From Paraphysomonas bandaiensis (Eukaryota; Protista; Chrysophyceae), in NCBI GenBank assembly GCA_965644295.1, contig CBFFRP010000127.1:186001-250000 (forward strand): DNA of 64,000 nt, read 5' to 3'. Both the position numbers and the translations under genes were made by a program. Of this stretch, positions 1 to 64,000 are shown one piece after another; position 1 is the first letter of the stretch, and each line of letters opens with the position of its first letter. The notes beneath the pieces were generated by a model that saw only the letters and a list, made by a program, of their open reading frames with translations, was not told the DNA's origin and did no database searches.

Positions 1-16
1 TAACACGGGATAGTGT

Positions 17-1111
17 CTACATATCTTCAGGCAATTTGGGAACCGCCCAGAATCCCCTGTGCGGTTTATACTCACCTCCTCGCACAATGCGGAAAAATCC
101 ATGCTCACCTACATTGTAATAGTAGTAAGAAAATTACATTTCACCAACCCCGTGCAGTCGTACCCCAGTATGTTCCCCACGAGTTTCGACCAATCCAGTA
201 ATCGACTCCGTCCTACACACACATTCAACACGAACATCAGTAGAATACTCAGATCACCTCAGTGCCCCATCCGTTCAGGCTGATGACGTGGTTCGTTATC
301 TTTCTGCAGGTATCATACATGTTTATACCGCCGGTATATTCCTCCAGGCAGTTCTAAAACACTTATCAGCAAAGCTAACCCACAAATTTATATATGTAAT
401 GGCAACAAGAACTCACAGCGTCAATATTAGAGGCTACTGGACCGCGGGCATATATCTCTGCCATAATTTCCTCGTCCCCATGAGCAGTGCCGAACTCAGA
501 CAAGCGGATAACTGGGTAGTCCTTGACAGCATAGCACTCCCCTCCCCCAGGGTCACAATTCATACACATGTTGATATCAGAACACTCCATGTTCTTGGCC
601 TGGTATTGCTGACAGGTTACGTCAGGAATGCCATTCTTATATATCCAAGCATTAGCAGCATTCGCATCTCCACCGTTACAGGACCCTGCATGCCCGCAGT
701 TAATGAGAGCCTGGACAGAGGGAATAACATCTCGAGTAGTTCCTTAATTCTAAAATTATATTGAGTTAAAAAACAAATAACACACTGTACCATTCGATGC
801 GATTTTGATGCGATCAGCGATAGAGGATACAGTGGCTGTACATACGTTACAACAACCGTCAGAAACTAAAATACATAAATACCATGAGCCCAACAAGACC
901 CACAGTAGAGAGGGATATGTTGATTCAAGTCCGTCGTGAGTTGAGGGCGTAGGTCGAGTGATTCAGGAAGGTCCTTAGGGCTGATGTATTCATGAGGTCG
1001 AGGGCTCTTGACGGCCTCACCAATAACAGCAGGGTCCTGCTCTATCAGCTCATTCCTGTAGGCGCTAACGCCACACGATACCAACGCGGTCACGGCAAGA
1101 GCACGGATCAT
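17..1111 (-). CDS. CTSZ: Cathepsin Z/X-like papain-family cysteine protease (multi-exon, complete)
   Basis: Signal peptide; [14 protein letters not shown] active-site motif typical of cathepsin X; spliced downstream exons give [29 protein letters not shown] (catalytic His), [13 protein letters not shown] and [11 protein letters not shown]...[10 protein letters not shown], with the stop at 17-19. Confidence 0.9.
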
Positions 1112-1513
1112 TTTATGTCTGGATGATATGGTTCAGGCTCTCTACCCTTATATACTCGGCATATATGGTCACCTGTACATACACATGCCACATACACATA
1201 CTGCTGTACAATACACTGTGCGTAGATCCTCGTACACAGCTGTACGTACTCCGGTACATAGTGCTGTATTCCTACTGTACACTGCTGTATATAATACATA
1301 CATGATGTAGCAGTGTCAGATATACAGATATCTGTATAAGCTATAGGATTATCCAATAGTTATTCTTCAGAGTATATTGATTGGATGGTGAAGGGTATGT
1401 AGGAGGATGTACAGCAGTACAGTCTGCCTCTATACATGCGTCCAGGTCTGTCATAGTATGCCATGGTAAGGTAGGGACACGGCCTTCACTCGCTGTTACT
1501 CGTATATTATAAC

Positions 1514-4500
1514 ATGGAGACTGAAGACAAAGAACGTACACCTTATCTACGGGTTATAAAAGAGAGCATCGGCTTTGCAACAGAGAAGCAGGCGGGTTTG
1601 TTTGACGCCTGTGAGTTAGAGTGGGGCCACAAGTTCTTAAACACTCTACCGGAGTTAGCTCAGTGTCTTCTCGCCCGTATGATTTTACGTCAGACTGTAT
1701 GGCTGCGAACAGATCGTCTTGAGAATGCCATGCCGCGAGACATTTCTCCCTCAGAGGTTTTAAAGGAGCTCCATGATTCCCTCTCTGAGCTTCAGTCACA
1801 AGGATTCGTGGAATTCATATCAGACTCATCGCCATTTGGTGATATTTGGGAAGCAGTGAATGACACACTGCTGCTAGAAGATTTAAAACGGTTGTATGTA
1901 GACATTGTGAAATCCAGGCCGAAGGGGTAAGTATTGAACATATTTCCTGCTACGCATGTATAACTCGATAGGAGCAGTGGTCGGGACTACATTCTAGATG
2001 CTTTACACAAGACTGTGTCTACTACAAAAGATTTATTTAATCGCCCGCTTAACTTGGCTCGACACGTACGAAGGTTGCTTCAATCACCATCCTCTTCCCA
2101 GCATGTTCGTTTAGTTCGTGTGACACCTGTGGTGGTGCTTGCGTTCAGAAGATTCCAACGTGTTGTTCAGGTTTGATCAATAGTATGTCGTAATCGTCAG
2201 AATTATAGATACCTGTTTTAGATATCTTCAAGTGGAAGCGGTGTACTATCTGGGCGAGACATCATATCAGTTAGCCAGCCCCTTCGGTTCAACGCCCCGA
2301 TGCTAGTTATGTTTAACAAGGTATAACAAGATACTTTAGAGGCATTCGTAAAAGTTATCACAGATTCGATATCCGAAATATAGTATAAAAACTACGTGTC
2401 CTATATTTCCATCGAAGAAATTTTTCCGCGCTTGGGAAGGTGCAAACGAGTTAAGAGCTTGTATAAATGAAGTGAGTAGCTCTACTTCTAGCCGGTATAT
2501 TTGACATAAGTATTGAACAAGGCGACAGGAATGGTAAATCAGTACCCATGGGCTCGAGGAATTGTTCAGCGCACAGAGCAGGAGAGAGATTTACTTCCAA
2601 CTGCTGTACAGAAGAGACGTATGGACGGAATTATCGCCAGATGTATTGCTGCTGCCAGTGAGTTTGACTGCGCTGACTTTGATTCGAGTAGTACGCTAAT
2701 TAACTTAACTGAAAGTAATACCACCTTGGAGATGCAACCGTCTAGTGTAATGCGTGACTTGCTTGATCAATTTTCTAGTACCAACAATCCCCCTTCATCT
2801 CGCTCACTTGTTACCGCGATATGCCTTGGTGCTGCAGTATGTCTACTGGCTCACATCAACACTGACTGTTACACTGACTCATCTATGAGGCCTCCCTTCC
2901 TCATAGATCTAGATGGAGGTACTATCCTTTGTTCGCTGCTCTGGGATAGCATCGATGCTCTTGAGAAGGAGGCTAAGGCTGCGGTGGAATACCCACATGA
3001 CACTTTGCGTCATTTCCCACGATACGCTATACCAATTGCAGTCTTACGTGTTTTGTTATACGGCACTTCAGAATCATCCGAATCAGGCCCCGTTGCCCTG
3101 AGGTACTGTACTCGCCGGAGAGGAAAGTACTATGGCCGCATCTGCATCGACCTGGAGCATGCAGGGATGCCTCATGCAGCACTTGATGAGTGCAAACGTG
3201 GACTTCTTGACAGCGCAGTGAAGGTCCTTGTCTGTGAAATGTATAGCTAAAATTGCCTAATATGATATTGTTGTAGGGGTCATATATTGTGGGTCTTATG
3301 AAGCGGGAAACTCGCCTGAAACAGAAGTGCTCTAAATTGGGTAAACGACGCTTGGTATCACCTTTACCTGGCATAGAAGAGCTTATATCCGCTTTGAGCA
3401 ATCGTGTGGGTAGTCCAGTGTTAACTGATGAGTTATCAAGCACTACGTTTAAACAAGAGTGGCCCTGTTCTGCTTGCACGCTGCTGAATATTTATACTGC
3501 AAAGCGATGTGTTCTTTGTGGGTGTGAGAGGGCGTCATTTTCGTTTTCATCTGTATCCCACTCAGCGTCTTCCCTCACCTTGAAGCAAGAGGTGTGCGTT
3601 ATCGATGATGATTTCAAAGATGAGAATCAAAAGGTGTTGCAAGGTGGAGGAAAGCGTCGGCGTTGTGATGTATCCAGTGGTGACAGAAAGATATCACCAC
3701 CACGTGTTCTAGCCAGCTCCGTAAACTTGTCGGACGAGCAACACATAATTACCGGCAAAAGCTTACCACTATCTACCGCTAATGTAAATGTGGTGGCCTG
3801 GAGTGATGTTGAGATCGACGACAAGGCATTTGGTCTACGTTGTGAAACACATTTATATTGTCCCGATACTGTTGTAATCATTGGGCGCCGGCTTGGAGAC
3901 ATGCGCGCGGGTAAAAACCTACTAGTAGGTAAGGACGATTATACGCGTTAGTAACTGTAAGTGTTGGAGTGACACCCGTTTCGGTAGGTTTGAGTGGTGA
4001 TGCCGTTAGTGTAGAGCGGTTGGTGATGGAGACCATGCGTTCTACGTACGAGAGGGGTATATTATTTCGAGTTAATGAAGACGGTGATTTTATCCCTGCT
4101 GATGAAATGAAGAATTTTTGTGGTGGCTGGGTTGGGTGGCATGATGAAGGAGGGATATTACGCGCTTTATATACCCTGATGATGTGGAGTGAGATATTTG
4201 AGTGTGAGGTGGAGGATGTATTTCAGACTCCTTTTCAAGATTCTCCTCTTGATCTGTATGCGGATGGTGCACTCTTTTATTTGAATAGGTATGTTCCTTT
4301 TTTGTGGTCACTCTTAATCCTGATGTCGTGATAGGCGGGATTTAATAGACGAGAAGCTACAGTGGATCGAATCAGCCTCCAACGTTGATCTAATAGGCAA
4401 GTGGATGAATGCTTACAATTTTAGGGCTTACAATCTTACATTGTGATTGCTGTGTAGAGCTAATCGGAAATACATATCGCAACCAATTTCGGCGGCGATG

Positions 4501-5180
4501 TGTTGGTATATCATGGGGATCTCGCTCTCTCAGAGTACTACAACTGTGCGCTATTAGTTTGGGTGGAGTAAAACTGGCGTCATTATTCCGAGCAATGAGT
4601 GCGGACTACAAACAATTCAGCTCTGGTGCCCCTGACTTATTAATGATACGCGCAATTAGTACTCCTAGTACAGATAACGAAGAGATGGACTGGAATCTAA
4701 TCTTGGGAGAGGGATGGGATGCTACTTGCCCTACATACTACGAGGATTATGATTTGATGGACTTATCCGCAGGCGGTAATATAGCAGAGAAGTCTGAAGT
4801 TGCCGGTGAAGAGGTATGATCAGTTTATGTACTATCGCTGTTGACGGCATATATATATATAGTGTTCCGGGGGAGAAAATGACTCAGTGATAGGAGAACC
4901 TGATGAGGCACAAGCTGATTATGTGGATTCCCGCCCTGATAGATTCCTTTGTATGGATGAGGATCTTGCACTGCCTGCCCACCCGCAAGAGTCTCAAGGC
5001 AGTTCATGGAGATATGACTGTATGTTAGTTGAAGTTAAGGGTCCAACGGACAGACTGTCAGACACACAACAACGGTGGATTCACATTTTAAACTCTCTTG
5101 ACATCAAAGCGGTAGTATGTCGAGTGAGAGAAGGAAAAGTTATGGGGTCGTGTGGAGGACACCATAAAACTGTTGCATAG
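1514..5180 (+). CDS. FAN1: Fanconi-associated nuclease 1 (VRR-NUC), multi-exon
   Basis: AQCLLARMILRQTVWLR; RRRGKYYGRICIDLEH; SVERLV; GWHDEGGILRALYTLMMW; DVFQTPFQDSPLDL; nuclease motifs SGAPDL and LVEVKGPTDRLSDTQQRWI. The ORF pieces are joined by GT-AG introns. Confidence 0.9.
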
Positions 5181-5749
5181 CACAAACCTGCGATTTTGGC
5201 GTACTTATTTGAATCGGAATGCAAGAGGGGTTAGTGTCGAAGAAGCTAGAGCCAGTATATATGCCATATAATGCTTCGCTTACTCAGCAACATGATTACT
5301 GTTAGATTTGTCAAAATAGAAACCCATTATTATTTTTAATTTAATTTGATGAAGACTTTGTATAACATCGTAAAGTACGCAAGGTTTCTCTGTCACACAT
5401 ATCATCTCTACCTGTAGTCTACATCACACCATAGTCCTATGTTGGTAAGTATTCATGCACTAGTAACCAAGCGAGGACACACAACCATTATATTTCAACT
5501 ATATAGCTTCAAAGGGTCAATGTAACTGTATATGATTATGATATGCAATATGCAAACTGCTTACAACGTACAACCTATGTGTGGAGCATTAAACGTTAGT
5601 TAGAGGATTTATCGATAAAGCTCAAGTCCAGTAGAAGTACATATTTTAAATATAGGGATGAATAATGATTCATATTACTTATAAATACACTTCAACAGGA
5701 TATTAAGTGTTCATTTTCATGACAGCACAACATCGACATGAATAATCAT

Positions 5750-5965
5750 TTAGTCCGTGTGTTTCTTCTCTGCTTTCACGCTTCTTCCTCGCACTCTAGT
5801 TCTTCGCTGTCCTCCAATTCTATCTCGCATTCTTCCTAATGGTCCAATTCTCAAATAAGCCATGAGGCCAATGAACACTACTAATATAACTATTTTTCCT
5901 GTGTTTCCGACTCCAAGATAATCCAAGAAGGCAGACACCACTGACATGCTTCTCTTCCTCGCCAT
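5750..5965 (-). CDS. Small single-pass membrane protein (71 aa), unknown function
   Basis: ATG-started ORF with one hydrophobic span (IVILVVFIGLMAYL) and a basic tail, preceded by promoter-like TA/CA-rich sequence. No recognised homology. Confidence 0.45.
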   Translation of the reverse strand: MARKRSMSVVSAFLDYLGVGNTGKIVILVVFIGLMAYLRIGPLGRMRDRIGGQRRTRVRGRSVKAEKKHTD

Positions 5966-6238
5966 ACTTATATCCGGCGGTCCAATTAATTATGTATGTA
6001 GTATGTGAACACTATAATAACAGAGAACACAATGCGCTCATGATATCAGAGATACGCATACAGCAGGGCGGCACATACTCATCCTAAAACATCATACACA
6101 ACTGTAGGAGTTCATATAGACCACCATCGCAAAGCCGCACACCAATCAAAATAAATAAAACGTATCTTATTCGTTCATAAAGGAATGTACTTTTGTACTT
6201 TTGTATATGTACTACTGTATATAGGGAGTATGTAAGTA

Positions 6239-7818
6239 CAGTCAGTTCGCGTTATGGTGGACGACATATGGTGGATATCGCCGTTATAGTGGATGAATTT
6301 AGGCTTGGTACGGGGATTTTTGTATAAAATCCCCGATTTATTTACAAACCTATAGTTTTAAATAAAAATCCCTATTTTGGTGGATTGTTGTGAAAAAATT
6401 GATAGGCAATATACAGAAAAGTACAATTAATTATCATATAGTCATCTCATATACTTACATCACTGCATCTGTTCGTCTGCTGTATGTAGCGATGTCAGAT
6501 GAATGCAAAGGAAGGGTTCATTTCCTAAAGTGGAGAGAAAACTTGTTGAGTACATTAATTTTCGCCAGGAGCACTACAAAGTAGATAAATGCGGGTTGAG
6601 CTGGCAATTTCTGAAGCAGAAGGCTAAGACTATGCAAAGGTTAGCAATACTAAGAAGCAAGTATATGCTCATACTTAACATTTTTGTACTGTATAGATAA
6701 TCTATGCGGATGATGAAGAAGCGCTGAGATCTTTTCGAGCTTCATCTGGTCGGCTACGTAATGTGTTGAAGAGTCGGAAGAATTATGTTCATGTGCATCT
6801 TCACGGAGAAGCTAATGAAATCAGCGATGCTGACGCAGCGGTTGCTATAAGAGTTCAAACAGAAGTTGGGTGAATTATGTGAAATTAATGAAGTACCAAT
6901 ACAGAGAATTTTCAACGCCGATCAAACTGCGCTGTATTATGGGAAAAACCCCAACGGAATGTACTGCGAGGCAGAATTGAGTAAGACTATACGGTTTGAC
7001 AGACGTATTACTGTATGGTGGATCAATTCGGTATTTGATCCTTGGTATAAGCGCCGATATGGATCACAGAAATGTCTTATTCTGCTGGACAATTGCTCTT
7101 CTCATGTTGACATTGAGAGATCCTTATATCCTTCGTACATTACTCTAGTTTTTTCCCCGCCAAAGCTGAGACCCTATGGTCGTAGAAGCTGAAATCGAGG
7201 AAGCCAAGGAGAGCTTCGAAGCTTTTTCTATTTCTCCACTAACAGCTACGGTAGATGATGATGATGATCTAACTGAAACGAGTGTTGATACTACTACCAC
7301 TTCATCTATAGTAACTTTGAATCAATTTCATGATGCAATGCGTGTAGTATACGACTTCACCATGCAAAGTAGTTGTGAAAATGCTCCTGCTATTCACTAC
7401 AATTTCTTCAAGAACGCTTGTGAATTGACTAAATGCTACTCACAGGAGCGCACCCAATCTTCGTCACAACGAACGATACAGCATTTTTTCTCTGTCCGAA
7501 GACCTAAGTCAACACTATTACAACGTAGTTAAGAGCTCAGCGCATTCCTATCACGTAATAACAAGGCTTTTTACATAATTATTTATCTGTAGTGCGATAA
7601 TAGAAAGTTTTACAAACTAGAGTGTGGAATACGATATTTTAAACATTTACTTAGGGGTTTTCAGTAGAAAACCATGGTTTTATAAGACAAAAACTGTGTT
7701 TTGTATAAAAACCTGTTTTTTTGCAGCAAAAACCCGGGTTTTCTAATCGTGGATGGTGCCGTTGTGGTGGACAGTATGGCTTATGGTACACACCATCCAC
7801 CATAACGCGAACTGACTG
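6239..7818 (+). mobile_element. pogo/Tigger-like (Tc1/mariner superfamily) DNA transposon with a defective transposase
   Basis: Perfect 23-bp TIRs cagtcagttcgcgttatggtgga (6239-6261 and 7796-7818) flanked by TA on both sides. Transposase remnants: CENP-B-type HTH (FPKVERKLVEYI...FRASSGRL), HLHGEA, RIFNADQTALYY, CLILLDNCSSH, LVFSPP, with frameshifts and deletions. Confidence 0.92.
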
Positions 7819-7958
7819 TACACTATGTAGGTAGGTAGGTAGGTAGGTACAGCAGGTATGCATACATATGTGGGCAGGTAGGCATGATAAGATGTAGCTA
7901 TGTACGAGTGGTAAGGCTGCAGTATGTCCACAGTGCATGAGCCTTCCCACTCCCAGAA

Positions 7959-10046
7959 ATGAAGCACTCCTTAGCTAAGCAAAGCCTATACGGAGGGTCG
8001 CTGTTGTCTCTAGGTCCTCAGAACTGCAATCGCATCCTTATAGAGGGTGAGAGAGATCCTGTTATCGAGCCCGTTAAGTCAACCCTCTCATCATCAGAGG
8101 GATGGGGAGGGACCCATCTTTTCACTGGGATTATTGAAGATGTCTGCAGGTGTTTTGAAGAGAGATATGGCACGGTAGTTTGTAGTTGTGATGGTTGCTG
8201 TGTGGGGTCACTGCTGTTCTTCTAGGGGGCCTCTGCGCTTATGGGGTACGCTACTTTGCTGCTGGATTGTCTGACTGGATTGGAGAGAACCCCCGAAGCA
8301 TTACATACTGCATTGCAACTACTACAAGAAACTTTTGCTGAGTGCTGTGAGTGTCTGGCTCTTGTGCATAATTTGCCCAAGTTAATTCCGGAATCAACGC
8401 CAGTGGTGACGGCAGTGAATGACGTCGAGGATGTGGATGATGTGTCGTGGTTTTTTGACGTACCAGTACTAACGGAGTTGCTGCCTTCGCCTGATTTAGA
8501 AACCGATGATTCTCGTTCCGAGTCTGTTTGCTTTACTAGGTGGAATATATTGCGTGGTCTTCAGCACACCCTTCCCTGGGAATACGACCAATCGCCACCA
8601 CACTACGCTGAACATGATATTTCACTTCCAATGGCACTAGCAGACTTGGCTTGGAATAGCTTGAATATTTCTTCATTCCCCATTCCATTGCAAAATTCTG
8701 TCCGACCAGCGGAACCCGAAGAGATGGCAGCAGCGATACAGGATATACACGACCGTGTAGCTGTGCACATGATACAGGGGTCCCGGACCTCCTCCTCATC
8801 AGTTTACTCGGATGCATTGGTTCTCTTCTGTGATAAGCCAAGGGCGGGGAGTGCGACGATAGGGGTAAGAGTGTATGAGAGCTGCGTGCGTGCTCAAAGG
8901 GCTAGGGGAGTTGAAGGAATAACAAGAGTTGCACTGGTCGATCAACCTGTATGTGTAGACGATCGAAGTGCTGCAGGATTACGAATGGACGGTAGCGGTG
9001 CATCTCAACAAGCAGATGACATTCAGAATCGAACAACCTACACTGTGCCATTTTCTGACAATGAAAATAGATCGGCTTCGTACATAGAGAAATGTGTATC
9101 TTGTCTTCAAAAGCTGGAGGTACATTTGCTGTTGTGTCCACATCCGCTATCCTTGAAACTAGTCGATGCGTGCTTCGAACACAACATATGTGTACTTCCT
9201 GCGAGTCCAGCAGAGATTCACTCCATGGGACGGATGGTGGGGGCGGATGTGGTGGAAGACGTTCTCGACCTGGATAATGATGCGCTCGGTAGAGGTTACC
9301 GTGTATCGCTGACTCTTCGAGATGATGTGCGGAGGGTAGATGAAGATGTGGAGCAGGGGAGGCTTACACTGAAGGAGAGTGTAATGGTGGTGCTACACCC
9401 GAAGCCCAAAGAGAAATTGTTTGAAATACGTAATGATGGTTATGCGAATAGCTGTAGAGGTGGAAGGAAATGCTCTTGTGTTGCGGTGATCATTTCTTGT
9501 CCCTCTACAGCAATAGGATTGGCTATTAAGGACAGGGTCATGCGCTGCTTGCATCGACTTTGTCTGGCCACGAACAGGGGAGCACTAATGCCTGGAGCAG
9601 GGACTGCAGAGATGTTGTGTTCTGCAGTCTTAGAAGAAAGACAGGGACATTTGAATATTGGAAAAAATTACGCAGAAGTTGCCTTATGTCTGAACAATAT
9701 TCAACAAGCACTTGAGAACTTCGCCTATATAGTGAGTGTCAATGCTGGATTGTCTCCCCAGGATAGCATGAGTAATTGGTATAGTAGTCGAAAGTCTATT
9801 GTAGCTTTGAAATGTGGGACGAAAGGTGACTTGCTAACACAAGTGCGGCGACTGACACCATCTGAGAAGTGTAAATTACTTGCCCCGATAAGATTGCACC
9901 CTGAGTGCACGTATGAAGAATGTGGAGTACTAGATGTCGTTGTAGTTAGGATAAAAGCGATGCAGGCAGCAGTGTATGCAGTGAAGTCAGCATTAGATGC
10001 AGAAACAATGGTCTTCAATAGACGTACTTCCAGCCAATTTTTATGA
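7959..10046 (+). CDS. BBS12: Divergent CCT/TCP-1-like chaperonin, most like BBS12
   Basis: SLGPQ start motif; splicing out intron 8175-8225 gives FEERYGTGASALMG (degenerate GDGTT motif, as in BBS12); C-terminal RCLHRL...LMPGAGTAEMLC and VLDVVVVRIKAMQAA. Confidence 0.65.
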
Positions 10047-10327
10047 TGTAGCTACTTCTTCCTTGTTAACCTTTACATTAAACTATCTGCACTTTTGTTT
10101 TTTGTATTTAACCCGTGATGAGATAGCTACCAAGAAAGAAGTTGCAGTTGCCACAACTCGTACGAATTGCAATGGAAGCCCTCTTCGTGTATTCGACGGG
10201 TAGGGAGATACCAGTTTAGAGTTTTCACCGTCGCAAAATCGGTAGTATCAGAATCAACTATCGATATATAGAATAGCTTACTAGGGGAATTTAGATAAAT
10301 AACTCCTTTAAATATAGGAGGCTATAC

Positions 10328-10761
10328 CAGGGCTGCGTAACAATTAATTGTAATTGCTACCCACCCCATGATGACTGATTTCCAAAAATCGCAAAAAGAA
10401 TTATACTGCGACCCATGACCCATGACCAACTCGACGGTAATAATCTGGATCGATAATTGGCAAATTATTAACTGTATAGTATAAGCACATTATATTAGAA
10501 TTAGAAGTTGGAAAACATTAACTTTCAGTAGAGAAAAAGTTAACATGAGTGATGAGATGAACTATGGCACATCATCGATTAGAGGCCCTTTTGTTCTTGC
10601 GCTTTAATAGATTTCTGTGGAATACAAGTACTGTTGAAGATGTTATACATGCTTGTAATGAGTAACTAAGTTCATTAGACAATAATTGGCACAATTAAAT
10701 TGCAATTATAACTGCGCGAGCTATAGAACTAATAATTTCAATTAATTGTTACGCAGCCCTG
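10328..10761. mobile_element. Non-autonomous hAT element (MITE) with a retroelement inserted at its right end
   Basis: 23-bp TIRs cagggctgcgtaacaattaattg (10328-10350 and 10739-10761). The 8-bp TSD ggctatac lies at 10320-10327 and, displaced by the insertion, at 11782-11789. Confidence 0.88.
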
Positions 10762-10762
10762 G

Positions 10763-11772
10763 TGGTGCCTTACTTCTGCACAAACTAGCCCTCGTTGGCC
10801 ACGGCAGATCCAAGATGAAGGACAGTTCACAACTAGGACAACACATACTCAATACAGCCCTGACACGGGACAAATCCTACAGAAATGGTAGGAATAAGGC
10901 CAAAATAAAGCTTGGACTTGATCTAAACAAAGCCAGATGTGTTGATTGTGGCTTTCGGCTTGACTCTCTAAAACATATGTATCTGGATTGTCCTCACGAC
11001 GCCATCTCTCAGATACGAGAAACCGCCTTTTAGAGACCCAAGGATTGTCTGCGGACACTCCTAATTGATCCAACTCTCCCAACTTGGAGCTCCGCCATTC
11101 TCAAGAAACTCTCCCGCAGAGCCTGGAGTACCTCCCTTCCGCAGGTTGAACGATTCTGGACAGGAACAATTACCGAAGCTGAAATGGAAAGCGTTTTCGG
11201 AATACAGTACCAATGCTCCCTCAATGCGCGTGGCCTACATACCATTGAAACATCAGTTGTTAAACCGCAGCCAAACAAATGCTCCAAGATCGTAGTGGGC
11301 CACAAAGACTCCCCCCCTAGACCGCGCGACGACAAATCCGTCAGCTACTCCTCTGTCCAAGACCCAATTCGCAGCTAAAGCCATTCCAAGCCATGCAGGA
11401 GTCCCAACACCCCCCCTCGTCCATGTATCTCAGTTCAAGAATACTTGACTCACTGATTCCGAATCCTCCTCCACAGAGTCCCGAGGAGCCCTATTCTAAG
11501 GGGCATCCTCCTGACTGAACCTTCTGTACCTCAAGGACTGACGTCCGCAGAGAGCTTCTCCCTCACACACAAGAACGGAAGTGGTTGCACCTTGGTGCTT
11601 ACGGCGACGCACAAGCAGCTTCTGTAGCGATAAATAGTAGGATATGAGAATTTATACTAGTTAGTTACGACTGGTAGAGGTCAATCCAGCTTGACTAGTC
11701 TTCATCTAACTACTTATCTGGTGTCGATTCTCGACGCCTACTGCTAATAATAAGACTTTCACAATTGTATTT
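10763..11772 (+). mobile_element. 5'-truncated non-LTR retrotransposon, copy A
   Basis: 10-bp TSD gcagccctgg (10753-10762 and 11773-11782); ORF remnant with a CX2CX8HX4C knuckle (CVDCGFRLDSLKHMYLDC) and PQVERFWTGTI, ending PYSKGHPPD*; ~200-nt 3' tail shared with five other loci. Confidence 0.85.
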
Positions 11773-12918
11773 GCAGCCCTGGGCTATACTAATCATACGC
11801 ACTGATGATGTGGCTTTTTTAATCACTAAAAATCCCACACACCGGTCATTTTGCTTTTTCTCAATAGATGCGGTGCTCTTCCTTGTATGTCCCAAAACTC
11901 TTATGATTAAAGCATTGAATACTATATATATATGAAGCCATATTTTCTGTGGATACACGAACTGGCTGCTAAACCACATTCTCCCTACCCCAGTGATCCT
12001 TTATATAAACAGCACAGTTCTTCATTCGTAAATTATTCTGACATAGAACTCAACCAGACTTGGCGCAAGGGCTCTTCAACTTTCGTTTGATTAAGATGGT
12101 AAAGCGTAATGTACAGCATGTATACGTCAGGGCTGGGGAACTTCATATTTCCTCCTACTACATATTTTTGACGAGTGAATTCTGGAAATGCTTTGTCGTT
12201 GTTGAACTAATTATGTTTGTGTGTTTCCGAACATTTGAGAATAACATGAGCCGTGTATATGTTTATTGTAGCGTATTCTTGTAATGCACGGATATCTATG
12301 ATTTTATGAACATGGAAGTACACACAAGAATAGAACAGCATCGCAACTGAAGTGACATATGAGATGCTCATACTCACCCACTGTCTTATAGTATAGACGA
12401 TCGGGAGTGAGAAGACCTGAACTATGGCACCTACAAGAAAGACTGGCTTTTCATTGCTACTCATCACCCATCATACACTTTTACGTCCGTAGATTGAATT
12501 CGAGGACTTTAATGCCAGTCGAACCACGAAACCATGAATTTTGGACAATATAGTTTTAAAAAACGGCTATTTTGGAAGAAAAGTCGTGTAATATGAAAAA
12601 CCCTGACTATTGTATATGGCTAAGAACTCGAAGTTCTTCAAGATATACGGAAAGTTCGAATGGCATAAAGAACCATAAGGAAGAAATGAGTGTTTTCTAT
12701 TGGTTCGTTCAATTTGTACGTACTCCGGTACTGTGAGTGTATATGCATGTATCAGTGTATGGTATGAGTGTCTGTGTATGTAAAGGATTGTTCTTCTCCT
12801 TCTTCTTTAGTTCTCTGTTACACTCATAGAGAGTAAGACTTGTGCGCAGTGGCTCAAAGCATTCTTTCTTATCTTAAAACCCAGAAACAGTATAAAATTC
12901 TAAAATAACATAAAAAAC

Positions 12919-14900
12919 ATGTTGCCAGCCACTGCCCCTTATCAATCCGCCTCCCTCTATGTCGGAGATCTCCATCCTGATGCCACTGAGGTGCTTATGA
13001 TGATCTTAACCACTGTTCATGGTGTGATAAGAGTATGTTGTAGGCATTCCTCTTTGAGATCTTTAATCGTGTGGGTCCAGTGGCTTCTATTCGTGTGTGT
13101 CGAGACACTGTGAGTGGATACGTACATATAATATCCGATTGAGCTGATAGTATCGTATCACAGGTTACTCGCCGCTCACTGGGATACGCTTACGTTAATT
13201 TCCATGAATTAAAAGATGCTGAGCGTGCCCTGGACACAATGAATTTCACTGATATCAAAGGAAAGCCATGTAGAATTATGTGGTCTCAGCGTGACCCCAG
13301 CCTCCGTAGATCTGGCGTGGGCAATGTCTTCGTCAACAACCTTGCCCCTTCTGTAGACAACAAGGGTTTGTTTGACGTTTTCTCTGTCTTTGGCAATATT
13401 TTATCCTGTAAAGTTGTCTCTGATGAAAGCGGTAACTCCAAGGGTTATGGGTACGTTCATTATGAAACCGCTGAAGCTGCACAAGAGGCCATCCAGAAGG
13501 TCAATGGTGTGGTAATTGAGGATCAAGAAGTAATCGTTAGTCCCTTTCTTCGCCGACAGGATCGTTCCAGTCAGAATGACTGGACCAACTTGTACTGCAA
13601 ACATTTCCCTGAGTCATGGACCGAGGATAAGTTAAAGGAGGTGTTTTCCGAATACGGTACTATCAACAGTTGCAAGCTGGCTGTTGACGATGAGGGCAAG
13701 TCGAAGAGGTTCGGTTTTGTGGACTTCGCTGACCATGCATCAGCAGAGAAGGCTCTGTCTGAGTTGAATGGTAAGATTTTTGAGACTGGTACTATGACAG
13801 AAGGAAAGGAAGGTGAGCCTAGTGTTCCGAAGACCTTTGAGCTCTATGTGAACCGTGCCCAGAAGAGGACTGAGCGTACACGTGAATTGAAACACCGCGT
13901 GGATATTGCCAAAGCCGAACAGATCAATAAGTCCAAGGGCAGGAACCTGTACGTAAAGAATATTGATGACGCTCTCACGGACGATGAATTCCGTGAGCTC
14001 TTCACCCCATTCGGTACCATCACCAGCAGCCGTATCATGCGTGACGATGGCACCGGTTCTGGGAAGGGATTTGCTTTTGTGTGCTACTCTTCTCCTGAGG
14101 AAGCCACCCGTGCAGTTACTGAGATGAATGGCAAGATGATCCGTGCTAAACCTCTCTACGTTTGTTTTCACCAGCCCAAGGATCATCGTCGTGCCCAGCT
14201 AGCGCAGACACACGGACCTGGTGGACGAGGTATGGGGAATATGCCCCGATTTCCCATGGGACAGGCACCTTTGCCTTACATGTACATGAACTCCGGACAG
14301 CCGATTCCTCCCCGCCAGCCGTATCCAATTATGCCTGGCGGTATGATGCCTCGCGGACAGACAGCTAATAGAGGAGGACCTGGATACCCTATGCCACAGT
14401 ACAACATGGGAACGCCTGGTCAGCAGGGTGGTTACAGGAGAGGTGGTCCTGTAAATATTGGAGGACATGGACCCAGGGCTTCTGGAAGAGGGGGGGCGGG
14501 TGGTCGTAGTATGCCTCCCCAGCAGAGTGGTAGGGGCATGGGAGCTCCTGCAATGAAGTATAACACGCAGGCGCGCAATCAACCCGGTATGCAGCAACAG
14601 CAGATGGGTGGCATGCCAGCAGTGCAGCAGGAGGCCCCGGCACAGATTCCCCTTCCATCTGGTCCTCTCGATCACAGTACGCTTGCCCAAGCCGATCCCC
14701 AGACTCAGAAGAACTTGATTGGTGAGAGACTTTACACACTCATTTTCACTACCCATCCTAAGTTGGCCGGCAAAATCACTGGTATGCTTCTTGAAATGGA
14801 TAACTCTGAACTAGTGCACTTGTTGGAATCTCCTGAAGCGCTTTCGGTCAAGGTGCAGGAGGCCTTGGATGTTCTTCAAGCTCACAACCAGGGTTTGTAG
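12919..14900 (+). CDS. PABP: Cytoplasmic poly(A)-binding protein (exons 12919-12990, 13044-13109, 13164-14900)
   Basis: ASLYVGDLHPD, SLGYAYVNF, four RRMs, a Pro/Gly/Met linker and the MLLE domain (AGKITGMLLEMDNSEL). Confidence 0.97.
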
Positions 14901-15059
14901 ATAGTTTTGTGAAATTAGTTGTTGCTATCAATAAGGTACGGATGTCTTAATGCATTAATTTAGAGCTTTTGTCAACAATTGACACTATCGATTGAATACG
15001 GTAGAAGTGACAACCATTCTGTACTGTGTGTCTTCCCTATTGTTGGCGGAAATATACAT

Positions 15060-15285
15060 CCCTCCTAAATTTATCAGAGGTTCCTATTAAACTAAAAAGT
15101 GCCATTTGTTCCTGCTATGCTTTGCCGACGTTCCTATTAAATTTAAAAGGCAGCTGAGTCTAAGTTTAAAAATGGCATTCCTACTAAGCTTAAAAATTTT
15201 ATCGATTCTACTAAATTTCAATTTGGCTCAACTGCCACTTTTAGTTTAGTAGGAACAACGGAAAGGGTTTAAAAAATGACACCAT
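15060..15285. repeat. Palindromic MITE-like family B, copy 1
   Basis: Shares ccct(a/c)ctaaattta...aaaaagtgccatttgt...gacgttcc...ggctcaactgc...tttagtaggaacaa with 53311-53550 and 55178-55438; contains internal inverted repeats. Confidence 0.8.
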
Positions 15286-16281
15286 CTCTATTGGACGACT
15301 TTACCACTATATTACATAATTTTTGGGAAGGCTCAATGATGAATCAAATATCTATAGGAGTTTATTAAATACTCTAAGATATATTGTTTCTTATTCTGAA
15401 TACGAAGACCATAGTGTAGATATAAGAGTATGTGATTTCCATCTTCGAGTTTTAATTTTACTGTCGAAGGTGATTTGGAGTAGTGGCATTATTCAGTCCT
15501 TCTTATCAGGATTGTGCCGACAAGTTCATATGTTGGTGTGCCTTCTGCGGTATAGGATACAGTTGTTGAAATTCGGGAATTATTGTTTAGAGTTAATTTA
15601 GCACAGTCGCCACTCTCTAATGAAACTTAGATTTTAAACTTGTTTTCTGAATATTAATCAGGAAGCAAGTGTTTCAAATAACTATGTATACTAGATAACG
15701 TATAGTTTAATCAAGAGGTAAGTAGAGCGAGATATTGCCTCCTATTAAACTGCGGTTAATTGTAACTACAATACACCTGACATATGTTTCACTGCATGAT
15801 CTATTCTATTGAATTCGCACTACTGAGACTGATATTCAAGCAGATAAACAACAGTGTCCGTGTACCATATATATGGATATGGAGCATAGCTACCATATCT
15901 GGCTGTGGCATATCTATGAGGCAGGATATCCAAGCCATCATATCCAATCATATCCAATCATATCCAGTTATATCCATAGGATTGGCAGATATCTATTGTG
16001 ATGACTCCTCTATGCGGAAGTGCAGAATACATCTGTATACCGTACTGTACTACACCTGCATATGTAGGACTCGCGCGTACGTACATGTAGCTACCTCGTA
16101 CTGTAGATATGTACCCAGCAGTGGATGCATGTGCTGTAAGATGCGATCATGGAGCGAGGTGTGTCCAAGGTCTCGAGGTGTACTGAGAGTGTACTGCATG
16201 TCACTCCATTCTTATCAACTTGTGTCTTGTCAGTGCACTGCACCATTAATCTCTTATCGTTAGTAGTTATCAGAGTCGGAT

Positions 16282-17439
16282 ATGTCATACGCTCTTATGG
16301 GATATGACTATAGATATCATCAGCTCCATAACTATAATGGAGTTAGGAAGTACTACTTTGCTTTTGAAGAGGCTGTAGAATGGGAGTTGAAGAAGGCTGG
16401 ATTGATGTGGGTGATGGAGGGCAAACATAGAGAGCCGTTTGTTCCTGTTGCGGCATTGGAGCGAATGAAGAATGAGGAGGACCCGTTGCCCACTGATTAT
16501 GAGGTCATTGAGCTCTATCAGCAATGGCAAGCAGAATATACTGCAGAGTGCACAAAAGCGCTTTCATTATATACGTCACACTTGGGACTTATTCCAATTT
16601 CTCGTTTGGATGACATATTGAGTGATAATGATATATCGGACAGAGAAAAGTTACAGAAATGTCGTGTTGAGATGAGAACTGCATACGGAGCTACGTCGAT
16701 GCATGTTGTATTAGAAATTCTGGATGATATGAATCAGCTCCCAAATGTTGTTGATGGTTCGACCGCAATGCTAGTTATATCATCATTGTGTCTATTAAAT
16801 AAGATATTGAAGAAAATGGGCCAGTCGTTAACTGATGCTCAGTTAAAACGTAAACTGTTTGATAAGTTGAGTGGTGATATTATGATTTATATTGATAAGA
16901 ATGAAGATATGACATACGCATCTGCGTGTGATGAGATAAATAGAGTAATCTATCTACGAAATAGGAGTATTACTTGTGTAAACAGTTTTCAAGAGTGCTC
17001 CGGATCTGATTGTGTCGAGTCGGTGGGGTTGATGGGTGCTGCAAGGCATGCTCCTCTTGCCTTTGAGTTTCCTGGGGCATTAGGTGCACCTTTGAGGGGC
17101 AGTGTAAGTCCGTCAACAGATATTGGAATGCGTCGTTCAGTTCTAACTGAAACGAATACTCATGCTTTGCGGCCTGCTTTGCCTAGATGCAGAAATTGCT
17201 CTGAATTGCATGCGCTTCGGGAATGTCCAGCAACACATTGTTATAAGTGTCGGAGGTGGTGGCCTTCGAAACGAGATCCTACATTTCATAACTTTTATGA
17301 GTGTCCGGCTATTACTCGTGACCGGCAGATGCAAAGGTTGGAGACATTACCAGCTCTGAGATCCAAACGTGGGCATTGGGATGAAGGGACCGAGACTCGA
17401 GCACGTAACCGAGAGAAAAAATCAAGGGCGTCGTTATAG
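16282..17439 (+). CDS. Intact, intronless Copia-type Gag-like protein (385 aa) with two CCHC-like knuckles and no pol
   Basis: N-terminal ELKKAGLMWVMEG resembles Copia gag; helical core with LKRKLFDKL; knuckles CRNCSELHALREC and CYKC-x12-H-x4-C; basic tail. Confidence 0.65.
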   Translation: MSYALMGYDYRYHQLHNYNGVRKYYFAFEEAVEWELKKAGLMWVMEGKHREPFVPVAALERMKNEEDPLPTDYEVIELYQQWQAEYTAECTKALSLYTSHLGLIPISRLDDILSDNDISDREKLQKCRVEMRTAYGATSMHVVLEILDDMNQLPNVVDGSTAMLVISSLCLLNKILKKMGQSLTDAQLKRKLFDKLSGDIMIYIDKNEDMTYASACDEINRVIYLRNRSITCVNSFQECSGSDCVESVGLMGAARHAPLAFEFPGALGAPLRGSVSPSTDIGMRRSVLTETNTHALRPALPRCRNCSELHALRECPATHCYKCRRWWPSKRDPTFHNFYECPAITRDRQMQRLETLPALRSKRGHWDEGTETRARNREKKSRASL

Positions 17440-17798
17440 ACGAACTTATTTCAGTTTAACCTATAGTGCGCTTTGCCTTACTTTAATATAGCCGTTGTGA
17501 AGAGAATATATTGTCAGTAATATTTAATATTTACATCATTAAACATATATATGATATTATATTGGTATTAACTCACGGTAATCTAGCTACACTACTTCTA
17601 ATGGACACAACACCTTCACTCTCTACACTCCCTCACTTAAAGCAAAATTTGGTCTCACTATATATTGCAACGTATTGATATATACTGTGCATGCTTGTGT
17701 ATCTTTGAAAATATATTTTTATTATCATAAATTACTCTTCATAATCACAGAGCTCAGCTATTATTATAATATCGAACGATTTTGATAATTACCTGGAA

Positions 17799-18135
17799 TG
17801 TTAGAATTGGACATTTCATTGAAGTTAACTTTGCTTTACACGTAAACTTTGACCTTGCTCTGTTGAACACAAAGCACATTCAAGTAAGAAATTATAATTA
17901 CTATTCTGAACACTTCACTACATATTCGTGTAACATCTGATGAAACATCTGTTCTCAGCGACGTCTGTTTATCATATGTTCATCAGTCAGTTCTATACTA
18001 GTATAGTGACACATCAGTGTAACTAAATTTAATTCCTTTGTACCTATAATCACCCGTTACACCTATGAGTTGACTTCACCTATTGCACACTATTAACGCA
18101 CTTCAATTGCACAATATATATCACATCATATTGCA
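17799..18135 (-). mobile_element. Solo, internally shorter Copia LTR
   Basis: Reverse-complement match to the LTR at 33273-33970, lacking about 335 bp of its interior and about 10 bp of its 5' end. Confidence 0.85.
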
Positions 18136-18219
18136 ACGCTATTCCTGTTCATATGAAGTGAAGCATCCGGGCTGTCACCTTAAGGACTCAAAAATATTGA
18201 ACCATCTGCTTGAGTGATA

Positions 18220-18310
18220 GAGCTAAAGTGGTTACATCTTGATGCTTGCGGTGACGCACAAGCAGCTTTCGTAGCGCGAAATAGTTAAGTTAAGTACTGC
18301 CTAGTCAGTT
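18220..18310 (+). repeat. Fragment of the non-LTR family 3' tail, copy F (diverged)
   Basis: aaagtggttacatcttgatgcttgcggtgacgcacaagcagctttcgtagcg aligns to 11578-11629. Confidence 0.8.
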
Positions 18311-18742
18311 AAATTGTAATGCTACACTGCTATACTATAATACAATTGAGGAAAAGGAGTATCAAACTATTGAGTGTGAGACGATATACCCGTGGCTAAT
18401 TATAGCTATGCACTTTCTAATTTCTTTCTTTTCTCTGAATGAAAGAGTGGTTGTAATCTATGTGAAAATAGCGGCTGAAAAAGATGAAAAGAGATTAAGC
18501 CCTTCCCCAATAAAAATGCATTACAGCTGGCAATACCATTTCGACTGATCACTAGTACTTTCGTATTTCTTATTATTATGAAGATGATATGTATAAAATA
18601 TGGATAAAGGCGGCCTATATTAACATACATGTGCATATCATAACATCCTTTCAAAATGTACATTATAGAATAACAGTGAGAGTCAATTACAAACCAAAAA
18701 CATCAGAGCAGGTGAATAGGATATAACTTACTTGATATTACG

Positions 18743-21006
18743 TCACCAACCAGCTGTCTGAGGTGCATGAGCCTGATACTGCTGCTCATACTCGTGCATT
18801 TGATTCGAAGAACTGCCGTGTGAGTATTGTTGGTACTGGTTGGAGGACTGAAAATCCACACAACCCAGTGTCTGACTCGAGTAGTATTGACTTCCATATT
18901 CGTACGTATTATTCACATTGGTTGCGATGCCATTACTTGGGGGGCTGTAAACACTTTCCATTAGTTGACTGATGCCATTCATGGCTGACAACATCGCTAT
19001 GTTACTTGGTTCGCCGTCCTCTCCACGGTGCATTACTAAAAACACTTCACGATGCCCTGATAAAAAATCAGAGTCCAGCCACATTTCGCATCCTGAATTG
19101 TTCTTTAATTGTTGAAGATTGTGTTCGATGAACTGACACAAAGAGGAGGGAATGTGCATCGCATACTCAGTCCAGCAGCGAACGTTGCCGCTCCAGAGAT
19201 ACACGCCCATTCCATAGTGTCGAAGCCACTCAACTACTGGAAACGTATTAAACTGCACAGCATCCCCGTCAATACCGGGTTGGGTGGAACACTGCTGCTG
19301 CGGGTATGGCACTGCCAGTGTAGAAGAGACAGAAGGTAGGGAGGCTGCAGATGTATTGCATGTCCCACCATATGTAAATCCACAATTGCCATACAGAGAC
19401 CCAACTGACCGTTCGGGGGATGAATAACCAACACAGCCTTGTGGGGATGACCCAGGAGAAGAGGTAGATATAGGAGCAGAAACAGGGGAGTATCCAGGAT
19501 CAAGTATAGCTTTGGTGAGCTCGGACAAGTCGAACGTATCATCCTCGTCAGGCTGCACACTACTCTCTACGCATTTTGAACCTGAAGTGGCAGTGTTCAG
19601 ATCCGGAAAATCCTCCTGTTTCATATGAAATTCTTGTGAGGGAGGATGCGAAACTCCTGGTATAAATTGTGCTAAGCGGGAAAGATCTGGCACATCATAC
19701 TCCGGCAAGTTACAAGCATAGCCTGACCCGTTGCCCGTGAGATCATAGCATGCATACGACCCACGTATCTCAGACTCATGGTGAGCATAACTACAGCGGT
19801 CTCCAAACGCACAACTCTCGCCATATTTACACATAACCGTTTTGTAGTATCGGTGTGTCTCTCCTACACTAGACCCCTGATGCTGGTACAGTCCCGAGGA
19901 CCCGGTGGACTGGGAATCAGAGGACGTAGTATCCGCACCATCACTTGGGACACTCGACACTTTCCCTGGACTTCTTGACATAATTGAACTTGTTGACGGA
20001 AGTGATGAGTTATGCTTTGCTGTTTGTTGCGCAGCCCTTTTCTTAAGCTTCTTTTCAGAGACAACAACTTTCTCAGACACCTGAAGCTTCCCATTACATT
20101 GAACTGTGTCAATACCAGTAACACCCATATTCTGGAGTATACTGCCAAGCTTCTGATGTCCCAAGATAATACACGCCCTCTCCAAAGGAGTCCGACAGTT
20201 ATCACCTTTCCTCACTAGAACTTTAGAGAGTGCCGTCTGTACCTCTTTGACGAACTTCTCTGAGTGCCTGTATACAGCATATGAGTCGACACTCTACAAT
20301 ACAGACACTACAGCTACAGTATATAGATAGACGTGTACATACTCTGCGCATAGATAATGTTCAGTCCCACATCGACAGCTGATTAAGAAGACGGTTCCCA
20401 CAGTGCACCTTGATCCGATATTACGGAGACAACAGCTCTCATCTATACTCATATTACACTATCAACAAGATGAAGGGGATGTACGGGCTGTAGTGTACTA
20501 TGATCTCAACACATATAATAAACTCAATCAAACAATCGATCAATTCGCTTATATCAACACTCTCATTCTGATGAGTCGTCTGTTCATATCATATCAAGCG
20601 AACTCTACTCTATACAGCAGCATTATGAGTGTAGTTCATGTCTGCTAGCATATACTGTACCTATACTCTATACTCTGTGTGTACCTAGAGCAACAGATGT
20701 ACCGCTGTACATATATATCATGTCCGTCACATCCGATCCGGACACAATAATGCCAATTCAGCTTCTTGTCCTGTATACATACCTATACTGGTATACAGAT
20801 ATACAGAGTAGGCTGCGGTATATACAGTACCTCCTTGTAGAAATTTCGTAGGATTGTTATTGAGGACATGACCAACAGCAATACAGCAGTGTATACGTAT
20901 AGTACAGCAGTGTATACAGCACAGTTTTTGTTGCCTTCTTGCTTGCTTCTTGATGCATGAGTTGAAGAGCTCCGCTGCTGATATCTTTCTTTATTGAGCT
21001 ACCCAT
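18743..21006 (-). CDS. CCCH zinc-finger RNA-binding protein; short 5' exons inferred
   Basis: YYKTVMCKYGESCAFGDRCSYAHHESEIR CCCH finger in a long terminal exon (about 20267-18743). Candidate ATG at 21006 (MGSSIKKDISS...) with GT-AG introns; the 5' structure is uncertain. Confidence 0.75.
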
Positions 21007-23543
21007 CATACTTGTACATCCTCTTCACGATATATAATTGTATCAGGCATAGTAAGCAGTAATAACTGATCATGATAACGTTGTTTGATCTGGTTTTCAT
21101 GTAGAATTGTTCGAGTATGATGCATCGAAGTACACTGCGAAGCCGAATCACTCGCAGGCATACATACAGTTGATTGGAGTAAATTATACTACCCATTGGG
21201 AAAAATAAATGTTGTGCTGGTATGCATCGAGTGAATGTACCTCACAAGAACGACGTTAATTTAGTGTCGGAGAACGGTATAGGGGCAGGGCTGGAATCAG
21301 AGGGTTGCATGGACTCTCCACATGCGGGATGCTATTATGGAGCTGAACTACTCCACGTTATGGCTATGAAGATGGACCTCCAAGGTCAGGCTTGGTATTG
21401 GTATGGACATGATTCATAATGCCTTAGTCTGTGCAGGTATAGCCCAGATGCAAGTCTACCAGGGACTATTACCAGTGATACAGTAAAACTTTTATTCGAG
21501 ACAACTTTCTCAAGCTATACACTTTTGACCTTGGCGATGATGACCATAGGGTTAGTTGCTTTAAAAGGCACGGGGATAAAGTCTCGCCACGTGTTCGAGA
21601 ACTGCCCAGTAACGTATCGGCATCCTTTGTGTATTTTTGTGCAAATATGCCTCTAATATTGAGACAACAGTTATGTGTGTTCCAGCCGTATTTATACTGC
21701 AGTTATAAAGAGGATTTCTGATTCATTTTATTACCGAAAAAGAAGATGCTGACTGCCGATACGAATTTGTACATCTGCTTTGTATTATTCTTGTTTGTGT
21801 TTTTATTAAAGCTCCACAGAGAAGCAAACATACTAAGATTTTGCTAAAAGCGTTTCGATTGAACTAAATACTTTATGGAATCCTATGGAATAAGGTCAAA
21901 AGCGTCTTAAGGCGTTCACGAATACCAAAGGATCCAGATTATGAGTAGTGTTGGCCACTTCTTGTTGGAGTAAAATGTGGTTCACATGACATTTCCAATG
22001 ATACTTCTTACTGACACTTGATATGAGGTGAGTGTTTATTTTTAAGTGCATCTGAAAAATCGGACAAGTTTCATACCTACCATATGATACTAGCCTACTG
22101 CTGCACGGTAGTGTAATTATATTATAATGGTAATATATATCTTTGGATAGGCTCCTGCGCTAGCAAACTGTGTATGCACCTACGAGTCGTTCGCTGAATA
22201 AAAGTCAAATACTCAAAATCACAATTTAGTACATTCTTATTATAACGGTATGCGTTGACGTTATAAACATGCTAAAGTAAACCAACTATGAATTCCCTCT
22301 TCGTCGAATGACCTTTGTCATAATGTTGACGTACGTGATGACAACCAACCATTAATTTTCCTGCTGAATTCTTCGCATGTCTGTAGCATTCATACATCAC
22401 TAGACTTAACTTACCGGTGTTTCGTTTGTAACCTTCACTTATCGTTTTTTCCCACTAGTTCACAATTACCCGTATGAGTTCTAATTACCCGTTTATCAGG
22501 AACACTACTTCAGCGTCTTACAGTTTATTTAGATTTTCAGTAGCTGCTGTAATTTTCAAAGTAAAGTATTGTAATGACTTAAGGTACTGCAGTATCTTGA
22601 CGTAAGTACTTGTAGTTTATCGATAGTAGCTATCCTGTAATATGTGTAGCAATGAAATACAGAATCTACCAAAATACAACAACACGCATAGGTACAGTAT
22701 AACAAATATCTGAAAATACAGTAGCTGTTAAACATACGCCTTGTAGAAAAACTATATTAATATTGGTGATTGTTGAGTATTTACGAACAATTAAAGGCTC
22801 TTTTTCTATGGTAATTGAATTATGGCCGTTACTTGAAGACTTGAAGTATGACATGAACTAATGATATGATATTATGCATTATGTAGTAAAAGTGAAATAT
22901 ATTGACAGTTAGAGATCGTGTCTATCAAATATCTGATAATATGGATTGGTAGTTGAGAGTATATAATTGTAGCGAACAGCAATGAATGATGAATCATACA
23001 TAATACATATTGATCATAGTTATTAATTATTGAGAATCGAGTGTACGCAACGTTTAGTTAATTTAGATTTAAACAGTCCAATTCCAATTATGTCAAAAGT
23101 TGGTAGTATTGCTACAATCACACTAGTTAAATTCCATAACATTACTATCTCTCGTAATAAAGAATTCAGCGAAGCGCAGTGTCACAACTTAAATCGACTA
23201 CTTATGATAAAGTTTATCCTTTATCAGCGGTTGCTATTAAATAAAGTTAAAACTATGTTGGATATATGATATATAATTTATGCAAACTACACAATAGTGT
23301 ATACAATAGTATTAGTAATCTATCTAGTCTAACGACTAACTTTTCTTCAACGAGAATAGTTGTAAAATCGGCAAACGTCAATAACCACATCAGTGCACAT
23401 TTTGAAGATAGTGTAAATAAAATATTTATCATATCATTTATCTTATCATATGACGTGTAGCCTTAAATTTTGAACACATATATAGCCAATGTGCAACAAT
23501 AATTGAAAAAAACATTTACATGGGTGTGAGTAGTGTACTTTAT

Positions 23544-24668
23544 CTAATTCGATGACGAGCAATACTCATGAATTTGCAGTTGTTTGAAACTGGAGTCAGA
23601 AAACGCATGAACTTTTGCACCTTTGTTAATGGTCGTAATGCTTCGTGTGTGCGGAGTCACCATTGCTGTATCAAGACTAGGTACTTCACTTTGGGCTGCG
23701 GGATACAGTTCGCTGTTACACAGTTCGCGTATAGTCATCTTCGCTGTGCGGAGATCGGATCGCAAAATGTAAAACTGCCGTCTTGAATGGGAAAGGATGA
23801 GCATAATCATCATCCAATTGAATATTAGCGCCCCAACAATTACAGGTGTCATTGCAGAGCCCAGATGTAACTCTGTTCCAGTTAAACTATGGTCACTCTC
23901 ATCTGTGTCATAACAATAGGTGGCCGCACTCATTCCTGTGTAATGCATACCAAATATCGCAATTGCCATCACTACGGCGCTCACCATGCGAATTTTTTCA
24001 TTTTGTGGGTACAAAGCTAACATACGGAACATTATCCAAAAGGCTGCAGTTGCCGCCACACAGGCAATCAAAACAGAGGCAGCGATTATTCCATAGTTCC
24101 ATTGAATAGTCATGGGGCCAAACATTGCTACCATGCCGACATAGTGCATAATGCAAACACCCCCACCAGCAATTAGACCTCCGATCATGATATAGGATGT
24201 CCCATGGAACATGACCACACGGAGCACGGCCCATTTGCTACGTATTTTACCAACTGTCAAATGGGAGCAAGACTTGATTAATTCCTCAAACAACTCATGA
24301 CGCTCTTTGGTGTACAGCTTGTCCAGAGTGGCTACATATGCCCCAACATATACAAAAGATACACTGCATACAAGTGATATAATAGTCAGTATCAAATCAT
24401 AATGCGGATGAATTATCCTATCAGAGGGTGCTATCAAGTTCATAGCTCCCATTCCTATGAAATGCATGCACCACACCGCATCCCCCCCAATAGAAAACGC
24501 TATCAGCAATAGATGATAAAACTGTAGCCACGCATGACTTTGTGTAAATGCTGATACTCTGAAGTGTTCCACCAGAGAGACAGCGACATAAGAGCCCAAA
24601 AACGCTACCCCAAACGACACTAGTATATAGTCAGTGCTCCATTCTACTCTGATTTCATCGCAAGCCAT
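23544..24668 (-). CDS. MHYT-domain multi-pass membrane sensor, stand-alone
   Basis: Three MHYT repeats (WCMHFIGMGA, CIMHYVGMVA, FGMHYTGMSA) with alternating TM helices. First in-frame ATG at 24668; an upstream exon is possible. Confidence 0.88.
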   Translation of the reverse strand: MACDEIRVEWSTDYILVSFGVAFLGSYVAVSLVEHFRVSAFTQSHAWLQFYHLLLIAFSIGGDAVWCMHFIGMGAMNLIAPSDRIIHPHYDLILTIISLVCSVSFVYVGAYVATLDKLYTKERHELFEELIKSCSHLTVGKIRSKWAVLRVVMFHGTSYIMIGGLIAGGGVCIMHYVGMVAMFGPMTIQWNYGIIAASVLIACVAATAAFWIMFRMLALYPQNEKIRMVSAVVMAIAIFGMHYTGMSAATYCYDTDESDHSLTGTELHLGSAMTPVIVGALIFNWMMIMLILSHSRRQFYILRSDLRTAKMTIRELCNSELYPAAQSEVPSLDTAMVTPHTRSITTINKGAKVHAFSDSSFKQLQIHEYCSSSN

Positions 24669-25901
24669 TCCCTCCCCGGCGCTCACATACACTGCTGTCT
24701 ATGATAAGGATGGGATGATGCCTTTAAGAGTGATCTGATATGCTTCTATTGATCAGAATATGATGGTATGAACTTAACCGTTTAGCCCGTACAGGTATAC
24801 CGTGTATACATACCCATCATACCACAAGTGTATGAGGGAAGTCCACGATGACGATACCTCCGCCACATATCCTAAATATCGACCCACATACGTACATACT
24901 CCATACTACTGGAATTTCTATAAGATTTTCTAGCCCATCTGGCTATTGTATTCTACTGTACTTCCGTATTACGACACTATCTCCAGCAGTTTCACGTGTG
25001 GACATCATCTGTATATACAGCAGTATACAGCAGTATACTGGTCTATATACGACTACAGCGTTGGATCGTACGTCAGAACGGTATCATTACATCTAGAGAG
25101 TGCCTTTAATGTTGGTCTATGGTATAGGATGGCAGTATGGGAATAAACTGCATGCATATCATGATTGACTGATATAGGAATTCGCCTCAGGAAGAATAAC
25201 GATACTAAGGAATCAAGGTTCATATGTCCGATGCTTCTACCAATTACACTTTATAGTATATTTGGGTGAAACTGTACATACAGGCCTAATAACTCTACTT
25301 ACATCATATATAAGTAGCACTTTTATTGTTTGTGTGGTTGGAACTGTTAGTCACCATAAATTGGCCTCGTTGAAGTAATACTTGTTTAAATCAAATCATG
25401 AATTTAGTTATCAAATTAATAAATATATGTCCCATGTAGCATACCTGAGGCTGACCACTCAGCAAGAGAAGGGTATAAAATTCTTATCAACTAAAGACCA
25501 CCTTCCTGGTACATTTGTTAAATCTTGTTTATCTATTACTGTTCTTTTGAAAGGCAGGAAAATTTCACTTCACAATAAAACGATCTTTAAAGAATCAAGG
25601 TGAATCTCTAGAACACTGCGACATTGATCGACAAGGTTTTAAACTAAACATTTGCGTGACAATATAATTAAGCCATCTCTACGAGGTTGATATATGATGA
25701 GCTTTGATTATTGACAAGAAATGAAAAGATGTAGTTTGAACTCTAAAATACTTTAAGAAATAACAGTACTTCATAAACGTCTAAAATTATAAGAAACTGC
25801 CCCATTCCGAGAGCGTGGCACACCACATATAACACCAAGATTACGCTCAGACTCTGTTGCCGTCCCACCCGTGATTTATCACAGCTACGCATGACTTATA
25901 T

Positions 25902-26700
25902 CAGGGATAGGGAACAATATATTGTATTGCAATACATTGTACAATATATTGCAATATATTGTAAAATATATTGATTGGTGGACTGGTCAAATATTCCATC
26001 AATAGTGTTTCTGCTAAAAGAGCTCACAATACTATTGCAATATATTGCAATCAATATTATGATAGTCATATAAGAGAAGATTCTCAACTGTAGGGTGCAA
26101 AATGGATATAAATAACCGAGAAATTGATTACAACATTACAAAGGATAATGAAGCTGATGTTGACTATGCGACTAAAAATCTTCAGTCAGCTCAAAAAATT
26201 AAGAAACGTACAGATCCACGAGTCATTAACGGTTGCCTGGCCTTGGTATGTACTTCCAATACATGGGAACGTCTGTTCAGCACAGCTAAACATATTATAT
26301 CAGTGTTGCGCAAAAGTATCCATCCTACTTAATATGCTGTTGTTTTAGAAAGCTATTCGACAGTTATGACCGGATACTTGCATATTTCAGTTAATTCTGT
26401 GGATGAATATGGTGATGTTGACCTCACCGATGATGGCTCAGAGGATGAGGACGAGGTGGATTTTTAGTAGCTATAAGCAGCAGTTGGTTTGGTTGTCATG
26501 TGATCTTACTGACTAATACTAAAAATGAAATCTACGGATGTGTTTACCCACTGATTAGTCAAACTAATATATCGCAATACATTGACAATATATTGCAATA
26601 TATTGTAATTGTATTGTAGGACCGGTTTAAAAAATCCATCAATACTATTGATGGAACGCTATCTAACAATAGTATTGCAATATATTGTTCCCTATCCCTG
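25902..26700 (+). mobile_element. Internally deleted hAT transposon
   Basis: Perfect 23-bp TIRs cagggatagggaacaatatattg; perfect 8-bp TSD acttatat (25894-25901 and 26701-26708); subterminal attgcaatatattg repeats; hAT dimerisation remnant TSNTWERLFSTAKHII. Confidence 0.95.
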
Positions 26701-27070
26701 ACTTATATATGCTATTCGGACTAATGGACTATGCAATTATAGTGTAGATCTAGTTGGGACTTGCATTTTACGCCTATATTTTATTAACAATCTATATTTT
26801 ATTCTTCTGCTCCCTCCTACTTCATCTCAGAGAGCTAACTTTAAATATTTATATGTGATATCCACTGTGATAGTAAGCACATGTCCCACTCATACATGAC
26901 AAACCAGTATAAACATCACTAATGACATAGCTACATAGTTTATGATAATATCTATTCCGCAATTCAGTAAAGGAAACTACACTCTATTGCATAAATGCGT
27001 TGACATTCGTAGACTGTTGTTATACTAAATTAGTAATAAATGGAGCACTACACACCATCTACTTAGAACT

Positions 27071-27117
27071 TATAATTGCCGGGAACTGGACTACCATTAA
27101 TGGTTACCAGGCCCTGG
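27071..27117. repeat. Fragment of hAT MITE family C
   Basis: ataattgccgggaactggactaccattaa...ggttaccaggccctg is the reverse complement of parts of 47659-47718. Confidence 0.65.
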
Positions 27118-27305
27118 CACTACATCCTAGCTATCTATGCTCTGTTCCCTAATGCATAGTAGTTTACTTTGATGAAGGCTTGTGAGAGAGATAATAGCTT
27201 GATGTAGCACATGTGAACCACGTCATTAATTACACTACTTATAATATAACACATAACGAAACATTAATTCGTAAAGCAGTGACAGTTAATTGGAAGGTTA
27301 TATGC

Positions 27306-28667
27306 TTAGTACTCCTCACCGAAGTCCTCCTCCTCACCTTCGCCCTCAGCAGTCTCAGCGCCGACCTCTTCGTAATCCTTCTCAAGGGCGGCAAGATCCT
27401 CACGAGCCTCAGAGAACTCGCCTTCCTCCATACCCTCACCGACATACCAGTGAACAAAGGCACGCTTGGCGTACATAAGATCGAACTTGTGGTCAATGCG
27501 GGAGAGAGCCTCGGCAATAGCGGTGGTATTGGAAACCATGCACACGGCGCGCTGGACACGGGCAAGATCTCCACCAGGGACAACAGTTGGGGGCTGGTAG
27601 TTAATGCCGCACTTGAAGCCGGTGGGGCACCAGTCCACAAACTGAACAGTTCTCTTTGTCTTGATGGTGGCCACAGATGCGTTCACATCCTTGGGGACAA
27701 CATCACCTCTGTACATGAGACAACAGGCCATGTATTTGCCGTGACGAGGATCGCACTTAGTCATCATATTGCTGGGCTCAAACACAGAGTTTGTAATCTC
27801 AGCAACAGATAGCTGCTCGTGGTATGCCTTCTCAGCAGAGATGATAGGAGCATATGAGGTAAGCATAAAGTGGATACGAGGGTAGGGCACCAAGTTGGTC
27901 TGGAACTCAGAGATATCCACGTTAAGAGCACCATCGAAACGAAGAGATGCAGTCAAAGAAGAAACAACCTGAGCAATAAGACGGTTCAAGTTGGTGTAGG
28001 TTGGGCGCTCAATATCGAGGTTGCGGCGGCACACATCGTAAAGAGCCTCGTTATCGAGACAGAAAGTGCAGTCAGTGTGCTCAAGGAGAGAGTGAGTGGA
28101 AAGCACGTGGTTGTAAGGCTCAACAACAGCGGTGGCCACCTGAGGAGCGGGGGTCACAGTGAAGGAGAGCTTAGACTTGCGGCCGTAATCAACGGAAAGT
28201 CTCTCAAGGAGAAGAGATCCAAGACCAGATCCAGTACCACCACCAGTGGCGTGGAAGATCATGAATCCCTGAAGACCAGTACAGTTGTCAGCAAGCTTAC
28301 GCACTCTGTCCAACACAAGATCAACAATTTCCTTGCCAATGGTGTAGTGTCCTCTGGCGTAGTTGTTGGCAGCATCCTCCTTGCCGCTGATCACCTGCTC
28401 AGGGTGGTACAGCTGTCTGTAGGTGCCAGTGCGGACTTCGTCACATACACCAGGCTCCAAGTCAACCATCACAGCTCTGGGAACGTGCTTGCCAGCACCA
28501 GTCTCAGAGAAGAAGGTGTTGAAAGAGTCGTCACCGCCGCCAACGGTCTTGTCGCTGGGCATCTGGCCGTCAGGCTGGATTCCGTGCTCGAGGCAGTAAA
28601 GCTCCCAGCATCCGTTTCCGGCCTGAACACCGGCTTGTCCAATGTGAATAGAGAGGCACTCGCGCAT
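27306..28667 (-). CDS. TUBA: Alpha-tubulin, copy 1 (453 aa, intronless CDS)
   Basis: MREC start at 28667 (the ORF track starts 12 codons early), K40 in [16 protein letters not shown]-terminal EEY. Confidence 0.99.
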
Positions 28668-29113
28668 GTTGTTGTTGTTGTTTGTGGGTAAGTTAACTCG
28701 CAAATGTTTGACTTTGTCGAAGTAACGAAATTATGAATCACTGCACACTTCAAATCCTCTCATGCTCATGCCATTTGAAACCGACATATCTTGAAGGGTC
28801 ATGATATCTTGAAGAGACACAGTATCTTGAATGGGTAATGTGTTTTAGTTTTTTTTTCATCTTTTTCTGGTTGCTTTTTCCTTCTATTTCCTTGAAGTTC
28901 GGTTGGTGTATGTATGTGGCTGTGGATATACAGTATGTCGTCATTCGTTAGGGAAGTATGACTGTAGTGTGTAGTGGTGGATGTGTGTATACGTATACAG
29001 ATATCGACGGTCGGTGCAGTTCAAAAGATTCGATTATATCAACTGGAAACACATACATTCATTAGAACCCCGTATATATATCTGCGATGTATATGCATCT
29101 ACGCTGATGTATA

Positions 29114-30109
29114 ATGTCACTATCTCAAGCAAGGCGTAGATCATCAGAGCTTCGCAGATACAAATACAGTTCATCTAATGGGGGATTTACTCCAAGCAAC
29201 GGGAGACTGAGAACTGCATGTGAGGTGCTACTCCTCGTGCTGTGTAATGCATTACTCTGTTTTCTTATGTGGTCACAAATATATCGGGGCGATTTATTGG
29301 GCGGATTATTAGGATTCAAATCTTATCATCGTACTAATGCGATCGTATCAGCGTCGAACCTATCGCACGTATATGGGGCGATTAGAGATAAGGGGCTACA
29401 TCGCAGTTTCCCGACTAGTGTAATCCAGGAAAACATTACAAATATTAGTGCTACCCCTTCTGTAGATGAAATTTCTCCCCGTGTTCGAACAGAGAGTTCG
29501 CCTATCACTGAAACGTCTTCTTTTAATGATCCCATTGAGCTTGAAGAGAGCTCACCGACACAGGGAATTGATCCTACTTCTGATTTAGAACTTATATCAC
29601 TAAACGCAACAGTAATTGCTTCAGTGCGGGGAAATCTTGCCCCTCCTTCTGTTCTTGTTGACCCCTCCGTAGAAGATTGGATTGCGGACCGCTGGCAGGC
29701 TGCTCGAAACATGCGAGGTCGGCCTATCCCAGGACCTCATTGGATAGTTCTTACACTAAAGGAGCCAGCAAATGATATTTCTATAGCTGTGCTGGATTTC
29801 GAAAATGCATTTTCGAATACGTATGAGCTCGCATCATACTGCGAACGTAGTAATTCTTGGAGGACTTTTTACAAAAGCACTCACCAAAACAATGGGAATA
29901 AGGTTAAGGTAGAGCGAAGCTATCGACATATTATTCATCGCATCGACGTAGATGATGTGCATGGTGGAAAAGTGGATCGTCAATGTCCTATATCTAAAGT
30001 TCGATTACATATCAAGCGTCCGGCTACATTATGGGGAGTTAGTTTGTGGCAAATACAGCTTTGGGGTCATTCGATGAGCTCGCTAGCTGCTTTAGATGAG
30101 TCGGTGTAG
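29114..30109 (+). CDS. Type II membrane protein with a C-terminal F5/8-discoidin / galactose-binding-like domain
   Basis: TM at about aa 35-56, Ser/Thr stalk, then DRWQAA...PHWIVLTL...LDFENAFSNTY...KVRLHIKRPATLWGVSLWQIQLWG. Confidence 0.65.
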   Translation: MSLSQARRRSSELRRYKYSSSNGGFTPSNGRLRTACEVLLLVLCNALLCFLMWSQIYRGDLLGGLLGFKSYHRTNAIVSASNLSHVYGAIRDKGLHRSFPTSVIQENITNISATPSVDEISPRVRTESSPITETSSFNDPIELEESSPTQGIDPTSDLELISLNATVIASVRGNLAPPSVLVDPSVEDWIADRWQAARNMRGRPIPGPHWIVLTLKEPANDISIAVLDFENAFSNTYELASYCERSNSWRTFYKSTHQNNGNKVKVERSYRHIIHRIDVDDVHGGKVDRQCPISKVRLHIKRPATLWGVSLWQIQLWGHSMSSLAALDESV

Positions 30110-30974
30110 TAAATTTTATCACTACAGTAGACATGTGTTTTTATGTGTGTATTTCGCCAGTAGAATTTTTATAAATCGATTTCTGAACAATTTTCTGATT
30201 GGAACGATTTTGATTTAAATCCCTCAAAATTACAATATAACTATGTTTTTTTATTTGTCGTCTTGAAAATAAGGCTAAGGTTATAGTCAATTACATTTAT
30301 TGAAAACATTGTTCCTGTCACAAAGCTATAGATATTACCGCTCTACTCCTGTAATGCCGCGCTACACACGGTATAATTGTATTATCAGTATTAAAGCAAA
30401 GAAGCGTGCTGTCATTAAAAATAATAAAATTGAGCTTTATTTCTATCTGTGCATGATGAATGATATATATAATATACACACCACGGTATCGCTGTCGACA
30501 TTTAGTCAAGATGTGTGTTTCGTATTTCGCACCTCAACTTACTAGTTACCTGGCATTTTACCACTTAAAGGCATTGTGATTTACATTGTGACCTTTAATA
30601 GCGCACTGACTTTCGTTTATCTATATGCTCAGAAGTAATATATTTTTCAATTGTAGACTATAAAAGTATAAAAGTAAGGATTTTTCCTAAATCCTGTTTC
30701 GGATCGAGAATTGACGAAACCTTTGCTGTTCGATGAAAATATATACCCATGCCGTGCTTTTCATCCATGAAACTCATACTCTAAAGTAATACCAGAGAAT
30801 CTTGCTTGGTGCTGGCAAACTTTTGATAATAAGTTAAGTATATAATCTCATTGCAGTGAAGAATTACCGTGTGGCCTTATTGTTATTTATACATAATAGA
30901 CTTATTCAAGTATTTATATAAAATTTGTATCGCCAACAGTTAGGTCAATGATGCGGTATAGTTACAAACACTAT

Positions 30975-31104
30975 GTGAAAGTCTTGTTATTAGCAATAGG
31001 CGTCAAGAATCATCACCATATAAGTAGCTAGTAGATGTAAACTAATAGTCAAGCTGGATGAACTTCTACCTGTAACTAACTAGTGCAAATTCTCATATCC
31101 TATT
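30975..31104 (-). repeat. Extreme 3' end of the non-LTR family, copy E
   Basis: Reverse complement matches 11634-11763 (taggatatgagaattt...ccagcttgacta...gacgcctattgctaataacaagactttcac). Confidence 0.85.
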
Positions 31105-31699
31105 ATAAAATTTTAATTATAATGTTGTGACACTACGAAAAAGCTGAAACAAGCACTATATCCACCTTGATAGTGTGCCTCCTTATTGTCCCTTTTCTTC
31201 TCTCCACTACTGGACTCTACTTCATTCTCAAACGTAGCCACTCTTCATCATATATATAGTACTATCTATATACGTGAAAAAGTAACATCATAAATATGCA
31301 TTATTAAATTTTGGTATATGGCGACATTTTATCTTTTTAACCTCTCAGAGATACAAATTACAGTAAAGTAATCATTCAGTACTTTTAGATACAAAACAAG
31401 GTTTTGGTATATTACCCCGACGACTTCAAAGCAATCCATCATATAACCAGCACAGTTCATCCATTGTTGGTGCAGAAAGATTGCCAGCTACTCTTGTCTC
31501 ATACATATATACTTATATGAATAATGCCCTACAGTGTTAAGCAAGCATACATATATAATATATTTATATAATATACTGTTTATAATAATATATATATACA
31601 TATATAGAACATTGCATACATAAAATTACAATACACATAAAACCTTACAAAAAGAGGTCTTACGATGGTGCTTATTCCACCAAAATACGAGTGAATGTC

Positions 31700-33272
31700 T
31701 GATAGGCGTGTAAGAGTCAGAGCTAATGTAGCAAAAAATTTAACTAACTTGTGCTTTTTACTCTGATATCCTAACTCGTGATGTTGCTGCAAAGGACGTT
31801 GTTGGTAGCAAAATATCTACTGATATGCCTCATATATCACCTGCACCTCAAAATGTCTCTAATATGTCCCATGTAGAATCCACCACATACCTCGTAACAT
31901 GCCTGCAATATCTTATGCACCTCATATGTTGGCATGGTGTCTGTCTCTCACGGGACAACGTCGTCCTCTGAAAGCAATGCATATACGTCGTCTGCTACTG
32001 CGTTACACAGTTAAACAACAACAGCAGGCATGATGATAGCAGTTATAAGGAATATTTCCGTATATATGCAGGTGGCCCAAGACCACGCAACTCGACTTTT
32101 GAACGTGTGCATATCAAGATATCTTGAAACTACAATTACTTCAAAACGTTTTTATGAAGCCGCATTACACTATTATATATATATATATAGTAGGTTAATA
32201 AGATCTTTTCGTGATTATGATTATAATAATATAATAAGCAATAATTGTGTACAACATGAGTATCAGTCAGTCAGTAGTACTCTCGAAATGTTTTTTCTCT
32301 TTTCTCAGAGCATGTTACTGACACAAGCAAACTTTTAACAACATGTCAAAGTAGTTACTTCCGGTGCATATATGGCTCCAGAAGAATTCATATGACATCT
32401 GAACGATTATGAAAACCTGGTCAAATTCACTTCCCAGGTTTCATGGCCAGGTCGACTTTTATCTATGAATACAAGGCCGGATATACCATCATGTGCATTC
32501 GACTGAAGAGCAGGAGTTTGTTTGCAATTTTTCCTATCGTCCACTAATAGGAGCGTTACTATACTTATCCATCCATGAATATACAAGGCCGGATATAGGT
32601 CAACTTCAGGTTATGTTATGTTTGGAGCTGGTGGGCCACTATCGTGGGGTTCCAAACTTCAGTCTACTGTATCTACATGGACTATATATATGCAAGCAGT
32701 GTATCAATGCATATATTAACGGATTACAGGAAATGATATGGTCTCGGGGGGGGTGACTGGGGAGAAGTAGGGTTGAAAATTGACGAGCCCACACCATTAT
32801 TCCTGGATATAGTCAAAAAGTGCTCAGGATATTATATCGGAAAATCCAGTGCATATACGATCGAAGCATATGATTAAGTAGCATATATGATTAGAGAGCA
32901 TGTGGATCCCGAATAGTTTAATACAGCAAAATTAATTCATGTGAGCAATCGAAAACAAATGGCTGATATATATACCAAAAGGCTTTGTGTGATCCAATAT
33001 TATTTATTGAACAGAGGGAGCGAAATCTTGTGGGAAATTTTAAGACTACTAAAAACAAATTATCGCAGAGAGGTTCCCAAGGTAAAAAGAGCTCGTCGTA
33101 GAGCTAGATTAGTTGGGTGTGAATGAATGGTGGAAGCTAGCTATATACCAGCGGAGTCATACGTCCACCAGTGTCCTATGAGATTCGGTGGTTGCGTAGT
33201 ATCCGATAGCAATGTTGTTTTTCACAAATTTAGAATGGTTAACTACATATATATTATCCAATTGAGTGGGAG
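31700..33272 (+). mobile_element. Decayed Ty1/Copia internal region (RT-RNase H relics)
   Basis: YRPLIGALLYL..TRPDI, TSGYVMFGAGGPLSWGSKLQSTVS, ENPV..RSKH and QMADIYTK in shifting frames; polypurine tract gagtgggag immediately before the LTR. Confidence 0.85.
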
Positions 33273-33970
33273 TGTTGAGTTCTGCAATATGATGTGATAT
33301 ATTATATTGTGCAATATAGGTGAAGTCAACTCGTAGGTGACGGGTGATTATATAGGTACAAAGGAATTAAATTCAGTTACTGATGTATGTGTGACTATAT
33401 ACAAGATATAGAACTGACTGATGAACATATTATAATATATATGATAAACAGATGTTGCTGAGAACAGATGTTTCATCAGATGTTACACGAATATGTAGTG
33501 AAGTTTTGACTATTGACCATTTGAGACAATGAAGATCGTGTAATAAGAGAAGTTAAAGTTGATCAAAACTAGATAGATTACGTTATCATAATTGTAGTAT
33601 ACACAATTGTGTTGTCAAGTAAAACTCATCAACAACATGATAATATAATTTCTTCATGTCATTTACTGATCAACTTCCGTATCTTGTACAGTTGTGGTAC
33701 AATACTTCAGTTTCACAGTTATCGCTATATAGTATGTTTGGCTACGTATTACTGTTTCTCACATTGTATTCACCGTATTCTATAGAACTATCTTAGAGAG
33801 ACATAGATATTCCAACGCTAACGTGCGTATTCCAACATGATGTGTTCAGAATAATAATCATAATTTCTTACTTGAAAGTGCATTGTGTTCAACATAGCAA
33901 GGTGAAGGTTTACGTGTAGAGTGTAGAGCAAAGAGCAAAGTTAACTTCAGTGAAATGTCCAATTCTAACA
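33273..33970 (+). mobile_element. Copia 3' LTR
   Basis: Starts tgttga right after the PPT and ends ctaaca (TG...CA); second copy at 17799-18135. Confidence 0.85.
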
Positions 33971-34288
33971 TGGGGATAATAAATGACTGTACTCAAATAA
34001 ATAATAAATAGCTTGATATTTACTACTTATTGATCTTTACTGTGTAATAAATATAACTTAAATAAACATAACATACTACTTATTAAATAAACATAACTAA
34101 TAAATTGGGAGATATTTTTATATTATGAGCTTCCTCAACATTTATAAGAAACAGTGAGCCTTGCACTTTATATTAGGATAATGAGGACAAACTATATTTA
34201 TCCAATTCTTGACTAACGACCAAAGATAAAATGAGTAACAAATACTAACAACTAGAAAAATATACTACGAAATTGAACGGGTCTGGCC

Positions 34289-35869
34289 TCAGCTGATATT
34301 ACTCGAGCTTTCCCGTGTGTTTACTACCATCTTATCTAACACTAAATTGTCCCACCACCAAGTAGAAGAGAACGGACCAGACTCAGCTGGGCATGGTGCT
34401 GAAGTTTTATGCTTCGAGTTCACTTTCTGCTTCTCGGATTTAATTTTCGGCTTCAACGCGGTATGTTTTACAGCTACTTCTCCGTCTTTCTTTCCATAGC
34501 CGTAGAGTGGAGGGCCTGCAGTGTTAACATGGAAGCATGTCTCGAAAGATCTTCCAACTACCCTACACATAACAGATTCAACGGTACTATTCTACACATG
34601 TGTTGAAACAAACAACGCTCACATCTGTCACATGTATACGATATCTTACCTCATGCCAAACTCATCTCTCGCCAACGCAGCCTCAACATCCGAATCGAAT
34701 ATGCCTGGTACTTCCATTCGTTGTCCCCTGCGTTATAAATCCAATTAATTTCAAATGGTCCATGACACAAATATTTCCGAGACTACAAGTATGGTCTATA
34801 TATCTATGTACATCTGGCACATAACCACCTGTATTCTATAACAGCTCTATAGCGTTTTGAGTGCCCCGACACACCAATTACACCTGGAAATTTATTTTTC
34901 GAGGCGGACCCATAAGATTTTGGAGGCTCTACGAACTCTCTGCCTCTGCAGGGTTCTGTCAAGGTTTCTCTCATAGCAAGTACATGTGTGCTTTCAACTT
35001 CTATTGGGCGTACTCCTGATGCAGGCCGGGACATTTTAGCCAGTGGACTTTGTCGCTCACCGAATCGTTTCGTTTCTTTCCTACGACGCTTTGACGTAGA
35101 TCGTGAGCGCACAGTGTCGGATTTATCCGGATCTCTCTGCAATGCATCACGCTTGATGTGTACCGATGCATCGATATCGCATCTACTGCGCACACGTTTT
35201 CGAGTGAATTGTCTAGGCAAAGATGTCATGTCGAATGGCTCTTCTCTTGCGTGTGAAAGCATTATAGCTACTGAGTTCTCAGGGAAGTTAGCTATGGCAG
35301 TGCGATCAACCGGACGTGATTGCTGGAATTCGGGGCTACCTGGAGGGGAAACTGGATGTGTATTGTCCACACTTGGTGATGAGTTTTTCTCATGATGGGA
35401 AGTAATGTTGCTACTACAGCTCACTGTGGTAGTTTCTGTAAAATGACTCGGCTCATCACCCCCCCAGCCGAGATGAAACTCCGTTTCCCACTCGCTGCTG
35501 CGCCCACTATCACTGTCATCGCCTGTAATGACACTCTCCAGGCTGATATCTTTCTGACATGAGGAATGTCTCGCTGAGAGTTGTTCCGTGTCCTGGATGC
35601 TGGGAACAGACTTTGGCCGATATGTTTCCGCACAATCACTGTTGCTGCTAACTGATACAACGATAGGGCTATCTGAGTCATCAGCAGTCAAGTCCACCAT
35701 CTCGGCACCCAGGGGAGTAATTGAAGTGCGAATATGCAGCGGCGAGCGTGCTACACCTGACACCGTATAACATGCGAATTATGCAGGTGTGGTAGCAAGA
35801 CTCACCATTAGGAGTGGAGGGGGTTTGTTTCAGCAAATGCGATATATCTTGTAGCACTCTGACATTCAT
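34289..35869 (-). CDS. AP2/ERF-like DNA-binding protein (spliced; 5' end uncertain)
   Basis: Splicing joins KFPGVIGVSGHSKRYRAVIEYR to GQRMEVPGIFDSDVEAALARDEFGMR, which fits the AP2 pattern; long Ser-rich N-terminus with an NLS-like KRRRK. Confidence 0.65.
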
Positions 35870-36782
35870 ATTATCAGTAAAACATTGGAGAAAGAGACAC
35901 AATACCGAAACTCCTTTTTATTTTTAACAGCTCTTATACAGTTAGGTGGCAATATTTTTATTTTCTCGTTAACGTCCACTATAAATGTAGAGCTCGTGCT
36001 GATAAAATACAAGTAGAATAAAAGAACGTCACGAGATATATGTATCAGATAGCAAAGTCTATGCGAAAATATGTAACATACGTTCACACGATCCTACAAT
36101 ACATTCAATATACACAGAAGAAATTATGTAACGAAATAAAACATGCCATATATAGCGAAATATGGGAAATAAAAGTAGCACTAGCACTTGACAGTTCTGT
36201 CTAAGTCTAACAATATAACATAAAGTGATTCACAACACGACGCATATGAGCGATGAACCTCACACATAAGGCACACATATACATACATAGACATAGCACA
36301 GCACTATCTATGAGAATATACGACTCACCAGCGAGCGATCCCTTTCACATTTCTATACACTACGACACGACAGCAAGGAGAGCCTGTGTCATATTCAGCT
36401 ACTCTAGCCAGACACTTCCCCCCTACAACATGATCGCACACGACAAACATACCGCTCCTTAGACTATCTATCACTGTGTCGCTATCACGCATAACAGACA
36501 ATACACTCACACAAATTCTTTCACTTTCAAGTCACATGATTACTTCAAGTGGATTGTTCTCGTTGTTCTTGTTGTTCCTCTGCTCTGAGTGTGTCGCCAG
36601 GCTCGGCGCTGCTGTCAGCTCAGTCCACATTGAAATTCAAATACATCACTGTGTATACCGGTATACACGGAGTACAGAGAAGCAAGATGTCCAGAAGCTG
36701 TGGATGTGATGGACGATGAATACAGAGAATACCATGGAATACGGGAGATGGATGTTCGAATCCTATGGGATTCCAACTATAG

Positions 36783-36850
36783 TATGTACTGTATGTGTAT
36801 GTATGTGTATGTTGTGTATGTGTATGTTGTGTATGTGTATGTATAGATAG
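36783..36850 (+). repeat. (TGTA/TGTG)n microsatellite in the AP2/FkbM intergenic region
   Basis: Tandem tgtatg/tgtgtatg units, directly visible. Confidence 0.8.
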
Positions 36851-36982
36851 ATATACACGCACTCTGATGTGTTCTTCTACACACACACAGCAAAGCAGCG
36901 CAGAGCACAGCAGAGCCTGAGCACTTGAAGAGTCGAACAGAGATGATGTCAGATATATGTGAGATGATCGACTAAACCAGTC

Positions 36983-37813
36983 ATGAGAATGATTACATTT
37001 AGTGGTGTATTATTAGCATGTTACGTGTGTGTGCGCATAGGCGCGTATGATAATAATCTTATAGTCCCTGACGAGTCAGTGATATCGAGCATGATTAGAG
37101 GATCATATAAGAGTAAAGAGTTAATCGAGAAAACACTCCGAACACCTCGCTGGAGGAAAATATCACAAGCAAGTGGTAAAGAAGATATTTGGTTATACGA
37201 ACATTACTTTTATGGCATTACGAATGGAGTCATCGTCGAGAGCGGAGCTGGAAACGGTTTCACGGATTCTGTTTCGTACTTTTTCGAAAAGTTTATGGGT
37301 TGGTCCTCAATACTGATTGAGCCAGAAAAGAGATCTTTCAGTCAACTGACGACAAATAGAACAAATTCCATTCGCGCCAATATTGGACTCTGTGACAAGC
37401 CCAGGATGCTGCATTTTTCATCTTCAGTACAACCACATATGCATGGATATGTAGAGCTAATGCCACAGAAGTACAAGCGCAAGTATCACGCAGGTATCAT
37501 CACGGGTGACTTGGAGCCCTCGACCTGTGTACCGTTACAGAGTATAGTAGATCAACTTGGGATCAATAAGATAGATGTATGGGTGCTCGACGTGGAAGGT
37601 GCCGAAGAGGTGGCCCTCAGAGGATTGGACTTCGACAAGGTGAATGTATCGGCGGTGGTTATAGACACAGAATCGACAGACACCCCCAGAGACACTAGAA
37701 AATTAGAATACATGCGTATGAGGGGATTTAGATGCTCCGTTATAAAATTGAATATAGTCTGTTTCAATAAGTCGTTTAGGAGGAATGTGTCAAATAAGCT
37801 GAAGTTCAGCTAG
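36983..37813 (+). CDS. FkbM-family (Methyltransf_21) SAM-dependent methyltransferase with an N-terminal signal/anchor
   Basis: VIVESGAGNG (motif I), FEKFMGWSSILIEP, KIDVWVLDVEGAE. Confidence 0.88.
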   Translation: MRMITFSGVLLACYVCVRIGAYDNNLIVPDESVISSMIRGSYKSKELIEKTLRTPRWRKISQASGKEDIWLYEHYFYGITNGVIVESGAGNGFTDSVSYFFEKFMGWSSILIEPEKRSFSQLTTNRTNSIRANIGLCDKPRMLHFSSSVQPHMHGYVELMPQKYKRKYHAGIITGDLEPSTCVPLQSIVDQLGINKIDVWVLDVEGAEEVALRGLDFDKVNVSAVVIDTESTDTPRDTRKLEYMRMRGFRCSVIKLNIVCFNKSFRRNVSNKLKFS

Positions 37814-38977
37814 AACTACGTGCTTATAAATTGAATTATGCAATAAATAAAAGAACAATACCATAGAGTTCATTATATAGAAGTGATATCGAAATACGAT
37901 CGCTAGATTAATGATTTATTTTATAGTGGATAGGTGTATGGAGAGAATCGACTCTTCGTAGAATAAGTTGAATATCAATATCACCTGATGGTTTGCATGA
38001 AATATTGACTAGTTTACTGATTAAAGATATTGATGTACAGCGGATAGAGTTAAAAAAGTAATATTGGACAGCCAATGGCACAATCAAAATAAATCAGGAC
38101 AGGCAGTGCACATCACCATTTAACCACTTAATAGTTGTTGGAAACACTGATTATACTACAGTATATATAGTATACACATAAGTACATCTACGAATGCTAA
38201 TCATACAAAATAAGCTAAATTACTTTAGCAAATGATTTTAAAGGTTGAAAACAGTATTCTTGTTGAGGAGACCCAAATTTGATAATTAGATTGATAATTA
38301 TTGCATTGATACCTAATTCAAAATATACGCGAAAGTAACCAAACAGTATACTTTCTAAAACGAGTAATGCTACGAATACTACTTTACATGCATATGTATT
38401 TCATCTTTCATGCTCAACGTGGATCATCGGATAAATCGTCTCCGTGCTAAACACAGAGATATATATAAACCCTACGAGTTTACGTATTTCCACTTGGCGG
38501 ATGATACGACGCATGACCATTTGACATAGATATATATTTATCTATAACTAGCACTGCTCGATATATAGCCCCCAATAAATGCCTCAGAGAATGATATCTG
38601 CTCGTTTAGAATTTTGCAGTCCCTCGTTGCAGTGCCACCCTCTCATCGTAATACAGCATCAGGTAAGAGCATATTTTCAACCGATAGGATTAACTTTGTC
38701 TGCTTGCAGTGCTATGCATTGCTGACACAATGCACTCTAACTGTGCTAACGCATATGGGTGGAATCAAGATGTTCATTTACAATGAAGCTAAAATCAGGC
38801 ATTTCTAAATAAAAGTGGCATTTTTTAGGCACAATGTGCTGTGTACGACGTCAGTTAGGCGGCAACTGCTGTATATGTACGACGACAGCGCAGCAGCACA
38901 CTGCAGATCGATCGAGCGATAGATAGATTCGCTAAGTTAAAGTGTGTGGAGTTTAAATAGAAGATTGTTATTGACGA

Positions 38978-41432
38978 ATGGATGACCGTTCAGTGGAAGG
39001 ATCTGAAGCGTAAGGATGTGATTTGTGTTAACAGCTGCACATCACCAGTGCTCATATGTGTATCTATTCAGAGGGGCGGATGTGAAAAAGGATAAGATTA
39101 TAAGCACGTTTGAAGTCGAACACAGCAAAGTAGAAGCACCTAAGAAGGAACTAGTTCAGTATGATGTCTTCAAGTGGACGAAGAATCCGACTGCAATTGA
39201 CTATTTGCTTTACATTCCACTGAATGTCGGTCACTACTTCAAGAATCTGTCGGCAGCGTTTGGATGGAAGTTCGTGTTTATTGTGTGCATGGTGTATGGT
39301 GCCCAGCAAGGTTTTTATGTTGCCGTTGCTGGGAGATAGTTGACGTTAACACATACATAGGGCTTGCGAATGCATGGTTTTTTCAAGCACGGGACTATTA
39401 TTGGAAAGATGTTGCAGATATATCCCCAGCAGAGGCACAGGCTAATACTGCGGCTGCACACACACCGTGGAACAGTAAGTAAATATTATTGCCAATGTAC
39501 TGATGGGCTAGATTAGACCCACTATGTGGGCATATGCTCTTCGTGAATATAGTATTTTGTTAAAAAGCTGTCGCAAATGTGATCCTCATCCCGCTACACT
39601 CGCCATATATTGTTCTGGCCCAGTACATATAAATTTTAACCTTGTTTGTAGTAAAGCCACTTTACGGGATGACGTCAGATACAGTGTCTATGTTTGGATA
39701 TGAGCGTACACCGTATATTGCTATCGCAGGAGCAATAGGGACTCTTTGCTTCACAGTCCTTGCCTCGGCACCCCTATCACTTGTATTGGCAGTGATATTT
39801 ATGTTTGGAGTGAATTACTCGGTTGCATCACCTGGTAAGTGGACTTTGATTATATTCATTACCTGTATATACTTTGTAATTGTAAATGTTTACTGTGGAG
39901 TATATGTCATGCCATGAATATATTTTATGTTGACAGCAAGAGTACTGGTGATATATTTGTAGATGTGATGATTGACGCTATTGTGGCGGAGAAATGCAAG
40001 CTTCATCCAGCATTTGCCTCTGATCTTCAGTCCCTATGCTGGGGTGCCATGGCCGCCTTTTCAATTATTGGTTACGCCACATCCGGCCTCATGATAAAAT
40101 ATTTAGGGCCGATTGGAACATTTGGTGTGCTAGTTGCGTCGTCATTACTGATTCTTTTTCCTGCATTGGCTGGCTTCCTTGGAGAACCGAGAAAGTGCGT
40201 GCAATCGCAGGAACCCCGACTTTCGTCGTGTGTAGAAATTGATCTTCGGCGTTTCCGACAACACCGCAACCTATTCTATTTGGCTATTTTTGTCTCCTCT
40301 TGTGCAGTGGCCCTAACTGTCGTCGTGCTGTCAACGAAAGTATGGATATACAGGTTTGTAGCTGTGCTACTGGTTGCAGGATCAGTGTCCACTTCGGTTT
40401 ATATTGCTAATCGTAAGGATCTTCCGGATGTGGCAAACTTAGCGTTACTTATATTTTTACGAGAGAGCCTTACACCAGATATCGAGACAGCTATGTTTTA
40501 TTGGTAAGCTATGCACCGATACTTGAAATGAACAGTAATAGCAGTTACAGGTATACAGATGCAGACAATGGTCCAAAAGTGAGTACTCGTCTACTATATT
40601 CTTTACGCCAACTAATTAATGTTATATACAGTTTGACCCCATATTTATTGGAGTCATTCAGTGCATTGGGTACATCACAATGCTAGTAGGCATAGGAATA
40701 TATAACAAATATTTAAGTACTTGGCCCTATCGGTCCATATTTACATACACTCAGGTTGCGTATTTTTATAGTGGGTATTTATTGCTTTAATTTTGTGTTT
40801 AGATATTGATGTTATTGACTAACTTGATGGATCTCGTTATTGTCTCGCGACTAAACACAAAACTTGGAATACCGGATGAATGCCTAATATTTGGTGACAT
40901 TACCCTTACACCCATGGTAAAAAGATTTTTAATGATGCCAACGTTCGTATTGGCCTCTAAAGTGTGTCCCGATGGAGCGGAGGCGACTATATTTTCAATG
41001 CTTATGGCACTCTCCAACTTTGGGAGTGATGTAGCAATTTATTTCGGCAGTTTTTTGGTTGTCATATTTGGAGTTTCGGATGACAACTACAAGAACTTCA
41101 TTTGGGTTATTTTTGTCAAGTCTCTCTTTAGGCTAGCACCAATCCCTCTTTTCTTTATCCTACTTCCTCAAGGCTCTCCTCAGAAAGATGAGGACTATAA
41201 TGACACGGATTCGAAAACCAGTGGAATAGATTCAGTGATAGATGAAATCGTAGAGGAATCACGAGGTGGTGATTCCGACAAAATTCAGAGTTCACGTAGT
41301 GTAAGTAGTGTTTATGCGGAGGGGGTATATGCAGAGTCCGTGGTTAGCGATACTACTATGTCACCTATTGTACCTGCTGCCGTCGACAAAAATAGGTTGG
41401 CCAGCGCAAATGGAAGTTCTGTTGATGTTTAA
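38978..41432 (+). CDS. Folate-biopterin transporter (BT1/FBT family, MFS), multi-exon
   Basis: PWN-IKPLYGMTSD..FGYERTPY, DVMIDAIVAE, SDLQSLCWG, MPTFVLASKVCPDGAEATIFSMLMALSNFG. Confidence 0.92.
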
Positions 41433-41798
41433 TCGAGAGTGGGACAAAGTGAGAATGTGTTGTATACTTCACGTATATATTTATGTCTTTATTAGAACAT
41501 ACAGTACTGGTGTAAGTGTTCTAGCTTCGCCAAAAAATGTATAAGCACTTCTGTACTGCAATAATAAAAATGCAACGAAATATTATTGACGTTATTAGTC
41601 CCGGAAGTAAACAACTTGTTTCATTGATTTAATGCATTTCAATCAGTAGTATAATGTACTACTATATCAATCAGTAGTATATTTCAGATTACCCAATATT
41701 TTTCCGGAAGTAGAAAAATAGATGCTTATGGTTGGGAGAGTGATTTAGCATTTGCTGTGTGGGAAATTAGCTAGGTTTATACGGATTTATAGAGATAT

Positions 41799-43486
41799 GA
41801 GGCTTACGTAACAATTAATTGGCAATTAGTTGGTGACAGATGTCCAACAATAATAATATCAACTATCACTCAAGCATCTAATTATTGCCAATTAATTGCT
41901 AGATTATAGAATAACTTTTTGAACTATAATCTTATCCCAAAGATTATTTTCACGCAGAAACATCAACATTTCAAGGTGTCTAGGTGCCATTCGCCTGCGA
42001 AAATCAGTCAAAACTATCTTATCTCTGCTAAGCAACCTCTCACAAACATTGGTATTGCTATACAAATGCTTTATGTCAACGATATGGTGTTAAACCAGTG
42101 ATACACGTTCCAGCCATAAGGCGACACCTTTCGCTGGACATAACCATTTAAAGGACCACTTCCAGTTAATGCAGCTTGCCACCCTGTTACATAAATCCAT
42201 GTACCTGTCTACCTGTACTGTTGGACACATCACCAGCTCTCTCTCTCTGTCCAACACACTCATAACACCACTGCAGTGTCATACACACACACAGTACACT
42301 CTACCTCCTCCTAAAAAACCCCCAGACAAACTATCTCCTCTCCCTTCGTCCCTGATACCTTGCCGTCATCTTCCTTACACACACTCTCTATGCCTCAGTC
42401 TGTACCCCCCTGCACCAACACAGACACTAACAAGGGCAGCTGAGGACGTCCGAGTGTCTCCTCCAGACCATCATCATCATCACGATCATCTCGTGCATAG
42501 GTCTATCAGAGTACTCGACCTCAGTGACTCTTGTTCTGTTGCGCAGTCTCACTCTCCTCAATCAGATGTTGCCTCTCTTGCACCATCACGCTCCCTCTCG
42601 ACTCCCTGTAGCTGGACACATCGGATGACCCTCACATCCCACCCCTGTACAGCTATACACCCTCTTGCATGTGTTCTCTACCGCTGGCTAAAAGACAGCA
42701 AAAGAGCCGATTTCGACGCTTCTTCACAGTAGGCCATAACCTTTTGCAAGACCTTCATCCACATACCTCCGAGCCACTTGGAACAATGCCTAAAGGAAGG
42801 CCACCAGATTACTGTTTCCCCTAACTGCCATAAGGCTAATAAGTCAGTCCCCGTGAGGTACATAAGGCTATCTATCATATAGCGAGTGGAGTCTCATCCC
42901 AAGAGGAGACCTCCAGATCACACGCGCCGGTGAGTCCCAGGACACACGATCATGGCGAGCCTCATAACACACACTAAGAACGGAAGTGGTTGCACCTTGG
43001 TGCTTGCGGCGACGCACAAGCAGCTTCTGTAGCGTTAAATAGTAGGATAAAAGAGTTTGTATTGATTAGTTACGGGTAGTAGTCTAACTAGTATGACTAG
43101 CATTCTTCTAGCCACTAATTGGTGCAGGCTTTCAACGCCTATTGCTAAATAATCAGACATTCAATATAATAATGATAAGAATGGCTATTAAATGATTCTA
43201 GTCCATTATTGTTGTACACATACTCTACGGTTCCTCTGATAGTGGTACTTAACGGATAACCTTTTAAAACGTCGTTTACACTACTATACTTGAATATTTT
43301 GAAGCAGTTGACTAGCTGTATCTACACGATCGTTGTGAAGGTGCTATATATAATTTTTAGCCAGCCTATTAATTAGCAACGTTTACCGATAATAATTAGT
43401 GAAATTATCACTTTTAAAACCAAAATTAATTTAATTGGCAATTATTGCCAATAAATTGATAACTAATTAATTGTTACACAAGCCTG
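41799..43486. mobile_element. Older hAT MITE (related to 10328-10761) carrying non-LTR copy B
   Basis: Imperfect TIRs gaggcttacgtaacaattaatt / aattaattgttacacaagcctg; subterminal aattggcaatt repeats; candidate TSD matches at only 5 of 8 positions. Confidence 0.65.
42100..43170 (+). mobile_element. 5'-truncated non-LTR retrotransposon, copy B (5' boundary approximate)
   Basis: Low-complexity C-rich ORF region ending SHPKRRPPDHTRR*, followed by the conserved tail at 42976-43163. Confidence 0.75.
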
Positions 43487-44039
43487 CTAGATGTAGCAGA
43501 TATATTCAGGAATAATAATAAGTACTGTTTAGTGTTAACTGCTGAATTCAGAAGGCTTTAGTGCTGAATTATTCTATGGTTGCGCTACTACTTGGAAATG
43601 GAAAATAAATGACCAACAACCATATGGTGAGGCTTCATCACCCATAGCCGTTGCATATAGTCAATCACTTTCAGACTACAGGGTTGCGCAACAACTAATT
43701 TTCGATTATAATTGATGGCGAATTCCTTTCAAATAATAGAAAGTTGTTGATTAACAAGAAGTAGTTAGAATCATATATGTAGCCAACATTGTGCATATGC
43801 ATCGCACTATTATGACAAGAGTATACTATTACAATTATTATTGCATCAAGTTAGTTACAATTTACAAAATAGAGTCTAACACAAAAGTAGCAAAACTCAT
43901 CTCTTATACCGAAGTATCCACTTCCACATCAGGCTAAATTCTACTATAGTTATCACATCGCAGTACTCTATTTAAGCTTTACTACTAATAATAAGTCGGT
44001 GTGATCGTGAAACCTGGTAAAGTGATTTCACCAGGTTTC

Positions 44040-44660
44040 ATGTATGGGTCACAACTGTATAATATATGTTGTGAAAAACAGCTATATTTGAAACCCACTT
44101 TGAGCATCTCTGTTTGAAAATGTGCATCCAAACGAAAAGACTTGACATTTTTTCAAAAATATGGTATGAGGTAATTCCAATCCTTAAATCTACTATACCG
44201 GGAATCGAGACTTTTATAAATTCCAACAGATATTATCTTGAACACGATACATATAAGGCTTAGAAAGAGTCATCAGTGTCGAATCTTTAAATCAACACTG
44301 ATTGGATTATCGTAATAACTTAAATTTTCTGTCGATCACTGGAAAGAGTTACTATTTCACAATTGCTTTTGTACTTCTTGACTCTTCTAGTGAACAAATA
44401 TTCTATATATGTGCAACAAACTGTATTCGCAACAGACAAGTATATGTCGAGCCTTGATTGTTGGTGATATGATGAAGTAGAAACCGACTTTCCCAACAGA
44501 CCTCTAAAGTTGTTGGCAGATCACCAAAGAATATTACTCTTCTAACTAGGCATTGCAGTACGAGTCACGTATTGCCTATATACTACAAATATTGTAGAGC
44601 ATGTCAAAACAATACAAATAGACAAATATTACTTGCTATCGCAGCGTAATTGAGCGTAAT
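44040..44660 (-). pseudogene. Decayed superfamily-1 helicase fragment
   Basis: Frameshifted motifs in the expected order: D(E)ASNI, RRVIFFGDL/QQL*.SVG, SLEESRSTKAIV. Confidence 0.35.
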
Positions 44661-45755
44661 AGATTTCACTTAATTCTCAACCTTGTCAAGTACAATTGTA
44701 AGTAGTAAAATATATACCTATGGAATACGTATGGTTCTCTAAGATAGTACTGTAGAATACGTTAAATACAATGTGAAAAACAAAAATACGTAGTCACAGA
44801 TACTATACCGCTATAACTGTGAAACTGAAGTATTGTATCATGACGATTCAAGATACGGAAGTTGAGCAGTGGATGATACGAACGAAATAAATTATCCTGT
44901 TGTTGGCATGTTTTAAATGACAACACACACAATTGTGTATGCAATTTAATAAAAGAGTCTATCTAGTTTGATCACAATAAACTTCTCTAAACGATCTCAA
45001 TTGTGAAAATGACCAATGGTCAATAATCACCAATACGGTGATGCGGTGGAATATATTATCAGCCACCTTCCTATTTTATCAGTGTTTGACAATAGTAGGA
45101 TGGTTGAAACTTTAAAAAATGAACGTTGAACTCATACAATAATGAATTAGTAAAATTATAAAGATTATCACTTAGCTATCAGTATGCACTAGATATATGA
45201 TATATACCACTTCAAAGCTACCAATCATTATTATTATTGACTGTTGCTGGCATTTACTCACTTAGCTAGATCAGCATAGATATACAGTGGCAGTCTGAAT
45301 GCTTCTTTAATGATCTATACCAACACTAATCACATCTTAGATAATCAAAATCTTATACAACCACTATATTTTAGTTGTCTAAGCATCTAAACTATCTTAT
45401 AGCCTATAATTAAATTTCGTATAGTACTATCTCTTAGTAACGCCACATTATGCAAGTAACGGTTACATTTCAGTAACCTTTAAATACAGCTTCTAATTGC
45501 TCTACATCTCTGAATTGAGATTGAAATTGGCTCCTACAACAAACAATACCACAAGAAAAATACTGCCTTCTAGGTGCCCTTTGGACTGTACACTACTACT
45601 ACAAGGATGTAGTACTCATCAATGCTAAAATGACGAAAGGTATAAGAACGATCCAGTAAACACTAAATTCATTATAACAAACGTATTACGTCTATTACAA
45701 TAATGTAACAGTGAAATGGCAAGAAGATATTATGAAAGAGTAAATACAGCATATC

Positions 45756-46180
45756 TTAATAATCCCCTCCTCCACCACCGAACATATCCATACCACCTTC
45801 AAGAGCATCAACCTCTTCCTCTACAGGGGCAGCAGCTTTAGGGGCATCTGCAGCAGGTGCATCACCACCAGCAGCAGGGGCTATATATAAGTGTAAGCAT
45901 TTATCATTTTAGTAATACAAAATATTTTACCAGCAGCTACGGCAACAGCAACTCCACCAGCAGCAGCGGGGGATGGAAGGAGTTCCTTAATTCCACCAGC
46001 CTTTTCGACGACACCGGCAAAAAGAGGAGCCCAGTAAGGGGCAACAGAGTTTCCAGTTCCATCCAACAGAGAGTTGATGTTCTCAGCAGTGACATCAACA
46101 CCGCCATCGGCGCAAATAATAGCCGCCAAACTGACAGCGAATTGATCTTTGTCGGCACCTGTGTATGCGAGTTCTGCCAT
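45756..46180 (-). CDS. RPLP1: 60S acidic ribosomal protein P1
   Basis: AVSLAAIICADGGVDVTAENINSLL..TGNSVAPYWAPLFA; one intron at about 45930-45882; Ala-rich hinge and VDALEGGMDMFGGGGGDY*. Confidence 0.92.
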
Positions 46181-46559
46181 TTCACACTATAGAATCCTGG
46201 ATGATAGTGTCTGATTACCTGGACGCTAATTGCATACGACTCCCTCCTCAGCACAGTGAAATACATAAATACAGACACCCTCCTCTTGTAATTTTATTGG
46301 TCACAAGCCGCTAAGCTGATCTTAAAGAGATTTCAGTTTTAATTTGATTCTCTTTACTATATGTACTGTATTTCTCTCCTGTATACCAGTACTACAAGAA
46401 GCATAGAAGGTGTGTAGAAAAAGAGACGAAGAGAAGAACAGACAGACGAGCGAAGTGAGCGAGCGATCTCTGCTGAAGTGAAGAGATCTCTTACGTATGT
46501 ATATATATGCATGTATATGTAGAGGCCTGTAGATATATGGTGCTCTAAGAAACAGATAG

Positions 46560-47109
46560 ATGACAACGCCCTCTCCATACTCTGCCCCCATGATTGGACA
46601 CGGAAAATCTGACGACACTGCGACCCGAAAACTTGACGAGTATCGCAGAGCTGCGGAGTCAACCTGTGCCTCTATTGAAAAACACAGTAACGTAAAGCGT
46701 GACTTCTGGATGTCCACTCAATTCCCTCTAACAACTGCTAAGCTCCTCAGTTATCCAGGTGCAGTGGGTGTTTCCTCATGTAGCTGTTGTCTGACCCCTT
46801 AACGAACAGATGACACCCCTGAAAAGGTGGTTCGTGAGTCTAAATTTATTGCTCGTGAATACTCATTCAGCCGTAAACTTATGATGTATTATAAATGGTT
46901 TGCAGCTAAATCTTCTATGGTATGACTGTAATCCTTCTCATTATGATACCCTGATATTTCCTTAGATCCTGTCGAAAAAACCACCTGAAACACCAGGGTC
47001 ATCTGTTTACCCTGTGTCTGAATTGAGTGATACTTTGGTTCTATCCTGTCCACAAAGTCGAGGAAGTACGTTTCGAACGAATATAGTATTTCCAGAGCCC
47101 GCCTACTGA
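46560..47109 (+). CDS. Hypothetical spliced protein (~125 aa) divergent from RPLP1
   Basis: ATG at 46560; three GT-AG introns (46759-46809, 46834-46905, ~46920-46965) keep the frame open to TGA at 47107-47109. No recognised homology. Confidence 0.4.
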
Positions 47110-47658
47110 GATGGAAATTGTTCGACAACCAGTGTATGATATACGTGAAAAGTTATACGGTTATACTATTGTGCATGATCCTACTTCGAAGAACGTCAGT
47201 AGTACATCAGCGGCTACATACATGTTTATATTAGTACAATATATTTATCTCATATTGTTTCCGTTATCTGAGTGGGCACCTTTCTTCGCTGTGCACCGTC
47301 TGTAGCGTTCACTAAGTTAGTGTACTTAGTATGAAAACCTTAATTAATCAGACAGGAAATTCAGACTTGGAATAACTGCATCAGAGTACACATATATACG
47401 TCGACTTTAGCTACTACTCATTAGTTTTTGTGTTTGTTATTCGATCTCACATTACGAAGCACTTTGTAGCTTTGTGGTACATTATGCTAGCATTACTGTA
47501 ACTATTACTGGTAATTGGTAATGCCACTATAAATATAAGAATGAAACATATTGTATTAATAGCCCTTATATTTGCGGGGAACTTGACACCCATTAATGGT
47601 AATGGTAAGAAAGTAAGTACTTTAAAGCTTTAGTGCATCTTCTTTTCTCCGAATTAAC

Positions 47659-47900
47659 CAGGGCCTGGTAACCATGCATTAGTGGCCTGTTAATGGTAGT
47701 CCAGTTCCCGGCAATTATGATGGCCACTAATGGCCATTAATACCTACTAACTTAAAGTAGATAATACCGCTCATAATAGATAGAGTGATACTCCCTTAAT
47801 TACTAATTTTTAATTAAATAGCAGACTATGAATTGTAACTACTTCTTGTAGGGCTTCATGGAGGGTATATGCCATTACCATTAACGGTTACCAAGCCCTG
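47659..47900. mobile_element. hAT MITE family C
   Basis: TIRs cagggcctggtaacc / ggttaccaagccctg; 8-bp TSD gaattaac / gaataaac (7 of 8); internal (c)cattaatgg repeats; further fragment at about 49035-49113. Confidence 0.85.
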
Positions 47901-48199
47901 GAATAAACGCCAGACACTAGGCAATGTTCGTACAACTCTACAGAATATTCGTGATATCTATGCGCATTATCATCGGAAAACTTCAAGGTCTGAAACTTAG
48001 AAAGTGGTTTTGTCAGCAAAGTGCCTGCTCGGAGTGTTTGCGGTTAACACTTTGAATGTGTTGTTATGTACGTCATATATATGTTAGAGTAGAGTAATAA
48101 TAGGTTTTATGCACAGAAGCGACGGCCATATTATTCAAGTGACGAGCCATTTTCTAGCATATATGGAGAATAAGTATGTTCGGCAGATTACGAATTTGG

Positions 48200-48580
48200 A
48201 CTGTGATTTAATATTTACGGTGCACCCATATAGTTTTGTGGAGAAGGAGTGGAGTATCCAACTACCAGATAAATTTGGTTTAGTTTATTTAGGGTTGGAC
48301 ATGTGATGGACGTCAAATTACTATATTATTGAAGTGGAGTGTTACTGTATATGCTGCGGACAGCAAGTTTTAGAGCAACAGGACGAAGGCGATTTACAAG
48401 GCACTGCTGCTGACATTAGAGATATTATACGTCATTAATAAACTGCAATTATTTGATACAACTCTTGCCAATGCTGATTGTATTGTGTGCAATAACTGTT
48501 CAGTAAATAGCAAATTGGCTGAACTAATTGAGAAGCCATTGGTATGTTGCATCTTATATCGACTGAAAGAATTCATTCCT
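48200..48580 (+). pseudogene. hAT transposase fragment
   Basis: PYSFVEK and LQLFDTTLANADCIVCNNCSVNSKLAELIEKPLVCCILYRL, a decayed version of the hAT DNCSxN...PLVGCxxHRL motif. Confidence 0.65.
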
Positions 48581-49374
48581 TCTTGATGAAGCATAAAAAC
48601 AAAAAGCTTGAATTCTGTGGTTTTCTACATTATTATAAACTACGATATATATTATGTACGTTAAATTGCATGTTATTTCCCTTGGAAAATAAAGCTATTA
48701 TTATTACATAATTTTTTCTAATAATATTTGGCTCAACGTTTTCTGGACACTGCCGAGGTCAGCAAAAGCGCTCGAATCAGTACCTGTGTGTTCAACTACC
48801 GTAGTAGCTTACTTTAAATAACACCCGATCGTCCATGTCGTCTGGAGACGTGGCTATATTCCTTCGACTCAACTGCATGTTGTGGGATGCTACTACTTTT
48901 CACGAAGTCTTGGAAGAATATGTGCCAGTGGAGAGCAAGAAGAATGATGATATGTAGTCTGTTATTTATTTAACCTACCCTCTATTATGAGCGATATTAT
49001 CTATATAGTATAATAATAATATATATGTAAAAAGTCATTAGTGGTAATTACGACCATTATAATTGCCGGGGTAGAGTGTATGTTAATGACCATTATATAA
49101 TTGTAGGGAACTGGGAGGCGAGACCAAGGCTAGCATAATATCCTGAGAAGGATGCTTCGCTTCTCCTGGTACATCGTACTATCCTGTTTTCTACAAAGCT
49201 GAATTATAAGAAAAAGGATATAATTTTCAAATCAACTACCAAAGTTACCAATTGAATCAATATCAATGCATCTGGCTAATCATACATAGTAGACATAATA
49301 ATAGTAAAAGCTCTGATGTCATCCATTATTCTTTTCCGTAATGCTAGCCCATATGTCATCAATCAGTCTTATGC

Positions 49375-49863
49375 ATATATAAATGTCTGTTTATTAGCAA
49401 TAGGCGTTTGAGAGTCAGTCCCAGCTTTTTGAAGTTAGATGACCGAATTATAGTCAAAGCTACTAAATAAGTATCTACCATAAACCAACCAGTATAACTC
49501 TAGTATATCCTACTATTTAACGCTTCAAGAGTTGCTTGTGCGTCACCACAAGCACCAAGGTGCCACCACTTCCACTCGTGAATGTGTATTATGGAGAGTT
49601 AGCCGATGATATAAGTCCTACGGGGTCAATGCTTGTTTAGTCAGGGGGATGCCCTTTGGGGTAGGGCTCCGCAGGATTGGGAGGGGGTACATGATTCTGT
49701 ATCAGGGTGGTGAGCGTACCGAGCGTGAGAGACATGAGTTGAGGCATAGGACGTAGGAATAGGTTCTGGATCATCATCAGGAAACTCAATACGCAATTGG
49801 AGCGCAGAAATAGCTGGCGGAGACGCCGGCGCCACGGTTTGGTGATGTGGGGGTGAGGTGTTG
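49375..49863 (-). mobile_element. 5'-truncated non-LTR retrotransposon, copy C
   Basis: ORF end PYPKGHPPD* followed by the conserved tail; candidate 6-bp TSD ttatgc (49369-49374 and 49864-49869). Confidence 0.8.
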
Positions 49864-50616
49864 TTATGCTCTTCTGATTTTAATATCGTATACTCAATAA
49901 CTATATCATTCGTGATTGTACTCTAAAAATGAAATACGCGGCAATAATTCCATTATAGACTATAGATTCCATTATAGCTTGTTTAACATGAACACACACC
50001 ATAATCCTTTATAGTACTGTTTAACATAATTTTAAAAATTGATACTTATTATATTTAGAGTATAGATAATTATGTTAAACCATACTTCAACTGCCTTCAA
50101 GCTGTCATAATCAACTGCCTTACAAGTTGTCATTTGTCATAGTTCGAAATAAAAGCCTCCTGATATCCTTCTGTGCAAAGTTGATTATACCTGAGCGTAG
50201 ATGCATGAGCCCATATTGTCTAGAATCGTTGCTATTACTTGTTGTGGGATGCTTATGCCCTCCATGAAGCCCTGCAAGAGGATCCTGACATGACAGTGGA
50301 GAGTGAGAAGCAGTATTAACGATTCGCAATCTGTAGCTACAAGTTACACTAAATCTGTAATAAATGGAGCACTACACTATCTATATGAGCGGATCCATCT
50401 ACTTAGGCATTAATAGCCATTATAATTGTACTACATCCTAGCTATCTATGTTCTATTCCCTAATGCATAGTAGTTTACTTTGATAAAGGCTTGTGAGAGA
50501 GATAATAGCTTGATGTAGCACATGTGAACCACGTCATTAATTACACTACTTATAATATAACACATAACGAAACATTAATTCGTAAAGCAGTGACAGTTAA
50601 TTGGAAGGTTATATGC

Positions 50617-51978
50617 TTAGTACTCCTCACCGAAGTCCTCCTCCTCGCCTTCGCCCTCAGCAGTCTCAGCACCGACCTCTTCGTAATCCTTCTCAAGGGC
50701 GGCAAGATCCTCACGAGCCTCAGAGAACTCGCCTTCCTCCATACCCTCACCGACATACCAGTGAACAAAGGCACGCTTGGCGTACATAAGATCGAACTTG
50801 TGGTCAATGCGGGAGAGAGCCTCGGCAATAGCGGTGGTATTGGAAACCATGCACACGGCGCGCTGGACACGGGCAAGATCTCCACCAGGGACAACAGTTG
50901 GGGGCTGGTAGTTAATGCCGCACTTGAAACCGGTGGGGCACCAGTCCACGAACTGAACAGTTCTCTTTGTCTTGATGGTGGCCACAGATGCGTTCACATC
51001 CTTGGGGACAACATCACCTCTGTACATGAGACAGCAGGCCATATATTTGCCGTGACGAGGATCGCACTTAGTCATCATATTGCTGGGCTCAAACACAGAG
51101 TTTGTAATCTCAGCAACAGATAGCTGCTCGTGGTATGCCTTCTCAGCAGAGATGATAGGAGCATATGAGGTAAGCATAAAGTGGATACGAGGGTAGGGCA
51201 CCAAGTTGGTCTGGAACTCAGAGATATCCACGTTAAGAGCACCATCGAAACGAAGAGATGCAGTCAAAGAAGAAACAACCTGAGCAATAAGACGGTTCAA
51301 GTTGGTGTAGGTTGGGCGCTCAATATCGAGGTTGCGGCGGCACACATCGTAGAGAGCCTCGTTATCGAGACAGAAAGTGCAGTCAGTGTGCTCAAGGAGA
51401 GAGTGAGTGGAAAGCACGTGGTTGTAAGGCTCAACAACAGCGGTGGCCACCTGAGGAGCGGGGGTCACAGTGAAGGAGAGCTTTGACTTGCGGCCGTAAT
51501 CAACGGAAAGTCTCTCAAGGAGAAGAGATCCAAGACCAGATCCAGTACCACCACCAGTGGCGTGGAAGATCATGAATCCCTGAAGACCAGTACAGTTGTC
51601 AGCAAGTTTACGCACTCTGTCCAACACAAGATCAACAATCTCCTTGCCAATGGTGTAGTGTCCTCTGGCGTAGTTGTTGGCAGCATCCTCCTTGCCGCTG
51701 ATCACCTGCTCAGGGTGGTACAGCTGTCTGTAGGTGCCAGTGCGGACTTCGTCACATACACCAGGCTCCAAGTCAACCATCACAGCTCTGGGAACGTGTT
51801 TGCCAGCACCAGTCTCTGAGAAGAAGGTGTTGAAAGAGTCGTCACCGCCGCCAACGGTCTTGTCGCTGGGCATCTGGCCGTCAGGCTGGATTCCGTGCTC
51901 GAGGCAGTAAAGCTCCCAGCATCCGTTTCCGGCCTGAACACCGGCTTGTCCAATGTGAATAGAGAGGCACTCGCGCAT
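50617..51978 (-). CDS. TUBA: Alpha-tubulin, copy 2 (protein identical to copy 1)
   Basis: Same 453-aa translation as 27306-28667. Confidence 0.99.
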
Positions 51979-52391
51979 GTTGTTGTTGTTGTTTGTGGGT
52001 AAGTTAACTCGCAAATGTTTGTCTTTGTCGAAGTAACGAAATTATGAATCACTGCACACTTCAAATCCTCTCATGCTCATGCCATTTGAAACCGACATAT
52101 CTTGAAGGGTCACAAGAAAATTAGAATCTTCAAGGATTTTTTATTATTTTCAGTTTATTGATGTCGGGGTCAGAAGTTTGTTTTCAGTTTTGTCGTTTGA
52201 AGATTTGAAGTATAATTGGCAGACCACAAGGCCTTGACACCATCAAATCACCTCCCATATAAGCTACAGCTATATTACGACTGGATTTAATTTACTTAAC
52301 TTCTGTTTAGCGCATTGAATAGGATAGGACAGGTTAGTGCTGCCTTCGGTATATAATTTTTATTTTCTTTGTAATTTCCTATTCAGTTGAA

Positions 52392-52907
52392 ATGGGAAAG
52401 GATCACAGAGTTACCCTTAAGAGTCGCCATGCGTACCGCACTCTTTCAAACAGAGTGAAGACCATCAAGACCCCTGGTACGATGTTTTGGTAGACCAAAA
52501 GATGTAATTGATTGGAATAATCTAGGTGGCCGCTACACCTCTCAGCTTATTGCCAAGGCAAGAAAGGGCCCCATCTGCGGTGATTGTGGCATTTCTCTTC
52601 CTGGGGTAAGCAACATATGACTATATATCATAATGATAATAATAACATCTTATATATTAGATCAAGCACATGAACTCTAATGAGTTCAAGAACGCCAAGA
52701 AGCGTGAGAAGACTGTCTCTCGTGCCTACGGTGGATCTCGCTGCGGAAACTGTGTCAGACAAAGGTTAGTTCCTATTTTCTCACTCTATGTTGTTGTGAT
52801 ATGTTCTTTACTACTGTAGAATTGTTCGTGCTTTCTTGATTGAGGAGCAGAAGATTGTGAAGAAGGTCTTGGCCGAGAAGTCGAAGAAGACCAAGAAGTC
52901 TGATTAA
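52392..52907 (+). CDS. RPL34: 60S ribosomal protein L34 (eL34), four coding exons, missing from the ORF track
   Basis: MGKDHRVTLKSRHAYRTLSNRVKTIKTP|GGRY...PICGDCGISLPG|IKHM...TVSRAYGGSRCGNCVRQ|RIVRAFLIEEQKIVKKVL. Confidence 0.95.
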
Positions 52908-53310
52908 ATTTCTCATGGAAAATACTGTACTTATCCCTTAATAATGGAGCTATCCTTAACACTTACATTGTTGCGACCCACTCCATGAGCGTTTCCTACT
53001 GTAGTTATTGTTGCATATTTCTGTTGTCAACTCATTATGCAGTCCCGTATTTGATCCCCGCTTACAACTTACAATTCCGTGATTGCAAACGGTGCTCGAT
53101 AACTTTTCTCATTATACAAAATACGAAGAAGGGCATGTTGTTATCAATAACCACTCTCTGCAGTTCGGCTCAACTGTATGATATATTATACATTCCTTAG
53201 TTCAAACTATATAAAATTCAATCTATCAGAAGCAGCTAGATTGTTGTTTCTGGCTTAACCCTTTAAGGGTTCTGGTAATATATTAAATCATTGTCACGGT
53301 AATATATTGA

Positions 53311-53550
53311 CCCTACTAAATTTAACCGCTGTTCCTACTATATACTATAATTAAAAAGTGCCATTTGTTTCTACTATATTTTGCTGACGTTCCTATTAAA
53401 TTAATAAGTCAACTCAGCCTACTAATTGTTTCAGACATTCCTTCTAAGTTAATTTTTTTTTATTATACTAAATTTCAATACGGCTCAACTGCTATTTTTA
53501 TTTTAGTAGGAACAAATGGTAAATCTAGTAGGTTTAAACATGACACCAGG
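53311..53550. repeat. Palindromic MITE-like family B, copy 2
   Basis: Aligns with 15060-15285 through the shared ggtttaaa..atgacacca end. Confidence 0.8.
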
Positions 53551-53855
53551 CATTGGCATGACAGGTTATTCTCTGAAATTATAGTTCACAGCACTATTTG
53601 TTAATATGTCGGTAGCTTGCAAGGCATCTTGATCTAGAGCATTGGAGTTGGCATAGCGTTTCCTACACTTACAACTCATTTTTCTATCTCTCTATCTTTG
53701 CTTATATTTCAATAACGAGTGTGTGGTATCAAGAATATATATATTATGATATATAATCAGCATTGTAACAAAAATCTCCATTCAAACACTTCTGTTACCC
53801 CGCCTCCCGCACGCACAAACGAATTTCCCAGCTACATGATAGTTACAGTTACCAC

Positions 53856-54627
53856 CTAGGCATCACCAGCAGTATCAAGAGCCATATTCAATTCCGTAAC
53901 TCTAGCAGCGATTGATAAATCCATAACTTTATCACCAATTAAAATCTGTAGCCCACCAATAATATTTGAATCCTCCTTAAAGGTGAGGTCAACCTTCTTC
54001 CCCTTGCCAATCATGGACATGACGGCGTTCTCAACATCCTTCGCCTGCTGCTTTTTGAGCGGTTCCGCGCTGATAATAGTAGCAGTGACATTTCCGCGGG
54101 CGGTATCCCTGAGCTCAAAGAATGCACTTGCAACCTATAATACGTAAAAAGCCGTGGTGAAAGTGATATTCTAGAGCTACCTTGCCAGCGTCGGCAATTC
54201 TTCCGTTGGCAGACATTGTCATGAGCAAGTTTGTGGTAATGCTGGAAATTTTCTTCTGGCCAAGAATTTCGCCAACCTATTCAGGTGTTTACATACAATA
54301 TTATAGCTCGATATTTCCATACCAATGATGCTTTCTCACCGCGTGAAACGGTGGGATTGGCGAGATAAGCAGCAAAAGTAGGACTTTTGTCAAGGGTGGT
54401 AGTAAATGCCATTAATTCATTCTCTACTTTATCCAACACACCCGCCTAAAGCGAATAATAAATGAAATGAACATAAACCCAGTTATACAGACCTTGCTGG
54501 CTGCGGTGTATACGGCACCGGCATAGCGGCCTGTGGTGCCATGCAGTCTCTTGGGGGGAGCATGAGCTGCTTCTGAACAAAATGTTCTCACACTGGAACC
54601 GATTCTAGCAATACCACCACGCAACAT
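53856..54627 (-). CDS. ATP5O: Mitochondrial ATP synthase subunit OSCP, multi-exon
   Basis: Transit peptide; LHGTTGRYAGAVYTAASK; NPTVSRGEK; RGNVTATIISAEPL; SNIIGGLQILIGDKVMDLSIA. Confidence 0.93.
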
Positions 54628-55177
54628 ATTCTCTTATGCTCTATATAAACACACTAATGTAGTATATGGTAATGTAATGAGAACACCACACACCCCTATC
54701 CCATCCATATGTATACAACGACGATACATACACACTCGACATACGCCACCATAAAAAAACACAGCACACTCAAGTAAAAACTGAAAAAAAATGCAGTGAA
54801 TCTTAAATCGGCAATTTTCAGTGGAGATGGCCATACGTACAATCCCAGTCCATACTGCCTACAATCACAATGCAGGGCAGATATCCACATCTAGACATCG
54901 AGGTATCTAGAGGACTGGACACGAGAATTGTCAGTGGACGGTGCATGTGAATAAAGAGACAGTACTATTGCTCAGTCTCTCTATCCGTCTCTATCAGGGA
55001 AACGATCTGTATCGAAAACAACAACAGCATGAATCGAAGGGCAGCACTAAAGAAACAGCTTCAGAGACACCAGCGTATTGAATTCGTGCTTTCCATATAA
55101 AATAAACATCACTAACTGATTCTTACTAACTACTAACTGATGACACGTGTTCTCGATACTTCGGTAATGTATTTGTC

Positions 55178-55438
55178 CCTACAAAATTTCACCGATATTC
55201 TGATTAAACTAAAAAGTGCCATTTGTTCCTTCTAAAATTACTGACGTTCCAATTATACTAAAAGTGGCAGGTAAGTATACTAAATTCCAGAGATTCCTAC
55301 TAAGTTACGAATTTTAATTGATTCTATTAAAAATAAATACGGCTCAACTGCCATTTTTAGTTTAGTAGGACCATCTGCAAAATTTAGTAGATACTAATGG
55401 CACTTCTTAGTTTAGTAGGAACAAATGGAAAATTTAGT
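55178..55438. repeat. Palindromic MITE-like family B, copy 3
   Basis: taaactaaaaagtgccatt near the left end and aatggcacttcttagtttag near the right end form an inverted pair; aligns to copies 1 and 2. Confidence 0.8.
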
Positions 55439-55681
55439 CTCGATACTTTTCTAAAGCACAGATACTATACACAGAGGAATACTTCCATATTTTGGAATAC
55501 TATATTCTATACTCAGGTGGATATGATGTTCGATACATCTATGTAACAATCCACAACTGCAGCTTCTTTCATGTGAAAAGTGTACAGATGGACCGCGAAT
55601 AGTAGCTATAACGCTTCGTTATTAAGTGGATCATTGCTTACTACGTTATAGACTACAACTCATTCAGGAATGCTACGAAAT

Positions 55682-58162
55682 CTACTTTCTTCGCTTATAT
55701 TTACTCTTACTCTTAAATGACTTGTGTCCTAACTTTCCTCCCTTGCGGAGCTTCTTGTTTGGGTCGAATTCTGAAAACTCACTTTCTTTGGCCTGCTTTT
55801 GAAGTACTTTCTTCTTCACTTTAATTCCACCAGTGCTGCCATTCCAGTCATTCATATCGTGGTCAAGACCACCCACAGCGAAAACAGGTCGCCGAACTTT
55901 ATCAGCTTTCGCTTTCTTTGAAATGTCTGATGGAGTTTTCTCTTTCAGCTGTTCAGCGTTTTCTCTCCTGGATACCTTAGCGCGCTTTACTGCCGCCTTA
56001 TTTTGCACACCTAAATATTTATATCACAACTATAAAAAAATTACATATTGACACCCACTTTCTTCTTCGATCTCCTTGAGGGCTTCGATTCGCCTTCTTT
56101 TCTTTCTCGACAACCGGTGTTCTTTACTTTTACTTTTGGTCTCCTCGTCATCACGGTACTCATCCCGTAAGGCCATTTCCCTTATGCGCTCCTCTTCAGT
56201 CATAGTAGCTTCTCCACGGGCAGCGAGACTCTCTTCCTTAGCTCGCATGCGACTGGCTTCTTTTACGGCTTGTTTCTGAGTCTCTGTTTGATACCACGTT
56301 CGAGCTGGTCTGCTGTGAATTTCATCCTCATGCATAAGAAGATTCTCTGCACGCTCCGCCTCACGCAGTGCAGTGTCTGTTTTCGCCTTCATTTTCTCTT
56401 CTCTATAGTACTGTGTAATAGCATCCTCTAATGATGCAATTTTGGCAATATAGTGAGAGATGACGGCGGCCGGGATAGTACGACTAAGGACATTGATTCC
56501 ACCTTGCTTACTTTGCGCAGCACCAGAGGCGTCCGATTTAAGAAGATCTTTCATGACCTTTCGTCTTCCATCACTGACTAATGTCACTGATCTACCATTT
56601 CTGCCTGCACGAGCCGTACGCCCAACCCTATGAACGTAAGTGCTTGTGGACCTCGGCATCTCAGCGTTAAGCACAGTCTGCACAGCAGATATATCTAGCC
56701 CTCTGGCAACAACATCCGTCGCAATAAGTACTTGGCACTCTCCCCGAGTAAAACGAAGCAATGCTTGTTCCCTCTGTGGCTGGGTCATATCTCCATGCAG
56801 CTCGCAGGCTGCCACGCCGGAATCGAGAAGTGTAAGCAACACGAAGAACCTATGTGCATCCCTCTTCGTCTCAAAGAACACGATTGCCCTCTGATTGAAG
56901 GTACGGCACACAAGTGCTGCCAGCATTGCCTCTTTGTCCTCGTCCCGCCTCACTCGCACGAATTCCTGCACTAGTCGAGGAGCGACGGTGGTGGCGTCCC
57001 CTTGCGTCTTAATACGCACTGGACGCTTAAGAGAAAGACGCGCAAGGTCGTCCACACCTGAGGTCATGGTCGCAGAGAATAACATGGTCTGCCTTGAATG
57101 TGGGCAATATTTTACGATTTCCTCTACCTCTTCTTGGAACCCAAGGTCCAGCAACCTGCACCAGTATCATCAAGATCGTGTCCCCGCCAAAAGCAGGTGT
57201 ACTCACCTGTCTACTTCATCCAGCACAAGGACATCAAGATCGTCCAGTGTAACGGACCTACTATTCCGCAAGTGATCTATTATTCTACCAGGAGTACATA
57301 CGACGACGTCGGGTCGATTTCGTAGAGTAGTTTCCTGAGAGCGCAAGTCCTTCTTACCACCACAAATCAGAGCGCAGGTGACGTCTGTGAACTGCGCTAG
57401 CTTCAGCAGTACAGAGTATATCTGTGTTGCCAGCTCTCTTGTAGGAGTGACCACCAACACACGGATAGCAGTTGCATCTCGAGGGCGGAAGAGCAATCGT
57501 TCTAGGAAGGGAAGAGCAAATGCGGCGGTTTTACCAGACCCAGTCAACGCACTGGCACAGATATCTCTTCCGGCTAGTGCAAATGGAATAACCTTTGCTT
57601 GTACAGGTGTAGGGTTAACATAGCCACATGCCTCTACTGCACGTAGCAACGATCGGCTTAAGTTAAGTTCTATCAAAATATTAGTGCTTAGTGGTTCCAG
57701 GTGTAGTCACAGACCTGAAAACATACTACCCCCAGCACTGGTGTCTGCCTCTTCAACAATACTATCGAAGTAAGAAGCCTCCGTCTCGGCGTCCATACCT
57801 ACAGGCTCCTCGACTACATCCCTCTTTCCCTTGGCTTTTTCCTTTGCTCGGATGGCTCTTTCCTCTATATAAAAATTCGATGGCGAGATCAATGACATCA
57901 AAATCATTTATGCATTACAAGCAGAAGACTCACCAGCATGCGGCATATCTCTGATATGGTCAGTAACAGCATCCATTTCTCCATTTGACACAGCGCTCTT
58001 TGTAGTCTTCATGCTTTTTTCTCTCTCTCTGCGCTGCTGCTGTTTGGAGGAATATCTGCCATCATCATACTCCAGTGTCAGGGACTCCTCCTCCTCCTCC
58101 TCTGACACTTCCTCGGGAGAAACCTCATCATCAGACTCTATTGTAAACTGTGGGGGATCCAT
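55682..58162 (-). CDS. DRS1: DEAD-box RNA helicase DRS1/DDX27, multi-exon
   Basis: ELNLSRSLLRA, ALTGSGKTAAFALPFLERLLFRP, PTRELA, DEVD, SAT, HRVGRTARAGR, DDX27-type EIHSRPARTWYQT and the SFKSKSKYKRR tail. Confidence 0.93.
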
Positions 58163-58557
58163 TCTGTTATGAAAGATGTTCTGCAGGCTTTAATGCAATG
58201 CAAGAACTGTCCGATGACTTGATAGCTACGGAGTCGAGCACTGTTCCATATATATCACATCACTGAATGGTTGGTAGGGACCTGGTATACGATTGTTATA
58301 CCGCTGTATATGCAGATATATGAGATGGATGCATGTACCTATGTACGTTCTGTACCTATGCATCTACCTTTGTACAGTATGTAGCTATGTACCTATGTAC
58401 GTATGATGTCGATATTGTGTAGGTGTATGTACGTATATACTATATAGTCGTGGTGTTCTTCTTGCTTCTTAAGTGGTGGAGTGGTGGATGGGTGTAGATA
58501 TATGTGCATAGAGGTAATTGCTGAGTGTGACTATATATACGATATCTTATTGGCACT

Positions 58558-60619
58558 ATGAGGCTCAGTAGCAGTGACCCTCCTGTTATAACCCGCCGCT
58601 ACGGCATACTATACATCTGTATGAAGCTACGTCACATGATGTCTCTAGTGTGGGTCCACAGCCAGATATGCTGGAGACTCCTGTGCAGACTACTCGGCTT
58701 CCTCGTTAGAGGCTCTAAAGTATGGATCGTCATGACTCTGCGGCTTATAGCGTTCGTGATTCTATTGGCTCCTGGTTGGGTGGCTCTCATGCGTTATTAT
58801 GTGTTTGACTCCTTTATTATACGCAATATTGAATACGGTAAAGGGGCCAAGTATCGCAATCTATTGGATGTGTATCTCCCGCGACCATACAATCCTGGCG
58901 CACCTTCACAGAAGCGCAAACGACAAGGACAAGTCCCAGTTATTGTATTTGTGAGTGGGGGAGCTTGGATCATTGGGTACAAACTTTGGTCTGCTTTAAT
59001 GGGGCGGGAATTTGCTCGCCAAGGTTATGTTGTTATTGTGCCAGATTATAGAAACTTCCCACAGGGGAATATCGAAGATATGATGGATGATTTGAGAGGG
59101 GCTTTACAGTGGACAATCTGTAATTGCAGCATGTTTGGAGGCGACCCGAATCGCATCATGCTATCAGGACAAAGTGCCGGGGCTCACATCAGTCTGTGTG
59201 CTTTAGTTGAGCTATATGAAGAGAGTCAACGGCAGCGTCGTTCCACTGATGAGGCTGATACTGCAAGGCTAGGTGTGATTCAGAATACTCCAGCAATTGT
59301 ATCCGCTGTTCCTATCAAGGGTAATGATGTACCCGGCATACCAACTCCTATTACAGGGTCAAGTGCTCGAAGCTGCCGAAGTTCTTCTGAAGGAGACGGG
59401 GGTAGTTTTTGGTGGGACGTGGACTCAAGTCCAAACTCTTGTGAAGGAACTCCTGTTGATGCATCCCATAGTAGTGATGTGTTGCCCGAGTTACAGCATA
59501 CTAACAGTGACGATGACAGTGCAGATTTCCTGGACACTCGTGATTGCGCTGATACTCCTGACGTAGGGTTGAACTGTGACCCTGCTCTAGATACAATAAA
59601 CTCGGAGGTATCATCACCACCTACTCGCACACGGAGTGCAAGTTCCCCACTTCCTCATCCACTCCCCCAGGAATTAAACATGTTGGGACAAACGGAATAC
59701 TCTTCTAATTTAATTAATGAGACTGCAATGCACAATATGGATTTTTATGCCCGCGATCTTCATATATCTGATATCAAAATGTGAGTTTATCTATTAATTG
59801 GAGCCCAGAAGTCATGTTTTTACGTTGTTTTGTCCACAAATATCTCTCTTTGTAGCGAAGTGCATTGATGTATTGCAATTGTAGTCTGTACTTTTACGTA
59901 CTTTTTGTAGGTTCATTGGTATATCTGGACCTTATAATATGGTTCGTCTGCTACACCATATGCATCTACGTGGTCTGGATGCTTCTATTTTGCATATCGT
60001 ATTCAATTCAGATGTATCCCGGTATTCCCCAGTGCAGAGACTGGCTGCAATGGCGGGTCTTCCTCCACCCAAGATCCAAGGAGAGGAAGACGATAATAGT
60101 GTGCTTCGGATGACGTATAACAGTTTTTACGCCTACATTTTTGGAGTTGAGGCTGATATGTATCCTGCGCAATCTTCTGTACCCGGTATGAGTGGGCTGG
60201 ATGCAATTACTTCCACTTTTAGTAAAAACGTTAGAAGGGAGCACACAGAATCGAATGGACCGTCGAATGGAAGAAATCTTGATGGCTTCCCACAGGTGGC
60301 TCTGTTTCATGGCGGGAAGGATAATAGTATACCATCGTCAGTGTGCGATGAGCTCTACGAAGTACTAACTCAATGTGGTGTTCCTGTGTCTAGCCGTGTG
60401 TATCCGACAATGTCTCATACCGATCCTATACTAGAGAATCTGTTGGCAGGGGAGACCCAACTGGTGGATGATATCACGGATATTATTGAGCGAAAATACG
60501 CCCCTATATACGACGATAGAAATACCAAACGATCAGACAGAGATGACTTGAGGGAGGATGCGCCTATAATGGTTTCGAAGAAACTTATCTACCTCGCCCG
60601 CATCATGAATCCGTTCTAG
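58558..60619 (+). CDS. Isoprenylcysteine methylesterase (ICME)-like alpha/beta hydrolase
   Basis: RNLLDVYLP, VFVSGGAWIIGYK, PDYRNFPQG, GQSAG nucleophile, intron ~59782-59910, FIGISGPYN, LFHGGKD..., SHTD. Confidence 0.85.
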
Positions 60620-60929
60620 TTGCTCCAGACAGAAATACAGAAAGGATTTCGTATATATTTGTAGTCTTAGCGGCATTTATGTTGAAGTTACATAATACGC
60701 TATGTTGTCACGAGAGTAATACGGGCATGCTTTGTAAATGCTAGTGTTATATTATTTATAGTCAGTATAGATTTACTGGTTTTTAATTATATATATTTTG
60801 AATATGGCCTACAGAGAAATAACCAACTTTATTGTCGAATTACAGTTCTATATGTTTGGTTTCAATTTCAGTCTGTATTATATATTACATTAAATGCGAT
60901 GTTGTGTACACAGTAGGATTATCAGCAAT

Positions 60930-61580
60930 AGACGTGTAAGAGTCAGAACTAATGTAGCAAAACAATTTAACTCAGTAGTGCCTACTGAAGTCAAGCATAC
61001 TGAAATAGTAGAATATCACACACATACAAGCGGAAAGGGCAGCCGGGCGCTTCTTGTGCCGCATATTAGGCATCCCACTTGCGCCGGGAAGGCGCTCCGT
61101 ATCGTAATAAAACTCTTTCTTTTCACTCTAAGTTTCCATCCTTTTCACTATAATATTATCTATAATAATATTAATAATATACACCACTGCCCTCCAAGAC
61201 GTACTGACTGCTCATATTCATGTCCGGGTCTGAACTATCTCACCACACTTGTAGTTATAAAATCTTGAGCATCGTCACACTTGAGCACCAATTCCTTCAC
61301 TCGGCCGCTACTTCAGGATTGTCGACTTTGTACATCACGTGTGCAATGGAAGGGTCTCTAATAAATATGTTAAACGAGAAACCATATAAGCGCAGGAGCA
61401 AAATTACCTTCAGGTAATTTTAGGAGGGGATTAAAGGGAGGTTCTACATGTTGAGGGTGTGAATCACTTTCGCACAGCTGCGGGATTAGACAACATATAC
61501 TCTTTCCGTCTTCATGAGGCTAGAATTGTCGTGCCCGCACTACTATATTCCTGGATAGCCAAATATAGTGCTCAGGATAT
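60930..61580 (+). mobile_element. Second decayed Copia relic
   Basis: 60933-60972 matches 31708-31744 (cgtgtaagagtcaga.ctaatgtagcaaaa), and 61545-61580 (tattcctggatag...agtgctcaggatat) matches the Copia RNase H region at about 32798-32830. Confidence 0.55.
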
Positions 61581-62560
61581 ATATTGAAAGTCTTTTTATT
61601 TATCAATAGGCGTTGAGAACTCGTTCCAATATAGTGGCTAGTTGAATGCTAGACATACTAGTTAGACCTCTACCCATAACTAATCAGCACAAATTCTATT
61701 ATCCTACTAGTTAGCGCTACAGAAGCTGCTTGTGCAACCACTTCCGTTCTTGAAGTTGTTTTTGAGTTTCGCCCTGCTCGTGTGTCTGAGGACTCACTGG
61801 CGCGTATTGTGCGGGGGTCTCCCCTTGGGATAAGGTTCCGCCTGGCTCGGAGGTACAGGGTTCTGTATTAAGGTCCTGAGTGTACCGAGCACTAGATGTG
61901 TGTGCTGAGAGGTTGATGGTGTGGTGGAATGTGGCGGTGTCTCCGTGCACCGTCTGGGCGTCAGGCATAGGTGGAGTTGCCGGAGACGGCGTCGCCGCTG
62001 TCTAGGGCCTGATGGTTTCATACGGTCCGGTGCTATGGTCCTTGGCGTATGATTGGTGGGGTTCATATGTGCGGTGGGCGGTGATCCAGTCTCGGTTCGT
62101 AGTAATCTTAGCACCCTTGGGCGTTTCCATTTCTGTCTATTATGTTTTGGACGCGGTCGCGGTAGTAGCCTAGGGGGTCCTTTCTGTAGGGTAACGTATC
62201 GTCTACTTCGATCTAGGATCATTAGCTTTGCTGCAGCGAAAAGCGGTAGAAGCAATTTGATGACCGCTGATTCGATGCTGCGCAGTCCTTGGGGTGTCGG
62301 TGACACATGGATGTGATCTCCAAAAACCGTCTCGAGTTGTGCAGTTGTGATATATGGTACCCGTCCAAAATCTCTCCACCTGTGGAACGGAGGGATTCCA
62401 GGCCCTGCTGGAGAGCCGCTGTAGTACAGTGGTGATCGATTGGGGTAGTACCGGATTTCTCAGTTCTTCTTGAAGCGCATTTTAATGGCTGTGAAATGCA
62501 GACTCCCTTATCTGCGTTATGGCGTCATTTGTACAGTCTAGACACATGTGCTTGAGTACT
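61581..62560 (-). mobile_element. 5'-truncated non-LTR retrotransposon, copy D
   Basis: LKHMCLDCTNDAITQIRE and RAWNPSVPQVERFWTGT match copy A at the protein level; ends PYPKGRPP...*; conserved tail with a 22-nt deletion. Confidence 0.85.
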
Positions 62561-62935
62561 TATCCTCCAGAACACCACGAAAAGGTGCGAGTCCGACTTT
62601 GTTGAGGGAGCAAATTCAGTTACTAGTTCACCAGATGTGGCATAAATATGATGTAAAGTGATTAGATTAATAATTATAACGCTTCTTGGAAGTGCGCTGT
62701 GTGATACAAAGCAAGTTCAAAGATTACGTGAAGAACATGATTAACTTTAGTGAAATAAAAGTCCAATACTGTCAGAAAAATATATCAAAAAATTTAGTGA
62801 TTTTTTATACAAACTGCAATCATATAATAGTTGGTAATTTATTTATACATGTATCCTGCACCACACTATACGGTTGGCGTCATTCGGTCGAATATCCAAA
62901 TAGATTCATAGTTTCTTCCAGCGTCCGGATAAAAT

Positions 62936-64000
62936 TTACTCCTTTCCACAGAGTATATTCTTCAGACACACACCGACAACAGATACTAAAATAACAGCCG
63001 CAATCACGATGACTACAGTGTACACAGACACTTGCCAAAAGTCATTCGAGGCAGTACTATCATTCTCTTGTTCGTACGAATGTTGTCCTACTTCGCCAGA
63101 TAAGACAAGGGCGTAAGGCTGGGGGCCCATTGGTATAGAATACGGCGTTACTTTGACAGTATACTGTCCTCCAGGTGTAGGGTGATTTAGAATGATCAAC
63201 TCCAAGTTGTTTTTGCGATCGTACTTCCCATCACTGTTGGTTACCATAGGGTAAAATGTATGGGTCGAATTGCTTAGCTCGATATCCAAGTCATTTATAA
63301 GGGCATTACTTGTACCGAAAGCTCCAGGATAATCCTATGCACCACTTATTTGTCATTACACATAGATTACAGTAATTATATTCTCACCGTGTAGCTTAAT
63401 GTAACACGTATTGGTTTAGGTGCCGATACATTCGCGACGGTAAAAGAATATTCGTGCGGTGCATCACTCGAAGATAACTCCGCATACCGCTCACTTGTAT
63501 TATCTATTGCGCCCATTACAAATAGGGTCAGGCCATCTCTCGTGGCATTAGTAAATCCGAGCGAATTACTCAACTGAGTCCGCCCGTATCCCTGATTGAA
63601 ATCCCCCTGTGATGTAGAAGTATCAGCGTAGTCACTGTAAACAATGGCCGTAAGAGCCTCAGCCCCATGAACTAACATGGCCTTCACAAGTGACCCTGAG
63701 GGAACAAAGCCATCAGCATTTCTTCTAGATCCGCTTGGATAGAACCCTGTCATGAAGTATTCTCGCACCACGGCAGCATGTCCAGCTAGCAATGGGGCAG
63801 AGAATGAAGTACCCTGAACACGAGTGCGAGAGAAGTGAACGTCCTCAGTCCATGGGGACTCGTGTGTTGCAGTCATTACCAACGCACCTACATACATCCA
63901 CGTGTTATCGACACTACGCAAACAACAATAAGAGCAACACAGCACGTACACAATAGTGCATGAAGTAAATCATACACAAAACCACTTACCAACACCACAT
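62936..64000 (-). CDS. Subtilisin-like S8 protease (KP-43/TagABC-like) with a C-terminal TM anchor; 5' part outside the window
   Basis: Catalytic Ser motif GTSFSAP, VREYFMTGFYPSG, PSGSLVKAMLVHG, QGYGR, NDLDI, QPYALV, then a hydrophobic span. Confidence 0.9.

Follow-up and report, generated by a model that had tools for sequence, protein, structure and literature searches.

A predicted three-part RNA tail ends APE- and RT-encoding LINEs and a SINE-like partner element

A repeat of about 200 nt, found in the 64,000-nt stretch of DNA analysed here (the window), is the complete 3' UTR of a clade of LINEs with APE endonuclease and reverse transcriptase (RT), likely diatom elements, of which several lineages carry SET domains. 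The RNA of this tail is predicted to consist of three parts: a Y-shaped junction 4-40 nt past the stop codon, a variable rod, and an unpaired terminal motif. Based on sequence comparison and folding, recognition by RT and priming of reverse transcription is probably the main function for which the tail has been selected.

The window is intron-poor eukaryotic DNA with TCP-1, poly(A)-binding protein and two tubulin copies. A first-pass annotation of the window had listed six copies of the tail. When positions 11401-11800 were compared with the whole window by BLAST, the five further copies were recovered (E 8e-14 to 5e-48), with matches at 42968-43163 (+), 30965-31106 (-), 61585-61735 (-), 49483-49705 (-) and 18226-18285 (+), and the repeat family was also seen when the window was compared with itself. 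A covariance model built on the 64-nt core matched at 11569-11632, 42974-43037, 18216-18279 and 49518-49581 (-), and also at a deleted core remnant, 61712-61753 (-), with E values from 2.5e-9 to 1.4e-25, the remnant included. The copies and the flanks of copy A are as follows.

10744-10761, no strand assigned: target-site duplication of copy A, 5' copy (AATTGTTACGCAGCCCTG), from flank comparison
10762-11762, + strand: copy A, a 5'-truncated LINE of the sub1 lineage with a C-terminal ORF remnant and the full 3' UTR, from BLAST
11763-11781, no strand assigned: target-site duplication of copy A, 3' copy (AATTGTATTTGCAGCCCTG), from flank comparison
18216-18293, + strand: copy F, an old fragment with the core only, P1b AAAG/CUUU and P2 CAU/AUG, from alignment and covariance model
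30974-31106, - strand: copy C, the last ~133 nt of the tail, 5'-truncated within the UTR and without the core, from BLAST
42887-43168, + strand: copy D, a 280-bp 5'-truncated copy with the tail complete and the core at 42974-43037, from BLAST and covariance model
49362-49724, - strand: copy E, old and diverged, core at 49518-49581 with a GUGA loop and one U-G pair, from alignment and covariance model
61576-62557, - strand: copy B, a ~980-bp 5'-truncated sub2 LINE, 86% to L060, with both core hairpins deleted, from BLAST and covariance model

Copy A matches L036 at 82-83% by BLAST and also matches L060, L063 and L064. Compared with L060, it reaches 66% in the ORF part, 80-86% in the tail and about 97-100% in the core, in agreement with the earlier observation that conservation is higher in the tail than in the coding DNA upstream. 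Copy D is 90-91% identical to L063 and L064, and its core scores 94.9 bits with the covariance model. The C-terminal protein of the copy D lineage is ~60% identical to that of sub1, and the full UTR of this copy folds into the three-part architecture. The alignment confirmed the AAAG/CTTT outer stem and the cat-CTTG-atg first hairpin (CAU/AUG) that had been read in the core at 18216-18279. The GTGA second loop of the cores at 18216 and 49518 (-) and the single U-G pair in hairpin 2 of the latter also proved correct. Breaks and deletions of the core accumulate in decayed genomic copies, and in the window copies B, C, E and F are decayed, deleted or truncated. The constraint therefore operates in elements that are active, not in DNA already inserted.

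The family is much larger than the six copies first counted. The 62.5-Mb assembly holds 2,260 first-look tail candidates, and all 40 that were scored lie at 82-100% identity; the core covariance model gives at least 150 matches at 92-97 bits genome-wide. The true copy number of the tail is hundreds to thousands, spread over several LINE lineages. Thirty genomic copies have one sharp 3' end in common and upstream similarity of variable length, which is the signature of 5'-truncated non-LTR copies. The tail had been placed at the 3' end of a non-LTR retroelement family; the domains of the ORFs upstream support this assignment and identify the elements as APE+RT. Just upstream of one tail (the C186 copy) lies a 373-aa ORF, which matches the C-terminal ends of over 180 long LINE open frames. 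Full elements were found with ORFs of 938 and 1,849 aa (L060) and with a single 2,788-aa ORF (L061). Taken together, the large ORFs of these two elements contain Exo_endo_phos, RVT_1 and SET domains; the SET domain is clear in L061 and appears in L060 ORF2 only as a sub-threshold C-terminal fragment. The core starts ~40 nt past the stop of the APE+RT ORFs in L060, L061 and L062. Among solved structures (PDB), human L1 ORF2p is a closer match to the RT (E 4e-8) than R2 is (E 7e-4). The ESM-Atlas clusters nearest the element protein are eukaryotic and most often labelled Bacillariophyta, so a diatom, or an organism closely related to diatoms, is the probable host.

In copy A, the parts of the tail are located as follows.

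11574-11631, + strand: Domain I, the Y junction (model match 11569-11632, 87.9 bits)
11574-11577 with 11628-11631, + strand: helix P1a, from pair counts
11578-11581 with 11619-11622, + strand: helix P1b, from pair counts
11582-11586 with 11614-11618, + strand: helix P1c, probable, from relatives and folds of excised cores
11587-11598, + strand: hairpin P2, GCAC-CUUG-GUGC, exact match
11600-11611, + strand: hairpin P3, UACG-GCGA-CGCA, in which a G-to-A change breaks one pair in copy A, from alignment A1
11635-11743, + strand: Domain II, a rod closed by a long-range helix of UAGUAGG (11635-11641) with CCUACUG (11737-11743), from RNAalifold and pair counts in alignment A3
11744-11762, + strand: unpaired 3'-terminal motif CUAAUAAUAAGACUUUCAC, which is the element end, from lineage comparison and folds

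The outer stem around the two hairpins, already proposed in the first-pass annotation, is real and covarying: in A1, which holds 41 distinct cores, the stem together with its two hairpins is 89% paired, compared with 26-51% when the strands are slid. All four pairs of P1b have changes on both sides in A1, and P1b occurs as GAAG/CUUC, AAAG/CUUU, GGGA/UCCC, GGAA/UUCC and AGGA/UUCU. The versions of P2 by lineage are GCAC/GUGC, GCGC/GUGC, GCCC/GGGC, CGCC/GGCG and CGGC/GCCG, and P3 closes with G-C in the main families but with A-U in distant ones. A further outer segment, AACG/CGUU, lies across a 5-nt bulge and has A-U, G-U or G-C at one pair.

Two other early readings of the junction have to be revised. 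CUUG and GNRA tetraloops were regarded as a conserved feature, and the loops turn out to vary across lineages: CUUG, CAAG, CAUG, AUAU, UUUG, ACCU or a 7-nt loop in the first hairpin, and GCGA, GUGA, GCAA, GACC, CCCC or UCAC in the second. CUUG and GNRA are therefore features local to the main families of this genome. The segments UGGUU and AGCAG were read as single-stranded joints; they probably pair instead and lengthen the outer stem, with the proposed pairs U-A, U-G, G-C, G-A and U-G. These pairs are drawn in minimum-energy folds of excised cores, in several copies single changes turn U-G into C-G or U-A, and G-C into G-U, and one metagenomic relative has CUCUU/AAGAG here. A pseudoknot between loop 1 and CAAG was considered and rejected, as loop 1 turns into CAAG or CAUG while the supposed partner stays CAAG. 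We note that copy A folded alone adopts a different long-range structure with no Y, at an uninformative z of -2.0. RNAalifold on A3 chose other inner pairs within the invariant core, where covariation speaks neither for nor against them; with a gappy alignment of 39 sequences it gave no usable structure.

The first reading described a three-way junction and missed the rod domain and the terminal motif, which were found by folds and alignments of full UTRs. The closing helix of Domain II is 95% paired, and 7 of the 11 pairs of the inner rod helix are changed on both sides (A3, main families). The terminal motif (~18 nt) is unpaired in every fold, and no other part of the tail is conserved so widely. 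All 11 lineages, four metagenomic LINEs among them, have its pattern, U-AAU(A/C)AU-(C/A)AGA followed by (C/U)NUUCA, with little or no variation, and within the motif AAUAAU or AAUAAA sits 8-12 nt before the element end. The early remark that the tail lacks poly(A) holds. The description of its 3' end needs a correction: a constant ...AGAC(N)UUCA comes first, and a short run of (AU)n or (AC)n after it.

Conservation of the tail changes with the distance between lineages. Where the C-terminal protein is 60-65% identical, the nucleotide identity of the tail is 80-93%, whereas lineages at 41-42% protein identity retain no more than the terminal motif and the ~37-nt core, the latter at 84-88%. When the part of L060 from RT to the C-terminus was used in a word-indexed protein search, LINE proteins 27-36% identical to it turned up in metagenome assemblies, marine ones and others. 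One metagenomic LINE protein is 70% identical, and its contig stops before the UTR; one metagenomic relative has a SET-bearing ORF upstream. The distant relatives P0008, P0011 and P0017 were left out, as their contigs stop early or the ORF runs on. Four metagenomic LINEs have the same topology as the tails described above, with unrelated helix letters and the core 4-20 nt past the stop codon.

L080: outer stem GGUCCUCU/AGAGGACC, hairpins CGCC[ACCU]GGCG and GCA[CCCC]UGC
L083: outer stem GGACAA/UUGUCC, then UGC/GCA, hairpins GCGC[7 nt]GUGC and GCGU[UCAC]ACGC
L077/L078: outer stem GGGACUCUU/AAGAGUUCU, hairpins GCCC[UUUG]GGGC and GCA[GACC]UGC
L081: outer stem CUAGG-UGU/ACA-CCUAG, hairpin CGGC[CUUG]GCCG and a weak third helix

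The sole match of model R1 in these relatives (30 kb, E<1) is in L077/L078, at 10.8 bits, E 0.7 and 4 nt past the stop; the model is too sequence-specific for L080, L081 and L083. A first DNA pattern scan of metagenomes for the tail gave 0 matches. A looser scan gave more than 120, of which 80 were screened as loci, and none fitted model R1 at E up to 1, so these matches were attributed to chance.

Across nine lineages, the strands of P1, P2 and P3 pair with their own partners at 93, 97 and 89%, versus 59, 60 and 44% with the strand of another lineage, in a helix alignment made by hand, guided by structure, with about 6-7 independent lineages behind the covariation. Helix letters that differ while pairing is kept across lineages suggest selection on the RNA structure. 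When the UTRs of 11 lineages were folded separately, all 11 gave a Y junction, a closed second domain of 50-130 nt and an unpaired 3' end. A scripted test of this architecture on minimum-energy folds, with start points chosen at the foot of the outer stem, found it in 11/11 native UTRs and in 1/3,300 dinucleotide shuffles. The Y shape by itself has a background of 5-9% in 90-nt segments after stop codons, as scored by a detector that is over-strict on bulges. These results also bear on the explanation that the lineages resemble each other through recent recombination or tail swapping together with shared descent, the covariation being a by-product of relatedness. Retroelement copies do share descent, few events account for most of the cells counted in A1 and A3, and related sequences can beat shuffles without any structure. 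However, the same topology at the same place is found in LINEs at 27-36% protein identity whose helices are non-alignable, P1b occurs in at least five distinct versions that keep complementarity, and the contrast between native and shuffled UTRs is as given above. We therefore regard relatedness as a very improbable explanation and prefer selection on the RNA structure.

No known RNA family was recognised in the tail, in agreement with the first reading. Rfam gave no match at the gathering threshold in the whole window, with UnaL2 (RF00436) and R2 (RF00524) included, and at E up to 10 on positions 11400-11850 the only match was sR38 on the opposite strand, at 20.6 bits against a gathering threshold of 50, which is a chance match. 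A full-text literature search found no published description of the tail element, which is weak evidence of absence. The Y junction could be a catalytic or host-mimicking RNA (self-cleaving ribozyme, tRNA-like or SRP-like) that sets the 3' end. Such an RNA would fit a compact three-way junction, a stem segment that is nearly invariant in this genome's families and contains G-A and G-U oppositions, and a precise 3' end without poly(A). Against this, no hammerhead, HDV, twister, SRP or tRNA was matched in Rfam at E up to 10, ARAGORN found no tRNA, and the element end lies ~130 nt downstream of the junction. In relatives, ordinary Watson-Crick pairs stand in for the seemingly invariant segment (CUCUU/AAGAG in one, a perfect 8-bp stem in L080), so no catalytic core is conserved. 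The nucleotides adjacent to the junction are not conserved in relatives either, which, with the negative result from the Rfam models, upholds the earlier statement that hammerhead and HDV cores are absent. A catalytic or mimicking role is, in our judgement, extremely unlikely, and recognition by the RT is the more probable role of the structure.

The same tail is carried by a second kind of element. Three tails had a common upstream sequence unlike the LINE, and a genome search with L043:560-1110 found at least 40 copies at 90-94% identity, all of which begin at query base 58-61 and finish at the tail end. This is a discrete, non-autonomous SINE-like element of ~493 bp (L043:617-1110) that has the tail as its 3' half. 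Its fragments are present in more than 20 of the loci examined. Three copies have target-site duplications of 10-12 bp, perfect or near-perfect (the duplication of copy A is ~18 bp), and these three finish with ...GACUUUCA and then (AU)2-6. The head of ~300 nt has no similarity to LINE proteins. A head derived from tRNA, 5S or 7SL was rejected, as ARAGORN found no tRNA in the SINE-like loci and an Rfam scan of L043, L038 and L018 at E up to 1 gave nothing relevant. The presence of the same tail on a SINE-like partner strengthens the interpretation that the RT stringently recognises it.

The first-pass annotation had proposed a selected 3' RNA, possibly an RT-recognition signal. The structure does covary, as described above, and the recognition reading fits the data, with binding by the RT as its putative step. 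In the mechanism that we propose, the reverse transcriptase of the element would recognise the folded domains of the tail. The closing helix of the rod would set the terminal motif beside the Y junction, an arrangement that would suit a single protein platform. Target-primed reverse transcription (TPRT) would begin at the terminal motif with no need for poly(A), and slippage may add the short repeats. The SINE-like element would be copied in trans because it carries the same tail handle.

Marine metatranscriptome contigs, from both poly(A)-selected and total cDNA, contain the 3' part of the LINE, and many of them, with differing upstream sequence, meet at the first base of the core. The depth of the core in these contigs is 50-100 times that of the ORF, a ratio in which strand and true level are unreadable and to which DNA carry-over may contribute. 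No poly(A) was seen past the element end in the contigs, from which RNA ends are not readable. The tail might mainly be a module for RNA 3'-end formation and stability, in which the motif directs cleavage or termination and the folds block exonucleases, with no specific role for the RT. Because AAUAAU looks like a polyadenylation signal, the motif may owe part of its conservation to 3'-end formation. The occurrence of AAUAAU or AAUAAA within the motif, the copies without poly(A) and the presence of the tail in poly(A)-selected contigs would all suit such a module. It leaves unexplained, however, why high-copy spread of the TPRT type should require this very tail in a non-autonomous element whose head is unrelated, and polyadenylation with priming at the motif would give A-tails, whereas the copies have (AU)n or (AC)n. 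We consider a purely 3'-end or stability function unlikely, and we note that such a role and recognition by the RT are compatible and not exclusive.

The tail copies, in their thousands, lie mostly between convergent genes. This intergenic abundance, the AAUAAU motif and the metatranscriptome depth raise the possibility that the tail serves host gene ends as a dispersed terminator, polyadenylation or 3'-UTR regulatory module, which seems to us a slim prospect. SIDER2 in Leishmania is a precedent for a dispersed 3'-UTR regulatory module. RT recognition and priming is the function that we favour for the tail.

The principle is not new: the work on eel UnaL2 and insect R2 already established that LINEs can have structured tails in common with SINEs. 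In UnaL2, an L2-clade LINE of eel, a 3' element (Rfam RF00436) that also occurs in the partner UnaSINE1 was reportedly characterised by Kajikawa and Okada in 2002. As in the elements described here, UnaL2 has a structured 3' tail common to a LINE and a SINE that ends in short repeats instead of poly(A), and the UnaL2 tail is required for recognition by the UnaL2 RT, which is of the stringent type. The UnaL2 structure differs in being a single short stem-loop with a specific loop and repeats of the (UGUAA)n type, whereas the present tail has a Y junction, a rod of 50-130 nt and an invariant UAAUAAUCAGA terminal motif, with no Rfam match. The hosts of UnaL2 are vertebrates, whereas the elements here occur in diatom-type protists. 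Luan and Eickbush are said to have found that the R2 RT binds the R2 3' UTR (Rfam RF00524) to prime TPRT at the exact 3' end. The R2 3' UTR is similar in being a multi-helix RNA of ~200-250 nt with the fold conserved more than the sequence, and R2 priming is likewise independent of poly(A). R2 has a restriction-like endonuclease and a 28S rDNA site, whereas the present elements have an APE endonuclease, dispersed insertions with 10-18-bp duplications, and no Rfam match.

SIDER/RIME-type retroposons of trypanosomatids are degenerate, and SIDERs are extinct relics exapted for mRNA regulation. They resemble the present family as thousands of short LINE-derived elements in intergenic or 3'-UTR positions of a compact, intron-poor genome. 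SIDERs have the ingi/L1Tc 5' signature, whereas here the 3' tail is the common part and intact autonomous partners exist. RTE-type LINE/SINE pairs, such as Bov-B with Bov-tA, also have a common tail. These pairs are similar in their APE+RT content, the lack of poly(A), short 3' UTRs with simple-repeat ends, and SINEs that carry the LINE tail; the likeness in coding capacity is judged here from APE+RT content, and the present elements differ in being giant (ORFs up to 2,788 aa) and in having SET domains. RTE-like non-LTR retrotransposons have been described in Thalassiosira pseudonana and are the sole non-LTR elements given for diatoms in that source, whose description of them contains no structured tail (PMC2806351).

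The tail is thus a known kind of signal in a previously undescribed three-part form, with a wide lineage range. It offers a testable RNA handle for giant LINEs with SET domains, and for the SINE-like passenger of these LINEs, in genomes of the marine diatom type, in which non-LTR elements are little described. The three-part signature could be converted into a covariance model that annotates the 3' ends of LINEs and SINEs in diatom genomes and metatranscriptomes, and it could define lineages that have a common mobilisation system. The tail and its RT may also provide a small recognition pair of RNA and protein, through which target-primed reverse transcription that is independent of poly(A) could be studied or borrowed.

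The autonomous elements are giant LINEs, in which a SET (histone-methyltransferase-like) domain precedes the APE and RT domains; this domain is clear in L061, and the match in ORF2 of L060 is a sub-threshold C-terminal fragment. A SET-bearing ORF is also located upstream in one metagenomic relative (L077), itself 36% identical. No Pfam match was found for the region of ~685 aa C-terminal of RT.

Coordinates of the giant LINEs and the relative
L060, 30-2846 and 3308-8857: full autonomous LINE
L061, 339-8705, minus strand: full autonomous LINE
L077, 1-2727: metagenomic relative

Beyond the end of the metagenomic LINE in L078 (L078:4675-4796), there is an A9 run, followed by a simple repeat rich in CAGCA/CAGCAC. 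The L078 lineage may have a short A-run as its terminus, in contrast to the other lineages. In the SINE-like element of locus L043, one frame (L043:617-1012) is open for ~130 codons, from the first base of the element through the core of the tail. A comparison of this frame with the LINE proteins found no similarity, and the open frame is probably due to chance.

The window also contains a tubulin gene (465 aa) on a 1,683-bp segment present in two copies with 99% identity, 23 kb apart, and, in a eukaryotic context, an ORF with three repeats of MHYT, a bacterial-type sensor domain. Further short dispersed repeat families are unrelated to the tail.

Other features in the window
27119-28801 and 50430-52112: duplicated segment, tubulin gene on minus strand
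23544-24692, minus strand: 382-aa MHYT ORF
15059-15258, 53297-53531, 55162-55390: short dispersed repeats
17798-18114 with 33280-33971 and 44721-45023: short dispersed repeats

Thirty genomic tail copies (L001-L030) with 1.5-kb flanks were each turned tail-forward, and open frames of at least 230 aa were counted. On the 3' side of the tail, 14 such frames were on the opposite strand and 1 on the same strand; those on the 5' side were mostly on the same strand. Tail copies thus lie mainly in the 3'-to-3' intergenic space between convergent genes. A role of the tail at gene ends is also compatible with this placement, which probably reflects purifying selection against insertions near promoters.
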